Of a stretch of 64,000 nucleotides of DNA, positions 1-64,000 are shown piece after piece. The position numbers were made by a program, and so were the translations under genes. Origin of the DNA: Malacoraja senta (taxonomy: Eukaryota); the NCBI GenBank assembly GCA_038087875.1, contig CM075992.1, forward strand, positions 3,846,001 through 3,910,000. The letters are read 5' to 3'. How positions within the stretch are numbered: the stretch's first letter is position 1; each line of letters begins with the position of its first letter. The notes below the pieces were generated by a model. The model was not told the origin of the DNA, made no database searches, and saw only the letters and a list, made by a program, of their open reading frames with translations.

Positions 1-117
1 TTGCTTCAGCACAACAGAACATAGTAGGCATTGACTACAGTGAGATACAGTGAAAAACGTTGTTTTGTTTACAAACCCATGAATCATATTATACACCAGT
101 ATGTTAATGCCATACAT

Positions 118-710
118 AGAAACATAGAAACATAGAAACATAGAAGATAGGTGCAGGAGGAGGCCATTCGGCCCTTCGAGCCAGCACCGCCATTGTGATC
201 ATGGCTGATCGTCCCCAATCAATAACCCATGCCTGCCTTCTCCCCATATCCCTTGATTCCACCAGCCCCTAGAGCTCTATCTAACTCTCTCTTAAATCCA
301 TCCAGTGACTTGGCCTCCACTGCCCTCTGTGGCAGGGAATTCCACAAATTCACAACTCTCTGCGTGAATTTTTTTTTTCTCACCTCAGTCTTAAATGGCC
401 TCCCCTTTATTCTAAGACTGTGGCCCCTGGTTCTGGACTCGCCCAACATTGGGAACATTTTTCCTGCATCTAGCTTGTCCAGTCCTTTTATAATTGTATA
501 TGTTTCTATAAGATTCCCCCCTCATCCTTCTAAACTCCAGTGAATACAAGCCTAGTCTTTTCAATCTTTCCTGATATGACAGTCCCGCCATCCCAGGGAT
601 CAATCTCGTGAACCTACGCTGCACTGCCTCAATCACAAGGATGTCCTTCCTCAAATTAGGAGACCAAAACTGTACACAATACCCCAGATGTGGTCTTACC
701 AGAGCCCTAG
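118..710 (-). mobile_element. CR1 LINE 3' fragment
   Basis: IEAVQRRFTRLIPGMAGLSY...RTRGHSLRI...; (GAAACATA)n tail at 118-145. Confidence 0.92.
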
Positions 711-1341
711 AAGAACCTCTCTACTCCTCAACTCCATATTAATACAACATGTAGTGCAAAAACATTAAGGGTAGAATGCAGAATATATAGTGTTATATTG
801 ATATGTTACAGTGTTAATATGTTGATACTGCCTTAAAAGTGGCCATAACGGTGCACTGAGTCCGCACCGATCACTCGTACACTAGTGCTATCCTCCACAC
901 ACCGGACAATTTACAAAAGCCAATGAACCGACCAAACTTCACGTGTTTGAAGTGTGGGAGGAAACCGGAGCACCCGGAGAAAACCCACGCGGTCACGGGG
1001 AGAACGTACAAATTCCACCCGTAGTCAGGATCGAACCCGGGTCTCTGGCGCTGGGAGGCAGCAACTCTACCGCTGCGTCACCGTGCCCCCTCAAGGTGTG
1101 CGACTGTATGTGGTCAGAGGTGAACAGCGGGGAAACATAGGGAACAGGTGCAGGAGGAGGCCATTTGGCCCTTCGAGCCTCCACCACCAGGGAAGATGGC
1201 GTCTCGGTTTACAGTTCGTGGGCGTTCTCGGGTAACATCTGATCTGTGGTGTTTACATCGCGGTGTCCCAGGGCTTTCGGAGGTGGTGAGACGTTGAGAG
1301 AGAGAGAGATCCAACCGCTACCCTTGCGCCGCAGAGCGGGC

Positions 1342-1511
1342 TCAGCAGTGCCCTGCTGTTCTCTCCGCCTTGACCACGTACCCTTTGGACATCCCTCTGT
1401 TTTTAATAACGGCTGAGTAGCGGAGGATCCAACACGGTGCCCACTGGGCAGTGCCCGGGCCACGCACGCTGGCACCGAGGGCTTCCTGGAACGGTCCCAT
1501 CGGGAGGATAT
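1342..1511 (-). CDS. GCLM: GCLM-like coding exon 7, terminal (DILPMGPFQEALGASVRGPGTAQWAPCWILRYSAVIKNRGMSKGYVVKAERTAGHC*)
   Basis: tttccttccttgcccag acceptor, phase 1, TGA at 1342-1344; matches GCLM FQEAL...WxPxWLLRYS...RG..SKGY. Confidence 0.93.
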
Positions 1512-2363
1512 CTGGGCAAGGAAGGAAACCTCTGTGAAACGTCTAGACTTTAGAGACACAGGCCCTACGGCCCACCGAGATCGTGCCGACCAGCGATCAC
1601 ACTAACACTATCCTACACACACACTAGGGACAATGTACAGTTTTACTGATGCCAATTAACCTACAAACCTGTAGGTCTCTGGAGTGTGGGAGGAAACCGG
1701 AGCACCTGTGCGAGGAAACCCACGCAGGTCACGGGGAGAACGTGCAAACTCCGTACAGACAGCACCCGTAGACAGGAGCCTGGGTCTCTGGTGCTGTGAG
1801 GCAGCAACTCTACCGCTGTGCCACTGTACCGCACAGTCATGCTTATACACAGTGTCATGTGTATAAACCATGTGTTAGGATAGGATAGTGGCGTTTAAAA
1901 GACTTTCAAAGACTTTCATAGCATCTGAGGTCAGGATTGAACCTGGGTCTCTGGTGCTGGGTGGCAGCAACTCTACCAGCTGTACCACTGCGTTGAGGTG
2001 GGACTTGAACCGGTGACTTTTGGCGTAAACTGTCTTCCTGCCGAGGTGATCCGCTGGAGGCTAACCAGCAGCGGAGAACCACGCCTTCTGGAGGACCAGT
2101 GAGAAGCCGAGGCCAGAGCCTGGCGGGTCGACAGAGCCCGGGGCTGGGTCAGCGCCGCGGAGAGGACCCGGGGGCGATAGTGGAGAGGTAGGCGCGGCGG
2201 TCGATGATGGCGTCGACCGACGGACGAGGACGGACACGTGGAAGTGAGGACGCCGCCGTTGAGGGAAGGTACAAAGGAGGAGCCGGCGTGGGGGGGACCG
2301 CTGTGAAGGGGGGAGGAGGGGGGAAGAGCAACGGGGACCCGGCACGGAGGGCGTACGTTGTAC

Positions 2364-4465
2364 ACATTCATTCATTCATTCATTCACTCATTCATTCTTT
2401 CACTCATTCATTCACTCATTCACTCATTCACTCATTCACTCATTCATTCCCTCATTCACTCATTCATTCCTCACTCATTCATTCATTCTTTCACTCATTC
2501 ATTCCCTCATTCACTCATTCATTCCCTCATTCACTCATTCATTCCCTCATTCACTCATTCATTCACTCATTCATTCCCTCATTCACTCATTCATTCCCTC
2601 ATTCACTCATTCATTCCCTCATTCACTCATTCATTCCCTCATTCACTCATTCATTCATTCATTCACTCATTCATTCCCTCATTCACTCATTCATTCCCTC
2701 ATTCACTCATTCATTCCCTCATTCACTCATTCATTCCCTCATTCACTCATTCATTCACTCATTCACTCATTCATTCCCTCATTCACTCATTCATTCCCTC
2801 ATTCACTCATTCATTCACTCATTCATTCCCTCATTCACTCATTCATTCCCTCATTCACTCATTCATTCACTCATTCATTCCCTCATTCACTCATTCATTC
2901 CCTCATTCACTCATTCATTCACTCATTCATTCACTCATTCATTCCCTCATTCACTCATTCATTCCCTCATTCACTCATTCATTCACTCATTCACTCATTC
3001 ATTCCCTCATTCACTCATTCATTCCCTCATTCACTCATTCATTCCCTCATTCACTCATTCATTCACTCATTCATTCCCTCATTCACTCATTCATTCCCTC
3101 ATTCACTCATTCATTCACTCATTCATTCCCTCATTCACTCATTCATTCCCTCATTCACTCATTCATTCACTCATTCATTCACTCATTCATTCATTCATTC
3201 ACTCATTCATCCCTCATTCACTCATTCATTCACTCATTCATTCATTCATTCACTCATTCATTCCCTCATTCACTCATTCATTCCCTCATTCACTCATTCA
3301 TTCCCTCATTCACTCATTCATTCCCTCATTCACTCATTCATTCACTCATTCACTCATTCATTCCCTCATTCACTCATTCATTCCCTCATTCACTCATTCA
3401 TTCACTCATTCATTCCTCATTCACTCACATTCATTCCCTCATTCACTCATTCATTCACTCATTCATTCACTCATTCATTCATTCATTCACTCATTCATTC
3501 CCTCATTCACTCATTCATTCCCTCATTCACTCATTCATTCACTCATTCACTCATTCATTCACTCATTCACTCATTCATTCACTCATTCATTCATTCATTC
3601 ACTCATTCATTCACTCATTCACTCATTCATTCCCTCATTCACTCATTCACTCATTCATTCACTCATTCATTCCCTCATTCACTCATTCATTCCCTCATTC
3701 ACTCATTCATTCCCTCATTCACTCATTCATTCATTCATTCACTCATTCATTCCCTCATTCACTCATTCATTCACTCATTCACTCATTCATTCCCTCATTC
3801 ACTCATTCATTCCCTCATTCACTCATTCATTCACTCATTCATTCATTCATTCACTCATTCATTCCTCATTCACTCATTCATTCCCTCATTCACTCATTCA
3901 TTCCCTCATTCACTCATTCATTCCCTCATTCACTCATTCATTCACTCATTCACTCATTCATTCCCTCATTCACTCATTCATTCCCTCATTCACTCATTCA
4001 TTCACTCATTCATTCCCTCATTCACTCATTCATTCCCTCATTCACTCATTCATTCACTCATTCATTCCCTCATTCACTCATTCATTCCTCATTCACTCAT
4101 TCATTCACTCATTCATTCACTCATTCATTCATTCATTCACTCATTCATTCCCTCATTCACTCATTCATTCCCTCATTCACTCATTCATTCCCTCATTCAC
4201 TCATTCATTCCCTCATTCACTCATTCATTCCCTCATTCACTCATTCATTCACTCATTCACTCATTCATTCCCTCATTCACTCATTCATTCCCTCATTCAC
4301 TCATTCATTCACTCATTCATTCCCTCATTCACTCATTCATTCCCTCATTCACTCATTCATTCACTCATTCATTCCCTCATTCACTCATTCATTCCCTCAT
4401 TCACTCATTCACTCACTCATTCATTCACTCATTCACTCATTCATTCATTCACTCATTCACTCATT
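2364..4465. repeat. 2.1-kb compound tetranucleotide microsatellite (CATT/CACT/CCCT)
   Basis: Directly visible; dominant higher-order unit CATTCACTCATTCATTCCCT (20 bp); lies in GCLM-like intron 6. Confidence 0.98.
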
Positions 4466-4500
4466 GATACCAACGCAGGAAGAACATGAGGATACTTCAC

Positions 4501-4615
4501 CTGTGGGGTCATTGTGGGTCAACAGTTGAATGTTGTTCTCACTGGCGAAGGTGGTGAGATCAGGTGGTATTACACAGCAGGAGGCCAGGTTCACCTGGCA
4601 ACTACTTGGCTGTAC
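4501..4615 (-). CDS. GCLM: GCLM-like coding exon 6 (VQPSSCQVNLASCCVIPPDLTTFASENNIQLLTHNDPT)
   Basis: ttttctctgccctag acceptor, CAG|GTGAAG donor, 115 nt, phase 0-1; near-diagnostic GCLM motif QVNLASCCVxPPDL...IQLLTHNDP. Confidence 0.96.
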
Positions 4616-5084
4616 CTAGGGCAGAGAAAACCTGGGTTAGAACAGTAGCAGAAGGAAGTGGTCAGGTCAGGAGGAGTTCCCCCTGCCACGGGTACCATGT
4701 AATCCCGTGCTACCCGCTCCATGGTCGGATAGTCGGCGACTAAACCATCTCCCCCACCTGGTTTGCCAGGTGAGGAGGGGGCTGTGGACCCCCAGCAGGA
4801 CCAAAAGCAACACCTGTCAAAGGGCGGATGAGCTTCTAGCAAGCCAACGGCCATCCACACTTCAGTGGAAGTTGCAATCACTGTCGTTTATAGCATTGTA
4901 AGGAATGAAAGCACACACACACCAAAATCCTGTACTTCCAGCGGCGGAAGTCCGCAGGAACTGGAGGACAGAGATGTGTGGTGCGTCCGTCACCGTTCCC
5001 GTCGGAAACCAGCACCACTGCATCGCTAATGTTTTCAACAATGATGATGATGAAGAAAGTAGTGGGCAACATGTAGATTCAATG

Positions 5085-5325
5085 TGCAGGAAGGAACTGT
5101 GGATGCTGGTTTAAACCGAAGGTAGACACAAAATGCTGGAGTAACTCAGCGGGACAGGCAGCATCTCTGGAGAGAAGGAATGGGTGACGTTTCGTGACGA
5201 GACCCTTCATCAGACACATAGTGTCATAGAGTCTGAAGAAGGGTCTCGACCCGAAACATCACCCATTCCTTCTCTCCAGAGATGCTGCCTGTCCCGCTGA
5301 GTTACTCCAGCATTTGGTGTCTGGC
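5085..5325. mobile_element. Penelope-derived terminal repeats in inverted arrangement
   Basis: Arms GACACAAAATGCTGGAGTAACTCAGCGGGACAGGCAGCATCTCTGG...; the same palindromic layout occurs at ~9141-9331, 22700-22860, 54505-54740 and 61068-61215. Confidence 0.7.
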
Positions 5326-6025
5326 TTCCATATATATATATAATATATATATAATATATATATACACAATTTTTTCATAATTTATAATTTATATATAATA
5401 TATATATACACAATTTTTTTTCATTTCATTCATTGCTTTCGTTTCATTTTCTAGTTTTCCATCTGGTACATAAAAAAATTAACAGTGAACAAACTACAGC
5501 ATGACATTTGAACTTTGAATTAATATTAATATTCAAGGCTTACAATATTGTGCCATCTTACATGTATCCTGAAGAAACAGAGGGGACCTCATTGAAACTT
5601 ACTGAATAGGGAAAGGCTTGGATAGAGTCGATGTGGAGAGGATGTCTCCACTAGTGGGAGAGTCTAGGACTAGAGGTCACAGCCTCAGAATTAAAGGATG
5701 TTCCTTTGGGAAGATGAGCAGAAATTTCTTTAGTTAGAGGGTGGTGAATCTATGGAATTCATTGCCACAGATGGCAGTGGAGGCCAATTGATATTTTTAA
5801 GGCGGAGATTGACAGGTTCTTGATTAATAAGGGCGTTGATGGTTATGGGGAGAAGGCAGGAGAATGGGGTTGAGATAGATCAGCCATGATTGAATGTCGG
5901 AGCAGACCTGATGGGCCGAATAGCCTAATTCAGCTCCCATGACATGAACTTGGATGAGCAAAGGGGTGGGGGGGATGGGTGGTGTCAGGGAACAGGCTAA
6001 TGAGCAACGCAAGGTGTGTTTGTAC

Positions 6026-6227
6026 CTGAGCATTTAGGCAAAGGGCCTCTAGCAGTTGGTGGTCCAGGTCGGACACTCCGATAGACGACACCTTCTTCTC
6101 TTGGACCAGAGCCTCCATCTCCTCCCAGAGAGGCTGCAGCTTCTCCAGGATCGGCACTCACCTCCGGACAGTGGGGGCAGGGCCAGGATGACGGAGTCCA
6201 ACTGAGTCACTCCCAGCTCCAGGCAGG
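6026..6227 (-). CDS. GCLM: GCLM-like coding exon 5 with an apparent 1-nt deletion (ACLELGVTQLDSVILALPPLSGGE / PILEKLQPLWEEMEALVQEKKVSSIGVSDLDHQLLEALCLNAQ)
   Basis: gatttgcag acceptor and CAG|GTACA donor; aldo-keto-reductase-fold motifs LGVxQLDSVI and IGVSDLD. The exon is 202 nt where the flanking phases require 203; the frame shifts near 6156-6159. Confidence 0.92.
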
Positions 6228-6399
6228 CTGCAAATCAACAACGAACACCTGCCCTTAGTCCTCACCTGAAGGACAGCGCATTGGCTGGACTCCAAATATA
6301 TAGAGCGTCCAGTCATAGGGTGGAAACAGGCCCAACTTGCCCAGACCAACCAACATGTCCCATCTAGACTAGTCCCACCAGCCTGTGTGTGGCCGTGTG

Positions 6400-6817
6400 C
6401 GGACGTGGCATCGAAGGACGAGAAGCGGAAGCAAAGAAGTGGAAGCCAAATAGCCGAATGGAAACGAAGCTGAAACGCCAAATAACCGAAAGCGTACGAA
6501 GCCAGAACGCCAACGAACCGAAAGGGCGGGACGCCGAAAAGCCAACTCACAGAATGCCGCTCTGCCGAAAAGTCAAATAATGGCTTGTGTGGGAAACCCC
6601 ACTCTTCCGTCTCCACCGGCCAGTGATGTGATGGACGCAGAGGTCGGGAACAATCGCCCCCCGGCGACGTCATGTCCGTTATTTGACTTTTCGGCAGAGC
6701 GGCATTCGGTGAGTGCGTCCCACCCTTTCGGTTAGTTGGCGTTTCGGCTTTGTTTCCATTCGGCTATTTGGCGTCGACTTCTTTGCTCCGGCTTCTCCTC
6801 CTTCGACGCCAAGTCCG
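6400..6817. mobile_element. CpG-rich palindromic MITE of unassigned superfamily, inserted in a CR1 tail
   Basis: Arms CGGACGTGGCATCGAAGGACGAGAAGC...CTGCCGAAAAGTCAAATAA and their reverse complement at 6679-6817. Confidence 0.75.
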
Positions 6818-7370
6818 GGTACCGTGTTTGGCTCATATCCCCCTAAATCTGTCCTATCCATGTACCTGTCCAAATGTTTCTTAAACGTTGCGGTAGTCCC
6901 AGCCTCAACTACCTCCTCCGGCAGCTCGTTCCACACACCCACCACCCTTTGCGTGAAAAAGTTACCCCTCAGGTTCTTATTAAATCTTTCTCCCCTCACC
7001 TTAAACCTGTGTCCTCTGGTTCTCGATTCCCCTACTCAGGGCAAGAGACTCTGTGCGTCTACCCGATCTATTCCTCTCATGATATTTTGTGCACGTCTGT
7101 GGAGTATTATCTGACATGACTGGACAACTTGAAGCTATTCACTGTACCTGGATACGCGTGACAAAATGAAACCTAAACCTAGACCAGCCCATTGGCACCA
7201 AGCACCTCACCATAGATCTAGCCAGCTTAGTCCCACCTTCCATCACCAGCCCTGCAGGACACCAAAGTTTCAGTGTAACAAACTACAACAATTTCCCTGT
7301 GTAACTAAGGTTGACAAAAATGCTGGAGAAACTCAGCGGGTGAGGCAGCATCTATGGAGCGAAGGAAATA

Positions 7371-7403
7371 GGTGACGTTTCGGGTCGAGACCCTTCTTCA
7401 GAC
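7371..7403 (-). ncRNA. Minimal hammerhead motif, sense to GCLM-like intron 4 (representative minus-strand copy)
   Basis: GU-CUGAAGA-A-GGGUC(UC)GACCC-GAAA-CGUC-ACC; further minus copies at ~5184, 9962, 11809, 20848, 21417, 31850, 51924, 52095. Confidence 0.65.
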
Positions 7404-8362
7404 ATTTTTGTCTACCTTCGATCTTTCCAGCATCTGCAATTCTTTCTTAAACACCCTGTGTAACTGAGTTTAATTTGTGTTTATTATCATGTGCAGGTAC
7501 AGTGAATAGCTTGAGGAAAAACGCTTCCACCCAGGGAGTTGTGAATCTGTGGAATTCTCTGCCACAGAAGGCAGTGGAGGCCAATTCACTGGATGTTTTC
7601 AAGAGAGAGTTAGATAGAGCTCTAAGGGGTTAACGGAATCAAGGGATATGGGAGAAAGCAGGAACGGGGTACTGATTTTAGATGATCAGCCATGATCATA
7701 TTGAATGGTTGGCTGGCTCGAAGGGACGAATGGCCTACTCGTGCACCTATTTTCTATGTTTATAATTTAGTTTAGAGATACAGGCCTTAATTCCATTAGC
7801 CCTAAGAGCTATATCGAACTCTGTCTTGACACAAAGTGCTGGAATAACTCAGTGGGTCCGGCAGCACCTCTGGAAAACATGGATTGGTGATGTTTTGGGT
7901 TGGGACCCCTTCTTCAGACTCTTGTTTTTTGATGAGTGAATGGGGGCCTGAAAGTTATTAAAAAGTTGAAGGGTGTGAGTGCTGTCTCGGATGTAGGCAG
8001 TGGAGGCCAATTCACTGGATGTTTTCAAGAGAGAGTTAGATACAGCTCTTAGGGCTAACGGAATCAAGGGATATGGGGAGAAAGCAGGAACGTGGTACTG
8101 ATTTAGGATGATCTGCCGTGATCATATTGAATGGCGGTGCTGGCTCGAATGGCCGAATGGCCTACTCCTGCACCTATTGTTCTATGTTTCTATGTTTTGT
8201 TGCATGCCAGCTAACCACCCTCAGAAAGACAATACATGATTCACTCGAGCCATCCAAATGAAATTGATACATGATAAAGTGATTAAGGTGATTAGCTGCC
8301 CCATGCAGTTAGAGGAGATTTACTTGCCAGCCCATGGGAGAGTCCACATTGGCTCCACCTAC

Positions 8363-8419
8363 CTCTGCTCGCACTCTCTTTGATCATCCCAGGTTCGAAG
8401 CTGTAGATGAAGAGTTTGG
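8363..8419 (-). CDS. GCLM: GCLM-like coding exon 4 (AKLFIYSFEPGMIKESASR)
   Basis: Pyrimidine tract plus tcag acceptor, AGAG|GTAGG donor, 57 nt, phase 1-1; conserved AKLFI motif. Confidence 0.9.
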
Positions 8420-8541
8420 CTGAGGAAGATAGAGAGAGGGTGAGCAGGTAGGTATTCACACAAACAAGCCCCAAGCTCTGTAGAGACAAGGAACTGCAGT
8501 TGCAGGTTTATAACAAAATAAGACACAAAGTGCTGGAGTAA

Positions 8542-9467
8542 AGGCCCTGTCCCACTTACGTGTCCTTGGCACGCAAATCACGCGACCTCGTGGTCGCGTT
8601 GAGGCGCACGGGCATCGTGTGGCCGCGCGGGGCCGGTCCCACTGAGAAGCGCGGAGGGGTATGTAGTTGTGCGCGACATCGCGCGGGGCTCCAAAATTTT
8701 GTAGTGAACTAAATCTTCGCGCCTGTCGCGTAACTGACGGCCAAAGTGGGACAGGCCCAAGACCCTGGCGCAACGCAACGTCTCACCTCCAACCACAGAA
8801 AAAGCAGGCAAACGATCGCCAAGCTCGGCCTGGGGCTCACGGCCGTTGCGGTCCGGATCTGCCCCCACTTCTACTCCCAGAGCGGGGCCAAGAGAGGGAA
8901 CACGCGGTGTCCACGGGGACTGTGGAGGCCTTCTGTGAACGCTGGTCACCACAGGAGGTTGAATATATTATAGATAAAAATGTTAATATTTTAATTTGAT
9001 AATTTTGTGTAAGTGTTTTTTAAATTGTGTGAGCTTTCTACCCTTCCTTGTAAATTGTACATTTGTTTAAAAATCGAATAAAAAAAACATTTACGGAAAA
9101 AAAAAAAAAGAAAAAAAAAGAGCGGGGTCAAGAAAATTCAAGATAGACGCAAAATGCTGGAGTAACTCAGCGGGACCGGCAGCATCTCTGGAGAGAAGCA
9201 ATGGGTGACGTTTCGGGTCAAGACCCTTCTTTCAGACTGAAGAATGGTCTCGACCCGAAACATCACCCATTCCTTCTCTCCACAGATGCTGCCGGTCCCG
9301 CTGAGTTACTCCAGCATTTTGCGTCCATCTACAAATCACGTCACGCGCTCCAGACGGCTGTGCGGGCGCATGAAGTCGCGCACGACCTTCACGGGACCGT
9401 CGCGCCTCAACGCGACCACGAGGTCGCGTAATTAGCATGCCAAGGACACGTAAGTAGGACAGGGGCT
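8542..9467. mobile_element. PIF/Harbinger-type MITE carrying nested insertions
   Basis: Long TIRs beginning AGGCCCTGTCCCACTTACGTGTCCTTGGCA; TAA duplicated at 8539-8541 and 9468-9470. Confidence 0.82.
8893..9118 (+). mobile_element. Tx1/L1 3' fragment nearly identical to 53209-53823
   Basis: Same terminal peptide EREHAVSTGTVEAFCERWSPQEVEYIIDKNVNILI*, AATAAA plus poly(A), TSD-like AGAGCGGGG(C/T)CAAGA. Confidence 0.88.
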
Positions 9468-10261
9468 TAACTCAGCGGGTCAGGCAGCAACCCTGGAGAC
9501 CACGGATAGGTGGGGACCTTTATTCAGACTCTTTCTTCTTTAGTAAGGTCACCTATCCATGTGTAGAGCTGTTCTATGTTCTATGTTCTAGTTCTCCAGT
9601 GGTTGAGTGATCTAAACTAATGTACAGGTTTAGTTTAGTTTTGTTTAGAGATACAACGTGGAAGCCGGCCCTTCGGCCCAGTGAATCCGTGCTGACCAAC
9701 AAACGCCCCATACACCAGTTCTACTCTACACGCTAGGGAGAATTTACAGAAGCCAGTTAACCTACAAAGCTGCAGGTCTTTGGAGTGTGGGAGGAAACCG
9801 GAGCACCCGGAGAAAACCCACGCGGGTCAATAGACAGTAGGTGCAGGAGAAGGCCATTCGGCCCATCGAGCCAGCACCACCATTCACTGCGATCATAGGT
9901 AGACAAAAATGCTGGAGAAAATCAGCGGGTGAGGCAGCATCTATGGAGCAAAGGAAATAGGTGACACTTCGGGTCGAGACCCTTCTTCAGACTGATGTAG
10001 GGGAGGGTGGGGGCAGGAAGAAGAAGCTGTGATCATGGCTGATCATCCACAATCAGTACCCCGTTCCTGCCCTCTCCCCATATCCCCTGACTCCGCTATC
10101 ACGGGGAGAACGTACAAACTCCATACAGACACCACCCGAGGTTAGAATCGAACGTGGGGTCTCTGGCGCTGTGAGGCCACCGTGCCGTCCAGGGACGGGC
10201 GCCTAAACTATTTCCGCAGATCCCGTAGATCCAACACCAGCTCCCTCGATGAGAGACCTAC

Positions 10262-10346
10262 CGGAGAGTTTGATGTCTTCTCTCTCTTTGGCTCCAATCC
10301 TCTCGTTCTCCTGCATTAGGCTGCAAACAGCATGCTCAGCTACTGC
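10262..10346 (-). CDS. GCLM: GCLM-like coding exon 3 (AVAEHAVCSLMQENERIGAKEREDIKLS)
   Basis: ttgtcag acceptor, G|GTAGG donor, 85 nt, phase 0-1; matches GCLM ...ECTVSHAVEKINPDEREEMKVS. Confidence 0.9.
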
Positions 10347-10537
10347 CTGACAAAATAACAAGAGAATTAAGACTGCATTTAATAAGTAATAAAGAGAGGA
10401 CACAGTGGTGCAGCTGGTGGAGCCACTGCCTCCCAGCAACAGAGACCCAGGTTCGATTCTGACCTCGGGTGCCATCTATATGGAGTTTGCATGTTCTCCC
10501 TGCGACTGCTAGGGTTTCGCTCGGGTGCTCCGGTTTC

Positions 10538-11145
10538 CATATAACCATATAACCATATAACAATTACAGCACGGAAACAGGCCATCTCGGCCCTTCTAGT
10601 CCGTGCCGAAGCCTTACTCTCACCGTCCAATCTACATGCACTCAGACCATAACCCTCCATTCCTTTCCCGTCCATATACCTATCCAATTTATTTTTAAAT
10701 AATAAAATCAAACCTGCCTCCACCACTTCCACTGGAAGCTCATTCCACACAGCTACCACTCTCTGAGTAAAGAAGTTCCCCCTCAAGGTTTCGGCCTGCA
10801 ACGTTGCCTATTTCCTTCGCTCCATAGATGCTGCTGCACCCGCTGAGTTTCTCCAGCATTTTTGTGTACCTTCAAGTTACCCCAAAACTTTTGTCCCTTA
10901 ATTCTCAAATCATGTCCTCTTGTTTGAATCTTCCCTACTCTCAATGGAAAAAGCTTATCCACGTCAACTCTGTCTATCCCTCTCATCATTTTAAAGACCT
11001 CTATCAAGTCCCCCCTTAACCTTCCGCGCTCCAAAGAATAAAGACCTATCTTGTTCAACCTTTCTCTGTAGCTAAGGTGCTGAAACCCAGGCAACATTCT
11101 AGTAAATCTCCTCCGCACTCTCTCTATTTTGTTGACATCTTTCTT
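10538..11145 (-). mobile_element. CR1 LINE 3' fragment interrupted by a Penelope repeat (~10786-10874)
   Basis: IERVRRRFTRMLPG...LRGDLIEVFK...GNFFTQRVV; (ATAACCAT)n tail. Confidence 0.85.
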
Positions 11146-11532
11146 ATAATTTTCCTCCCACATCCCAAAGACGTGCGGGTTTTTGTAGGATGATTAACCC
11201 TCTGTAACTTGCCCCTAATGAGTAGGGAGTGGACGAGAGAGTGGGATAAGATAGAATTGGTGTGCAAAATTGCTGGAGAAACTCAGCGGGTGCTGCCGCA
11301 CCCGCTGAGTTTCTCCAGCAATTTTGTCTACCTTCGATTCTCCAGCATCTGCAGTTTCTTCTTGAACATAGAATTGGTGTGAACAGGTGATGGTTGGTCA
11401 GCGTGGACACGAAGGGCCGAACGGCCTGTATTCACGCTGTATCTCTAAACTAAATGAAGCAAACTGAAAGAGTCAGAGGGTAATTAACAAGGCAAGCACG
11501 AGTGCAATCTCAATAAATGAGATCAGTCTTAC

Positions 11533-11604
11533 CTTCAGTTCAACTTGATCACGGTTGAACTTTGAAACCCATTCACCCAAAGCAGCCTTGATGCAGTCCA
11601 GAAT
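11533..11604 (-). CDS. GCLM: GCLM-like coding exon 2 (ILDCIKAALGEWVSKFNRDQVELK)
   Basis: ttctag acceptor, AAG|GTAAGA donor, 72 nt, phase 0-0; matches GCLM LHDCIQKTLNEWSSQIN. Confidence 0.9.
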
Positions 11605-12136
11605 CTAGAAATATCGTTTTTACATCAAGCGTTAGTTCACAAAGTGGCTGAGACGACAAGTTAATGGATGATATGAAGATCTAGGATTTGCATATTGCTT
11701 TAATTTACACATCGTGCTTCATGGGAGATTAATCAGCCAGGACCTAACGTCAAAGATCGACGCAAAAAGCTGGAGTAACTCAGCGGGACAGGCAGCATCT
11801 CTGGATGGGTGACGTTTCGGGTCGAGACCCTTCTTCAGACTCCTTTTCCTCACACACTGCAAATGGGTGCAGGTTTATAGGTTAATTGGCTTCAGTAAAA
11901 TTGTAACTTGTCCCAAGTGTGTAGGATAGTGCTAGTGTACGGGATGGTCGTTGTGTCAGCTCGGACTCGGTGGATGGAAAGTCTGTTTCTGCGCTGTGTG
12001 TCTAAAGTCTAAAGGCTAGACGCACAAAGTATAATATGTTCATGAACTAGTACTGACTGCCGCCCCATCTACTTTCTTATGTCCTTCTATTCTGAGGTAG
12101 CGAACATCTGATCCGTTGTATTGTGAGGCTATTATT

Positions 12137-12718
12137 CACAACCTTGGACCACACCTGGAGTATTGTGTGCAGTTTTGGTCCCCTAATTTGTGGAAGGACA
12201 TTCTTGCTATTGAGGGAGTGCAGCGTAGGTTTACAAGGTTAATTCCCGGGAAGGCGGGACTGTCATATGCTGAGAGAATGGAGCGGCTGGGCTTGTACAC
12301 TGTGGAGTTTAGAACGATGAGAGGATATCTTATTGAAACATATAAGATTGTTAAGGGTTTGGACACGCTAGAGGCAGGAAACATGTTCCCGATGTTGGGG
12401 GAGTCCAGAACCAGGGGCCACAGTTTAAGAATAAGTGGTAAGCCATTTAGAATGGAGATGAGGAAACACTTTTTCACACAGAGTTGTGAGTCTGTGGTAT
12501 TCTCTGCCTCAGTGGGCAGTGGAGGCCGGTTCTGTGGATGCTTTCAAGAGAGAGTTAGATAGAGCTCTTAAAGATAGCGGAGTCAAGGGATATGGGGAGA
12601 AGGCAGGAACTGGGTACTGATTGGGGATGATCAGCCATGATCACATTGAATGGTGGTGCTGGCTCGAAGGGCCGAATGGCCTACTCCTGCACTTATTGTC
12701 TATTATCTATTATCTATT
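12137..12718 (+). mobile_element. CR1 LINE 3' fragment
   Basis: PHLEYCVQFWSP...TRGHSLRI with (TCTATTG/A)n tail. Similar copies at 18675-19045, 32105-32332, 38378-38760 (-), 44218-44590 and 61720-62013. Confidence 0.92.
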
Positions 12719-13215
12719 ACCTTGACTATTGATCAAAGGAAATCAATTTTAAATCTCACTCATGTGCTGGAGAAAGAAAAATGAAACGGATTAATTAAAT
12801 GTAAATTCGTCATCAGAATATTAGCGATAACGTTCTGAACATAAATGGCATTTATCCATAATGGTGGTTCTTATTTTTTTTTTTTTTAAATTTGTATTTT
12901 ATTAGAAGTACATTACATTACAACCACATACATTAGTACTTGTCATTTATATCTTCTTACAATTAATGTACTCCATTTATTTTTTACACTAGAAAAGGAA
13001 AAGATTGAAAGAAAGAAGAAAGTGAAGGAAAAAGTGCTTATTTTAACTGTTGATTAAAACCCAACTGGTTCAATAATGTTGAAACAAGGAACTGCAGATG
13101 CTCATTTACAAAAAAAGGACACAAAGTGCTGGAGTAACTCAGCGGCTCAGGAGAACAAGGGTAAGGTCGAGGCCTTTCCCCGAGGGAAGTCATTTTCTTG
13201 AGATATTTTCTAACA

Positions 13216-13226
13216 GTGACTCAGCA
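13216..13226 (+). promoter_or_regulatory. Antioxidant response element (NRF2/sMaf) in GCLM-like intron 1
   Basis: GTGACTCAGCA, perfect RTGACnnnGCA with AP-1 core. Confidence 0.55.
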
Positions 13227-14374
13227 TTCAAGTGAAATCATCGGCCCAAACCTCTAAGTAGCTGCATGATAAAATCTCAATCTGAAACGTGACTTAAGCC
13301 ACGTTCTCCAGAAATGCTGGCTGACTCGCTGAGTTACTCCAGCATGCTGTGTCTTGTTTTTGGATCAATAGTTTAGTTTAGTTTAGAGATAGCAGACACT
13401 ATGGCCCATGGAGTCCGTGCCGACCAGCGATCACCCCGTACACTAGCATTATCCTACCCACTAGGGATAATTGACAATTTTTACCAAAGCCAATTAACCA
13501 ACAAACCTGCACGTCTTTGGAATGTGGGAGGAAACCGGAGCACCCGGAGAACGAACAGGGAGAACGTACAAACTCCCTACAGACAGCACCCTTGGTCGGG
13601 ATCGAACCCGGGTCTGTAAGGCAACAACTCAGACAGTCATTTCACTGACTGGATAGCGCGCAATAAAAAAATCTTTTCACTGCACCTTGGTGAACATGAC
13701 AACAATAATGATAAACTAATTCCAAACTCACTAATGGCCAAACCAACACCACATTACAAATTGTACCGGGGTAAATATTGGATGATCAATAAACATTGTC
13801 CATGCCGGCATTGCCCTCTTCTGGTGAAATAATTAATACTATATATTCTGGTTCAAATTAGTCATTCTGTCAGCTAACTCTATTTGGTATTCGCTAACTG
13901 TAAAAACCTTACGGTTACAACTGCATGCACATTTTTTCTTGGATGCCAGAGGAGGTAGTTGAGGTTGGGACTATCGCAACGCTTAAGAAACAGTTAGACA
14001 GGTACATGGATAGGACAGGTTTGGAGGTATATGGGCCAAACGCAGGTAGATGACTATGGTAGAATCAAATACTAGAAGGCATAGCTTTAAGGTGAGTTTC
14101 GAATCTCAACCAAGGGTGGCACGGGGGCGCAACGGTGGAGCTACTGCCTTGCTGCGCCAGGGACCCGAGTTTGTTCCTGACTACGGGTGCTGTTTGTACC
14201 GATCAGACCACGTGTGGAATCCCGTGCTCGGGGAAAACCCTGGAATCGGGATAAAGTGCCGGGAATTTCCACAAACCGACATTTGAAAGCACAGTTCCCA
14301 ATGGCCCATTAACCTCAGCCCTCCGCAGCATCGCGTACAACAGGTCCCACCGTGAGCCCCACACCACACACTAC

Positions 14375-14518
14375 CTCTTGCTCTGGCGTCACGGGATGGC
14401 GTCTTGCAGAGTTGCACCACCTCACCACGTTCCCCGTACACATGGTGAGTGATTTTGCCACGCTGAAGTCCAATAGCCCTGAGCTGAAACCAGTCGTCTC
14501 TGGGACCAGAGCTTCCAT
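14375..14518 (-). CDS. GCLM: GCLM-like gene, coding exon 1 (MEALVPETTGFSSGLLDFSVAKSLTMCTGNVVRWCNSARRHPVTPEQE)
   Basis: ATG at 14518, 144 nt, ends GAG|GTAGTG (phase 0). The TGN-xx-xW...E motif aligns with the GCLM N-terminus (LHLQTGNLLNWG...HSEE). A candidate acceptor (ttgtaccag) at 14535 suggests an upstream non-coding exon. Confidence 0.8.
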
Positions 14519-14687
14519 GTTCACCGATATCAAGCTGGTACAAATTTTAAACCAAACTAAACTAAAGCTGAACGTTGGATGGATGAAGAAGGGTCTTGGC
14601 CCAAAACGTCACCTATTCCTTCAACTTCTCTCCAGAGATGCTGTCTGACCCACTGAGTTACTCCAGCATTTTGTGTCTATCTGCAAT

Positions 14688-15165
14688 CTAAACTAAACTC
14701 AGCTCAACTAAACAATTCAACTAAATTAAACCCAACGCAACTAAACTTAACTCATCTAAACTTAACTCAACTAAACTTAACTCATCTAAACTTAACTCAA
14801 CTAAACTTAACTCAACTAAACTTAACTCATCTAAACTTAACTCATCTAAACTTATCTCATCTAAACTTACCTCATCTAAACTTAACTCATCTAAACTTAA
14901 CTCATCAAAACAACTCAACTAAACTTAACTCCGTTAAACTTAACTCAGCTAAACTTAACTCAACTAAACTTAACTCCGTTAAACTTAACTCATCTAAACT
15001 TAACTCATCGAAACAACTCAACTAAACTTAACTTAGCTAAACTTAACTCATCGAAACTTAACTCATCGAAACTTAACTCAACTAAACTTAACTCAACTAA
15101 ACTTAATTCATCCAAACGTAACTCATCTAAACTGAATGAAATTAAACAGCTCAACTAAACTCAAC
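14688..15165. repeat. 15-bp minisatellite (CTAAACTTAACTCAT/A)
   Basis: About 30 imperfect units resembling an expanded (CTAAA)n SINE tail; lies between the putative promoter and coding exon 1 of GCLM-like. Confidence 0.92.
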
Positions 15166-15250
15166 ATCCCTTCAATGAAAGTAGTTTCATTTCCACGCCG
15201 TTTTCTGATGATCAGTACTCCACAGTGACACCAGGCTGCCTGCTGTGATG

Positions 15251-15422
15251 ATTATATAATGAGAACCAGCTCTGGGATACCGACCAAACACAAGGAGGAG
15301 GCAGGTCGCAACCAGGCACTTTCCTGAACTCCTCAGCCAATGATCAAAGCTAGGCGGAGACCTCACTCACATGCTGAGTCACTGTTGACTGTTGGGTGAT
15401 CTGTCAACTGAATGACTCTGCA
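15251..15422 (-). promoter_or_regulatory. Putative GCLM-like core promoter: TATA-like, CCAAT and two AREs
   Basis: ATTATATAAT 15251-15260, CCAAT 15337-15341, TGCTGAGTCAC 15372-15382 and ATGACTCTGCA 15412-15422, in non-repetitive sequence and in the order expected for minus-strand transcription. Confidence 0.6.
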
Positions 15423-15920
15423 GAATCCTGCTCTCCTCTCACCCTGGGCACTAATTACTGCACAGTAAGAGGGCGGCACAGTGGTAAAGTTGCTGCCTCA
15501 TGGTGCCAGAGACCCGGGTTCGATCCTGACTACAGGTGCTGTCTCTGTGGAGCTTGTACGTTCTCCCAAAGACGTGTGGATTTGTTGGCTAATTGGCTTC
15601 TTTAAATTGGCCCTAGTGTGTAGGATTAAACTAGTGTGTGGGTGGTCACTGGTCAGAGATGGTTTGCTGTCTCACAGCGCCAGAGACCCGGGTTCGATCC
15701 TGACTACGGGTGCTGTTGGTACGGAGTTTTTGTACGTTCTCCCTGTGAGCGCGTGGGTTTTCTCCGGGTGCTCCAGTTTGGGTTTGTAGGTTAATTGGCT
15801 TCTGTAAATTGTCCCTAGTGTGTCGGATAGAGCTGGCGTATGTGTGATCACTGGTCAGTGCAGTCTCGGCTGGCCGAAGGGCCTGTTTCTATGCTGTATC
15901 TCTAATATAAAATTGGTGAA

Positions 15921-15931
15921 ATGACTGTGCA
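15921..15931 (+). promoter_or_regulatory. Antioxidant response element upstream of GCLM-like
   Basis: ATGACTGTGCA matches RTGACnnnGCA. Confidence 0.45.
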
Positions 15932-16264
15932 GAATTCTAGGAAACCTTCCATTATAGACCTAAGCAGAGCTGTACATTAATTTAGATCATTCATTAGATC
16001 ACAAAAACGAGATCATAGACCATAGAACAGTACGGCACAGGAACAGGCCCTTCGGCCCACAATGTCCGTGCCAAACATCACGCCAGGTTATACTAACCCA
16101 CTCTGCCTGCACGTGATCCATATCCCTCCATTTCATGCACACCCATGTCTAAAAGCCTCTTAAACACACCAATCGTATCTGCCTCCACCACCACCCCAGG
16201 CAGGGCGATACAGTCACCCACTGTGTGGAGTTTGCACGTTCTCCCCGTGACCTGCGTGGGTTTT

Positions 16265-16464
16265 NNNNNNNNNNNNNNNNNNNNNNNNNNNNNNNNNNNN
16301 NNNNNNNNNNNNNNNNNNNNNNNNNNNNNNNNNNNNNNNNNNNNNNNNNNNNNNNNNNNNNNNNNNNNNNNNNNNNNNNNNNNNNNNNNNNNNNNNNNNN
16401 NNNNNNNNNNNNNNNNNNNNNNNNNNNNNNNNNNNNNNNNNNNNNNNNNNNNNNNNNNNNNNNN
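16265..16464. other. Assembly gap (200 N)
   Basis: Run of exactly 200 N, likely a placeholder of unknown true size. Confidence 0.99.
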
Positions 16465-19400
16465 CGACCCGAAACATCACCCATTCCTTCTCTCCAGAGC
16501 TGCGGCCTGTCCCGCTGAGTTACTCCAGCATTTTGTGTCTATCTTCGGTTTAAACTAGCATCTGCAGTTCCTTCCTTCACCTCGTGAATTAGAGATGTTG
16601 GAATTCTAGGTTATGGGCAGAATCTGACTACTGTTTGTAGGATCTAAGAGGCCAACACATTGGGTGGATACAGAGAGACCATCTTCAACAGTGCGATCTG
16701 AAAAAGGGTCTCGACCTGAAACATCACCCATTCCTTCTCTCCAGAGCTGCGGCCTGTCCCGCTGAGTTACCCCCGCATTTTGTGCCTATCTAGAGTTTAA
16801 ACAATATTTGAATAACTGGAAGCAATTGAATTAACTCATGTTTAAAGGTTTCACGTACAATAAATGCAGCAGATTTTTGGACAACAGATTGCTAACATAT
16901 CCTGACACTTTGTGACAGGTACAATGTTGAAGTGAAACACATCAAGGTGACAACGGCAGATTATTTATTCCGTTTAACGGAGAAGAGAGCCTTTAAGTCA
17001 TTACTGGTGAGTATGAACTTCAATTAGTTGTCTCTGGAGATCATATATAGACACATAGACATAGACAATAGGTGCAGCAGTAGGCCAAAATATGCTCTTC
17101 TTCTTCAGAAAGCATCTCTGTCCCGCTGAGTTACTCCATCTTTTTGTGTCTATCTTTGGTGTTCACCAGCTTCTGCAGTTCCTTCCTACACATGCTCTTC
17201 GAAATAGTGAGTGGGACATTCTTAACGAGAAAGCAGTGGAGACCTTACCTTAAGGACAGGAGAGTCTTGTTCAACCCACACTATTAAATAAATAAGGAAT
17301 AAAAAAATTAGCGACTTTAGACTTTAGAGATACAGGCCCATCAAAGCCAATTAACCTACAAATCAGTCTGAAGAAGGGTTTCGGCCCGAAACGTTGCCAT
17401 AGATGCTGCCTCACCCGCTGAGTTTCTCCAGCATTTTTGTCTACCTTCGATTTTCCAGCATCTGCAGGTCCTTCTTAAACAGGTCCAATTGAACTTCTTC
17501 CAGTTGCCACTAGGTGGCTGCAGATTACACACCTTTCAGAAACATTCATTCTCTTTGTCTTTCTGCATATGCTGCCTAATTTTTATTAGTTTAGTTTAGA
17601 GTGACAACTCGGCCCACCGACCAGCGATCCCCGCACACTAACGCTATCCTACACACACAAGGGACAATTTACATTTATACCAAGCCAATTAACCTACAAA
17701 CCCGTACGTCTTTGGAGTGTGGGAGGAAACGGAAGATTCGGCTGGAAGGGCCGAACGGCCTGCACCTATTTTCTATGTTTCTATGTTTCTATCTCGGAAA
17801 AAACACACGCTGTCATGGGGAGAACGTGCAAACTCCGTACAGACAGCACCCGTAGTCAGGATCGGACCGGGTGTCTGGCACTGCAAGCGCTGTAAGGCAG
17901 CAACTCCACCGCTGTGCCACTCTGCAAAGTGTTTGAAGAGTCAAGAGTTTTTTATTGTCATATGACCAGGAATGGTACAAAGAAAATTCCTCCCTTCAAC
18001 AGGTATGTAAACAAAGTACTCAGTAAACACAGTACTCAGTAAACACCATCATAAACATGAAAATATTTTTTTTTTTAAGTGCAGAAACCAAGAACAAAGC
18101 CTGAAGTCTTTAACGCAATCAAGACAGTTTGTAGTTTGGAGTTTAGTTGGAGTTTGTGGCATTCAATAGCCTGACGGCTGCAGGGAAGAAGCTGTTACTG
18201 AACCTGGACGTTACAGTTTACAGACTCCTGTACCTTCTTCCCGATGGCAAGGGGTGAGATGAGAGTTCGGTTTTTTATTTCAGACTTCCAGCATCTGCGA
18301 GATTCTTCCATGGATCTCTCGTCATTCCATCCGGAAATGGACAGAGGGGTCAGTCAGATGTTGGGCTGTCTTAGAATCTGATTTGGTTCCTGTATCTGTG
18401 CTGACTGTTTGATGTTTGTCAGAGCGCAGGGTGAAAAATGGGGAAGAGGAAGTGGCCTCAGAAGGGGGATTGTGAGGCAGAAGCAACTGTGTGTTGGAGA
18501 GGAGAGGCCACTGCTGGAGGTATTCGGGCAACATCAGAAGGTGGTGGGAATCAAGTTGGGCAAGCACAAACTCTAGTTGTTATTGCCACTAGGTTATCAA
18601 AATCCAGTCCGTGCTCTAGTTGTGATGAGTGGTGCCCGTTCCAGGCGAGCCCCAGGCTGCTGTAGGGCCTCCTTGAAACATATAAGATTGTTAAGGGTTT
18701 GGACATGTTCCCGATGTTGGGGGAGTCCAGAACCAGGGGCCACAGTTTAAGAACAAGGGGTAAGCCATTTAGAACGGAGACGAGGAAACACTTTTTCTCA
18801 CAGAGAGTTGTGAGTCTGTGGAATTTTCTGCCTCAGAGGGCGGTGGAGGCCAGTTCTCTGGATGCTTTCAAGAGAGAGCTAGATAGGGCTCTTAAAAATA
18901 GCGGAGTCAGGGGATATGGGGAGAAGGCAGGAACGGGGTACTGATTGGGGATGATCAGCCATGTTCACATTGAATGGCGGTGCTGGCTCGAAGGGCCGAA
19001 TGGCCTACTCCTGCACCTATTGTCTATTGTCTATTGTCTATTGTCTTCCTTGGGCATGTGGATCGACCAGCGACCCCACGCCCCTCTCCTCTCCCGTCCA
19101 CTTTTGCCCCCCCCCAGGGGCGCGAGCCCCCTGCAGCCAATCTCGAGGGCACGGTGGGCCAGACACCGGTTCCTCTCCTCTCCCACCGGCTTCGCTCCTC
19201 GCCCATCTGCATCCTTCCTTGTCACCGGTTCCATCCCGGTTCCTCCGTCCCCCTTCAGGTGAAGAGCAGGGGCTGGCTCAGCAGCTCCCCCTGCAGGCCG
19301 CGGCGGGTCCACCGGGTCTTGCGTTCGGCCGCGGGGGACCGGCTCGGTGGCTCCCCCTAAAGGCCACGGTGCTCTGGGACCCTTTTTTGAAGAGCTCACA

Positions 19401-19684
19401 GGTTTGACAATCGTCGCAGGGTAGAGTCCTGGTTTGCGGTGTGGAATTGGTTGTAAATCCTTGTGAGCCCTCAGAGTTAATGCTGAACATCCTGAGGTGT
19501 CATTCTTTGGATGAGTCAATAAAGCAAGTCTTCGGTTTCAGTTCAGTTTATTGTCACGTATACCGAGGTACAGTGACAATCTTTTGTTGCGTGCTAACCA
19601 GCCAGCGGAAACACAACACATGATTACCATCGAGCCGTCCACAGTGTACAGATACATGATAAGGGAATAACATGAATAACATTT

Positions 19685-20240
19685 AAGTTCAAGTTCAAGT
19701 CAAGTGAGTTTATTGTCATGTGTCCCAGACAGGACAATGAAATTCTTGCTTTGCTTCAGCACAACAGAATATAGTAGGCATAAATAAATACAGATCAGAT
19801 CAGTGTGTCCATGTACCAATGAATATATATATACACACATAAATAAGCAGATAAAATGCAATGGGCTATTAAAGTTCCGATTTTTGTTTGAGTTGAGTTT
19901 AATAGCCTGATGGCTGTGGGGAAGTAGCTGTTCCTGAACCTGGTCGTTGCAGTCTTCAGGCTCCTGTACCTTCTACCTGAAGGTAGTAGGGAGATGAGTG
20001 AGTGGCCAGGATGGTGTGGGTCCTTGATGATGCTGCCAGCCTTTTTGAGGCAGCGACTGCGATAGATCCCCTCGATGGAAGGGAGGTCAGAGCCGATGAT
20101 GGACTGGGCAGTGTTTACAACTTTCTGCAGTCTTTTCCGCTCCTGGGCGCTCAAGTTGCCGAACCAAGCCACGATGCAACCGGTCAGCATGCTCTCTACT
20201 GTGCACCTGTAGAGGTTCGAGACAGTTCTCCTGGACATAC
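19685..20240 (-). mobile_element. Rex1/Babar LINE 3' fragment
   Basis: YRCTVESMLTGCIVAWFGN...LLPSGRRYRSLKT; (CAAGT)n tail on +. Similar copies at 28443-28930 and 40125-40630. Confidence 0.88.
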
Positions 20241-21879
20241 CGTCACAAGATAGTGAAGCCAGTAATGTCCGATCCAGTCCGAAAGCAGTTCAGGACTGCT
20301 CTCAAGTTGCAGTAGGATGGTTCAGTTGCCTGATAACAGCTGTCCCTGAATCTAGAGGTGTGCGTTTTCACACTTCTATACCATTTGCCTGATGGGAGAG
20401 GGGAGAAGAGGGAGTGGCCAGGGCGCGACTGGTCCTTGATTATGCTGCTGGCCTTGCCGAGGCAGCGTGAGATGCAGGTGGAGCCAATGGAAGGGAGGTT
20501 GGTTTGTGTGATGGTCTGGGCTGCCTCCTCTCAGCTGGAAGCAGGAACATACACAGAGAGATACAGGGAGGAATCAGCCCCTTCAGTTCAAGTCCGCACC
20601 CACCGTCATCCTGTTTACAATGTTTAATTAACCTCAGTTTAAAAAAAATTCTCCCCACGTTCTCATCGACTTCCCACAATTTCTACCACTCATCTACGCA
20701 CTAGGGGTAATTTACTGTGGACAATTTGGGATGTGGGAGGAAACCGCATCACCCAGACGGTCACAGGGAGAATGTGCAAACTCCATACCAACAAAGGTTC
20801 ACCAGGTTAATTCCCGGGATGGCGGGACTGACAAACGTGATGTTTTGGTGACGTTTCGGGTCGAGACCCTTCTTCAGACTGAGAGTCTGGGGAGATGGAA
20901 AGGAGAGATATAGACGGTCCATAGAAAAACGAATGAATGAAAGAGATGCAAAAAAACAGCGATGATCAGGGGAAAGGTGAAGCCCACAATGGTCCGTTGT
21001 TGGCTGTGGGGAGGGTGATAACGAGTGATGCAGACTGCGAAACTCAACAGGACGACAGTGAAACTAGTACGACGACTAGGGCGGTGGGAGGGACTGAGAG
21101 AGGGGATGCAAGGGTTACTGGGAGTTAGATGTCCCGCTGATTAATCCAGGTTTTTGTGTCTGACTGGTTTATACCAGCATCTGCAGTTCCTTCCCACACA
21201 TTTAATGGTTATTGCTTAAGGCAGTGAGTAGGAGGAAGAAGCAAATTAGTAGGCTTTGGGGAAACAGAAGCACGCAGGAGCTTCAAAGAAATGAGGGACT
21301 TCCCCTTCCTTCCCTGAGTAAAGACTATTTGATCAATGACTCACGTGTTGCAAAGATAGACACAAAACGCTGGAGTAACTCAGCGGGACAGGCAGCATCT
21401 CTGGAGAGAAGGAATGGGTGACGTTTCGGGTCGAGACCCCTCTTCAGACTGGTTAGGGATAAGGGAAACGAGAGATATTGACGATGATGTAGAGAGATAA
21501 AGAACAATGAATGAAACACATAGAAACATAGAAAATAGGTGCAGGAGTAGGCCATTCGGCCCTTCGAGCCAGCACCACCATTCAATATGATCATGGCTGA
21601 TCATCCAAAATCAGTACGCCGTTCCTGCTTTTCAAGCCAAGTCAAGTCAAGTTTTATTCGTCACTTCCACATAAAGTGCAAGTGAAATGAAGTTGCCAGC
21701 AGCGGTACAATAAAAAAAATCCCCATATCCCTTGATTCCTTTAGCCCCGAGAGCTCTATCTAACTCTCCCTTGAAAACATCCAGTGACTTGGCCTCCACT
21801 GCCTCCTTCTGTGGCAGAGAATTCCACAGATTCACAACTCTCTGGGTGAAAATGTTTTTCCTCATTATGCAAAACAGTA

Positions 21880-22185
21880 ACGATGACAAACAAAGGAAGC
21901 AGGCTATTGTTTGCAAAGCCCTCTGGTGGTTGGCGTTCATCCAGACTACAAATCCCAGAGTGCTCTGCGGCTGAGCAAGCGAAGCTTTTATTCAAGTCTC
22001 GGCAGAGGAAGGAACTGGTGGTTAAGCAAGCTGCTGCTCTCTGCGGGAGGGAATAAAGAACGGAAGCGTAGCTAGCAGGTGCCTGGGTTTGTCTCGGCTG
22101 AATTCTCTCGTGCAACTGCTGTCGCCCTCTCTCCAACCCGCACCGGCTCGGCTCGGATCGGCTCGGCTTGACTTGGCAGTGGGAG
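21880..22185 (+). promoter_or_regulatory. VAV proximal promoter/5' UTR with ETS (GGAA) motifs
   Basis: Unique sequence directly upstream of the ATG with AGAGGAAGGAACT (~22004-22016), ACGGAAGC (~22060) and AAGGAAGC (~21893); no obvious TATA box and not a dense CpG island. Confidence 0.45.
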
Positions 22186-22389
22186 ATGGAGCATTGGAGG
22201 CAGTGTGCCAACTGGCTGATCATCTGTAAGGTGCTGCCGCCCAACCACCGCGTGACCTGGGACAACGCTCAAGTGTGTGACCTCGCCTGGGCGCTGAGGG
22301 ATGGGGTCCTTCTCTGCCAGCTTCTCAACAACCTGCAACCTCACTCCATCAACCTCAAGGAGATCAACCTACGACCTCAGATGTCCCAG
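22186..22389 (+). CDS. VAV-family guanine nucleotide exchange factor (VAV1/VAV3-like), coding exon 1, CH domain
   Basis: GAGATGG start, 204 nt, CAG|GTGGGT donor. [68 protein letters not shown] is a typical VAV N-terminus. Confidence 0.97.
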
Positions 22390-22524
22390 GTGGGTTCAAA
22401 CCCTTTGCTGACCCACCCCCCCCCCTTCCATCCCATCTCCACCTCGGTTCCCTTACCTCAGGCTGGTGGGCCTTGGGTTAGGGGTAAAGCCCCTCAGAAT
22501 GTCAGGCAGGGGCATGAATTGAAT

Positions 22525-22670
22525 TCTTCTTCTACTTCTTCTTGCGTATGGCGTGCACAGCCTAAAGTTGTAAGACAACTTGTTCTGTTTGATCTTGTGT
22601 TTGTGCACGCCGGGTTGATTGCATTCGTTGAAACAGGGTGGACCATATGAAGGTTGCAATCTCCCACCCC
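22525..22670 (-). mobile_element. Short (~146 bp) non-autonomous Ingi/Vingi-like retroelement with ribozyme head and (GAA)n tail
   Basis: 12-bp TSD CATGAATTGAAT (22513-22524, 22671-22682); tail CGCAAGAAGAAG; homologous copy at 31595-31735. Confidence 0.8.
22617..22670 (-). ncRNA. HDV-like self-cleaving ribozyme (predicted)
   Basis: GGGGUGG-GA-GAUUGCA-ACC-UUCAUAU-GGU-CCACCCU-GUUUCAA-CGAA-UGCAAUC: P1 7 bp with G1-U wobble, P2 7 bp, P3 3 bp, 7-nt L3, J4/2 CGAA. Confidence 0.8.
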
Positions 22671-22984
22671 CATGAATTGAATACATTTTATTAGCCAAAG
22701 GTAGACAAAAATGCTGGAGAAACTCAGCGGGTGAGGCAGTATCTATGGAGCGAAGGAAATAGGTCACCAATTCCTTCGCTCCATAGATGCTGCCTCACCC
22801 GCTGAGTTCCTCCAGCATTTTTGTCCACCTCCGATTTTTCCAGCATCTGCAGTTCTTTTTAAAAAATGTTATTAGCCAAGTATGTACTCATACAAGGAAT
22901 TTGCCTTGGTGCTTTGCTCGCAAGTAACAACACGAGATACAGTAGACAATAAAAAATAAAACATTATAATTTAATTATAATTTA

Positions 22985-23308
22985 AAGCCCTGTCCCACGG
23001 TACGAGTTCATTCCAAGAGCTCTCCCGAGTTTAAAAAATATCAAACTCGTGGTGAGCACGGAGAATGAACGTAGCGGGTACGTCGGAGCTCGGGGACGTC
23101 TCTTAGCGTGCACAGCCGGCAGGTACTCGGGAAGACTTGCTAACGGCAGGTAAGCACGGGAAGACTCGTGAAGATTTTTCAACACGTTGAAAAATGTCCA
23201 CGAGAGCCCCGAGTACCGACGAGCGGCCATTACCGTAAATCTCCGAGTTCGAATCAGGGCAAACTCGGGAGAGCTCTTGGAATGAACTCGTACCGTGGGA
23301 CAGGGGTT
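22985..23308. mobile_element. PIF/Harbinger-type MITE
   Basis: TIR CCCTGTCCCACGGTACGAGTTCATTCCAAGAGCTCTCCCGAGTT, TTA TSD; inverted sister copy at ~36431-36750 and a relative at ~25157-25426. Confidence 0.85.
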
Positions 23309-23677
23309 TTACCAAGACACTGAACCTGCAAACCCTGCAATTCACACACACGCCTCTTGCCTTTTCAACTCTGGCCTTTGTCCAACCATCTGCCGATCAG
23401 AATCTAAAGCCCCCTCCCTCACCAGTCTCAACCCATTACCTGCTAGACCTTGTCCTGCCCCTCCTCTCTTCCTGCTTTCATGCTCCCCCCGACAAGAAAG
23501 GTCCCTGACCCGAAATGTTCCCTGTCCATGTTGTCCAGGGATGCTACCTGACCTGCTGAGTTATTCCACCACTTTGTACCTACTTGTGGTTCACTTGTAA
23601 GAAATGCTTTGCTGGACTAAGGTATCTATCCCTAACCTTCCCCCCTGTTCCGGCCTGTACCAGTTATAAAAGACTGT

Positions 23678-23960
23678 GCGGCACGGTGGGGCAGCGGTAG
23701 AGTTGCTGCCTTAAAGCGCAAAGAGACCCGTGTTTGATCCTGACTGCGGGTGCTGTCTATACGGAGTTTGTACGCTCTCCCCGTGACCGTGTGGGTTTTC
23801 TCTGGGCGCTCTGGTTTTCTCTCACACTCCAAAGACGTACAGGTGTGTAGGTTAATTGGCTTCTGTAAATTCTGTTAGGGTGTGTAGGATGGAACTAGTG
23901 TACGAGTGATCGTTGGTTGGTGAAGACCCGGTGGGCCGAACGGCCTGCTTCCATGCTGTA
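23678..23960 (+). mobile_element. tRNA-derived V-SINE (HE1-like), representative of more than 30 copies
   Basis: A/B-box head GGCACGGTGG-CAGCGGTAG...GTTCGATCC, V-domain GGAGTTTGTACGTTCTCCCCGTGAC...TTTCCTCCCAC, CR1-like 3' tail GGGCCGAAGGGCCTGTTTCC. Confidence 0.88.
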
Positions 23961-24380
23961 AGGTCGTAAGATCATCAGGAGTAGTAGAGTTAGGCCATTC
24001 GGCCCATCAAGTCTGCCATTCAATCATGGCTGATCTATCTCTCCCTCCAATTGAATTTCTTTCCCTCCAAACCCCATTCTCCTGCCTTCTCCCCATAACC
24101 TCTGACACCCGTACTAATCAACAATCTATCTATCCCTGCCTTAAAAATATTCACTGACTTGGCCTCCACAGCCTTCTGTGGCAAAGAGTTCCACAGATTC
24201 ACCACCCTCTGACTAAAGACATTCCACCTCATCTCCTTCCTAAAAGAACGTCCTTTAATTCTGAGGCTGTGCCCTCTAGTTCTAGACTCTCCCACTGTAG
24301 CTCTAAACTAAACTAAAGTGAACTTGAAAAAGAAAGGAAGGGACTCTTCAGTCTGCAGTCTGAAGAAGGGTCCCGACCTG

Positions 24381-24776
24381 AAACGTCACCTATCCATGTT
24401 CCCCAGAGATGCTGCCTGACCCTCTGTTACTCCAGCACTCTGTGAAACGTCACCTATCCATGTTCTCCACAGATGCTGCCTGACCCGCTGAGTTACTCCA
24501 GCACTCTGTGAAACGTCACCTATCCATGTTCTCCACAGATGCTGCCTGACCCGCTGAGTTACTCCAGCACTCTGTGAAACATCACCTATCCATGTTCTCC
24601 ACAGATGCTGCCTGACCCGCTGAGTTACTCCAGCACTCTGTGAAACGTCACCTATCCATGTTCTCCAGAGATGCTGCCTGACCCGCTGACTTACTCCAGC
24701 ACTTTGTGAAACGTCACCTATCCATGTTCTCCGCAGATGCTGCCTGACCCGCTGAGTTACTCCAGCACTCTGTGTC
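24381..24776 (+). repeat. Six-copy 66-bp tandem array derived from a Penelope terminal repeat
   Basis: Unit AAACGTCACCTATCCATGTTCTCCACAGATGCTGCCTGACCCGCTGAGTTACTCCAGCACTCTGTG starting at 24381, 24445, 24511, 24577, 24643 and 24709. Confidence 0.92.
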
Positions 24777-26623
24777 CTTCCTCAGTTAGTTAGTCATCCA
24801 TGCAGTTTGTCGACACTGGGGTTACTCAACAATGGAATAGATCAGCAGTAGAGTCAGTCAGTAATCCTCCGTGTTTCCCCATTACGTAATCTCTCGGGTT
24901 AAACATATCACAAACTTGCCCAATTTTCCGGTAATTACATTAATCACATTAATATCTTCACATTAAAACAGAGGGCAATGAATTGTATTAAAAGTCATTA
25001 CATTGCATTTATAACAAGGCTGAGTGGTCACTTAAAACACAGCACAGTTCAGTTAACTAAACTTTAGTTTAGTTTAGTTTAGTTTAACGATACAACGCGG
25101 AAACAGGCCCTTCGGCCCACCGAGTCCGCGCCGACCGGCGATTCCCTACACATTAATGGGGCTGTCCCACTGTACGAGCCAATTCAAGAGTTTTCCCCGA
25201 GTTTGCCCTGATTCGAACTCGGAGATTTACGGTAATGGCCGCTTGGTAGGTAGGTACTCGGAGCTCTTTTTCAACATGTTGACAAATCTTAGCGTTACGA
25301 GCCGCTAAGAGACGTCCCTGAGCTCCGACGTACCCGCTACGTACATTCTACGTGCTCACCACGAGTTTGATTTTTTTAAAAACTCGGGAGAGCTCTTGAA
25401 TTAGTTCGTACAGTGGGACAGGCCATTAACACTATCCTATACACACTAGGGACATTTTTCATTTATACCAAGCCAATTAAACTACAAACCAGCATGTCTT
25501 TAGAGTGTGGGAGGAAACTGAAGATCTTGGAGAAAACCATGCATGTCACGCGGAGAACGTACAAACTCCGTACAGACAGAATCTCGGGCGCTATAAGGCA
25601 GCAACTCAACCGCTGCGCCACCATGTTGCCCGTTCTATTGTATTAAACACAAGGCTTGGTGTCACAGTGAAACACAAGAGGTTTGCATAAAGCAAGACAT
25701 TTAGATACAGAGCAGTATATCACATTCAAATTGTGCAATGTAAAAGGAATGGGCAATGAATCAGATTAAAACCTAACAATATATCACATTAATATACTGG
25801 GTACAGTATGGCACTGAAACAGAGGGGGTGCCTCACATTGAAGCAGGGCAGTGTATCACGTTGAAATACAGGCCAATACAGTATCAAAACAGGGCAATGC
25901 TTTGCTGTAAAATGCAGGGTGATGCAGGATAAATGCAGCATTATAGAACATAGAACACAAAGCGTTTGACGGCACTGGGCCTGTACTCGCTGGAGTTTAG
26001 AAGAATGAGGGGGGACCTCATTGAATATTGAAGGGCTTGGATGGAGTGGATGTGGAGAGGATGTTTCCACTAGTGACCAGAGGTCACAGCCTCAGAATTA
26101 AAGGACATTCCTTTCGGAAAGAGATGAGGAAGAATTTCTTCAGTCAGAGGGTGGTGAATCTGTGGAATTCTTTGCCACAGAAGGCTGTGGAGGCCAAGTC
26201 AGTGGATATTTTTTAAGGCAGAGATGGATAGATTCTTGATTAGTACGGATGTCAGAGGTTATGGGGAGAAGGCAGGAGGATAGGGTTAGGAGGGAGAGAT
26301 AGATCAGCCGTGATTGAATGGCGGAGTAGAATTGTTGGGCCGAATGGCCTAATTCTGCTCCTATCCCTTATGACCTTATGACATGAACATAGCACAGGAT
26401 GTCTGTGCTCACCGTGAGAATAATTTAAACCATGCATCTGCCAACATGTGGTCTATTCGCGACTGTTTATGTGTTTATTGAAGTGCCTGTTAAACTTTGC
26501 TATCAGATCAGCTTCCACCATTTACCCTGAAAGAGCGCTCCTGGCACCAATTACTCTTTGTGTAAATAATTTACCTCGTAAAGCTCCTTTAAACATCGCC
26601 TGCCCCTCTCACCATAAAGCTTA

Positions 26624-26953
26624 TGGGCCCGTCCCACTCGCGCGACTTTTTCGGCGACTGCCGGCACCCGTCATAGGTCGTTGCAGGTCGCCGAAAATTG
26701 TCAACATGTTGAAAATCCATCGGCGACCAGAAAGACGGTACGACTCTTTGGGCGACTGAGGAGACGACTCACGACCGTACAGGCGACATGTCGCGGGGTG
26801 AAGCCTGTATGGTCGTGAGTAGTCGCCCAAAGAGTCGTACCTTGTTCTGGTCGCCGATGGATTTTCAACATGTTGACAATTTTCGGCGGCCTGCTGCGAC
26901 TATGACGGGTGCCGGGCAGTCGCCGAAAAAGTCCCGTAAGTGGGACAGGCCCT
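26624..26953. mobile_element. PIF/Harbinger-type MITE, almost fully palindromic
   Basis: GGGCCCGTCCCACT...AGTGGGACAGGCCC with ~130-bp internal inverted arms and TTA/TAA flanks. Others with the same termini at ~43688-44183, ~55848-56232 and ~59868. Confidence 0.82.
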
Positions 26954-29675
26954 TAAACTCTCTAGAATTTCCACCATAGGATCAAGGTTCCAACTATTTA
27001 CTATATCTATTTTATATAGTTTAGTTTAGTTTAATTTAGTTTATTTAAGCGATACAGCATGGAAACAGGCCCTTCGGCCCACCGAGTCCGTGCCAACCAT
27101 TGATCACTGGTCACTCTAGCTCTGTGCTATCCCAGTTATGCAGCCTACACACTAGGGGCAATATACAGAAGCCAATTCACTTACAAACCTGCATGTCTTT
27201 GGGATGTGGGACGATGCCGGAGCACCCGGAGGAAAGCCATGTGGTCACGGGGAGAACGTACAAACCCAATACAGGCAGCACCCGTAGTCGGGATCGAACC
27301 TGGGTCTCTGTCGATGTAAGGCAGCAATCTGCTGTGTCGCCCCACGTTTCCTCCCAATTCCAGAGAACACAATCCAATGCACGACCCTCCGATCCAGGAA
27401 ACATCCTGCTGAACCTCTCCTGCACCCTCTCCAAAAATCTTCACATCCTTCCTGTAACGGGGCTACCAGAACTGCACGCAAAACTCCAAATTGGCCCAAC
27501 CAAATTTTTATACAGCTGCAACACTGCTTCCCAACTTTTATATTCAATGCCTTGACCAAAGAAGACAAATATGTCGTAGTCCTTCTTTATCACTCTAATA
27601 ACTTGTGTCGCCACATACAGGATGCCATGGGCCAGTAAGCTCTCTCACTTTCTCCTCATCAATGCTCCTCAGGATCCTGTTGGATCGTTTCCTCTTCTAT
27701 TTGACCTCCCAAAATGAGAGACCACATACCCGCCTGGATTAAACTTCATCTCCCATTTCTCCATCCATCTTTCCAACAGATTTATATCCTGCTATATTCT
27801 CTGACAAACTTCTTCAGTATCCACAAATTTTCCAATTTTTGTTCGATCCTGACTACGGATGCCGTCTGTACGGAGTTCGTACCTTCTCCCTGTGACCTGC
27901 GCGGGTTTTCTCCAGGTGCTCCGCTTTCCTCCCACACTCCAAAGACGTACGGGTTTGTAGGTTGATTGGCGTTGGTAAAATTGTAAATTGTACCTGGTGT
28001 GTGTAGGATAGTGTTAGTGAGCGAGGTGATCGCTGGTCGGCGCGGACTCGGTGGGCCGAAGGGCCTGTTTCCGCGCTGTCTCGCTGAACTAAAGAGGTAG
28101 TGACTAGTCATAACTTCAGCACACAGACAAACCACAAGACCAGAGATGACCCATTGTTGCTTGAGGCACCACTCACAACAAAACTAACACAACTCTACTG
28201 GAGTCCAGGGGCCACCACTGAATTCTGAAGCAAGGTGACAGTGTGATTCACACTTCTGTGTGGCCTGGTGTTCAGGCATGACGGCACAGCTGGTAGAGCC
28301 ACTGCCTCCCAGCGCCAGAGACCCGGGTTTGATCCTGACCTCGTGTGCTGTCTGTGTGGAGTTTGCACGTTCACCCTGTGACCGCGTGGGTTTCCTCCGG
28401 GTGCTCCGGTTCCCACATGCCACGGACGTGCGGGTTTGTAGGTTCAAGTCAAGTGAGTTTATTGTCATGTGTCCCTGCTAGGACAATGAAATTCTTGCTT
28501 TGCTTGAGCACAACAGAACATAGTAGGCATTGACTACAAGGCATTCTATAAATATATACACAATGGTCAATATACTGATAAAGTGCAAATAACAGTATTG
28601 GCTAGTAAAGTTCAGTGTTATGTCCGAGCCAGGTTTAATAGCCTGATGGCTGTGGGGAAGTAGCTGTTCCTGAACCTGGTCGTTGCAGTCTTCAGGCTCC
28701 TGTACCTTCTACCTGAAGGCAGTAGGGAGATGAGTGTGTGGCCAGGATGGTGTGGGTCCTTGATGATGCTGCCAGCCTTTTTGAGGCAGCGACTGCGATA
28801 GATCCCCTCGATGGAAGGGAGGTCAGAGCCGATGATGGACTGGGCAGTGTTTACTACTTTTTGTAGTCTTTTCCTCTCCAGGGCGTTCAAGTTGCCGAAC
28901 CAAGCCACCATGCAACCGGTCAGCGTGCTCTAATTGGCTCTCTGTGAGTTGCCCCAAGTGTGTAGGGAGTACATCAAAAATTGGGATAACATAGAACTAT
29001 TCGAGAGGGCTTGTATACAAAAACAGGGATGTAATGTGAGGCTCTATAAGGCGCTGGTCAGGCCGCATTTGGAGTATTGTGAGCAATTCTGGGCACCATA
29101 TCTGAGGAAGGATATGCTGGCTCTGGAGAGGGTCCAGAGGAGGTGTGGACTCGGTGGGCCAAAGGTCCCGTTTCTGCGCTGAACCTCTGAACTAAAAAAA
29201 CTAAGCCTAACTTGGGGGCAGGAGTTACAATAGTTTCTCCTAGGGGACTCACAGGGTGGCAGGGGAAGGGAGTACATCGGAACAATACTCCGCTTACTGT
29301 AGATGATTGCAGAAGTTCAGCTGTGAATTGAAAGTGAAATATGCAAAAACGAGGGCGCAGTGTGGAACACTGAGAGGCAACGTACTCTGTGCAAAGGTTG
29401 AGAAACTACTGCACGTTGTAAAAGCAGCTGCATTCTCTACACATGCAGCAAACCACTGCACTGTGAATGTGTAAGCTTGTTTTAACCTGAGCCCCGTAAA
29501 AAGATAAGGTTCATGGGGCTAGACACAAAAGGCTGGAGTAACTCAGCGGGACAGGCAGCATCTCTGGAGAGAAGGAACGGGTGACGTTTCGGGTCAAGAC
29601 CCGTCCGTCGACTATCTTTGATCGGACTTTACAGGCTTTACCTTGCACTAAACATTATTCCCTTATCATGTATCT

Positions 29676-30790
29676 CAAGAGTCAAGAGAGTTCTATTGTC
29701 ATATGTCCCGGACGGGACAATGAAATTCTTACTTGCTGCAGCACAACAGATAAAGTGAATATGTAAACATTGTATAAAACGGGAGAAAAAAAGAAAAAGT
29801 TCAATAAATGATAAATATAATGCAAATAACAAATAATAATATAGTTTACAGTTCAGAGCTCAGAGCTTATTCGTTGTGTTTAATAGCCTGATGGCTGTGG
29901 GGAAGCAGCTATTCCTGAACCTGGACGTGACAGTCTTCAGGCTCCTGTACCTTCTTCCTGATGGCAGTGGTGAGATGAGTGTGTGGCCAGGATGGTGTGG
30001 GTCCTTGATGATTTTGGCTGCCTTTTTGAGGCAGCGACTACGATAGATCTCTTCGACGGTGGGGAGGTCAGAGCCGGTGATGGACTGGGCAGTGGTCACA
30101 ATATTTTGTAGTCTTTTCCGCTCCTGGACGTTCAAGTTGCCGAACCAGGCCACGATGCAACCAGTCAGTATGCTCTCTACCGTGCACCTGTAGAAGTTTA
30201 GGAGAATCCTCTTCGACATGCCGAATCTCCGTAATCTTCTCAGGAAGTAGAGTCACTCTTTACAATTGCATCAGTGTGCTGGGTCCTGGAAAGATCTTCT
30301 GATATATGCATGCCCAGGAATTTGAAGTTATTGACCCTTTCCACCATCGTTCCGTTGATATAAACAGGATTGTGGGTCCTCATCCTTCCCCTACCAAAGT
30401 CTTACTGATGTTGAGAGCCAGGTTGTTGTGCTGGAACCATTTGGTCAGTTGGTCAATTTCACTTCTATACTCTGACTCGTCCCCATCTGTGATTCGTCCA
30501 ACCACAGTGGTGTCGTCGGCAAACTTGAGGATGGAGTTCGCACTATGACTGGCTACGCAGTCATGGGTATAGAGTGAGTACAGCAGGGGGCTGAGCACGC
30601 AGCCTTGAGGTGCTCCCGTACTAATTGTTACTGAGGATGAAGTGGTTCCTCCAATTCGAACAGACTGTAGTCTGTGGATGAGGAAGACGAGTATCCAATT
30701 GCATAGGGATGTGCAGAGGCCCAGTTCTGTGAGCTTGGTAACCAGCTTGGAAGGGATGATGGTATTAATCGCCGAGCTATAGTCTTTAAA
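29676..30790 (-). mobile_element. Rex1/Babar-type LINE, degenerate RT plus C-terminal region
   Basis: [11 protein letters not shown]...[22 protein letters not shown]...[10 protein letters not shown] and FYRCTVESILTGCIVAWFGN...LPSGRRYRS. Confidence 0.9.
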
Positions 30791-31594
30791 TAACAGCGGA
30801 GTGGAGAGCCAATTGGTCTGCACAGGTCTTGTGACCTCGACCGGGTATACCATCAGATCCCGGCGCTTTCCGAGGGTTCACCCCACTGAAAGATCTTCTG
30901 ACGCCGGACTCTGTGACTTTGACTGTAACACCGTCAGGGCGAATAGGGGCTCGGGAAGGCACATCAGTGTTCTCCCTATCGAACTGTGCGTAGAACGCAT
31001 TGAGCTCGTCAGGGAGTGATGCTATTGTGGACGGCTCGAATTGTAATCATGTCTGGAACATATGACAATAAAAAACTCTTGACTTGATTTCACATGAAAC
31101 TGGTGTCACCGGCCCGACTAATGGATAGGGTTTCTCTTTGTGCCTTGTGAAAATGTTGCAACTACTGAAATACATGCCCGCCAGCCACGTAAATTGAACT
31201 ATTCAAATCCACATCCTCTATTTCAAGAGGTTCCCTCGGTCAATGTCAATAGATACACCATTCGTCAGAATATTCTAGTGGCATCTAGTTCCCTTCGAAA
31301 CTAACAACCTCCTGCAGCCTCGTAACAAATGGTGAAAATTAGCTCTGAACTAACAGACTGACAGAGTATTCTGTGATAGATACAAAATGCTGGAGAAAAG
31401 GGTTCTGTGTCTACCCTGTCTCATAATGTTATCTACTTCTTTCAAGTATAAAAACAGGTATAACAACTTATATACTTCTTTCAAGTCCTCTCCCATCGGG
31501 CAAAAGGTACTGAAGTGTGTAAACATACACACCTCCAGATTCAGGTCCAGTTTCTTCCCAGCTGTTATCAGGCAACTGAACCATCCTACCAACT

Positions 31595-31735
31595 TCTTCT
31601 TCTTCTTATGTACGGCGTGCACAGCCTAAAGTTGTAGGACAACTTGTTCTATTTGATCTGATTTGATTGTGCATGCCAGGTTGATTGCATTCGTCGAACA
31701 GGGAGGACCACGTGAAGGTTGCAATCTCCCACCCC
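31595..31735 (-). mobile_element. Second copy of the short Ingi/Vingi-like element
   Basis: Collinear with 22525-22670; imperfect TSD ACCAACT/ATCAACT. Confidence 0.75.
31683..31735 (-). ncRNA. HDV-like self-cleaving ribozyme, second copy (predicted)
   Basis: GGGGUGG-GA-GAUUGCA-ACC-UUCACGU-GGU-CCUCCCU-GUUCGA-CGAA-UGCAAUC; same fold with one P1 mismatch. Confidence 0.75.
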
Positions 31736-34391
31736 ATCAACTAAAGAGCAGTGTAGGAAGGAGCTGCAGATACTGATTTAATCTGAAGATAGACACAAAA
31801 AGCTGGAGTAACTCAGCGGGACAGGCAGCATCTCTGGAGAAAAGGAATGGGTGACGTTTTGGGTCCAGACCCTTCTTCAGAACAGTCCTGAACTGCTATC
31901 TACCTGTGCGTGGGGTTAGACCAAGTGGAAACTAAAGAGATTATAAAAAGTGATAAATACTCCCATGTCTGCCACGGGTACTGACCTCCCCGCCATCGAG
32001 GGGATCTACAGGAGGCGCTGCCTCAAATAGGCATCACCAAGGACCCACACCACCCTGGCCAGGCTCTCATTTCACTTCTGCCATCGGTTAGAAGGTACAG
32101 AAGCCTGTGGAATTCTCTGCCTCAGAGTGCGGTGGTGGCAGGTTCTCTGGATGCTTTCAAGAGAGAGCTAGATAGGGCTCTTAAAAAATAGCGGAGTCAG
32201 GGGATATGGGGAGAAGGCAGGAACGGGGTACTGATTGGGGATGATCAGCCATGATCACAGTGAATGGCGATGCTGGCTCGAAGGGCCAAATGGCCTACTC
32301 CTGCACCTATTGTCTATTGTCTATTGTCTATTAACTGTAACGCCCAGGTTCAGTAGCAGTTCCTTCCCAGCAACCATCAGGCTATTAAACACTAGAAACA
32401 CCAAACTAACCATCAAACTATGGCACTGTATTGGTTGCAGTAGGGACTTCCAGGGACAATCTTGTTTTGCACTAATATTGTTTTTATTAATTTATCAAAC
32501 TTTTTTTGTTCACTTATCCACTGAGTATTGTGTTTACAGATCAGTTATGCTGCTGCGAGTAGGAATGTCATTGTTCTGTTTTGGGACCTATGACACATTT
32601 AAACATTCATGACGACTCTTGGGGTATTAAACAGTGTGGGATTCATAATAATGATCATAATTGATAGGAGCAGAATTGGGCCATTCGGCCATCACGTCTA
32701 CTCCGCCATTCAATCATGGCTGACCTATCTCTCCCTCCGAACCCCACCTCTCCTGGCCAGATTGGACAAGCTTACAATTGAAATGAGGAGGCTTTTATTA
32801 AAGGGAAGAGAGTTACCCTTAATGGAAGCTTCCTCAAATATCGTTAACTGAGCTGTTTTCTGGGTCATTTGGACCTGAGGCCATTATCTGACCAACATGA
32901 TTTGTGTTTATTGTGTTCAAGAGCCTGATGGTTGTTGGGTAGAAGCTGTTCCTGAACCTGGAGCCACGGTTTTCAGACTACTACGGATGCTCCAGTCTCT
33001 TCCCACATTACAAAGACGTGCAGGATTTGGGCATTCCCTCTCTCTATCACTCCCCACCCAAGTCACACCAGCTTCTCATTTTCACCCTACAAACAGCTAA
33101 CAATGGCCTGTTTCCTTTATCATCGTAACTTTTTTGCATATCTTTTATTCCCTTAGCTTTGTAGGTCAATTGGCTTCTGTAAATTGCCCCTATGTAGGAT
33201 GTGAAACTGGGGTAACATAGAATTAGTGTACGGGTGATCGGTAGTCACAGGCAACTGAATCATCCCACCACAACCAGAGAGCAGTGCTGAACTACTAGCT
33301 ACCTCTTTGATGACCCGCGGACTATCCTTAATCGGACTTGATTGCACTAAACATTATTTCCTTATCAAGTATCTAAACACTGTGAATGGCTCGATTGTAA
33401 TCATGTATTGTCTTTCCGCTGACTGGTTAGCACGCAACAAAAGCTTTTCACTGTACCTCGGTACACGTGACAATAAACTAAACTGAACTGAACTGGTCGG
33501 TTGAAGGGCCTGTTTCCACTCTATATCTCCAAACTAAACTAAACTAACAACTTAACTTAACTCAGAATCAGAATCAGAATCAGAATCAGAATCACACTTT
33601 ATTCGCCAAGTATGTTTTGCAACATACGAGGAATTTCACTGGCCAGGTCAGTCATACAATTAAAAGCAACAGAACACTCAAAACACATTTTAACATGAAC
33701 ATCCACCACAGTGACTCCTACACATTCCTCACTGTTGATGGAAGGCGAAATAAAGTTCAAGTCCTTCCTTTTCTTCTTCCTCGGTCGCGGGCCTCGAGCC
33801 CCCGTTGACGGGATGATCTTGACTCCCGTAGCCGGTGGCGTTCGGGCCCTCCGCGTCAAGGCGTTCAGCTCCCGCATCGGGGGGTTGTCAGCTCACCAGC
33901 GCTGGGCGATCGAACCTCGCGTTGGGGCTGGTTGAACCTTCTGCGGCGTTGGAGCTCCCGACTCAGCCTCTCCCGAGACTGCGAGCCCTTGATGGTAAGT
34001 CCACAGTGGCCGCGGTGGGAGCGATCCCAGGCAAGGGATCCGCTCCGATGTTAAGTCGGAGCCCCGCGGTGGGGCTCACAACAGTCCGAAGAGGCTTCCA
34101 GCTCCAGCGATGGTAGGCCGCAGAGCACGGAGAATGTGATCCGAAAATTGATCACATCTCTGGGAAGGTGGGAACTTGAAAAGAAAAAGTTTCCCCCGAT
34201 CCCCTCCCCCCTCCCCCCTCCCCCCTCCCCCCTCCCCCCTCCCCCCACAGAAAACAAACCAAAGAACATTAAAACCAACTTTTAACAACTAAAAAATAAC
34301 TAAAGGAAAGAAAAAACAAACAGACTGCCGGCAGGGCTGCCATCTCCCCGGAGCCCCTGGTGAGAACTTAACTTAACTTAACTATACTATA

Positions 34392-34790
34392 CTTCTTCTT
34401 GCGAATTAAACATAAACCAAAGGAATAGTTAGATCTCAAGCCGGGTGTTGAGCAGCCAGGTTGTTGTCTCTGTTGGCGTCAATGTCTGCCAGGCCCTGAC
34501 AGAGCTCCATTTGGTGGGTGGTAGAGCGGGCACCCAGAGATGACATGGTTGGCTGCCTGTAGTTCTGCTCCGCATTCACAGGCTGGGCTCTGGCGGAGCC
34601 CCCATCTCCACACGCTGGCGTTGAAACGCCCAACTCCAGTACCAAGTCTGTTGAGCTTCACCCATGTTCCTCTGGGGAGGTCAGACCCTGGACAGCTTTT
34701 ATCTGTGAAGAGATGTAGCTGTGTAATGGAGATGAGGTTGCCTTCACCCCTGTGACCACTGGTGGCTATCCAGTGTGTTTTTGGTACAGT
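34392..34790 (-). mobile_element. Vingi/Ingi-like (I-group) LINE 3' fragment
   Basis: Encodes WVKLNRLGTGVGRF...WG...SPACECG...HVISGCP (C-terminal CCHC region) and ends in CGCAAGAAGAAG, like the short element. Confidence 0.6.
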
Positions 34791-35899
34791 ATAGTTTGGT
34801 AGGTATAGTATAGTATATTCTATACGATACCAAAACTAAACTAAGCTAAACTAAACTCTACTGAGCTAAACTAAACCAAATTATTATACTAAACCAAACT
34901 AAACTAAACTGAACTATACCAAACTAAAGTGAACTAAATTGAATTGTTGAATTTCAATTCACTGTGACTTGAGTGGTGAAGGTAAGTTGGACTTGTTGTT
35001 ATACAGTATATGCCCTGTCACACATTCCTTCTCAGTATCCAGTCCTGCGCAATGAAAAATTGGTGTCACGTGTAATGTTGCCAACACATTCTTGGTAATA
35101 TAAACCCACGGGACTGTTTGTGAAAGCTTCACAGCAGTGCCGTTGATATACATTACCCCATTACTGGCTTAACGTTGCATTTAAACCACACAAAGGAGAT
35201 GCATTATTTTCCAGTTAATATGGCAGGAAGAAAAGGAATTCACACATTCACTTACACTTCAAACAGGAGGGAGGTTCCATTGTTGGAAAATTTGCGAATA
35301 CTTTGTTCAGGATAATTTCTTCACAAAAAAATACCTGCAGTGATATTGGAGACACGAGGAACTGCAGATGCCGGAATAGTGAGGAAAAGTGCTGCAGTAA
35401 CTCAACAGGCAGCTCAGGCAGCAACTCTGGAGAAAATGGATGTTTCGTGTCAGGCCGCCTGAGGAAGCGAATTTCCTTACCCGAAAGGTCCATTTTCTCC
35501 AGAGACGCTGAGTTACTGCCGCACTTTGTGTCTATCCTCAGTATCTCTGGAGACCTGGGTTCGATCCTGACTACGGGTGCTGTCTGTACGGAGTTTGTAC
35601 GTTCTCCCTGTTTGGGTTTTCTGCGGGTGCTCCGGTTTCCTCCCACGCTCCAAAGACTTGAAGCTTTGTAGGTTAATTGGCTTCGGCGAGTTGAAAATTG
35701 TCCCTGGTGTGTATAGTGGTGCTAGTGTACCAGGTGATCGCTGGTTGGCGCAGACTTGGGTGGGCGAAGGTCCTGTTTCTACGCTGTATCTCTAAAGTCC
35801 AAAGATGATTTTGGCTGTTGTTGCTTCTAGTCGTTACTGATCTGAGTCAACAACACTAATAAGGGACGAGTTGGTTGCTATTTATAATAATTATTATTT

Positions 35900-36234
35900 A
35901 AAAAAAAAAAAATTGTATTTATTAGAAGTACATTACATTACAACCAATTACATTAGTACTCATCACATATATCTTATTACAATTAATGTACTCCGTTTAT
36001 TTTTTTAATAAAGGGAAAGGATGAGATTGAGAGAAAGGGGAAAAGTGAAGGGAAAAAGTGAAAGTGTAAAAACGTAACAACAAAACAAAAAAAACAAAGA
36101 CCCTATAAGAAAGAAATTAAAAACAAAAAGAAAGAATTAAGAAATAGACCCTAAAAAAGAAGAAAGATAGAGAAAGAGGGAAAAGAGCAAAACAAATACT
36201 TTTTTGTAAGCATCACGCAAATGGGACATACCAA
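35900..36234 (-). mobile_element. L1-type 3' UTR fragment; related shorter copy at ~12872-13035
   Basis: Shared ATTGTATTTTATTAGAAGTACATTACATTACAACCA... between the two loci; homopolymer end. Confidence 0.55.
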
Positions 36235-38817
36235 CTATTTATAATTATTTAATAGCCCAAAAGTTTGCAGGCTAATCAAAAGGAAGGCTTCTCAAGCCTA
36301 TTCAGAAGTGAAGTTTGCATAGATGTTATTAACTGAGTTATCGCAAATAACAGAGCAGCCAAGGGCAGAGAACATAAAATAATACAACACAGAAACAGGC
36401 CCTTCGGCCCACAATATCTTTAGTCTTAATCCCCTGTCCCACGGTACGAGTTTCATTCCAAGAGCTCTCCCGAGTTGCCCTGATTCGAACTCGGAGATTT
36501 ACGGTAATGGCCGCTCGTCGGTACTCGGGGCTCTCGTGGACATTTTTCAACGTGTTGAAAAATCTTCACGAGTCTTCCCGTGCTTACCTGCCGCTAGCGA
36601 GTCTTCCCGAGTACCTGCCGTTAGCGCTAAGAGAGACATCCCCGAGCTCCGACGTACCCGCTACGTTCATTCTCCGTGCTTACCACGAGCTTGATTTTTT
36701 TTTAAACTCGGGAGAGCTCTTGGAATGAACTCGTACCGTGGGACAGGGCTATTAATGTTCGAGATACAGTTTGGAAACAGGCTCTTTGGTCCAACGAGTC
36801 CACGCCAACCAACGATCTCCCATACACTAGTTCTATCCTACACACTAGGGACAATATAGACGAGGTAATGAACCTACATACCTGCACGTCTTTGGAGTGT
36901 GGGAGGGAACCGGAGCACCCGGAGAAAACCCAGGCGGTCACAGGGAGGACGTACAAACTCTGCACAGACAGCACCCATGGTCAGGATCGAACCCGGATCT
37001 CTGGTGCTGTGAGGCAGCAACTCTACCGCTGCGCCACTATGCAGCCCCAATTGTAATTGTAGGTGTGCCTGCCTCTGTAGTTTCCTTTTGGCAGTTTGTT
37101 CCATGTATTCACCACACTTCTATGTGAAGAAGTTGCCCTTCAAGTCCCTTTTAAATTGTTTCCCTCTCAAGTTAATCCATGCCCGCTAGCTTCAGACTCT
37201 CTGCCCTCACTTATATCAAACCAAACCACTCATAGGAACCTCACATGATCCATATCCCCTTATTCCCTTATCATGTGTCTATCTACACACTGTGTGGACG
37301 GCTCGATTGTAATCATGAATTGTCTTTCTGCTGGCTGGTTAGCACGCAGCGAAAGCTTTTCACTGTACCTTGGTACACGAGGCAATAAATAAAACAGAAA
37401 TTGTAACTGAACTGGATAGGAAAGGTGTGTGGGTTGTGTGTGTGTGTGTGTGTGGGGGGGGGGGGGTATGGGCCAAGTCCAGGCATGTGGGGCAAGCTCA
37501 GATAGGCTATTTGATCAACATGGCCATGTTGGGCTGCAACTGTTTGTGTGCTGTCTAACTGTGACTCTATTCGGATGCCTACACTATCACATGTCCAGCC
37601 TGTACAGCAACACTTCCCCCATAATTGTGGGTGACTGTTGAAAATATTTGCTGTGTGCAGTTGCTGGGATTAGCAATCAAAGCCAACATGATTACCGGAA
37701 GGTGATGGTGAAGAATTGTTTTAGAAACATAGAAACATAGAAAAATAGGTGCAGGAGTAGGCCATTCGGCCCTTCAAGCCAGCACCGCCATTCAATATGA
37801 TCATGGCTGATCATCTAAAATCAGTACACCATTCCGGCTATTTCCCCATATCCTTGATTCATTTAGCCTAAGAGCTAAATCGAACTCTCTCTTATAAACA
37901 TGAGCAGTATAAATGTGTTTGAAAAGTGTAAACTAAGGGTAGTCCTGAACTACTATCTATCTCATTGGAGACCCTCAACTATCTTTGATCAGTCTTTCCT
38001 GGACTTATCTTGCACTAAACATTATTGACGTTACTCCCTTTATCATGTATCTGTACACTGTGGATGGCTCAATAGTAAGCATGTAACCATGTATTGTCTT
38101 TCCACCGACTATTCAGCATGCAACAGTATGAGTCTCTGAACCTACCCTGTGTTTCCAAGTACAGAACATTAAGGGCGGCACGGTGGTGCAGCGGTAGAGT
38201 TGCTGCCTCCCAATGCCAGAGACCCGGGTTCCATCCTGCCTATGGGTGCTGTCTGTACTGAGTTTGTACGTCCTCCCCGTGACCTGCGTGGGTTTTCTCT
38301 GAGATCTTTGGTTTCCTCCCGCACTACTCTGCCATTCAACCATGGCTGATCTATCTCTCCCTCCTAACCCCATTCTCAATAGACAATAGACAATATACAA
38401 TAGACATAGGTGCAGTAGGCCATTCGGCCCTTCGAGCCAGCGCCGCCATTCAATGTGATCATGGCTAATCATCCCCAATCAGTACCCCATTCCTGCCTTC
38501 TCCCCATATCCCCTGACTCCGCTATTTTTAAGAGCCCTATCTAGCTCTCTCTTGAAAGCATCCAGAGAACCTGCCTCCACCGCCCTCTGAAGGCAGAGAA
38601 TTCCACAGACTCACCACTCTCTGTGAGAAAAAAGTGTTTCCTCGTCTCCGTTCTAAATGGCTTACCCCTTATTCTTAAACTGTGTGGCCCCTGGTTCTGG
38701 ACTCCCCCAACATCGGGAACATGTTTCCTGCCTCTAGCGTGTCCAAGCCCTTAACAATCTTCACAAAATTCCAGTTTACTTACTTTGTATCTCTGTTTTT
38801 TGCTTCTTGCATTGCAG

Positions 38818-38935
38818 TTCCTCTGTCTCAAGAACATCAGGACATTTTTGAATGCTTGCTGTGAAAAGTTCAACATGAGGAAGAACGAACTATTTGAAGC
38901 CTTCGATCTGTTTGATGTCCGAGATTTTTGCTAAG
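38818..38935 (+). CDS. VAV-family coding exon 2 with an apparent 1-nt insertion ([37 protein letters not shown][AK])
   Basis: Long pyrimidine tract plus ttgcag acceptor, AAG|GTATG donor; 118 nt where 117 is required. The T5 run at 38925-38929 gives GAT TTT TGC TAA instead of GAT TTT GCT AAG. Confidence 0.95.
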
Positions 38936-39694
38936 GTATGATCTGTACGTTTCAGGCTGGAATCATGGGCTCCGGGCCTGGTTACAAAATGGCTCCAGAA
39001 ATGTGGCGAGTTTCGTATACTGTCCCAGTGACATGTACCGAGGTACAGTGAAAAGCTTTTGTAATCTGAAAAGCAATGCATTCTACTATTCCAACACTCT
39101 TATTGTATGGGGATATGTATAGTTTCGTTTTAGACATATGATGAAAGAATGGATCAACCTGGCTTGTATTCACTGGAATTTAGAAGGATGAGAGGGTATC
39201 TTATGGAAACATGTAAGTTTCTTAAGGGAACGGACAGGCTAGATGCAGGAAAAAAGTTCCCCACGTTGGGGGAGTCCAGATCCAGGACCACAGTTTAAGA
39301 AATAAGGGGTCGGCCATTTAGACTGAGATGAGGAAAAACTTTTTCACCCAGAGAGTTGTGAATCTGTGGAATTATCTGCCACAGAAGGCAGTGGAGGCCA
39401 ATACACTGGATGTTTTCAAGAAAGAATTAGATATAGCTCTTAGGGCTAACGGGAATCAAGGGATATGGGGGAGAAAGTAGGAACGAGGTACTGATTTTGG
39501 ATGACCAGCCATGATCGTATTGAATGGCGGTGCTGGCTCATAGGGCCGAATATTTTCTATGTTCGATATTTCAAGTTTAGTTTTGTTTATTGTCATGTGT
39601 ACCGAGGTAGAGTGAATGGCGGCATAGACTTGATGGGCTGAATGGCCTAAATCTGCTCCTATCACTTATGAACATGAGTTTCTGGGAGAAATTT

Positions 39695-39946
39695 GGAAGA
39701 TGCAGGATCCTCGATATTGAAGGGTCCGGAGTGCATGAGCCAGCACCAAGACCTCCCGCTCTGGAGGCTCCTCTGGGTAGTACGCTGGGGCTTGGACTTC
39801 CTGATACGTGACGATGATGTCTTGCAGCAAAGTGGAGCTGCAGATATCACATTCTGCCTGCAACCACAACGCTCACAGCACACTGGAGAGAAGGCGCGCA
39901 GAGCAATGCTTGCTCTGACTTCAATATCGAGGATCCTGCATCTTCC
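39695..39946. mobile_element. ~250-bp element bounded by a perfect 28-bp inverted repeat
   Basis: GGAAGATGCAGGATCCTCGATATTGAAG (39695-39722) and CTTCAATATCGAGGATCCTGCATCTTCC (39919-39946). Confidence 0.65.
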
Positions 39947-41126
39947 GACTTCAGGTTGGTCCGAAACCAACATTCGATTTTAGGCGAGGCCGCATTTGGA
40001 GTATTGCGTTCAGTTTTGGTCCCCACTGCCGTAGGAGACCCATACCCCGAGTCACAATAAAACATCTCGTAGAACAGTGGTGAGGTTCTCGAACCCCCTA
40101 CAAACAGCTAACAATAGCCTGTTTTCAATTCAATTCAATCTTTAATTGTCATTGTGCAGTGTACAGTACAGAGACAACGAAATGCAGTTAGCATCTCACC
40201 CAGAAGAGCGAACTTAGGAATAATGAGCAGTAAAATATATATATATGTACAGCAGTATCAGTAGTGCAATTTTCTGGGGGAAGGAGTGTCCGGGGGTGGG
40301 GGGTGACTGGCAATCACCGAGGTGCAGAGTTCAGTAGTGTAACAGCCGCAGGGAAGAAGCTGTTCCTGAACCTGGCCGGTCCGGCAACGGAGGGACCTGT
40401 AGCACCTCCCGGATGGGAGGAGGGTAAACAGTCTGTGGCTGGGGTGAGAGCAGTCCATGACGATGCTGCGCGCCCTTTGCAGACATCACTTGCTTTGGAC
40501 AGACTTAATGGAGGGGAGTGAGGAACCGGTGATGCGTTGGGCGGTTTTCACCACCCTCTGCAGGGCTTTCCGGTCGGGAGACAGAGCAGTTGCCATACCA
40601 TACTGTGATACCGTTGGTAAGGATGGTGCAGCGGTAGAGTTCACCAGAATCTGAGGAGACTTTATCATCATTACTTGTTTGCATATCTTTTATTCATTGT
40701 TCTTTATCTCTTCACATCATCGTCTATATCTCTCGTTTCCCTTATCCCTAACCAGTCTGAAGAAGGGTCTCGACCCGAAATGTCACCCATTCCTTCTCTC
40801 CAGAGATGACGCCTGTCTCGCTGAGTTACTCCAGCATTTTGTGTCTATCTTCGGTTTACTCAAGGCCTTAATGGTACGCACTGGGAAACACTCTGAGAGA
40901 ACCCAAAGTGTTTCAAAGATTCACAGCACCCACTGCATTGAGAATGTTGTTAAGCTGGAAAGGGTGCAGGGATTTCTGAGGGTGTTGCCAGGACTAGAGG
41001 CTCACATTAGAGGCCAAATTACCATCTACCTGGGGTTCTGAATGATTATTGCTGGTGTCACTCACAGATCTGCTGATGATACCGACAGGTCAAACGCAAC
41101 ACTACTTAAAGGTCTCATTAATCCAT

Positions 41127-42181
41127 GGTCCTTTTCACAATGGCAGGCAGTGACTAGTGGGGTACCGCAAGGCTCAGTGCTGGGACCCCAGCTATTTACA
41201 ATTTATATTAATGATCTGGATGAGGGAATTGAAAGCAACATCTCCAAGTTTGCGGATGACACTAAGCTGGGGGGCAGTGTTAGCTGTGAGGAGGATGCTA
41301 GGAGACTGCAAGGTGACTTGGATAGGCTGGGTGAGTGGGCAAATGTTTGGCAGATGCAGTATAATGTGGATAAATGTGAGGTTATCCACTTTGGTGGCAA
41401 AAACAGGAAAGCAGACTATTATCTAAATGGTGGCCGATTAGGAAATGGGGAGATGCAGCGAGACCTGGGTGTCATGGTACACCAGTCATTGAAAGTAGGC
41501 ATGCAGGTGCAGCAGGCAGTGAAGAAAGCGAATGGTATGTTAGCTTTCATAGCAAAAGGATTTGAGTATAGGAGCAGGGAGGTTCTACTGCAGTTGTACA
41601 GGGTCTTGGTGAGACCACACCTGGAGTATTGCGTACAGTTTTGGTCTCCAAATCTGAGGAAGGACATTATAGCCATAGAGGGAGTGCAGAGAAGGTTCAC
41701 CAGACTGATTCCTGGGATGTCAGGACTTTCATATGAAGAAAGACTGGATAGACTTGGCTTATAATCGCTAGAATTTAGGAGATTGAGAGGGGATCTTATA
41801 GAAACGTACAAAATTCTTATGGGGTTGGACAGGCTAGATGCAGGAAGATTGTTCCCGATGTTGGGGAAGTCCAGGACAAGGGGTCACAGCTTAAGGATAA
41901 GGGGGAAATCCTTTAAGACCGAGATGAGGAAAAACTTTTTCACACAGAGAGTGGTGAATCTCTGGAACTCTCTGCCACAGAGGGTAGTTGAGGCCAGTTC
42001 ATTGGCTATATTTAAGAGGGAGTTAGATGTGGCCCTTGTGGCTAAAGGGATCAGGGGATATGGAGAGAAGGCAGGTACGGGATACTGAGTTGGATGATCA
42101 GCCATGATCATATTGAATGGCGGTGCAGGCTCGAAGGGCCGAATGGCCTACTCCTGCACCTATTTTCTATGTATCTATGTA
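41127..42181 (+). mobile_element. CR1-clade (HER1-like) LINE, 5'-truncated, RT domain C-terminal half and 3' tail
   Basis: SGVPQGSVLGP...KFADDTKL...RPHLEYCVQFWSP; one in-frame TAA at 41762-41764; tail (CTATGTAT)n. Confidence 0.95.
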
Positions 42182-45100
42182 TGGTCTTGCAATGGTGAGC
42201 AGACTGCTCACTACTCTTCACAATCACACTTTGCTCCGCACATTGTTCACACTCACACTGATTCTTTGCTGCTCCTGCACTCCAACCCGGATTTGCTACC
42301 ACAGCCTCGTGCGTTTATCACCTCTTCCACAGCCAACAATGGACCATTGTGGGGCTCCACCTTACCTTGGTCATCGGTGCCGGCTCTGATTTGTTCCGAA
42401 TCTTTTAATTCCACTAGTTTCCCTCCCCCACTGACTGTCAGTCTGAATGTGGAGAGGATGTTTCCACTAGTGGACCAAAAGGCATAGCCTCAGAATAAAA
42501 GAGCGTATTTTAGAAAGGAGTTGAGGAGGAATTTCTTTAGCCAGAGGGTGGTGAATCTGTGGAATTCATTGTCACATACGACCGTGGAGGCCGTCAATGG
42601 ATATTTTTAAGGCAGAAATAGATAGATTCTTGATTAGTACGGGTGTCAGGGGTTATGGGGAGAAGGCAGGAGAATGGGGTTTGGAGGGAAAGAAATTCAA
42701 TTGGAGGGAGAGATAGATCAGCCATGATTGAATGGTGGAATAGGCGTGTGTTGGAAAAAAACTGCAGATGCTGGTTTAAATCGAAGATAGACACAAAATG
42801 GTCAGTCTGAAGAAGGGTCTTGACCTGAAACGTCACCCATTCCTTCTCTCCAGAGATGCTGCCTGTCCCACTGAGTTACTCCAGCATTTTTGTGTCTCTT
42901 AGATGGAGTAGACTTGATGGGCTGAATGGCCTAATTTTGCTCCTATCACTTGTGCGTGTAAAAGATGCCCTGGATGGCAACACCATGCGGTATCTCTTCA
43001 TTTTAACAATGTTGTGGTTTTTGCTAATTTTTTTCCACCAAGTTGGTTGACCTCACCATACCTGGCATTATGTTCCATCTGCCCTTCTCACATTTACCTT
43101 GGTTTGCTTGCTGGTGTAGACCAACTATGCTGTGCAGTCCACCTGATACGTGGGAAGAGGTGACAACATTTAAAAGGCGGCAGAGTGGTACAGTGGTTCG
43201 ATCTTGTCCTCGGCTGCTGTCCGAGCGGGGTTTGTACATTCCCCCCGTGATCAAGCAAGATTTCTCCGGGTGTTCAGCTTTCCTCCCACATCCAAAAGAC
43301 GCGCGGGTTTGTAGTTCAATTGGCTTCTGAAAATTGTTGGATAGAACTAGTGTATGGGGATTGTTGGTCAGTGCGGACTCCGTTGGCCGAAGGGCCTGTT
43401 TCCATGCTGTATCTCGAAAGCCTTCAGCCCAGCACCTTTCTTTCCTACTCCCAGAATATTTTCTAGCTCACTGCTGGGGTTGTGGATGGGTTCGACGAGA
43501 ACCTTCGAAGCATTAGTTCCAGCAGAGTTCAGTTTAATTTATTGTGATGTGTACCGAGGTACAGTGAAAAGCCTTTGTTGCGTGCTAATCAATCAGCAGA
43601 AAGACAATACATGATTACAAGTGAACCATTCACAGTGTATAGATACATTGGGCCGCACTGTGGTGCAGCGGTAGAGTTGTTGCCTAAAGGGCCTGTCCCG
43701 CTTGGCCGTCATTTGCGCCTCATTTACGTGTCATATCTAAAATAGGTCGACGCGTCGTGATGCACGATGTCGCGCGCAAATCACGCGTCAGCACAACCGT
43801 CTGGTGCGCGTGCCGTCTGGTGCGCGTGACGTCATTAGAATACCCTGCGGCGCGCGGCAGGACGTTGACGTAAGGACGTTGACACACGGTGACGTAACCA
43901 TGCGTCACCACGCGATACACGTGAGACGTCGGGACGCCAGCGTACGACGCCAATGCGTCAGCGTGTGCACCCAATTAGTCAGCGTGCGTACGCGATACGT
44001 CACGCAGGTGGCGCGCGAGGATTTCGTTCCTGTACTAAATCCTGGAGCACCGCGCGCCACCGCATACGGTTCCACGTCTCACTATGCGCAACACATGCGC
44101 ACCCCACGCGTTACAACGCGTCAACCTAATTTACATATAACCCGTAAATGTGGTGCAAATAACGGCCAAGTGGGACAGGCCCTTAACAGCGCCGGAGACC
44201 CGGGGTTGATCCCGACAAGATTGTTAAGGGCTTGGACACGCTAGAGGCAGGAAACATGTTCCCGATGTTGGGGGAGTCCAGAACCAGGGGCCACACAGTT
44301 TAAGAATAAGGAGTAAGCCATTTAGAACGGAGACGAGGAAACACTTTTTCTCACAGAGAGTGGTGAGTCTGTGGAATTCTCTGCCTCAGAGGGCGGTGGA
44401 GGCCGGTTCTCTGGATGCTTTCAATAGAGAGCTAGATAGGGCTCTTAAAAATAGCGGAGTCAGGGGATATGGGGAGAAGGCAGGAACGGGGTACTGATTG
44501 GGGATGATCAGCCATGATCACATTGAATGGCGGTGCTGGCTCGAAGGGCCAAATGGCCTACTCCTGCACCTATTGTCTATTGTCTATTGACTACAGCTAC
44601 TGTCTGTAGGGAGTTTGCACGTTCTCCCCGTGACCTGCGTGGGTTTTCTCCGAGATCTTCGGTTTCCTCCCACACTCCAAAGACGTACGGGTTTGTACGT
44701 TAATTGGCTTTGGTAAAAAGATAAAATGATCCCTAGTGTAGGTTAGTGTTAATGTGCGGGGATCGCTGGTCGGTGTGGGCTCGGTGGGCCGAAGGGCCTG
44801 TTTCTACGCTGTATTTCAAAACTAAAACTAAACATGAAAAGGGAATAATGTTTAGTGCAAGGTAAAGCCAGTGAGGGCCAATCAAGAGTAGTATCAAGGG
44901 AGAAGTAGACTTCGCTGAGTGAAAACTGAGCAGATTTACTGCCAGGAAATACTCATCCACTGTTTGAAGTGGTGACTGATCGAGATTAAATTTAACTGTT
45001 GCTGAGGTGGTGCAATGCTTTATTTCCCCTTGTACATAGAACAGGAGTCTGGCCTTAAGATATTTTTTTCTGCACAAACTAATGATCTTACAGAGGTGTA

Positions 45101-47418
45101 TAAAATCATGAGAGGAATAGATCGGGTAGACGCACAGAGTCTCTTGCCCAGAGTAGGGGAATCGAGAACCAGAGGGCACAGGTTTAAGGTGAAGGGGAAA
45201 ATAGGAATCTGAGGGGTAACTTTTTCACACAAAGGGTGGTGGGTGTATGAAGCGAGCTGCCAGAGGAGGTAGTTGAGGCCGGGACTATCGCAACGCTTAA
45301 GAAACAATTAGACAGGTACATGGATAGGACAAGTTTAGAGGAATATGGACCTGACATAGGCAGAGGGTCTTGTGTAGATGAGACAAGTTGGTCAGTGTGG
45401 ACAAGTTGGACTGAAGGACTATTTCCCACACTGTATGACTCTATAACTAATTTATGATGTCTTCATCAAGCAGCTGGTAGTGTCGCTGCCTTACCAAAGA
45501 CCCGGGTTTGATTCTGACTACGGGTGCTGTCTGTGTGGAGTTTCCAGGTTTGTGGGTTACCTCCGGGTGCTCCGGTTTCCTTCCACATCTCAAAAATGTG
45601 CGAGTTTGTGGGTTAATTGGAGTGGACTTGATGGGCTGAATGGCCTCATTCTGTTCCTACGTCTTATAAAGATTGTTCCCGATGTTGGGGAAGTCCAGGA
45701 CAAGGGGGTCACAGCTTAAGGATAAGGGGGAAATCCTTTAGGACCAAGATGAGGAAAAACTTTTCACACAGAGAGTGGTGAATCTCTGGAACTCTCTGCC
45801 ACAGAAGGTAGTCGAGGCCAGTTCATTGGCTATATTTAAGAGGGAGTTAGATGTGGCCCTTGTGGCTAAAGGGATCAGGGGGTATGGAGAGAAGGCAGGT
45901 ACAGGATACTGAGTTGGATGATCAGCCATGATCATATTGAATGGCGGTGCAGGCTCGAAGGGCCGAATGGCCTACTCCTGCACCTATTTTCTATGTATCT
46001 ATGTATCTATAAAGAACATGCAAATGGTGATACCACCCGAGGTCAGGATTGAACCCCAGGCCCTGTAATCTCTGCACCGCTGGAATGTAGAGACCATGGC
46101 AGACAATGTCTCATGAGTTATAGTCTTATCTGGTTGCCTCACTGTCTTCCAAAGATTGGATGACGTGGTTGGTAGATTTTTCAGCCCACCACGAATGAAT
46201 GTTCATAAGGTCATAAGTGATAGGAGCAGAATTAGGCCATTCGGTCCATCTAGTCCACTCTGCCATTCAATCATGGCTGATCTATCTCTCCCTCCAACCC
46301 CCATTCTCCTGCCTTCTCCCCATAGCCCCTGACGCCCGTACTAATCAAGAATCTGTCAATTTCTGCCTTAATAGTATTCACTGACTTGGCCTCCACAACC
46401 TTCTGTGGCAAAGAATTCCACAGATTCACCACCCTCTGACTAAAGACATTCCTCCTCATCTCCTTCCTAAAGGAGTGTCCTATAATTCTGAGGCTCTGAC
46501 CTCTGGTCCCAGACTCTTCCACTAGTGGAAATATCCTCTCCACATCCACTCTATTCACTATTCGGTATCTATCTATCTATCTATCTCTACCTTAAAAATA
46601 TCCATTGACGGCCTCCACAGCCTTCTGTGGCAATGAATTCCACAGATTCACCACCCTCTGACTAAAGAATGGCTTCACTATGAAGCCCCTCTGCAACAGG
46701 TATAAAGATGAATCCTTATGAGCTGAGACTGGGGTAAATACAGGCTGGTATGTTTGCTTCAGCAGATCAGTCAGGGTGAAGGCTTTGGCTTTGTGTAAAG
46801 TGCACAAGTTGCGGTTTCTGGCAGGAAATGGCTCCGAGGCGTGCATGAGGCTGCATCGCTCTGCAGCGCTACATCACAGCGCAATAACCTCTGAACCGCC
46901 ACAGGAAGATTGCAAAGGCCAAATAAGTCGATGTCGGCTCTAGCCTAATATGGCCCTTCCTCTATGGCAGGCTCCATTTTCCCAGAAGATCTTTCAAGCC
47001 AAGTCACTTTTATTTCTATAGCACATCTAAAAAACAACTCTCGTTGACCAAAGTGCTTTACATTGGTGGAGGTACTAACGTTATACAACAGTGGTTCATA
47101 GATTAAGTACATACATAAATACATACATATAGCCCTCCCTCAGAGGACGTCAAGAAAGGCTTGAGAGTAAAGATGAGTTTTAAGTCTTGACTTAAAAGAG
47201 TTGATGGAGGGGGCAGTTCTGATGGGAAGAGGGATGCTTCACAAGTCAACACAACTTCACTTGTGAAGACCGGATTATTCTAAAGCAGGGTAGACATCTC
47301 GCTGCCTCATTGTACGCTGCTGAAATGTTCATTAGCTCACATTCTAGGAGCAGAACAAGGCCATTCAGCCCATCAGGTCTACTCCGCCATTCAATCATGG
47401 CTGGTCTAAAATATAATA

Positions 47419-47792
47419 TGTGTATAAAATCATGAGAGGAATAGATCGGGTAGATGCACAAGGACTCTTGCCCAACGTAGGTGAATCGAGGACCAGAGGA
47501 CATAGGTTCATGGTGAAGGGCAAAATATTTGATAGGAATCTGAGGGGTAACTTTTTCACACAAAGGGTGGTGGGTGTATGGAACGAGCTGCCAGAGGAGG
47601 TAGTTGAGGCTGGGACTATCCCAACGTTTAAGAAACAGTTAGACAGGTACATGGATAGGACAGGTTTGGAGGGATATGGACCAAGCGCAGGCAGGTGGGA
47701 CCAGTGTAGCTGGGACATGTTGGCTGGTATGGGCAAGTTGGGCCGAAGGGCCTGTTTCCACACTGTATCACTCTGTGACTATCACTCTATGA
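47419..47792 (+). mobile_element. CR1 LINE 3' fragment, second subfamily
   Basis: YKIMRGIDRVDA...LRGNFFTQRVVGVWNELPEEVV; related copies at 6320-7085 (-), 45083-45445 and 58335-58545. Confidence 0.88.
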
Positions 47793-48419
47793 CCTCAGAA
47801 GAAGGTGGCATTGAGGTAGAGTTGGCGCCTTACAGCGCATACAGCCGCCAGAGACACGGGTTTCGATCCCGACTACGGGCGCTGTCTGTACGGAGTTTGT
47901 ACGTTCCCCCCGTGACCCGCGTGGGTTTTCTCCGAGATTCTCCGGTTTCCACCCACACTCCAAAGGCGTACAGTTTGTGGGCTAATTGGCTTGGTGTAAG
48001 TGTAAATTGTCCTGGTGTGTGTAGGATAGTGTTAGCGTGCGGGATTGCTGGCCGGTACGGACGCAGCGGCTCGGTATTTCCCGCCTATGTATCTCCAAAA
48101 CGAAATAAACTTGACTAGTCGCTGATTCATCCTTTTTATTTGTGCTGAATCAGGACGAACCCAGCTGGAGAAGATCAAGCAGATATCTATTTCTGTTTGG
48201 GGCAGGAATGCTTTGACAGATGAAATTTGTGGTTAACCTTCCCCCCTTCTGACCGCTTGATTTCAGTTAGCAGCCTGTAGTTTTGCTTGCAGCTGCCTTT
48301 ATCCCACTCATCACCACCAGTCACCAGTTCCCTCCACGACATTTTGCTGCTCCGTCACCCCGGGCCATTTCTCATAACTAGTTTCTTATTTTTAAAGCAG
48401 AGGTTTCCCAATACAGCTG

Positions 48420-48942
48420 CAGTGCCCTCCATAATGTTTGGGACATAGACCCATCCATCATTTATATATTTGCCTCTGTACTCCACAATTTGAGATATGT
48501 AATAGAAAAAACACATGTAGTTAAAGTGCACATTGTCAGGTTTTTAATAAAGGTCATTTTTATACATTTTGGTTTCATCGTGTAGAAATTACAGCAGTGT
48601 TTATACATTGGTAGACAAACATGCTGGAGAAACTCAGGGGGTGAGGCAGCATCTATGGAACGAAGGAAATAGGCAACGTTTCGGGCCGAAACCCTTCTTC
48701 AGTCTGTGACAATCTCTCTGAAACATAGAAAATAGGTGCAGAGATAGGCCATTCAGCCCCTCTTCAGTCTGAAGAAGGGTTTCGGCCCGAAACGTTGCCT
48801 ATTTCCTTCGCTCCATAGATGCTGCTGCACCTGCTGAGTTTCTCCAGCATTTTTGTGTACCTTCGATTTTCCAGCATCTGCAGTTCCTTCTTTAACACAA
48901 TAAATGATAGGTGTTTGTCCCCAAACATTATGGAAGGCACTG
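48420..48942. mobile_element. Tc1/mariner-type non-autonomous element with internal Penelope insert
   Basis: TIR CAGTGCCCTCCATAATGTTTGGG / CCCAAACATTATGGAAGGCACTG followed by TA. Confidence 0.78.
48767..48799 (+). ncRNA. Minimal type-I hammerhead ribozyme motif in Penelope-derived repeat (representative copy)
   Basis: GU-CUGAAGA-A-GGGU(UUCG)GCCC-GAAA-CGUU-GC: conserved CUGANGA and GAAA boxes, helix II with UUCG loop, palindromic AACGUU helix III. Similar + copies at ~5233, 17368, 24360, 40757, 42807, 52867, 61437. Confidence 0.7.
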
Positions 48943-49994
48943 TACCTAACCATCCGCAAATATCTTGAACTCCTTGAGGCATTTAGTTGAGTTGAGTTGA
49001 GTTGAGTTTAGTTTAGTTTAGAGAAGCATGGTCCTTTATACATGGTTCAAAGCCACATTGCTTGATATGGGTGCAGTGTTCTCCTGAGGTTTAAGTGGTT
49101 GTGCGTCACTTCATACCACCTCCCGCTCAGGGGCATTAGCGATTATTGTCTGAATCGGAAATCTGCGGCTCTACGGCCCACTTCGAAGCGTGTGAGCCCA
49201 AGACAGAGTATGGTGCCTCAATGCATGACTAAGGCGGGGCTGTGGGAGCATTAGCATGGAACAGTACAGCAGAAGGCAGGCCCTTCGGCCCACAATGCTT
49301 GTGCTGACCGTCACTAATAATGCCAGGAACCATCACTTGTCTACAGTCATTGTCATAATCATACTTTATTAGCCAAGTATGTTTTGCAACATACGAGGAA
49401 TTTGATACAACAGAATAGAAGTGTGAAAACGCACACCTCCAGATTCGGGGGACAGTTTCTTCCCAGCTGTTATCGGGCAACTGAATCATCCTCCCACAAC
49501 AGAGAGCAGTGCTGAACTACTATCTACATCATCGGTGACTATCCTTGATCAGACTTTATTGGATTTACTTGCACTAAACGTCATTCCTTCATCATGTATT
49601 TATACACTGTAAATGGCTCGATTGTAATCATGTGTTGTCTTTCCGCTGTCTGGATAGCACGCAACAAAAGCTTTTCACTGTACCTCGGTACACGTGACAA
49701 TAAACTAAACCGAACTGGACCTGCAGACAAAATGTGTAGGAAGGAACTGCAGATACTGATTAATACACAAAAGGACACAAAGTGCTGGAGTAACCCAGGA
49801 GGTCAGGCAGCATCTCTGGAGCACATGGATAGGTGACATTATGGGTCAGGACTCTTCTTCCGAGGTCCTAGAGTCCTAGAGTGATACAGAGCGGAAACAG
49901 GCCATTCGGCCCAACTTGCCCACACCGGCCCACAGGTGATGAGAGCGTGAGGAGGGGACCTGGCGTGGGGGGGGGTCGCCATGGGGGGGGGGGA

Positions 49995-50230
49995 TAACAA
50001 TGGACAATGGAGAGGAAGAGGGATGAGGGGGTTGAGGGGTGGGGGGAGAACAATGAACAATGGAGAGGAAGAGGGATGAGGGGCGGTGAGGGGTGGGGGG
50101 AACATTGGACAATGATCAATGGAGAGGAAGAGGGATGAGGGGCGGTGAGGGGTGGGGGGAGAACAATGAACAATGGAGAGGAAGAGGGATGAGGGGCGGT
50201 GAGGGGTGGGGGGAACATTGGACAATGGGG
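49995..50230 (+). repeat. Purine/G-rich ~55-60 bp minisatellite, about 4 copies
   Basis: Unit ACAATGGAGAGGAAGAGGGATGAGGGGCGGTGAGGGGTGGGGGG repeated. Confidence 0.85.
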
Positions 50231-53208
50231 GCCCGTCGTGGGGGAACATAGGAGGAGCCGACATACTTTGTAACTTTGTCAGCGCTCTAGGTGGCCGCTA
50301 TTTGTGTACCTTGGGCGTGCAAGCAAAGAATTTCACTGTGCCTCGTCAATTCAAGGAGTAATGTTGCAATCGGCTTGCTGGTGCTGGCAGCGTGCTGTGC
50401 AAGGCTGGGTGTGATTTAGGAATATGTCAATAACAAAGCTGGCACATACCTGCCTAGCTAACTTGTGGCAGGATATCAGCCTTGTGCAGAACCACCGAGA
50501 CCTACACGTGGTGTTTGATCTTTGAAATGAGCGACTCTGCAGGTCCCACTAGTAAAGTTGACATAATCTCACAGTACATTTTACTTCATACTTATAATAA
50601 TCCAAATCTGTACACTTTATCTCATTGTCTATCCTCGTTGTCACCTAACACGCAGCTAACACCGAAACGTCGCCTATTCCTTCTCTCCATAGATGCTGCC
50701 TCGCCCGCTGAGTTCCTCCAGCATTTTTTGTCTACCTGCTAACAATGGCCTGTTTCCTTTATCATCATTGCATATTTTTCATCCCCTTGTTCCACATCAC
50801 CATCTGACCAACTTGCCCATGCCGACCAACATGCCCCATCTACACTGGCCCCACCTGCCTGCATTTGGTCCATATCCTTCTAAGCCGATCCATAGAGCTC
50901 CCGTGGCTTTTGAAGAAACAGCAACAAAGAGAAGCAGGAAAAAGCACTGATTGGCTCAAGCCCGAGTGGGAGGAGAGTTAGAAGTGAGTCAGAGGGGGAA
51001 AACCGTTGAAAAGGAGAGGCAAAGCACAGGCAGACTTAACTCAGAGCTCACGTGGATTTTGAAGAAACAGCAACAAAGAGAAGAAACACTTTTTCTCACA
51101 GAGAGTTGTGAGTTCTCTGCCTCAGAGGGCGGTGGAGGCAGGTTCTCTGGATGCTTTCAAGAGAGAGTTAGATAGTGCTCTTAAAATAGCGGAGTCGGGG
51201 GATATGGGGAGAAGGCAGGAACGGGGTACTGATTGGGGATGATCAGCCACGATCACATTGAATGGCGGTGCTGGCTCGAAGGGCCAAATGGCCTACTCCT
51301 GCACCTATTGTCTATTGTCTATCCATGCACCTTTCCAAATGCTTCTTAAAAGTCGCAATAGTATCTGCCTGGACTATCTCCTCCGGCAGCTGCTTCCATA
51401 CACCCACCAGTAAACCATGACGTATAGTAGCTTACAAATTAATTATCTCATTGCTGACTCATGTGGCCTTTTAATTTGGAATTAATATTACCGTGAGCAT
51501 CTGGGGATCTCTGGGTGGATGCAGGAACAGAAGAGTAAGCTGCCTTACTTCCTCCTTTCTAGCTTCCTCATTCCTGTCTTGCACGTTGAGCCTGGTGTCA
51601 TGCGAGATGTTAATGCACCACACTTATATTTACCATTGCACAAACCAACCACAGAGATTCCTCTCCCTGTGGCCGTTCACCATCTGTAAAGCACCTTAGG
51701 ACATTCAGGTGTTGGGCAAGGCATTTTAAGGATGGAAACTTAGAAGTTATCTACAATCACCTCCAGAAAGAAGATAGACACAAAAAATGCTGAACTCAGC
51801 GGGATAGGCAGAATCTCTGGAGAGAAGTTTAAGAAAGAACTGCAGATGCTGGAAAAATCAAAGGTCGACACAAATGCTGGAGAAAGTCAGCGGGTGAGGC
51901 AGCATTTATGGAGCGAAGGAATAGGTGACGTTTCAGGTCGAGACCCTTCTTCAGACTGATGTGGGGGTGAGGGGGGGGGGCGGGAAGACGAAAGGAAGAG
52001 GAGGAGATAGTGGGCTGTGGGAGAGCTGGGAAGGGGAGGGGAAAGAAGGAAAAAGCAGGGACTACCTGAAATTGGAGGTCAATGTTCATGAATGGGTGAC
52101 GTTCCGGGTCGAGACCCTTCTTCAGACTGTAATCACCTCCATCCTGATTAGGCCATGATTAAAACTCTCGCCCTGGCTTTACACCCCTCCGTGATCACCC
52201 TTGCCTCAACCTCTGTAATAGTTTACGCAGAGGGGCTGTGCAAACATCCGTGAATGGTTTTCTCAGTCACGGAGTCGTAGAGTGATACAGTGCGGAAACA
52301 GGCCCTTCGGCCCAACTTGCCCACACCGGTACAGTCCTGCCCTGATGATGCTCAGAGTACGCAGGAGTATCTGGAGTCTGCTGCCCAGTTCACATGACTG
52401 GGACGTAACTAGAATTAGAAGGATAATTGGCTTGGTAAATGTAAAAATTGTCCCTAGTGGGTGTAGGATAGTGTTCAATTGCGATTTGCACATGACCCTC
52501 TAACTACCAGTATAGTCCCTGGTGGATTTTTCAGGAGTAATGATCACAAGGTACAAGATCTGGGTATGTTGGTTGGGAGAGGTCTTATATATTGATTTGC
52601 TTATACTGACAATAGTATCTCCTCAGTGCTTTGAAGTAAGCTGTTACAAGTATTCCACATCCCCAAAACATAGAACAGCCTAGGAAGAGTCCCTTCAGCC
52701 CTTCATGTCCATGCCAAATACGATGCCAAGTTAAACTACTTCCCTTTGCCTGCATGTGATCCATATCCCTCCACATGTGTCGACCTAAAGGCACCTTAAA
52801 TATCACTATGCTTAAGAAGGAACTACAGATGCTAGAAAAATTGAGGGTAGATAAAAATGCTGGAGTCTGAAGAAGTGTCTCGATCCGAAACGTCACCTAT
52901 TCCTTCGCGCGATATAGATGCTGCCTCACCCACTGAGTTTCTCCAGCATTTTTATCTACCTTAAATATCACTATCGTAGCTTCCTCCACAACCATCCCTG
53001 GCCACACGTTCCAGGCACCCACACCTCTCTGTATTAATAACCTCAAGGGAGTCAAGAGTGTTTTATCGTCATATGTCCCAGATAGAACAATGACATTCTT
53101 ACTTGGAGCAGCACAACAGAATGCGGGAAGTTGCTGCCCACATCTCCTTGACACTTTGTCCCTCTCATCTTCAAAGTTATGCCCTCGAGTCTTTGACATT
53201 TCTACTCT

Positions 53209-53823
53209 TTTTTTTTTCTTTTTTTTTTCCGTAAATGTTTTTTTTATTAGATTTTTAAACAAATGTACAATTTACAAGGAAGGGTAGAAAGCTCACACAA
53301 TTTAAAAAACATTTACACAAAACTATCAAATTAAAATATTAACATTTTTATCTATAATATATTCAACCTCCTGCGGTGACCAGCGTTCACAGAAGGCCTC
53401 CACAGTCCCCGTGGACACCGCGTGTTCCCTCTCTAGGGACACGCGGGCACGGACGTAACCCCGGAAAAGGGGCAGGCAGCCGACCGCTGTGCGGCCATCG
53501 ACTGCCCGCTGCCTGGACTCGCGAATGGCCATCTTGGCCAGGCCCAGGAGCAGTCCGACAGGGAGACCCCCTCCTCCCTCCCGACCCTCCCCCCTCTGTA
53601 CCGGGTGCCCATAGATTAATAGCGTTGGACTAAAATGTAGCCAAAACTTGAGGAGCAGCCCTTTCAGATACTCGAACAGGGGCTGCAACCTCTCGCACTC
53701 TATATACACGTGGAACATGGTCTCTTCCTCACCGCAGAAATGACACGCAGGGGAAGAGTCCGTGAACCGGCTCAAGTACCTATTACAGGCCACGGCTTTG
53801 TGCAAAACTCTCCACCCCAGGTC
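53209..53823 (-). mobile_element. Tx1/L1-clade LINE 3' end with zf-RVT region and poly(A)
   Basis: Open frame DLGWRVLH...CHFCGEEETMFHVYIEC...VNILI*; poly(A); 12-bp TSD CATTTCTACTCT (53197-53208, 53824-53835). Confidence 0.9.
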
Positions 53824-56610
53824 CATTTCTACTCTGGGAGAAAGGTTCTGGCTGTCTATTTTAATATATAATTATGCCTTTCATAATTTTATATACCTAT
53901 CATGCCTTCCCACAACCTCTGACGTTTCATAGCAAACAACTGAAGTTTGTTCAATCTGTTCTTGTAGCTACTGTGGTACCCGCATCTTCAGGCAGCATTC
54001 TGGTAAACCACCTCTGCACCCTTTCCAAAGCCTCCGCATCCTTCCTGTAACGGGGCGAGCAGAACTGCACCCAATACTCCAAATACAGCCGAACAAAATC
54101 CTACATTGGTGCAGCATGCGTTCCTGAACATTATACTCGATGCCCCTGATTAATGAATGCCAAGCAGACCAAATGCTTTCTTTACCACTCATTATCTATT
54201 TGCGTTGCCATTTTTAGAGAGCCATAAAGTCATAGAGTGATACACCGTGGAAACTGGCCCTTCAGACCAACTTGCCCGTGCCAACCATCATCCCCCAACT
54301 ACAGTGGTCCCACCTGCCTGAATTTGGCCCATATCCCTCTAAAACTATCCTATCCATGTACCTGTCCAAATGTTTCTTAACCTTTGCGATAGTACCTACC
54401 TCAACTACCTCCTCCGGCAGCTCGTTTCACACACCTACTATCCTTAGCGTAAAAAAAGTTGTTCGTCAGGTTCCAAGTCAAGTCAAGTGAGTTTATTGTC
54501 AAAGAAGGAACTGCAGATGCTGGAAAATCGAAGGTACACAAAAATGCTGGAGAAACTCAGCGGGTGCAGCAGCATCTATGGAGCGAAGGAAATAGGCAAC
54601 GTTTCGGGTCGAATCCCAAAGGAAATAGGTAACGTTTTGGGTCGAAACCCAAAGGGTTTCGGCCCGAAACGTTGCCTATTTCCTTCGCTCCATAGATGCT
54701 GCTGCACCCGCTGAGTTTCTCCAGCATTTTTGTGTACCTCTGAGTTTATTGTCATGTGTCCCTGATAGGACAATGAAATTCTTGCTTTGCTTCAGCACAA
54801 CAGAACATAGTAGGCATTGACTACAGAACAGATCAGTGTGTCCATATACCATTATATAAATATATACACACATGAATAAATAAACTGATAAAGTGCAAAT
54901 AACAGATAATGGGCTATTAATGTTCATAGCTTTGTCCGAGCCAAGTTTAATAGCCTGAGTAGCTAAATTAAATCTTTCCCCACCTCACTTTAAGACCTAG
55001 GTCCTACTTTGATTCTCCTACTCTGGGTAAAAGACTCTTGTGCATTTAACCTATCTATTCATCTTGTGATCTTACACACCTCTATAAGATCACCCCTCGT
55101 CCTCCTGCGCTTTGAGGAATAAAGACCTAGCCGTCGGAATTTCTCCCTATAGCTCAGGCCTTCAATTCCTGGCAACATTCTTGTAAATGGACTTGGACCT
55201 CAAAACCCCTTCACCTCTGTACATCAGTTGTTAAGGGTCTTCCCTTTAACTGTATACCTTCCCCTTACCTTTGAATTTGCAGAGCACTTTACACTTGCTT
55301 GTTGGAGGAGTTACAGGAGGGAAAGGAGTTGTTACTTCCTCATAGACCATGAGTTTGGTGTTTGTTTTGAGGTTTCCAAAACTTTTTCTTTTTAATAGTT
55401 GTCACATTGAAGATGGAACCAGTTCAAGCAAGACCCTGCCGAGAATGTGAATTAGTTTCGTTTAATTTAGAAATACACTGCGGAAACCGGCCCTTCGGCC
55501 CACTGTCTCCGCGCCGACCAGACCTCCCTAGTGGAATAAAACTGGGTGAAATAAAGGTCTTACCTTCCACTACCTGCAACCTCCGGCAACCACCTTCAAC
55601 TAGCATTGCAACCGGCTTCGACCCAAAAATTACCGATTTTTAAAACGGCAACCTATTTTTAGTCGAGGCCGGTTTTGAATTTTTTAAAATAATCGCCGGA
55701 ACATAGAAGAAGCCTCGACTACGCGGAAACCACTTTCGACCATTAGGGAGAGTGACAAAAACCTCCGGGGACCTCACGGAATCCTTGGGTGGGGCGCAAG
55801 GTCTCCAGAGGTTTCCGTTCAGGTTTCCTAAGTGGGACAGGGGCATAAAGGGCCTGTCCCACTTAGGAGACCTAAACAACAACCTCTGGTGACCTTGCCC
55901 GCCACCCAAAAAAAAATCCAGGTCGAGGTGACCTGCAACCTCCTACCACCGGCTTCGACATCCCTTGACTAGCGACTCGCGTGGCAACCGGCTTCGACTA
56001 GACCTGCGACTAAAAAATTATCGATTTTTAAAACGGCAACATATTTTTAGTCGAGGCCGGTTTTAAACATGATGAAAAAATAGCAGCAACCTACATGAAG
56101 CCTCGACCACGCGGAAACCACTTTTGACCATTAGGGAGAGTGACCAAAACCTCCGGTGACCTCGTGGAAACTTGGGTGGCGGGCAAGGTCACCAGAGGTT
56201 GCTGTTTAGGTCTCCTAAGTGGGACAGGCCCTATAGTAGGGACAATTTACAATTTTACCAAAGCCAATTAACCTACAAACCTGTACGTCTTTGGAGTGTT
56301 GGGGGGAACCGGAGATCCCGGAGAATACCTATGCAGGGGAGAAGGTACAAACTCTGTACAGACAGCACCCGTAGTCAGGATGGAACATGAGCCTCTGGCG
56401 CTGTAAGGCAGCAACTCCACCGCTGCACACAGTCTGGTTCAGGGAAATGTAATCACCTCCATATCGTGGAAAGAGGAACAGAGTTAGCGTTTCGTGTTAA
56501 AATCTCTTTATCAGAACTGGAAAGTGGGGAAGTTCACGGAGGGGGTGGGGAAGGGTGGACAGGACAAAGGGAATATCTCCGACATTGTGAGACCAGGGTT
56601 AGAAACATTG

Positions 56611-57085
56611 AAACATAGAAACATAGAAAATAGGTGCAGGGGTAGGCCATTCGGCCCTTCGAGCCTGCACCGCCATTCAATATGATCATGGCTGATCATC
56701 CAACTCAGTATCCCGTACCTGCCTTCTCTCCATACCCCCTGATCCCTTTAGCCACAAGGGCCACATCTAACTCCCTCTTAAATATAGCCAATGAACTGGC
56801 CTCAACTACCTTCTGTGGCAGAGAATTCCACAAATTCACCACTCTCTGTGTGAAAAATGATTTTCTCATCTCGGTCCTAAAAGACTTCCCCCTTATCCTT
56901 AAACTGTGACCCCTTGTTCTGGACTTCCACAACATCGGGAACAATCTTCCTGCATCTAGCCTGTCCAACCCCTTAAGAATTTTGTCCGTTTCTATAAGAT
57001 CCCCCCTCAATCTTCTAAATTCTAGCGAGTACAAGCCGAGTCTATCCAGTCTTTCTTCATATGAAAGTCCTGACATCCCAGGAAC
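56611..57085 (-). mobile_element. CR1 LINE 3' fragment, same subfamily as 41127-42181
   Basis: Nearly identical peptide GLSYEERLDRLGLYSLEFRRLRGDLIET...GYGEKAGTGY; (GAAACATA)n tail on +. Confidence 0.93.
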
Positions 57086-57420
57086 ATAGAAAATTACATT
57101 GCCACGGTAATTAGTGGTAGTGAGGAGGTGTTGAGGTACTCCTGTTCATGGCTATGCGGCTCAATAGAGTGAGGTTGAAGTTGCCCTTCACACCTCATAC
57201 ATTTAGGTTTTAGTCACCTTAAGGTCCGCGCTGGGGTCAAAAGAGAATTCAAGCCATTGCCATATCAGGTTTTTTTTCCACACACTTGATCAACATTCCT
57301 CCCATAATTCTTGATTAGTACGGGGGTCAAAGGTTATGGGGAGAAGGCAGGAGAATGAGGTTGAGAGGGAAAGATAGATCAGCCACGATTGAATGGCGGA
57401 GTAGACTCGATGGGCCGAAT

Positions 57421-58222
57421 CAGGGGCGGAAAACCCGGGGGGGCCAGAGGGGACATGACCCCTCCATGTTTTGAGAGGTGGGGGACATCCCCCCCAAGTT
57501 TTTATAATCCGGATTTTAAAACCCGGTGAAATCTCCGCTTTGCGCGAGGCAGTGGGGGTGGGACTGCTGATCGAGGGCGCTGATTGGACGAGAGAGATGT
57601 CGGTCAGCAGGCAATGGGGGTGGGACATGATAATTCAGCGCGATGATTGGAGGAGGGAATAGTGGGGGGGGTGGGTGGGACTGAGGATAGAGCGCGGTGA
57701 TTGGAGGAGGGAGACGTGGCATAGACCTGCGCTTCATCCGCAGGCAGGATCGATCCCGGCCGGGTCTCCGACGCTGTCCCAGAGTGCCCGCCCTGGTGGC
57801 CAGAGAGGTCGGCAGCAGAGATCCTCCGCTACAGGATCTTTGGTCGGGAATCAGACTGGCGCGGTGCCCCCCAGGCCCACAGCCAGCGCAGAGAAGCAGC
57901 GTTAAACCAGGTCAACTCTGCCTGTCCCGCCAGGTGAGCCTATAGCCTTCCTGGGCTTGTGGGAAATATGGCCAGCGTGGAGAAGCAGCGCTGGTATCCC
58001 GTCTGTCCAGACAGGGCTGTAGTTAACCCGGTGAGACAGGCAGAGTTGAGCTGCATTTAGCGCTGGATTGAGCCTCCGAAGCAAAGATACTACCTCGCGC
58101 GTGAGTGTGTGTGTGAGTGTGCGCATGCGCGCGCGGCCGCCAAAAAATTGCGGCCGCCAAAAACTCGCTATCAAAACATGTCCCCCGTCCCCTCCATGTT
58201 TTGATAGCGAGTTCCGCTCTTG
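57421..58222. mobile_element. hAT-superfamily non-autonomous DNA transposon
   Basis: Imperfect TIR CAGGGGCGGAA / TTCCGCTCTTG with exact 8-bp TSD GGCCGAAT (57413-57420, 58223-58230), interrupting a CR1 tail. Confidence 0.85.
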
Positions 58223-60164
58223 GGCCGAATGGCCTAATTCTGCTCCTATGACATGAATTTAACCAAGCCACTGAACGTCAATCCCAACTTCCTTTCCTTT
58301 GAAAGTGAACTAATTTATTATTGTCTTTTATTATGCGTGTATGGAACGAGCTGCCGGAGGAGGTAGTTGAGGCTGGGACTATCGCAATGTTTAAGAAACA
58401 GTTATACAGGTACATAGATAGGACAGGTTTGGAGGGATATGGACCAAACGCAGGCTGGTGGGACTGGTGTAGCTGGGACATGTTGGCCGATGCGGGCAAG
58501 TTGGACCAAAGGGCCTGTTTCCATACTGTATGACTCTATGACTCTACAGTCAACTCCTCAAAACCCTCAAGTCCTTTATCTTTCAAATAATAATCTACTT
58601 CTTCTTTACCTACCGTATATCCAACAATCTAACCTCCGTAACGCTCTACGGTGGAGAATTCCAAGGGCCAAACGGCCTGTTTCCGTGCTGTATGACACTA
58701 TTAAGACGTTAAAAGTGCCCATCAATGTTTGCCTCCTGTTACACTGTGACTGGATGTAGTAACATAACCAAGACTTGACATTATTGTTCACAAGCACTGG
58801 TGAAGGAACCCTTGCTAAGACCATCCGACTTACACACAGTTAACACTATGGTGACTCATTGCTGTAGAGTGCCTTTGGATGAACGGATATCATGGCAGGT
58901 GCAAGATGAATGGAAGGACTTTCGTTATCAGCTGGTTGCAACTTTTCACTCTGCCCACTATTACTCGACGCGCTATTGATACCCATAAGTGTCGGAAGAT
59001 AAAACCACATCCAAAGTCGCAGCAAGTCGGCAGGGCAAGTTGGGCGGCATGGTGGTGAGGCGGTAGAGTTGTTGCCTTAGAGCACTTACGGCGCCCGATG
59101 CCCTGGTTCGATCCCGGCTACAGGGTGCTCGTCTGTATGGAGTTTGTATGTTCTTCCCGTGACCACATGGGTTTTCTCCGAGAACTTCGGTTTTCTTTCA
59201 CACTCCAAAGACGTGCAGGTTTTTGATAAACCAAATTTCGTTTGAACTTCATTTGAGGTTCAAATGACAATAAACGGTATTGTATTGTATTGTATTGTAG
59301 GGCTTGGTATATACGTAACGATTGTCCCTAGTGTAGGACAGTGTTAATGTGCGGGGATCGCTGGTCAGAGTGGACTCGGTGGGCAGAAGGACCTGTTTCT
59401 CTAAATTAAACTAGCTTAACCTAAGACCTGTTCACCGACGATCTATCTCCCTCATAGTCCCTGAACGACACTATTTCCCCAACTAGTGGAATTTTGATTC
59501 AGATCCTTGCATCCATTTCCATCCATGTCTCTGCCCCCCACCCCTGTCCTAACAATCTCCTCCAGCCCTGTCGCACAGGGCCATACCCCGTAGACCAACC
59601 TTTACCCGAGCACACCAGGGTATCTGCATTATGCAATCGTCAAGGATGCTTCACTGTCGAATGTACCAACAACGGAACGATGAAATCCTTACTTCCAGCA
59701 GCATAATGGGCATGTAAACACAGTACACATACATTATTTATGTATTAAATAAAAATTCGATAATTAATAACCCAATACTTGGGCAACCCCCAGGTTGAGG
59801 TCCTTAATAATAATAATAATAATACATTTTATTTATATAACGCTTTTCAAGGACTCAAAGTCGCTTAAGGGCCTGTCCCAATTTCACGACCTAATTCACG
59901 ACCTCTGCCGAGTTTGCCCTTGACTCATACTCGCGGCATGGTCGTCGCGAGGTCATAGGTAGGTCGTAGGTAGGTAGTGATGCTAATCGTAGGTACTCGT
60001 GGCATCAAGCCGTGCCGACTTGCTGCGACCTTGGATGTGGTTTTATCCTCCAACACTTACGGGTAGCAATAGAGCGTAGAGTAATAGTGGGCAGAGTGAC
60101 AAGTTCATAGTTGGGTTAACGGTGTGTAATGTTCAACACCTTGATGGTTGTTGGGAAGAAGGCG

Positions 60165-60445
60165 GGTCGGCGCAGCGGTAGAGTTGCTGCCTTACAGCGC
60201 CAGAGACCCGGCTTCGATTCTGACTACGGGTGCTGTCTGTACGGAGTTTGTACGTGCCGCGCGTGGTTTTTCTTCAGGTGCTCCGGTTTCCTCCCACACT
60301 CCAAAGAAATACAGGTTTGTAGGTTAATTGGCTTCAGTAAAATTGTAAATTGTCCCTAGTGGGTAGAATAGTGCTAGCGTACGGGGTGATCGCTGGTCAG
60401 CGCGCTTAGCGGGCCGAAGTGTCTGTATCCGCACTGTATCTCGCT
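60165..60445 (+). mobile_element. tRNA-derived V-SINE (HE1-like), near full length
   Basis: Same tripartite structure; other near-full copies at 1545-1833 (-), 27020-27340 (-), 36760-37040 (-) and 62935-63215 (+). Confidence 0.88.
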
Positions 60446-61554
60446 AACGTCTAAAGCTATTCTTGAACCTGGTGATCATAGTTTGCAGACTCCTGTACCT
60501 TCTTCCCGATGGTATTAGTGAAATGAAGGCAGAGTAGTGTGAGTCTTCGATGATACTGGCTGCCATTTTGAGGCAGCGCCTCCTATAGATCCCCTTGATG
60601 GAGGGGAGGTCAGTACCCGTGAAGGGCTGGGCAGAGAGTGACTCACCTCCCTTGTCTCTGAGCTTTTGTTCAGTTCAATTCGGTTTAGTTTATCGTCACG
60701 TGTACCGAGGTACAGTGAAAAGCTTTTTGTTGCGTGCTAACCAGTCAGCAGAAAGACAACGCATGATTTCAATCAATCCATTCACAGTGTACAGATAAGA
60801 TCATAGTTGCTGTAGGAATACAGATTTAATAGTGTGAAGTGATTGTAATAATAGTTTTCAGCGGCTAGTGCACAAAAAGTCGCCTGTGTTGGGCACCATC
60901 TTGGAAGCTTTGAGTTGCCGAACCAGCCCGTGATGCAATATATATTCTCTACCATACATCGGTAGAAATTCAAGAGAGTCATGGGCTTGTCCTTATAAAT
61001 CAAAGATGCCCGTTGATGGAACTCATGTGTAGGAAAGAACTGCAGCTGCTGGTTTAAATCGAAGGTAGACACAAAATGCTGGAGTAACTCAGCGGGTCAG
61101 GCAGCATCTCTGGAGAGAAGGAATGGGTGACGTTTCGGGTCCCGAAACGTCACCCATTCCTTCTCTCCAGAGATGCTGCCTGACCCGCTGAGTTACTCCA
61201 GCATTTTGTGCCTACCTGTTGATGGAACTCGATGCCCTCCCCGAGGTTGACTGGACAAATTGTGTTATCATCTTTCATACATCCTCCTCATGTGCCCCTT
61301 CCCTTGGGTGTTCGGTTGTAATACCTCTCATAGCCCTACGTAACTCAGTCACCTCATCATTCTGCGGTCGTTTAACCGAGTCCCTCGTTGACATCTTGAC
61401 CACATCCTTCGTATAAGTCAAAGCCATTCATTAATTCTGAAGAAGGGTTTCGGCCCGAAACGTTGCCTATTTCCTTCGCTCCATAGATGCTGCCTCACCC
61501 ACTGAGTTTCTCGAGCACTTTTGTCTACCATTAATTCTTCTTGTTTTTTTTCAG

Positions 61555-61613
61555 GTCATTGAAACATTATCCTTTTTATCCTACACCACTGTAGCACAAA
61601 GTAAAGGAATCTG
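61555..61613 (+). CDS. VAV-family coding exon 3 (VIETLSFLSYTTVAQSKGIW)
   Basis: ttttttttcag acceptor, TG|GTAAGT donor, 59 nt; matches VAV VIxTLSxLSxTxIAxxxGI. Confidence 0.93.
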
Positions 61614-62052
61614 GTAAGTAGAACCTTATTGAATCCCGTACACTGTGTATTTACTTGAGTGCACTAAAAGTCCACTAGTTTGGTTCCAAGGATGTTGGTT
61701 TTGTTGTCTACGATACACTACCAGGGGCAACAGTTTAAGAATAAGGAGTAAGCCATTTAGAACGGAGACGAGGAAACATTTTTTTCTCACAGAGAGTGGT
61801 GAGTCTGTGGAATTCTCTGCCTCAGAGGGCGGTGGAGGCAGGTTCTCTGGATGCTTTCAAGAGAGAGCTAGATAGGGCTCTTAAAAATAGCGGAGTCAGG
61901 GGATATGGGGAGAAGGCAGGAACGGGGTACTGATTGGGGATGATCAGCCATGATCACATTGAAGCTCGAAGGGCCGAATGGCCTACTCCTGCACCTATTG
62001 TCTATTGTCTATTGATACAATAGAACTTTATTTATTCCAGGAGAGAAATTGG

Positions 62053-62361
62053 GGTGCCAGGCGGAAGAGGGCTCTGCCTGAGTCGGCTGCCTGCCCCTTT
62101 TCCGGGGTTACGTCCGTGCCCGGGTGGTGTTAGAGAGGGATACGCGCTGTCCACGGGCGTCCTGGGGGATTTCCGGGACCGCTGGGCACCGCTGGGGAGT
62201 GGAATGCATCCTTAATAAGGATGGTGATATAGTTGTATAACAGTTTATTTAGTATTGAAGAATATTTGTTTCACTTGCATTTTGACAGTGGGTCTTGTTT
62301 CAATTTATTTTGTACTCTACATATTACTGTAAATAATTAAATTATTTTTGGTTTAAAAAAA
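62053..62361 (+). mobile_element. Tx1/L1 3' fragment, related subfamily
   Basis: VGCLPLFRGYVRARV... homologous to the 53.3-kb copy; TSD GAGAGAAATTGG at 62041 and 62362. Confidence 0.8.
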
Positions 62362-63599
62362 GAGAGAAATTGGTCATAAAACTCAGCAAGACACATGAAA
62401 CATGAAATTAAATTGACGAGTGGAAAGTCCAGGATTGGGGATGTGCAAAGATTGGGGGGGAGTCAGTCTACCCCATGACAGAAGTGTGAGGCGTTGTACA
62501 GTTTGATAGCCACAGGGAAAATGGATCTCCTGTGGCGTTCTGTGCTGCATCTTGGTGGAAGAGAGATGGATTAGCCTTATAGAGTTAAAAAAATTGAAAA
62601 TAAATTTCCATCTTGGGTCTCGACCCGAAACGTTGCCTTTTTCCTTCGCTCCATAGATGCTGCCTCACCCGCTGAGTTTCTCCAGCATTTTTGTACACCT
62701 CCATTAAAACGTAAATATTTTAGGGAGAGACTTAGTTTAGAGATACATTGGGGAAACAGGCCCTTTGGGTTGCCCTACTGGGTTGAGTCAACCGAGTAAC
62801 TTGGGACAATGGTACTGCTCTTGAGTCAAACCAGAGGAACCTCTTACTGACACCTGGAAGGAACCTTGACTTGGTGTCTGGAGAAGGTCAACTCTGATGG
62901 AGACCATTAGCCTCATTTACTTCAGTTCAGTAGAGGCAGCACAGCGGCAGAGTTGCTGACTCACAGCGCCAGAGACCCGGGTTCCATCCTGACCATGGGT
63001 GCTGTCTGTATGGAATTTGCACGTTCTCCCTGCGCCACCGTGGGTTTTCTCAAGGAGCTCCTGTTTCCTCCCACCCTCCATAGACGTACAGGTTTGTAGA
63101 TTAATTGGCTTTTGCAAATTGTCCCTAGTGTGTGCAGGGTAGGAGGTGATTGCTGGTTGGCGCGGACTACGTGGGCCGAAGGGCCTGTTTCCTCGTGCTA
63201 TCTCTAAATTAAAGTCTAAAAGTGTAGGTGTGGTTTACATTGTAACACTCACATCGAGGTTAACAAACTCCATCTTTTTCCAGTGCCTTCCCGACTGAAG
63301 ACAGCTTGGCCGATGAAGATATCTACAGTGGGCTCTCCGATGTTATTGAGTAAGTCACAACTTATTGCCCCAACCTTCTGCCTTCCCCACTGTCGATGCA
63401 CTCACCACCACTCTGTGAATAAAACCTTCCCCACACATCTCCGTTAAACTTTGTCCCTCTTGCTTTAAAGCTATGCCCTCTAGTATTTGATCTTTCCACC
63501 TCTGACAATCCACCATATCTTTGCCTCTCATAATTTTATATACTTCCATCAGGTCTCCCCTCAACCTCTTGCATTCCAGAGAAAACAATTCAAATCTGT

Positions 63600-63875
63600 T
63601 CAAACATATTAACTCCACTTCCCATTCCCACACTGACCTTTCTGTCCTGGGCCTCCTCCACTGTCAGAGTGAGGCCCAGCGCAAATTGGAGGAACAGCAC
63701 CTCATATTTCGCTTTGGCAGATCGCACCCCAGCAGTATGACTTTTGATTTCTCTAATGTCAAGTAACCCTTGCATTCCCTCTCTCTCCATCCCATCCCCA
63801 CCCGAGTCATCCTGCTAGTTTCACTGTTCGCATCCCTTCATTGTCACCTCTTCCCCAGCCAACAATAGACCATTT
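63600..63875 (+). mobile_element. Penelope-like element, GIY-YIG endonuclease C-terminus and 3' region
   Basis: HINSTSHSHTDLSVLGLLHCQSEAQRKLEEQHLIFRFGRSHPSSMTFDFSNVK* resembles the end of PLE GIY-YIG ORFs; related minus-strand pieces at ~20840-21120 and ~51830-52090 are joined to the hammerhead repeat. Confidence 0.75.
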
Positions 63876-64000
63876 AACACAATTTAACATTTTGTACGCG
63901 GTCACGGGGAAACCGCCGTATAAACTCCGTACAGACAGCACCCGTAGTCAGGATGGAACCTGGGTCTCTGGCGCTGTAAGGCAGCAACTCTACCGCTGCG

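Follow-up and report, generated by a model that had tools for sequence, protein, structure and literature searches.

This locus raises the question of what kind of element is inserted at 22525..22670 (minus strand) of the window, by which we mean the whole 64,000-nt stretch of Malacoraja senta DNA analyzed here, and of whether a ribozyme sets the first base of that element's RNA. A first-pass annotation had proposed a ribozyme-headed, SINE-like family that borrows the reverse transcriptase (RT) of a Vingi/Ingi element. The explanation that we favor, and regard as quite probable overall, is that the insertion is an internally deleted copy of a Vingi-like LINE (here called V2), with a minimal HDV-like head that likely self-cleaves and with RT supplied by that partner LINE.

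The insertion in VAV and its family

The window holds a whole, non-autonomous element that ends in a (GAA)n tail (22525..22543, with one substitution) and is flanked by a 12-bp target-site duplication (TSD). One copy of the TSD (22671..22682) directly adjoins the first element base, G1 (22670), just as the first-pass annotation had it, and the other (22513..22524) lies beyond the tail. The placement that the annotation gave to the insertion, antisense and 135 bases into VAV intron 1, likewise holds, the coding part of exon 1 (22186..22389, plus strand) matching VAV proteins. The gene contains three further family copies, among them one in the same intron (31593..31735, minus strand, antisense, 88% identical); three of the four VAV copies are antisense and one, which is without 9 bases of the ribozyme core, is sense, numbers too small for a count of orientation. 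The sense copy (L109:1028-1155, plus strand), the only one found in the gene, lies just beyond the end of the window. Contigs of other organisms at the VAV insertion site diverge from the window at 22500, with 30 further letters compared. About 15 bases from the TSD begins a very abundant long-hairpin repeat of MITE-like form (22698..22858), whose miRNA matches in Rfam are sub-threshold only.

That the family has a high copy number, as had been proposed, is evident from exact matches in the 1.94-Gb genome: a 22-mer from the head occurs 5,426 times and one from the tail 4,951 times, and the reversed control of each occurs 0 times. Capture-recapture over the first 31.65 Mb of contig C1, with 44 coinciding among 100 head and 92 tail matches, puts the family at ~11,000 copies or more, the estimate being a lower bound. 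The family was also found in four public runs from four organisms. Thirty copies, the window copy among them, were taken as the best scorers in a search with only the 3' half; 26 of them start at nt 1, three at nt 2-3, and one at nt 17. The 5' ends are thus uniform at G1 (29 of the 30 start at nt 1-3), as had been predicted. In a larger set of 116 near-full copies, search-selected and not blind, TSDs (modal length 11 bp) flank 99, as compared to 10 when the flanks are swapped, and 81 of these 99 end no more than one base from G1. The dispersed copies, their own TSDs, and the LINE-type tail show that retrotransposition of the family itself has spread it. Conservation among copies is not taken here as evidence of selection, because the copies were chosen for their similarity and accumulate neutral mutations once inserted. 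Neighboring copies less than 50 kb apart lie on the same strand in 25 of 36 pairs (p 0.014 at one of five cut-offs), five pairs possibly being the two ends of one LINE; at 100-400 kb the same-strand test revealed no effect.

Origin from a Vingi-like LINE

The partner LINE was found with a pattern in which DNA other than the element's own lies ahead of its 3' end; this search led to L203. Forty copies were read from 595 first-look candidates, all of them degraded; 38 of the 40 have the last ~40 bases of the element at their end, and the element's head is present in eight, two in line (~2.8-3.1 kb upstream) and six inverted. In L293, the head, remains of the ORF, and the tail lie inside one TSD pair. 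The LINE is ~3 kb long, with a single ORF bearing APE and RT domains that survives as degraded pieces in L293 and L298. An RNase H (PF00075) search gave no match in four L298 pieces or in the sister-family copy L270, and the positive control L141 did match. The inverted heads (L282, L290, L292, L315, L316, and L318) are turned against the body as in twin priming.

Alignment of the window copy to this LINE assigns 22592..22670 to the LINE 5' end (72 of 79 columns identical to L293) and 22525..22578, tail included, to its 3' end (42 of 44 columns identical to L282), leaving ~13 unmatched bases between them. The element is an internally deleted, bipartite derivative composed of the first ~79 and last ~45 bases of one LINE, and has no ORF. 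Because head and tail both come from one LINE, it does not qualify as an independent SINE. A SINE-like family that recruited the ribozyme as a new head, and has only its tail in common with the LINE that lends it RT, could account for the middle bases that match neither LINE end and for the excess of the short form (~11,000 as compared to 595 first-look LINE candidates), but we consider it very improbable: the 5' end of the LINE itself constitutes the head, which eight LINE copies carry, a second deletion derivative has a different junction (L195, L200, and L213), and L293 by itself largely refutes such a history. Derivation from the partner LINE thus preserves one part of the original proposal, the dependence on a Vingi-like RT, and removes the newly recruited head and the foreign RT. 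The claimed absence of tRNA A and B boxes was confirmed by a regular expression, which found neither box in the window element, and a tRNA search was also empty; the small-RNA head by which SINEs are classically recognized is missing.

Pattern matches for heads joined to other DNA numbered 73, and the 30 that were read are deletion variants or broken copies, with no LINE among them. Two RNase H-type LINE families with (GAA)n tails, presumably Nimb-like, were considered as partners and rejected, as they share the tail only and fall outside the clade of the partner. Two young LINE families that have two ORFs and a (GAA)n tail are represented by L141, L144, L150, and L154; one of the two has many intact 1277-aa frames that include RNase H.

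A loop-motif search and a search with the partner's APE piece recovered eight sister LINE families and a short family, B. In the RT tree all nine LINE families fall in one clade (19 of the 27 rows, support 97/98, one short row having been dropped), apart from the RNase H-bearing, CR1-like, and L2-like rows. An HDV-like head can be parsed in seven of the eight sister families, or eight of the nine LINE families with the partner included; the one without is V9, represented by a single degenerate copy. The partner RT groups with that of V1, a family with an uninterrupted 1014-aa APE+RT frame (L270:3133-6174, minus strand), a head that by eye resembles Vingi-2_Gav, and relatives among which are anole and sea urchin APE+RT proteins of ~1000 aa. 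Vingi is distinguished from Ingi by its lack of an RNase H domain, according to the accessible part of PMC13708176. We therefore speak of the partner as Vingi-like, a clade name that rests on architecture and head likeness.

Some minor observations accompany the sister families. A V8 copy (L375) has a 986-aa frame, and both V1 and V8 may be recent families. Short family B (L237, L227-L232, and L241-L247; e.g. C2:191895166) measures ~150-170 bp and is laid out like the window element, with a P4-less head, J4/2 CCAA, an end-to-end stem of at least 12 bp, a (GAA)n tail, and TSDs. Vingi-like pieces of near-identical frame length (352 aa) recur in L382, L383, L385, and many small contigs, possibly as part of a satellite or segmental repeat. 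A metagenome scan yielded two V1-like contigs, with their 5' ends missing.

The element is thus a real SIDE of a Vingi-like LINE, ordinary in design and with an unusually small predicted ribozyme. The same design, a 5' HDV-like ribozyme joined by internal deletion to a LINE 3' end, is described in the available text of PMC3414825 for the R2 SIDEs of Drosophila, which however are rare and confined to rDNA, whereas the present family is dispersed in ~10^4 copies, depends on an APE-type LINE, and has a 54-nt P4-less ribozyme. The NARTc, RIME, and SIDER elements of trypanosomatid L1Tc/ingi are likewise short and keep a 5' HDV-like ribozyme, active in vitro in NARTco and several SIDERs, and Ingi is the sister clade of Vingi (PMC4035085, PMC3383444, and PMC3185411, as far as their accessible portions state). 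As given in the same portions, these elements belong to protists, their 77-nt head includes P4 and acts as a promoter, and L1Tc encodes RNase H; the present family, unlike them, has a vertebrate host, a partner with no RNase H match, and a (GAA)n tail. Closest in composition are the bipartite Vingi-1_EE derivatives of Kojima 2018 (PMC5786205, available part), which also unite the 5' and 3' ends of a Vingi LINE. By eye, L3, J1/4, and J4/2 have the same layout in the 5' ends published there for Vingi-2_Gav, Vingi-4_Crp, Vingi-2_SPur, and Vingi-1_BF; within the part of that paper available, Vingi is not among the ribozyme-bearing clades listed, and end-to-end pairing is not mentioned for the bipartite derivatives. 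Ribozyme-headed, internally deleted elements are already on record in what is accessible of PMC3414825, PMC4035085, and PMC6765202. R2 and trypanosome elements already show this combination of a ribozyme with a LINE 3' end, so that the family taken by itself adds modestly to what is known. Our literature searches retrieved no paper that links Vingi to HDV-like or CPEB3 ribozymes or that describes end pairing, parts of which Kojima 2011, Ruminski 2011, Repbase, Dfam, or patents may cover; PMC8233481 has no occurrence of "Vingi" or "retrotranspos-", and a literature search on cartilaginous fishes returned nothing on Vingi.

A predicted P4-less ribozyme at the head

Element nt 1-54 (22617..22670, minus strand) form a predicted minimal, P4-less ribozyme of the HDV/CPEB3 type, with the predicted cleavage site immediately 5' of 22670. 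On the minus strand the parts follow one another 5' to 3' as P1, J1/2, P2, P3, L3, P3', P1', J1/4, stub, J4/2, and P2', and all stem positions are paired: P1 joins 22664-22670 to 22635-22641 by a G1.U wobble and six Watson-Crick pairs, P2 joins 22655-22661 to 22617-22623 (7 of 7), and P3 joins 22652-22654 to 22642-22644. The 7-nt L3 loop occupies 22645..22651, J1/4 is GU, a 5-nt stub replaces P4, and J4/2 (22624..22627, CGAA, of the form C-N-A-A) carries the putative catalytic C at 22627, each of these stems, loop, stub, and joint lying where the first-pass annotation had placed it. Together with P1.1, which in this head is one Watson-Crick pair, the stems make a nested double pseudoknot in the HDV-like order. 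The pair at the cleavage site, where HDV-like ribozymes have a wobble or purine-pyrimidine pair at the RNA 5' end, is G1.U36, and the J4/2 C (C44) is present in 115 of the 116 search-selected copies and in 9/9 family heads. A strict fold descriptor found two matches in 263 kb of real DNA (window included), both of them family copies, and none in 5.26 Mb of dinucleotide shuffles, and it was passed by 0 of 20,000 shuffles of the 54-nt head. Rfam returned no ribozyme match for the window head (E up to 10) or for another copy, L108.

L3 has the 7-nt length first noted, but in the window this loop is a CpG-decayed variant. Loss of a CpG on both strands (22646-22647) has left A at position 25 (22646), where 93 of the 116 copies and all nine family heads have G, and the G25.U20 reverse wobble present in the family consensus is absent from the window copy. 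In the HDV-like ribozyme of C. briggsae, G25A permitted no observable cleavage after 60 s (PMC13635239, available part). Because this change cripples another HDV-like ribozyme, the window copy is probably a weak cutter, by analogy, and the family consensus is therefore the better test object for cleavage. A role in VAV expression, with the copy co-opted to cut an antisense transcript or the pre-mRNA, is suggested by its position 135 bases from exon 1 but strikes us as extremely unlikely, given its antisense orientation and G25A, its differences from relatives, which are ordinary CpG decay, and the three further copies in the same gene. Its sequence and orientation (G25A, antisense to VAV) instead make it likely that the window copy is a passive, weakened insertion.

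Comparison across families bears on the fold more widely. Nine heads were compared (seven sister LINE heads and two short families), parsed by hand to fit the fold and from related families, so that the pair counts lean toward it: pairing is seen at 59/63 positions of P1, 56/63 of P2 (a count lowered by a mis-set register in V8), and 27/27 of P3, values reached by 0, 1, and 43 of 100,000 strand permutations, respectively. The stems differ among families with their pairing retained, so that the fold covaries across the sister families. J4/2 is C-N-N-A in 9/9 heads, and the main P1.1 pair is C-G in eight and U-A in one.

The 5' ends of V1 (L267:6415-6498, minus strand) and V3 (L275:6248-6336, minus strand) match the whole Rfam CPEB3_ribozyme model with 61.3 and 59.7 bits, against a cut-off of 35; at the Rfam gathering threshold, there was no match to this model in the V5 head (L355) or in the short element's head. 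The element head shares its L3, J1/4, and J4/2 letters with V1. The CPEB3 ribozyme (RF00622) is a single conserved intronic ribozyme with P4, whereas the element head has other stems, no P4, and goes unscored by the model. On sequence likeness, the CPEB3-like sister heads point to a possible transposon source for the mammalian CPEB3 ribozyme; literature searches, whose scope lay outside Repbase, Dfam, patents, Kojima 2011, and Ruminski 2011, found no paper stating such an origin. An HDV fold without P4, like that of the element head, is known from minimal HDV-like and theta ribozymes, which by the available text of PMC10879173 cleave in vitro, are ~99% confined to phages, and are tied to tRNA processing; in contrast to those phage-associated forms, the element's predicted ribozyme heads a vertebrate retrotransposon. 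The present heads would extend 5' HDV-like ribozymes to the whole Vingi-like clade, including a P4-less form for which nearly all reports come from phages (PMC10879173, same part).

On the modeled fold, the head likely self-cleaves and so sets the first RNA base. In integrated copies, G precedes G1 in 12 of 65 cases, as compared to 20% in the flanks, and is therefore not in excess; among copies of SVA, whose RNAs are capped, about a third (~33%) carry such a G (PMC3287187, accessible part). Because there is no cap-type G excess, unlike in SVA, an uncapped 5' end is indirectly supported. An alternative of the same origin makes the head mainly an internal Pol II promoter (compare Pr77 of L1Tc), with a stub-P4 ribozyme that is vestigial or too slow. 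Uniform starts at G1 would fit a transcription start site, and the loss of P4, the failure of Rfam to detect the head, and the absence of a strong strand bias also agree with this account; we nonetheless think it improbable in view of the stems that vary between families with pairing retained, the confinement of common variants in four other runs to positions 24, 25, 32, 42, and 45 (among the rows listed), the missing G excess, and the in vitro cleavage by P4-less HDV-like ribozymes (PMC10879173, available text). Pr77 itself is both promoter and ribozyme, according to the available portion of PMC3383444.

Two observations concern the bases around the head. T precedes G1 more often than expected (34/65 copies, p 1e-4), as the last TSD base or as an extra base, perhaps the trace of an A added without template to the end of the cDNA. 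In the partner LINE (L293:1367-1680 and L298:1076-1963), no stop interrupts the reading frame across the ribozyme, and an ATG where J4/2 meets P2 is in frame with APE, an arrangement that may be relevant to how translation starts.

Predicted pairing between the two ends and a proposed mechanism

V1, V2, and B were the families in which arms able to pair across the two ends were first noticed. In the window copy, nt 60-69 (22602..22611, minus strand), from the LINE 5' UTR, are predicted to pair in 10/10 positions with nt 112-121 (22550..22559, minus strand), from the LINE 3' end, and the 3' part of the copy folds with z = -3.6, none of 200 shuffles being equally good. With 35-nt windows anchored at the ribozyme end and at the tail start, and one copy per family, cognate ends pair at -18.8 kcal/mol on average, as compared to -9.9 +/- 3.6 for non-cognate ends, a result equaled in 0 of 200,000 permutations. 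For the seven other (held-out) families, with all copies included, the corresponding figures are 2/5040 permutations (25 nt) and 5/5040 (35 nt); all ends had been looked at before this held-out test, the V9 boundary was set by eye, and V9 and V10 contribute one copy each. The families are not alike in this respect: V7 has no end pairing in these windows, V5 pairs weakly, and V3 pairs more weakly when more copies are used. In favor of the pairing, an A.C mismatch at nt 61 of LINE copies is a G-C pair in 88 of the 116 short copies, although this counts as one event. The bases that follow the ribozyme are thus predicted to be complementary, family by family, to those that precede the tail.

In the mechanism that we propose, read-through transcription of host DNA would make the element RNA, the ribozyme would cut before G1 and leave an uncapped RNA, and pairing of the 5' and 3' arms would fold the RNA into a closed rod; the partner APE/RT protein would then recognize this RNA and carry out target-primed reverse transcription from the (GAA)n tail. 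More tentatively, and with less than even confidence, we suggest a closed RNA in a stronger sense, in which the ribozyme cuts the exact 5' end, the bases behind it pair with the pre-tail bases, and both ends form one Vingi recognition unit, so that the element would be a minimal RT template and the CPEB3 ribozyme a tamed Vingi 5' end. If true, this would explain why the Vingi-like clade yields bipartite minis rather than tail-only SINEs, the 130-base element would be a minimal natural template for the Vingi RT, and a vertebrate genome would hold P4-less ribozymes at ten thousand copies. Family-specific end pairing offers a testable answer to a question posed in the available part of Kojima 2018 (PMC5786205), namely why bipartite elements arise in some clades only. 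It is also relevant to gene-insertion tools built on Vingi, in which the donor RNA includes both UTRs (PMC13708176, accessible part).

The 5' arm may be non-essential, because copies that have lost it through an 18-nt deletion occur with TSDs (18 of the 116 search-selected copies, a selection enriched for such deletions). This deletion is recurrent, lies between two short direct repeats, and is seen in two subfamily backgrounds (L162, L165, L174, L178, L181-L187, and L189).
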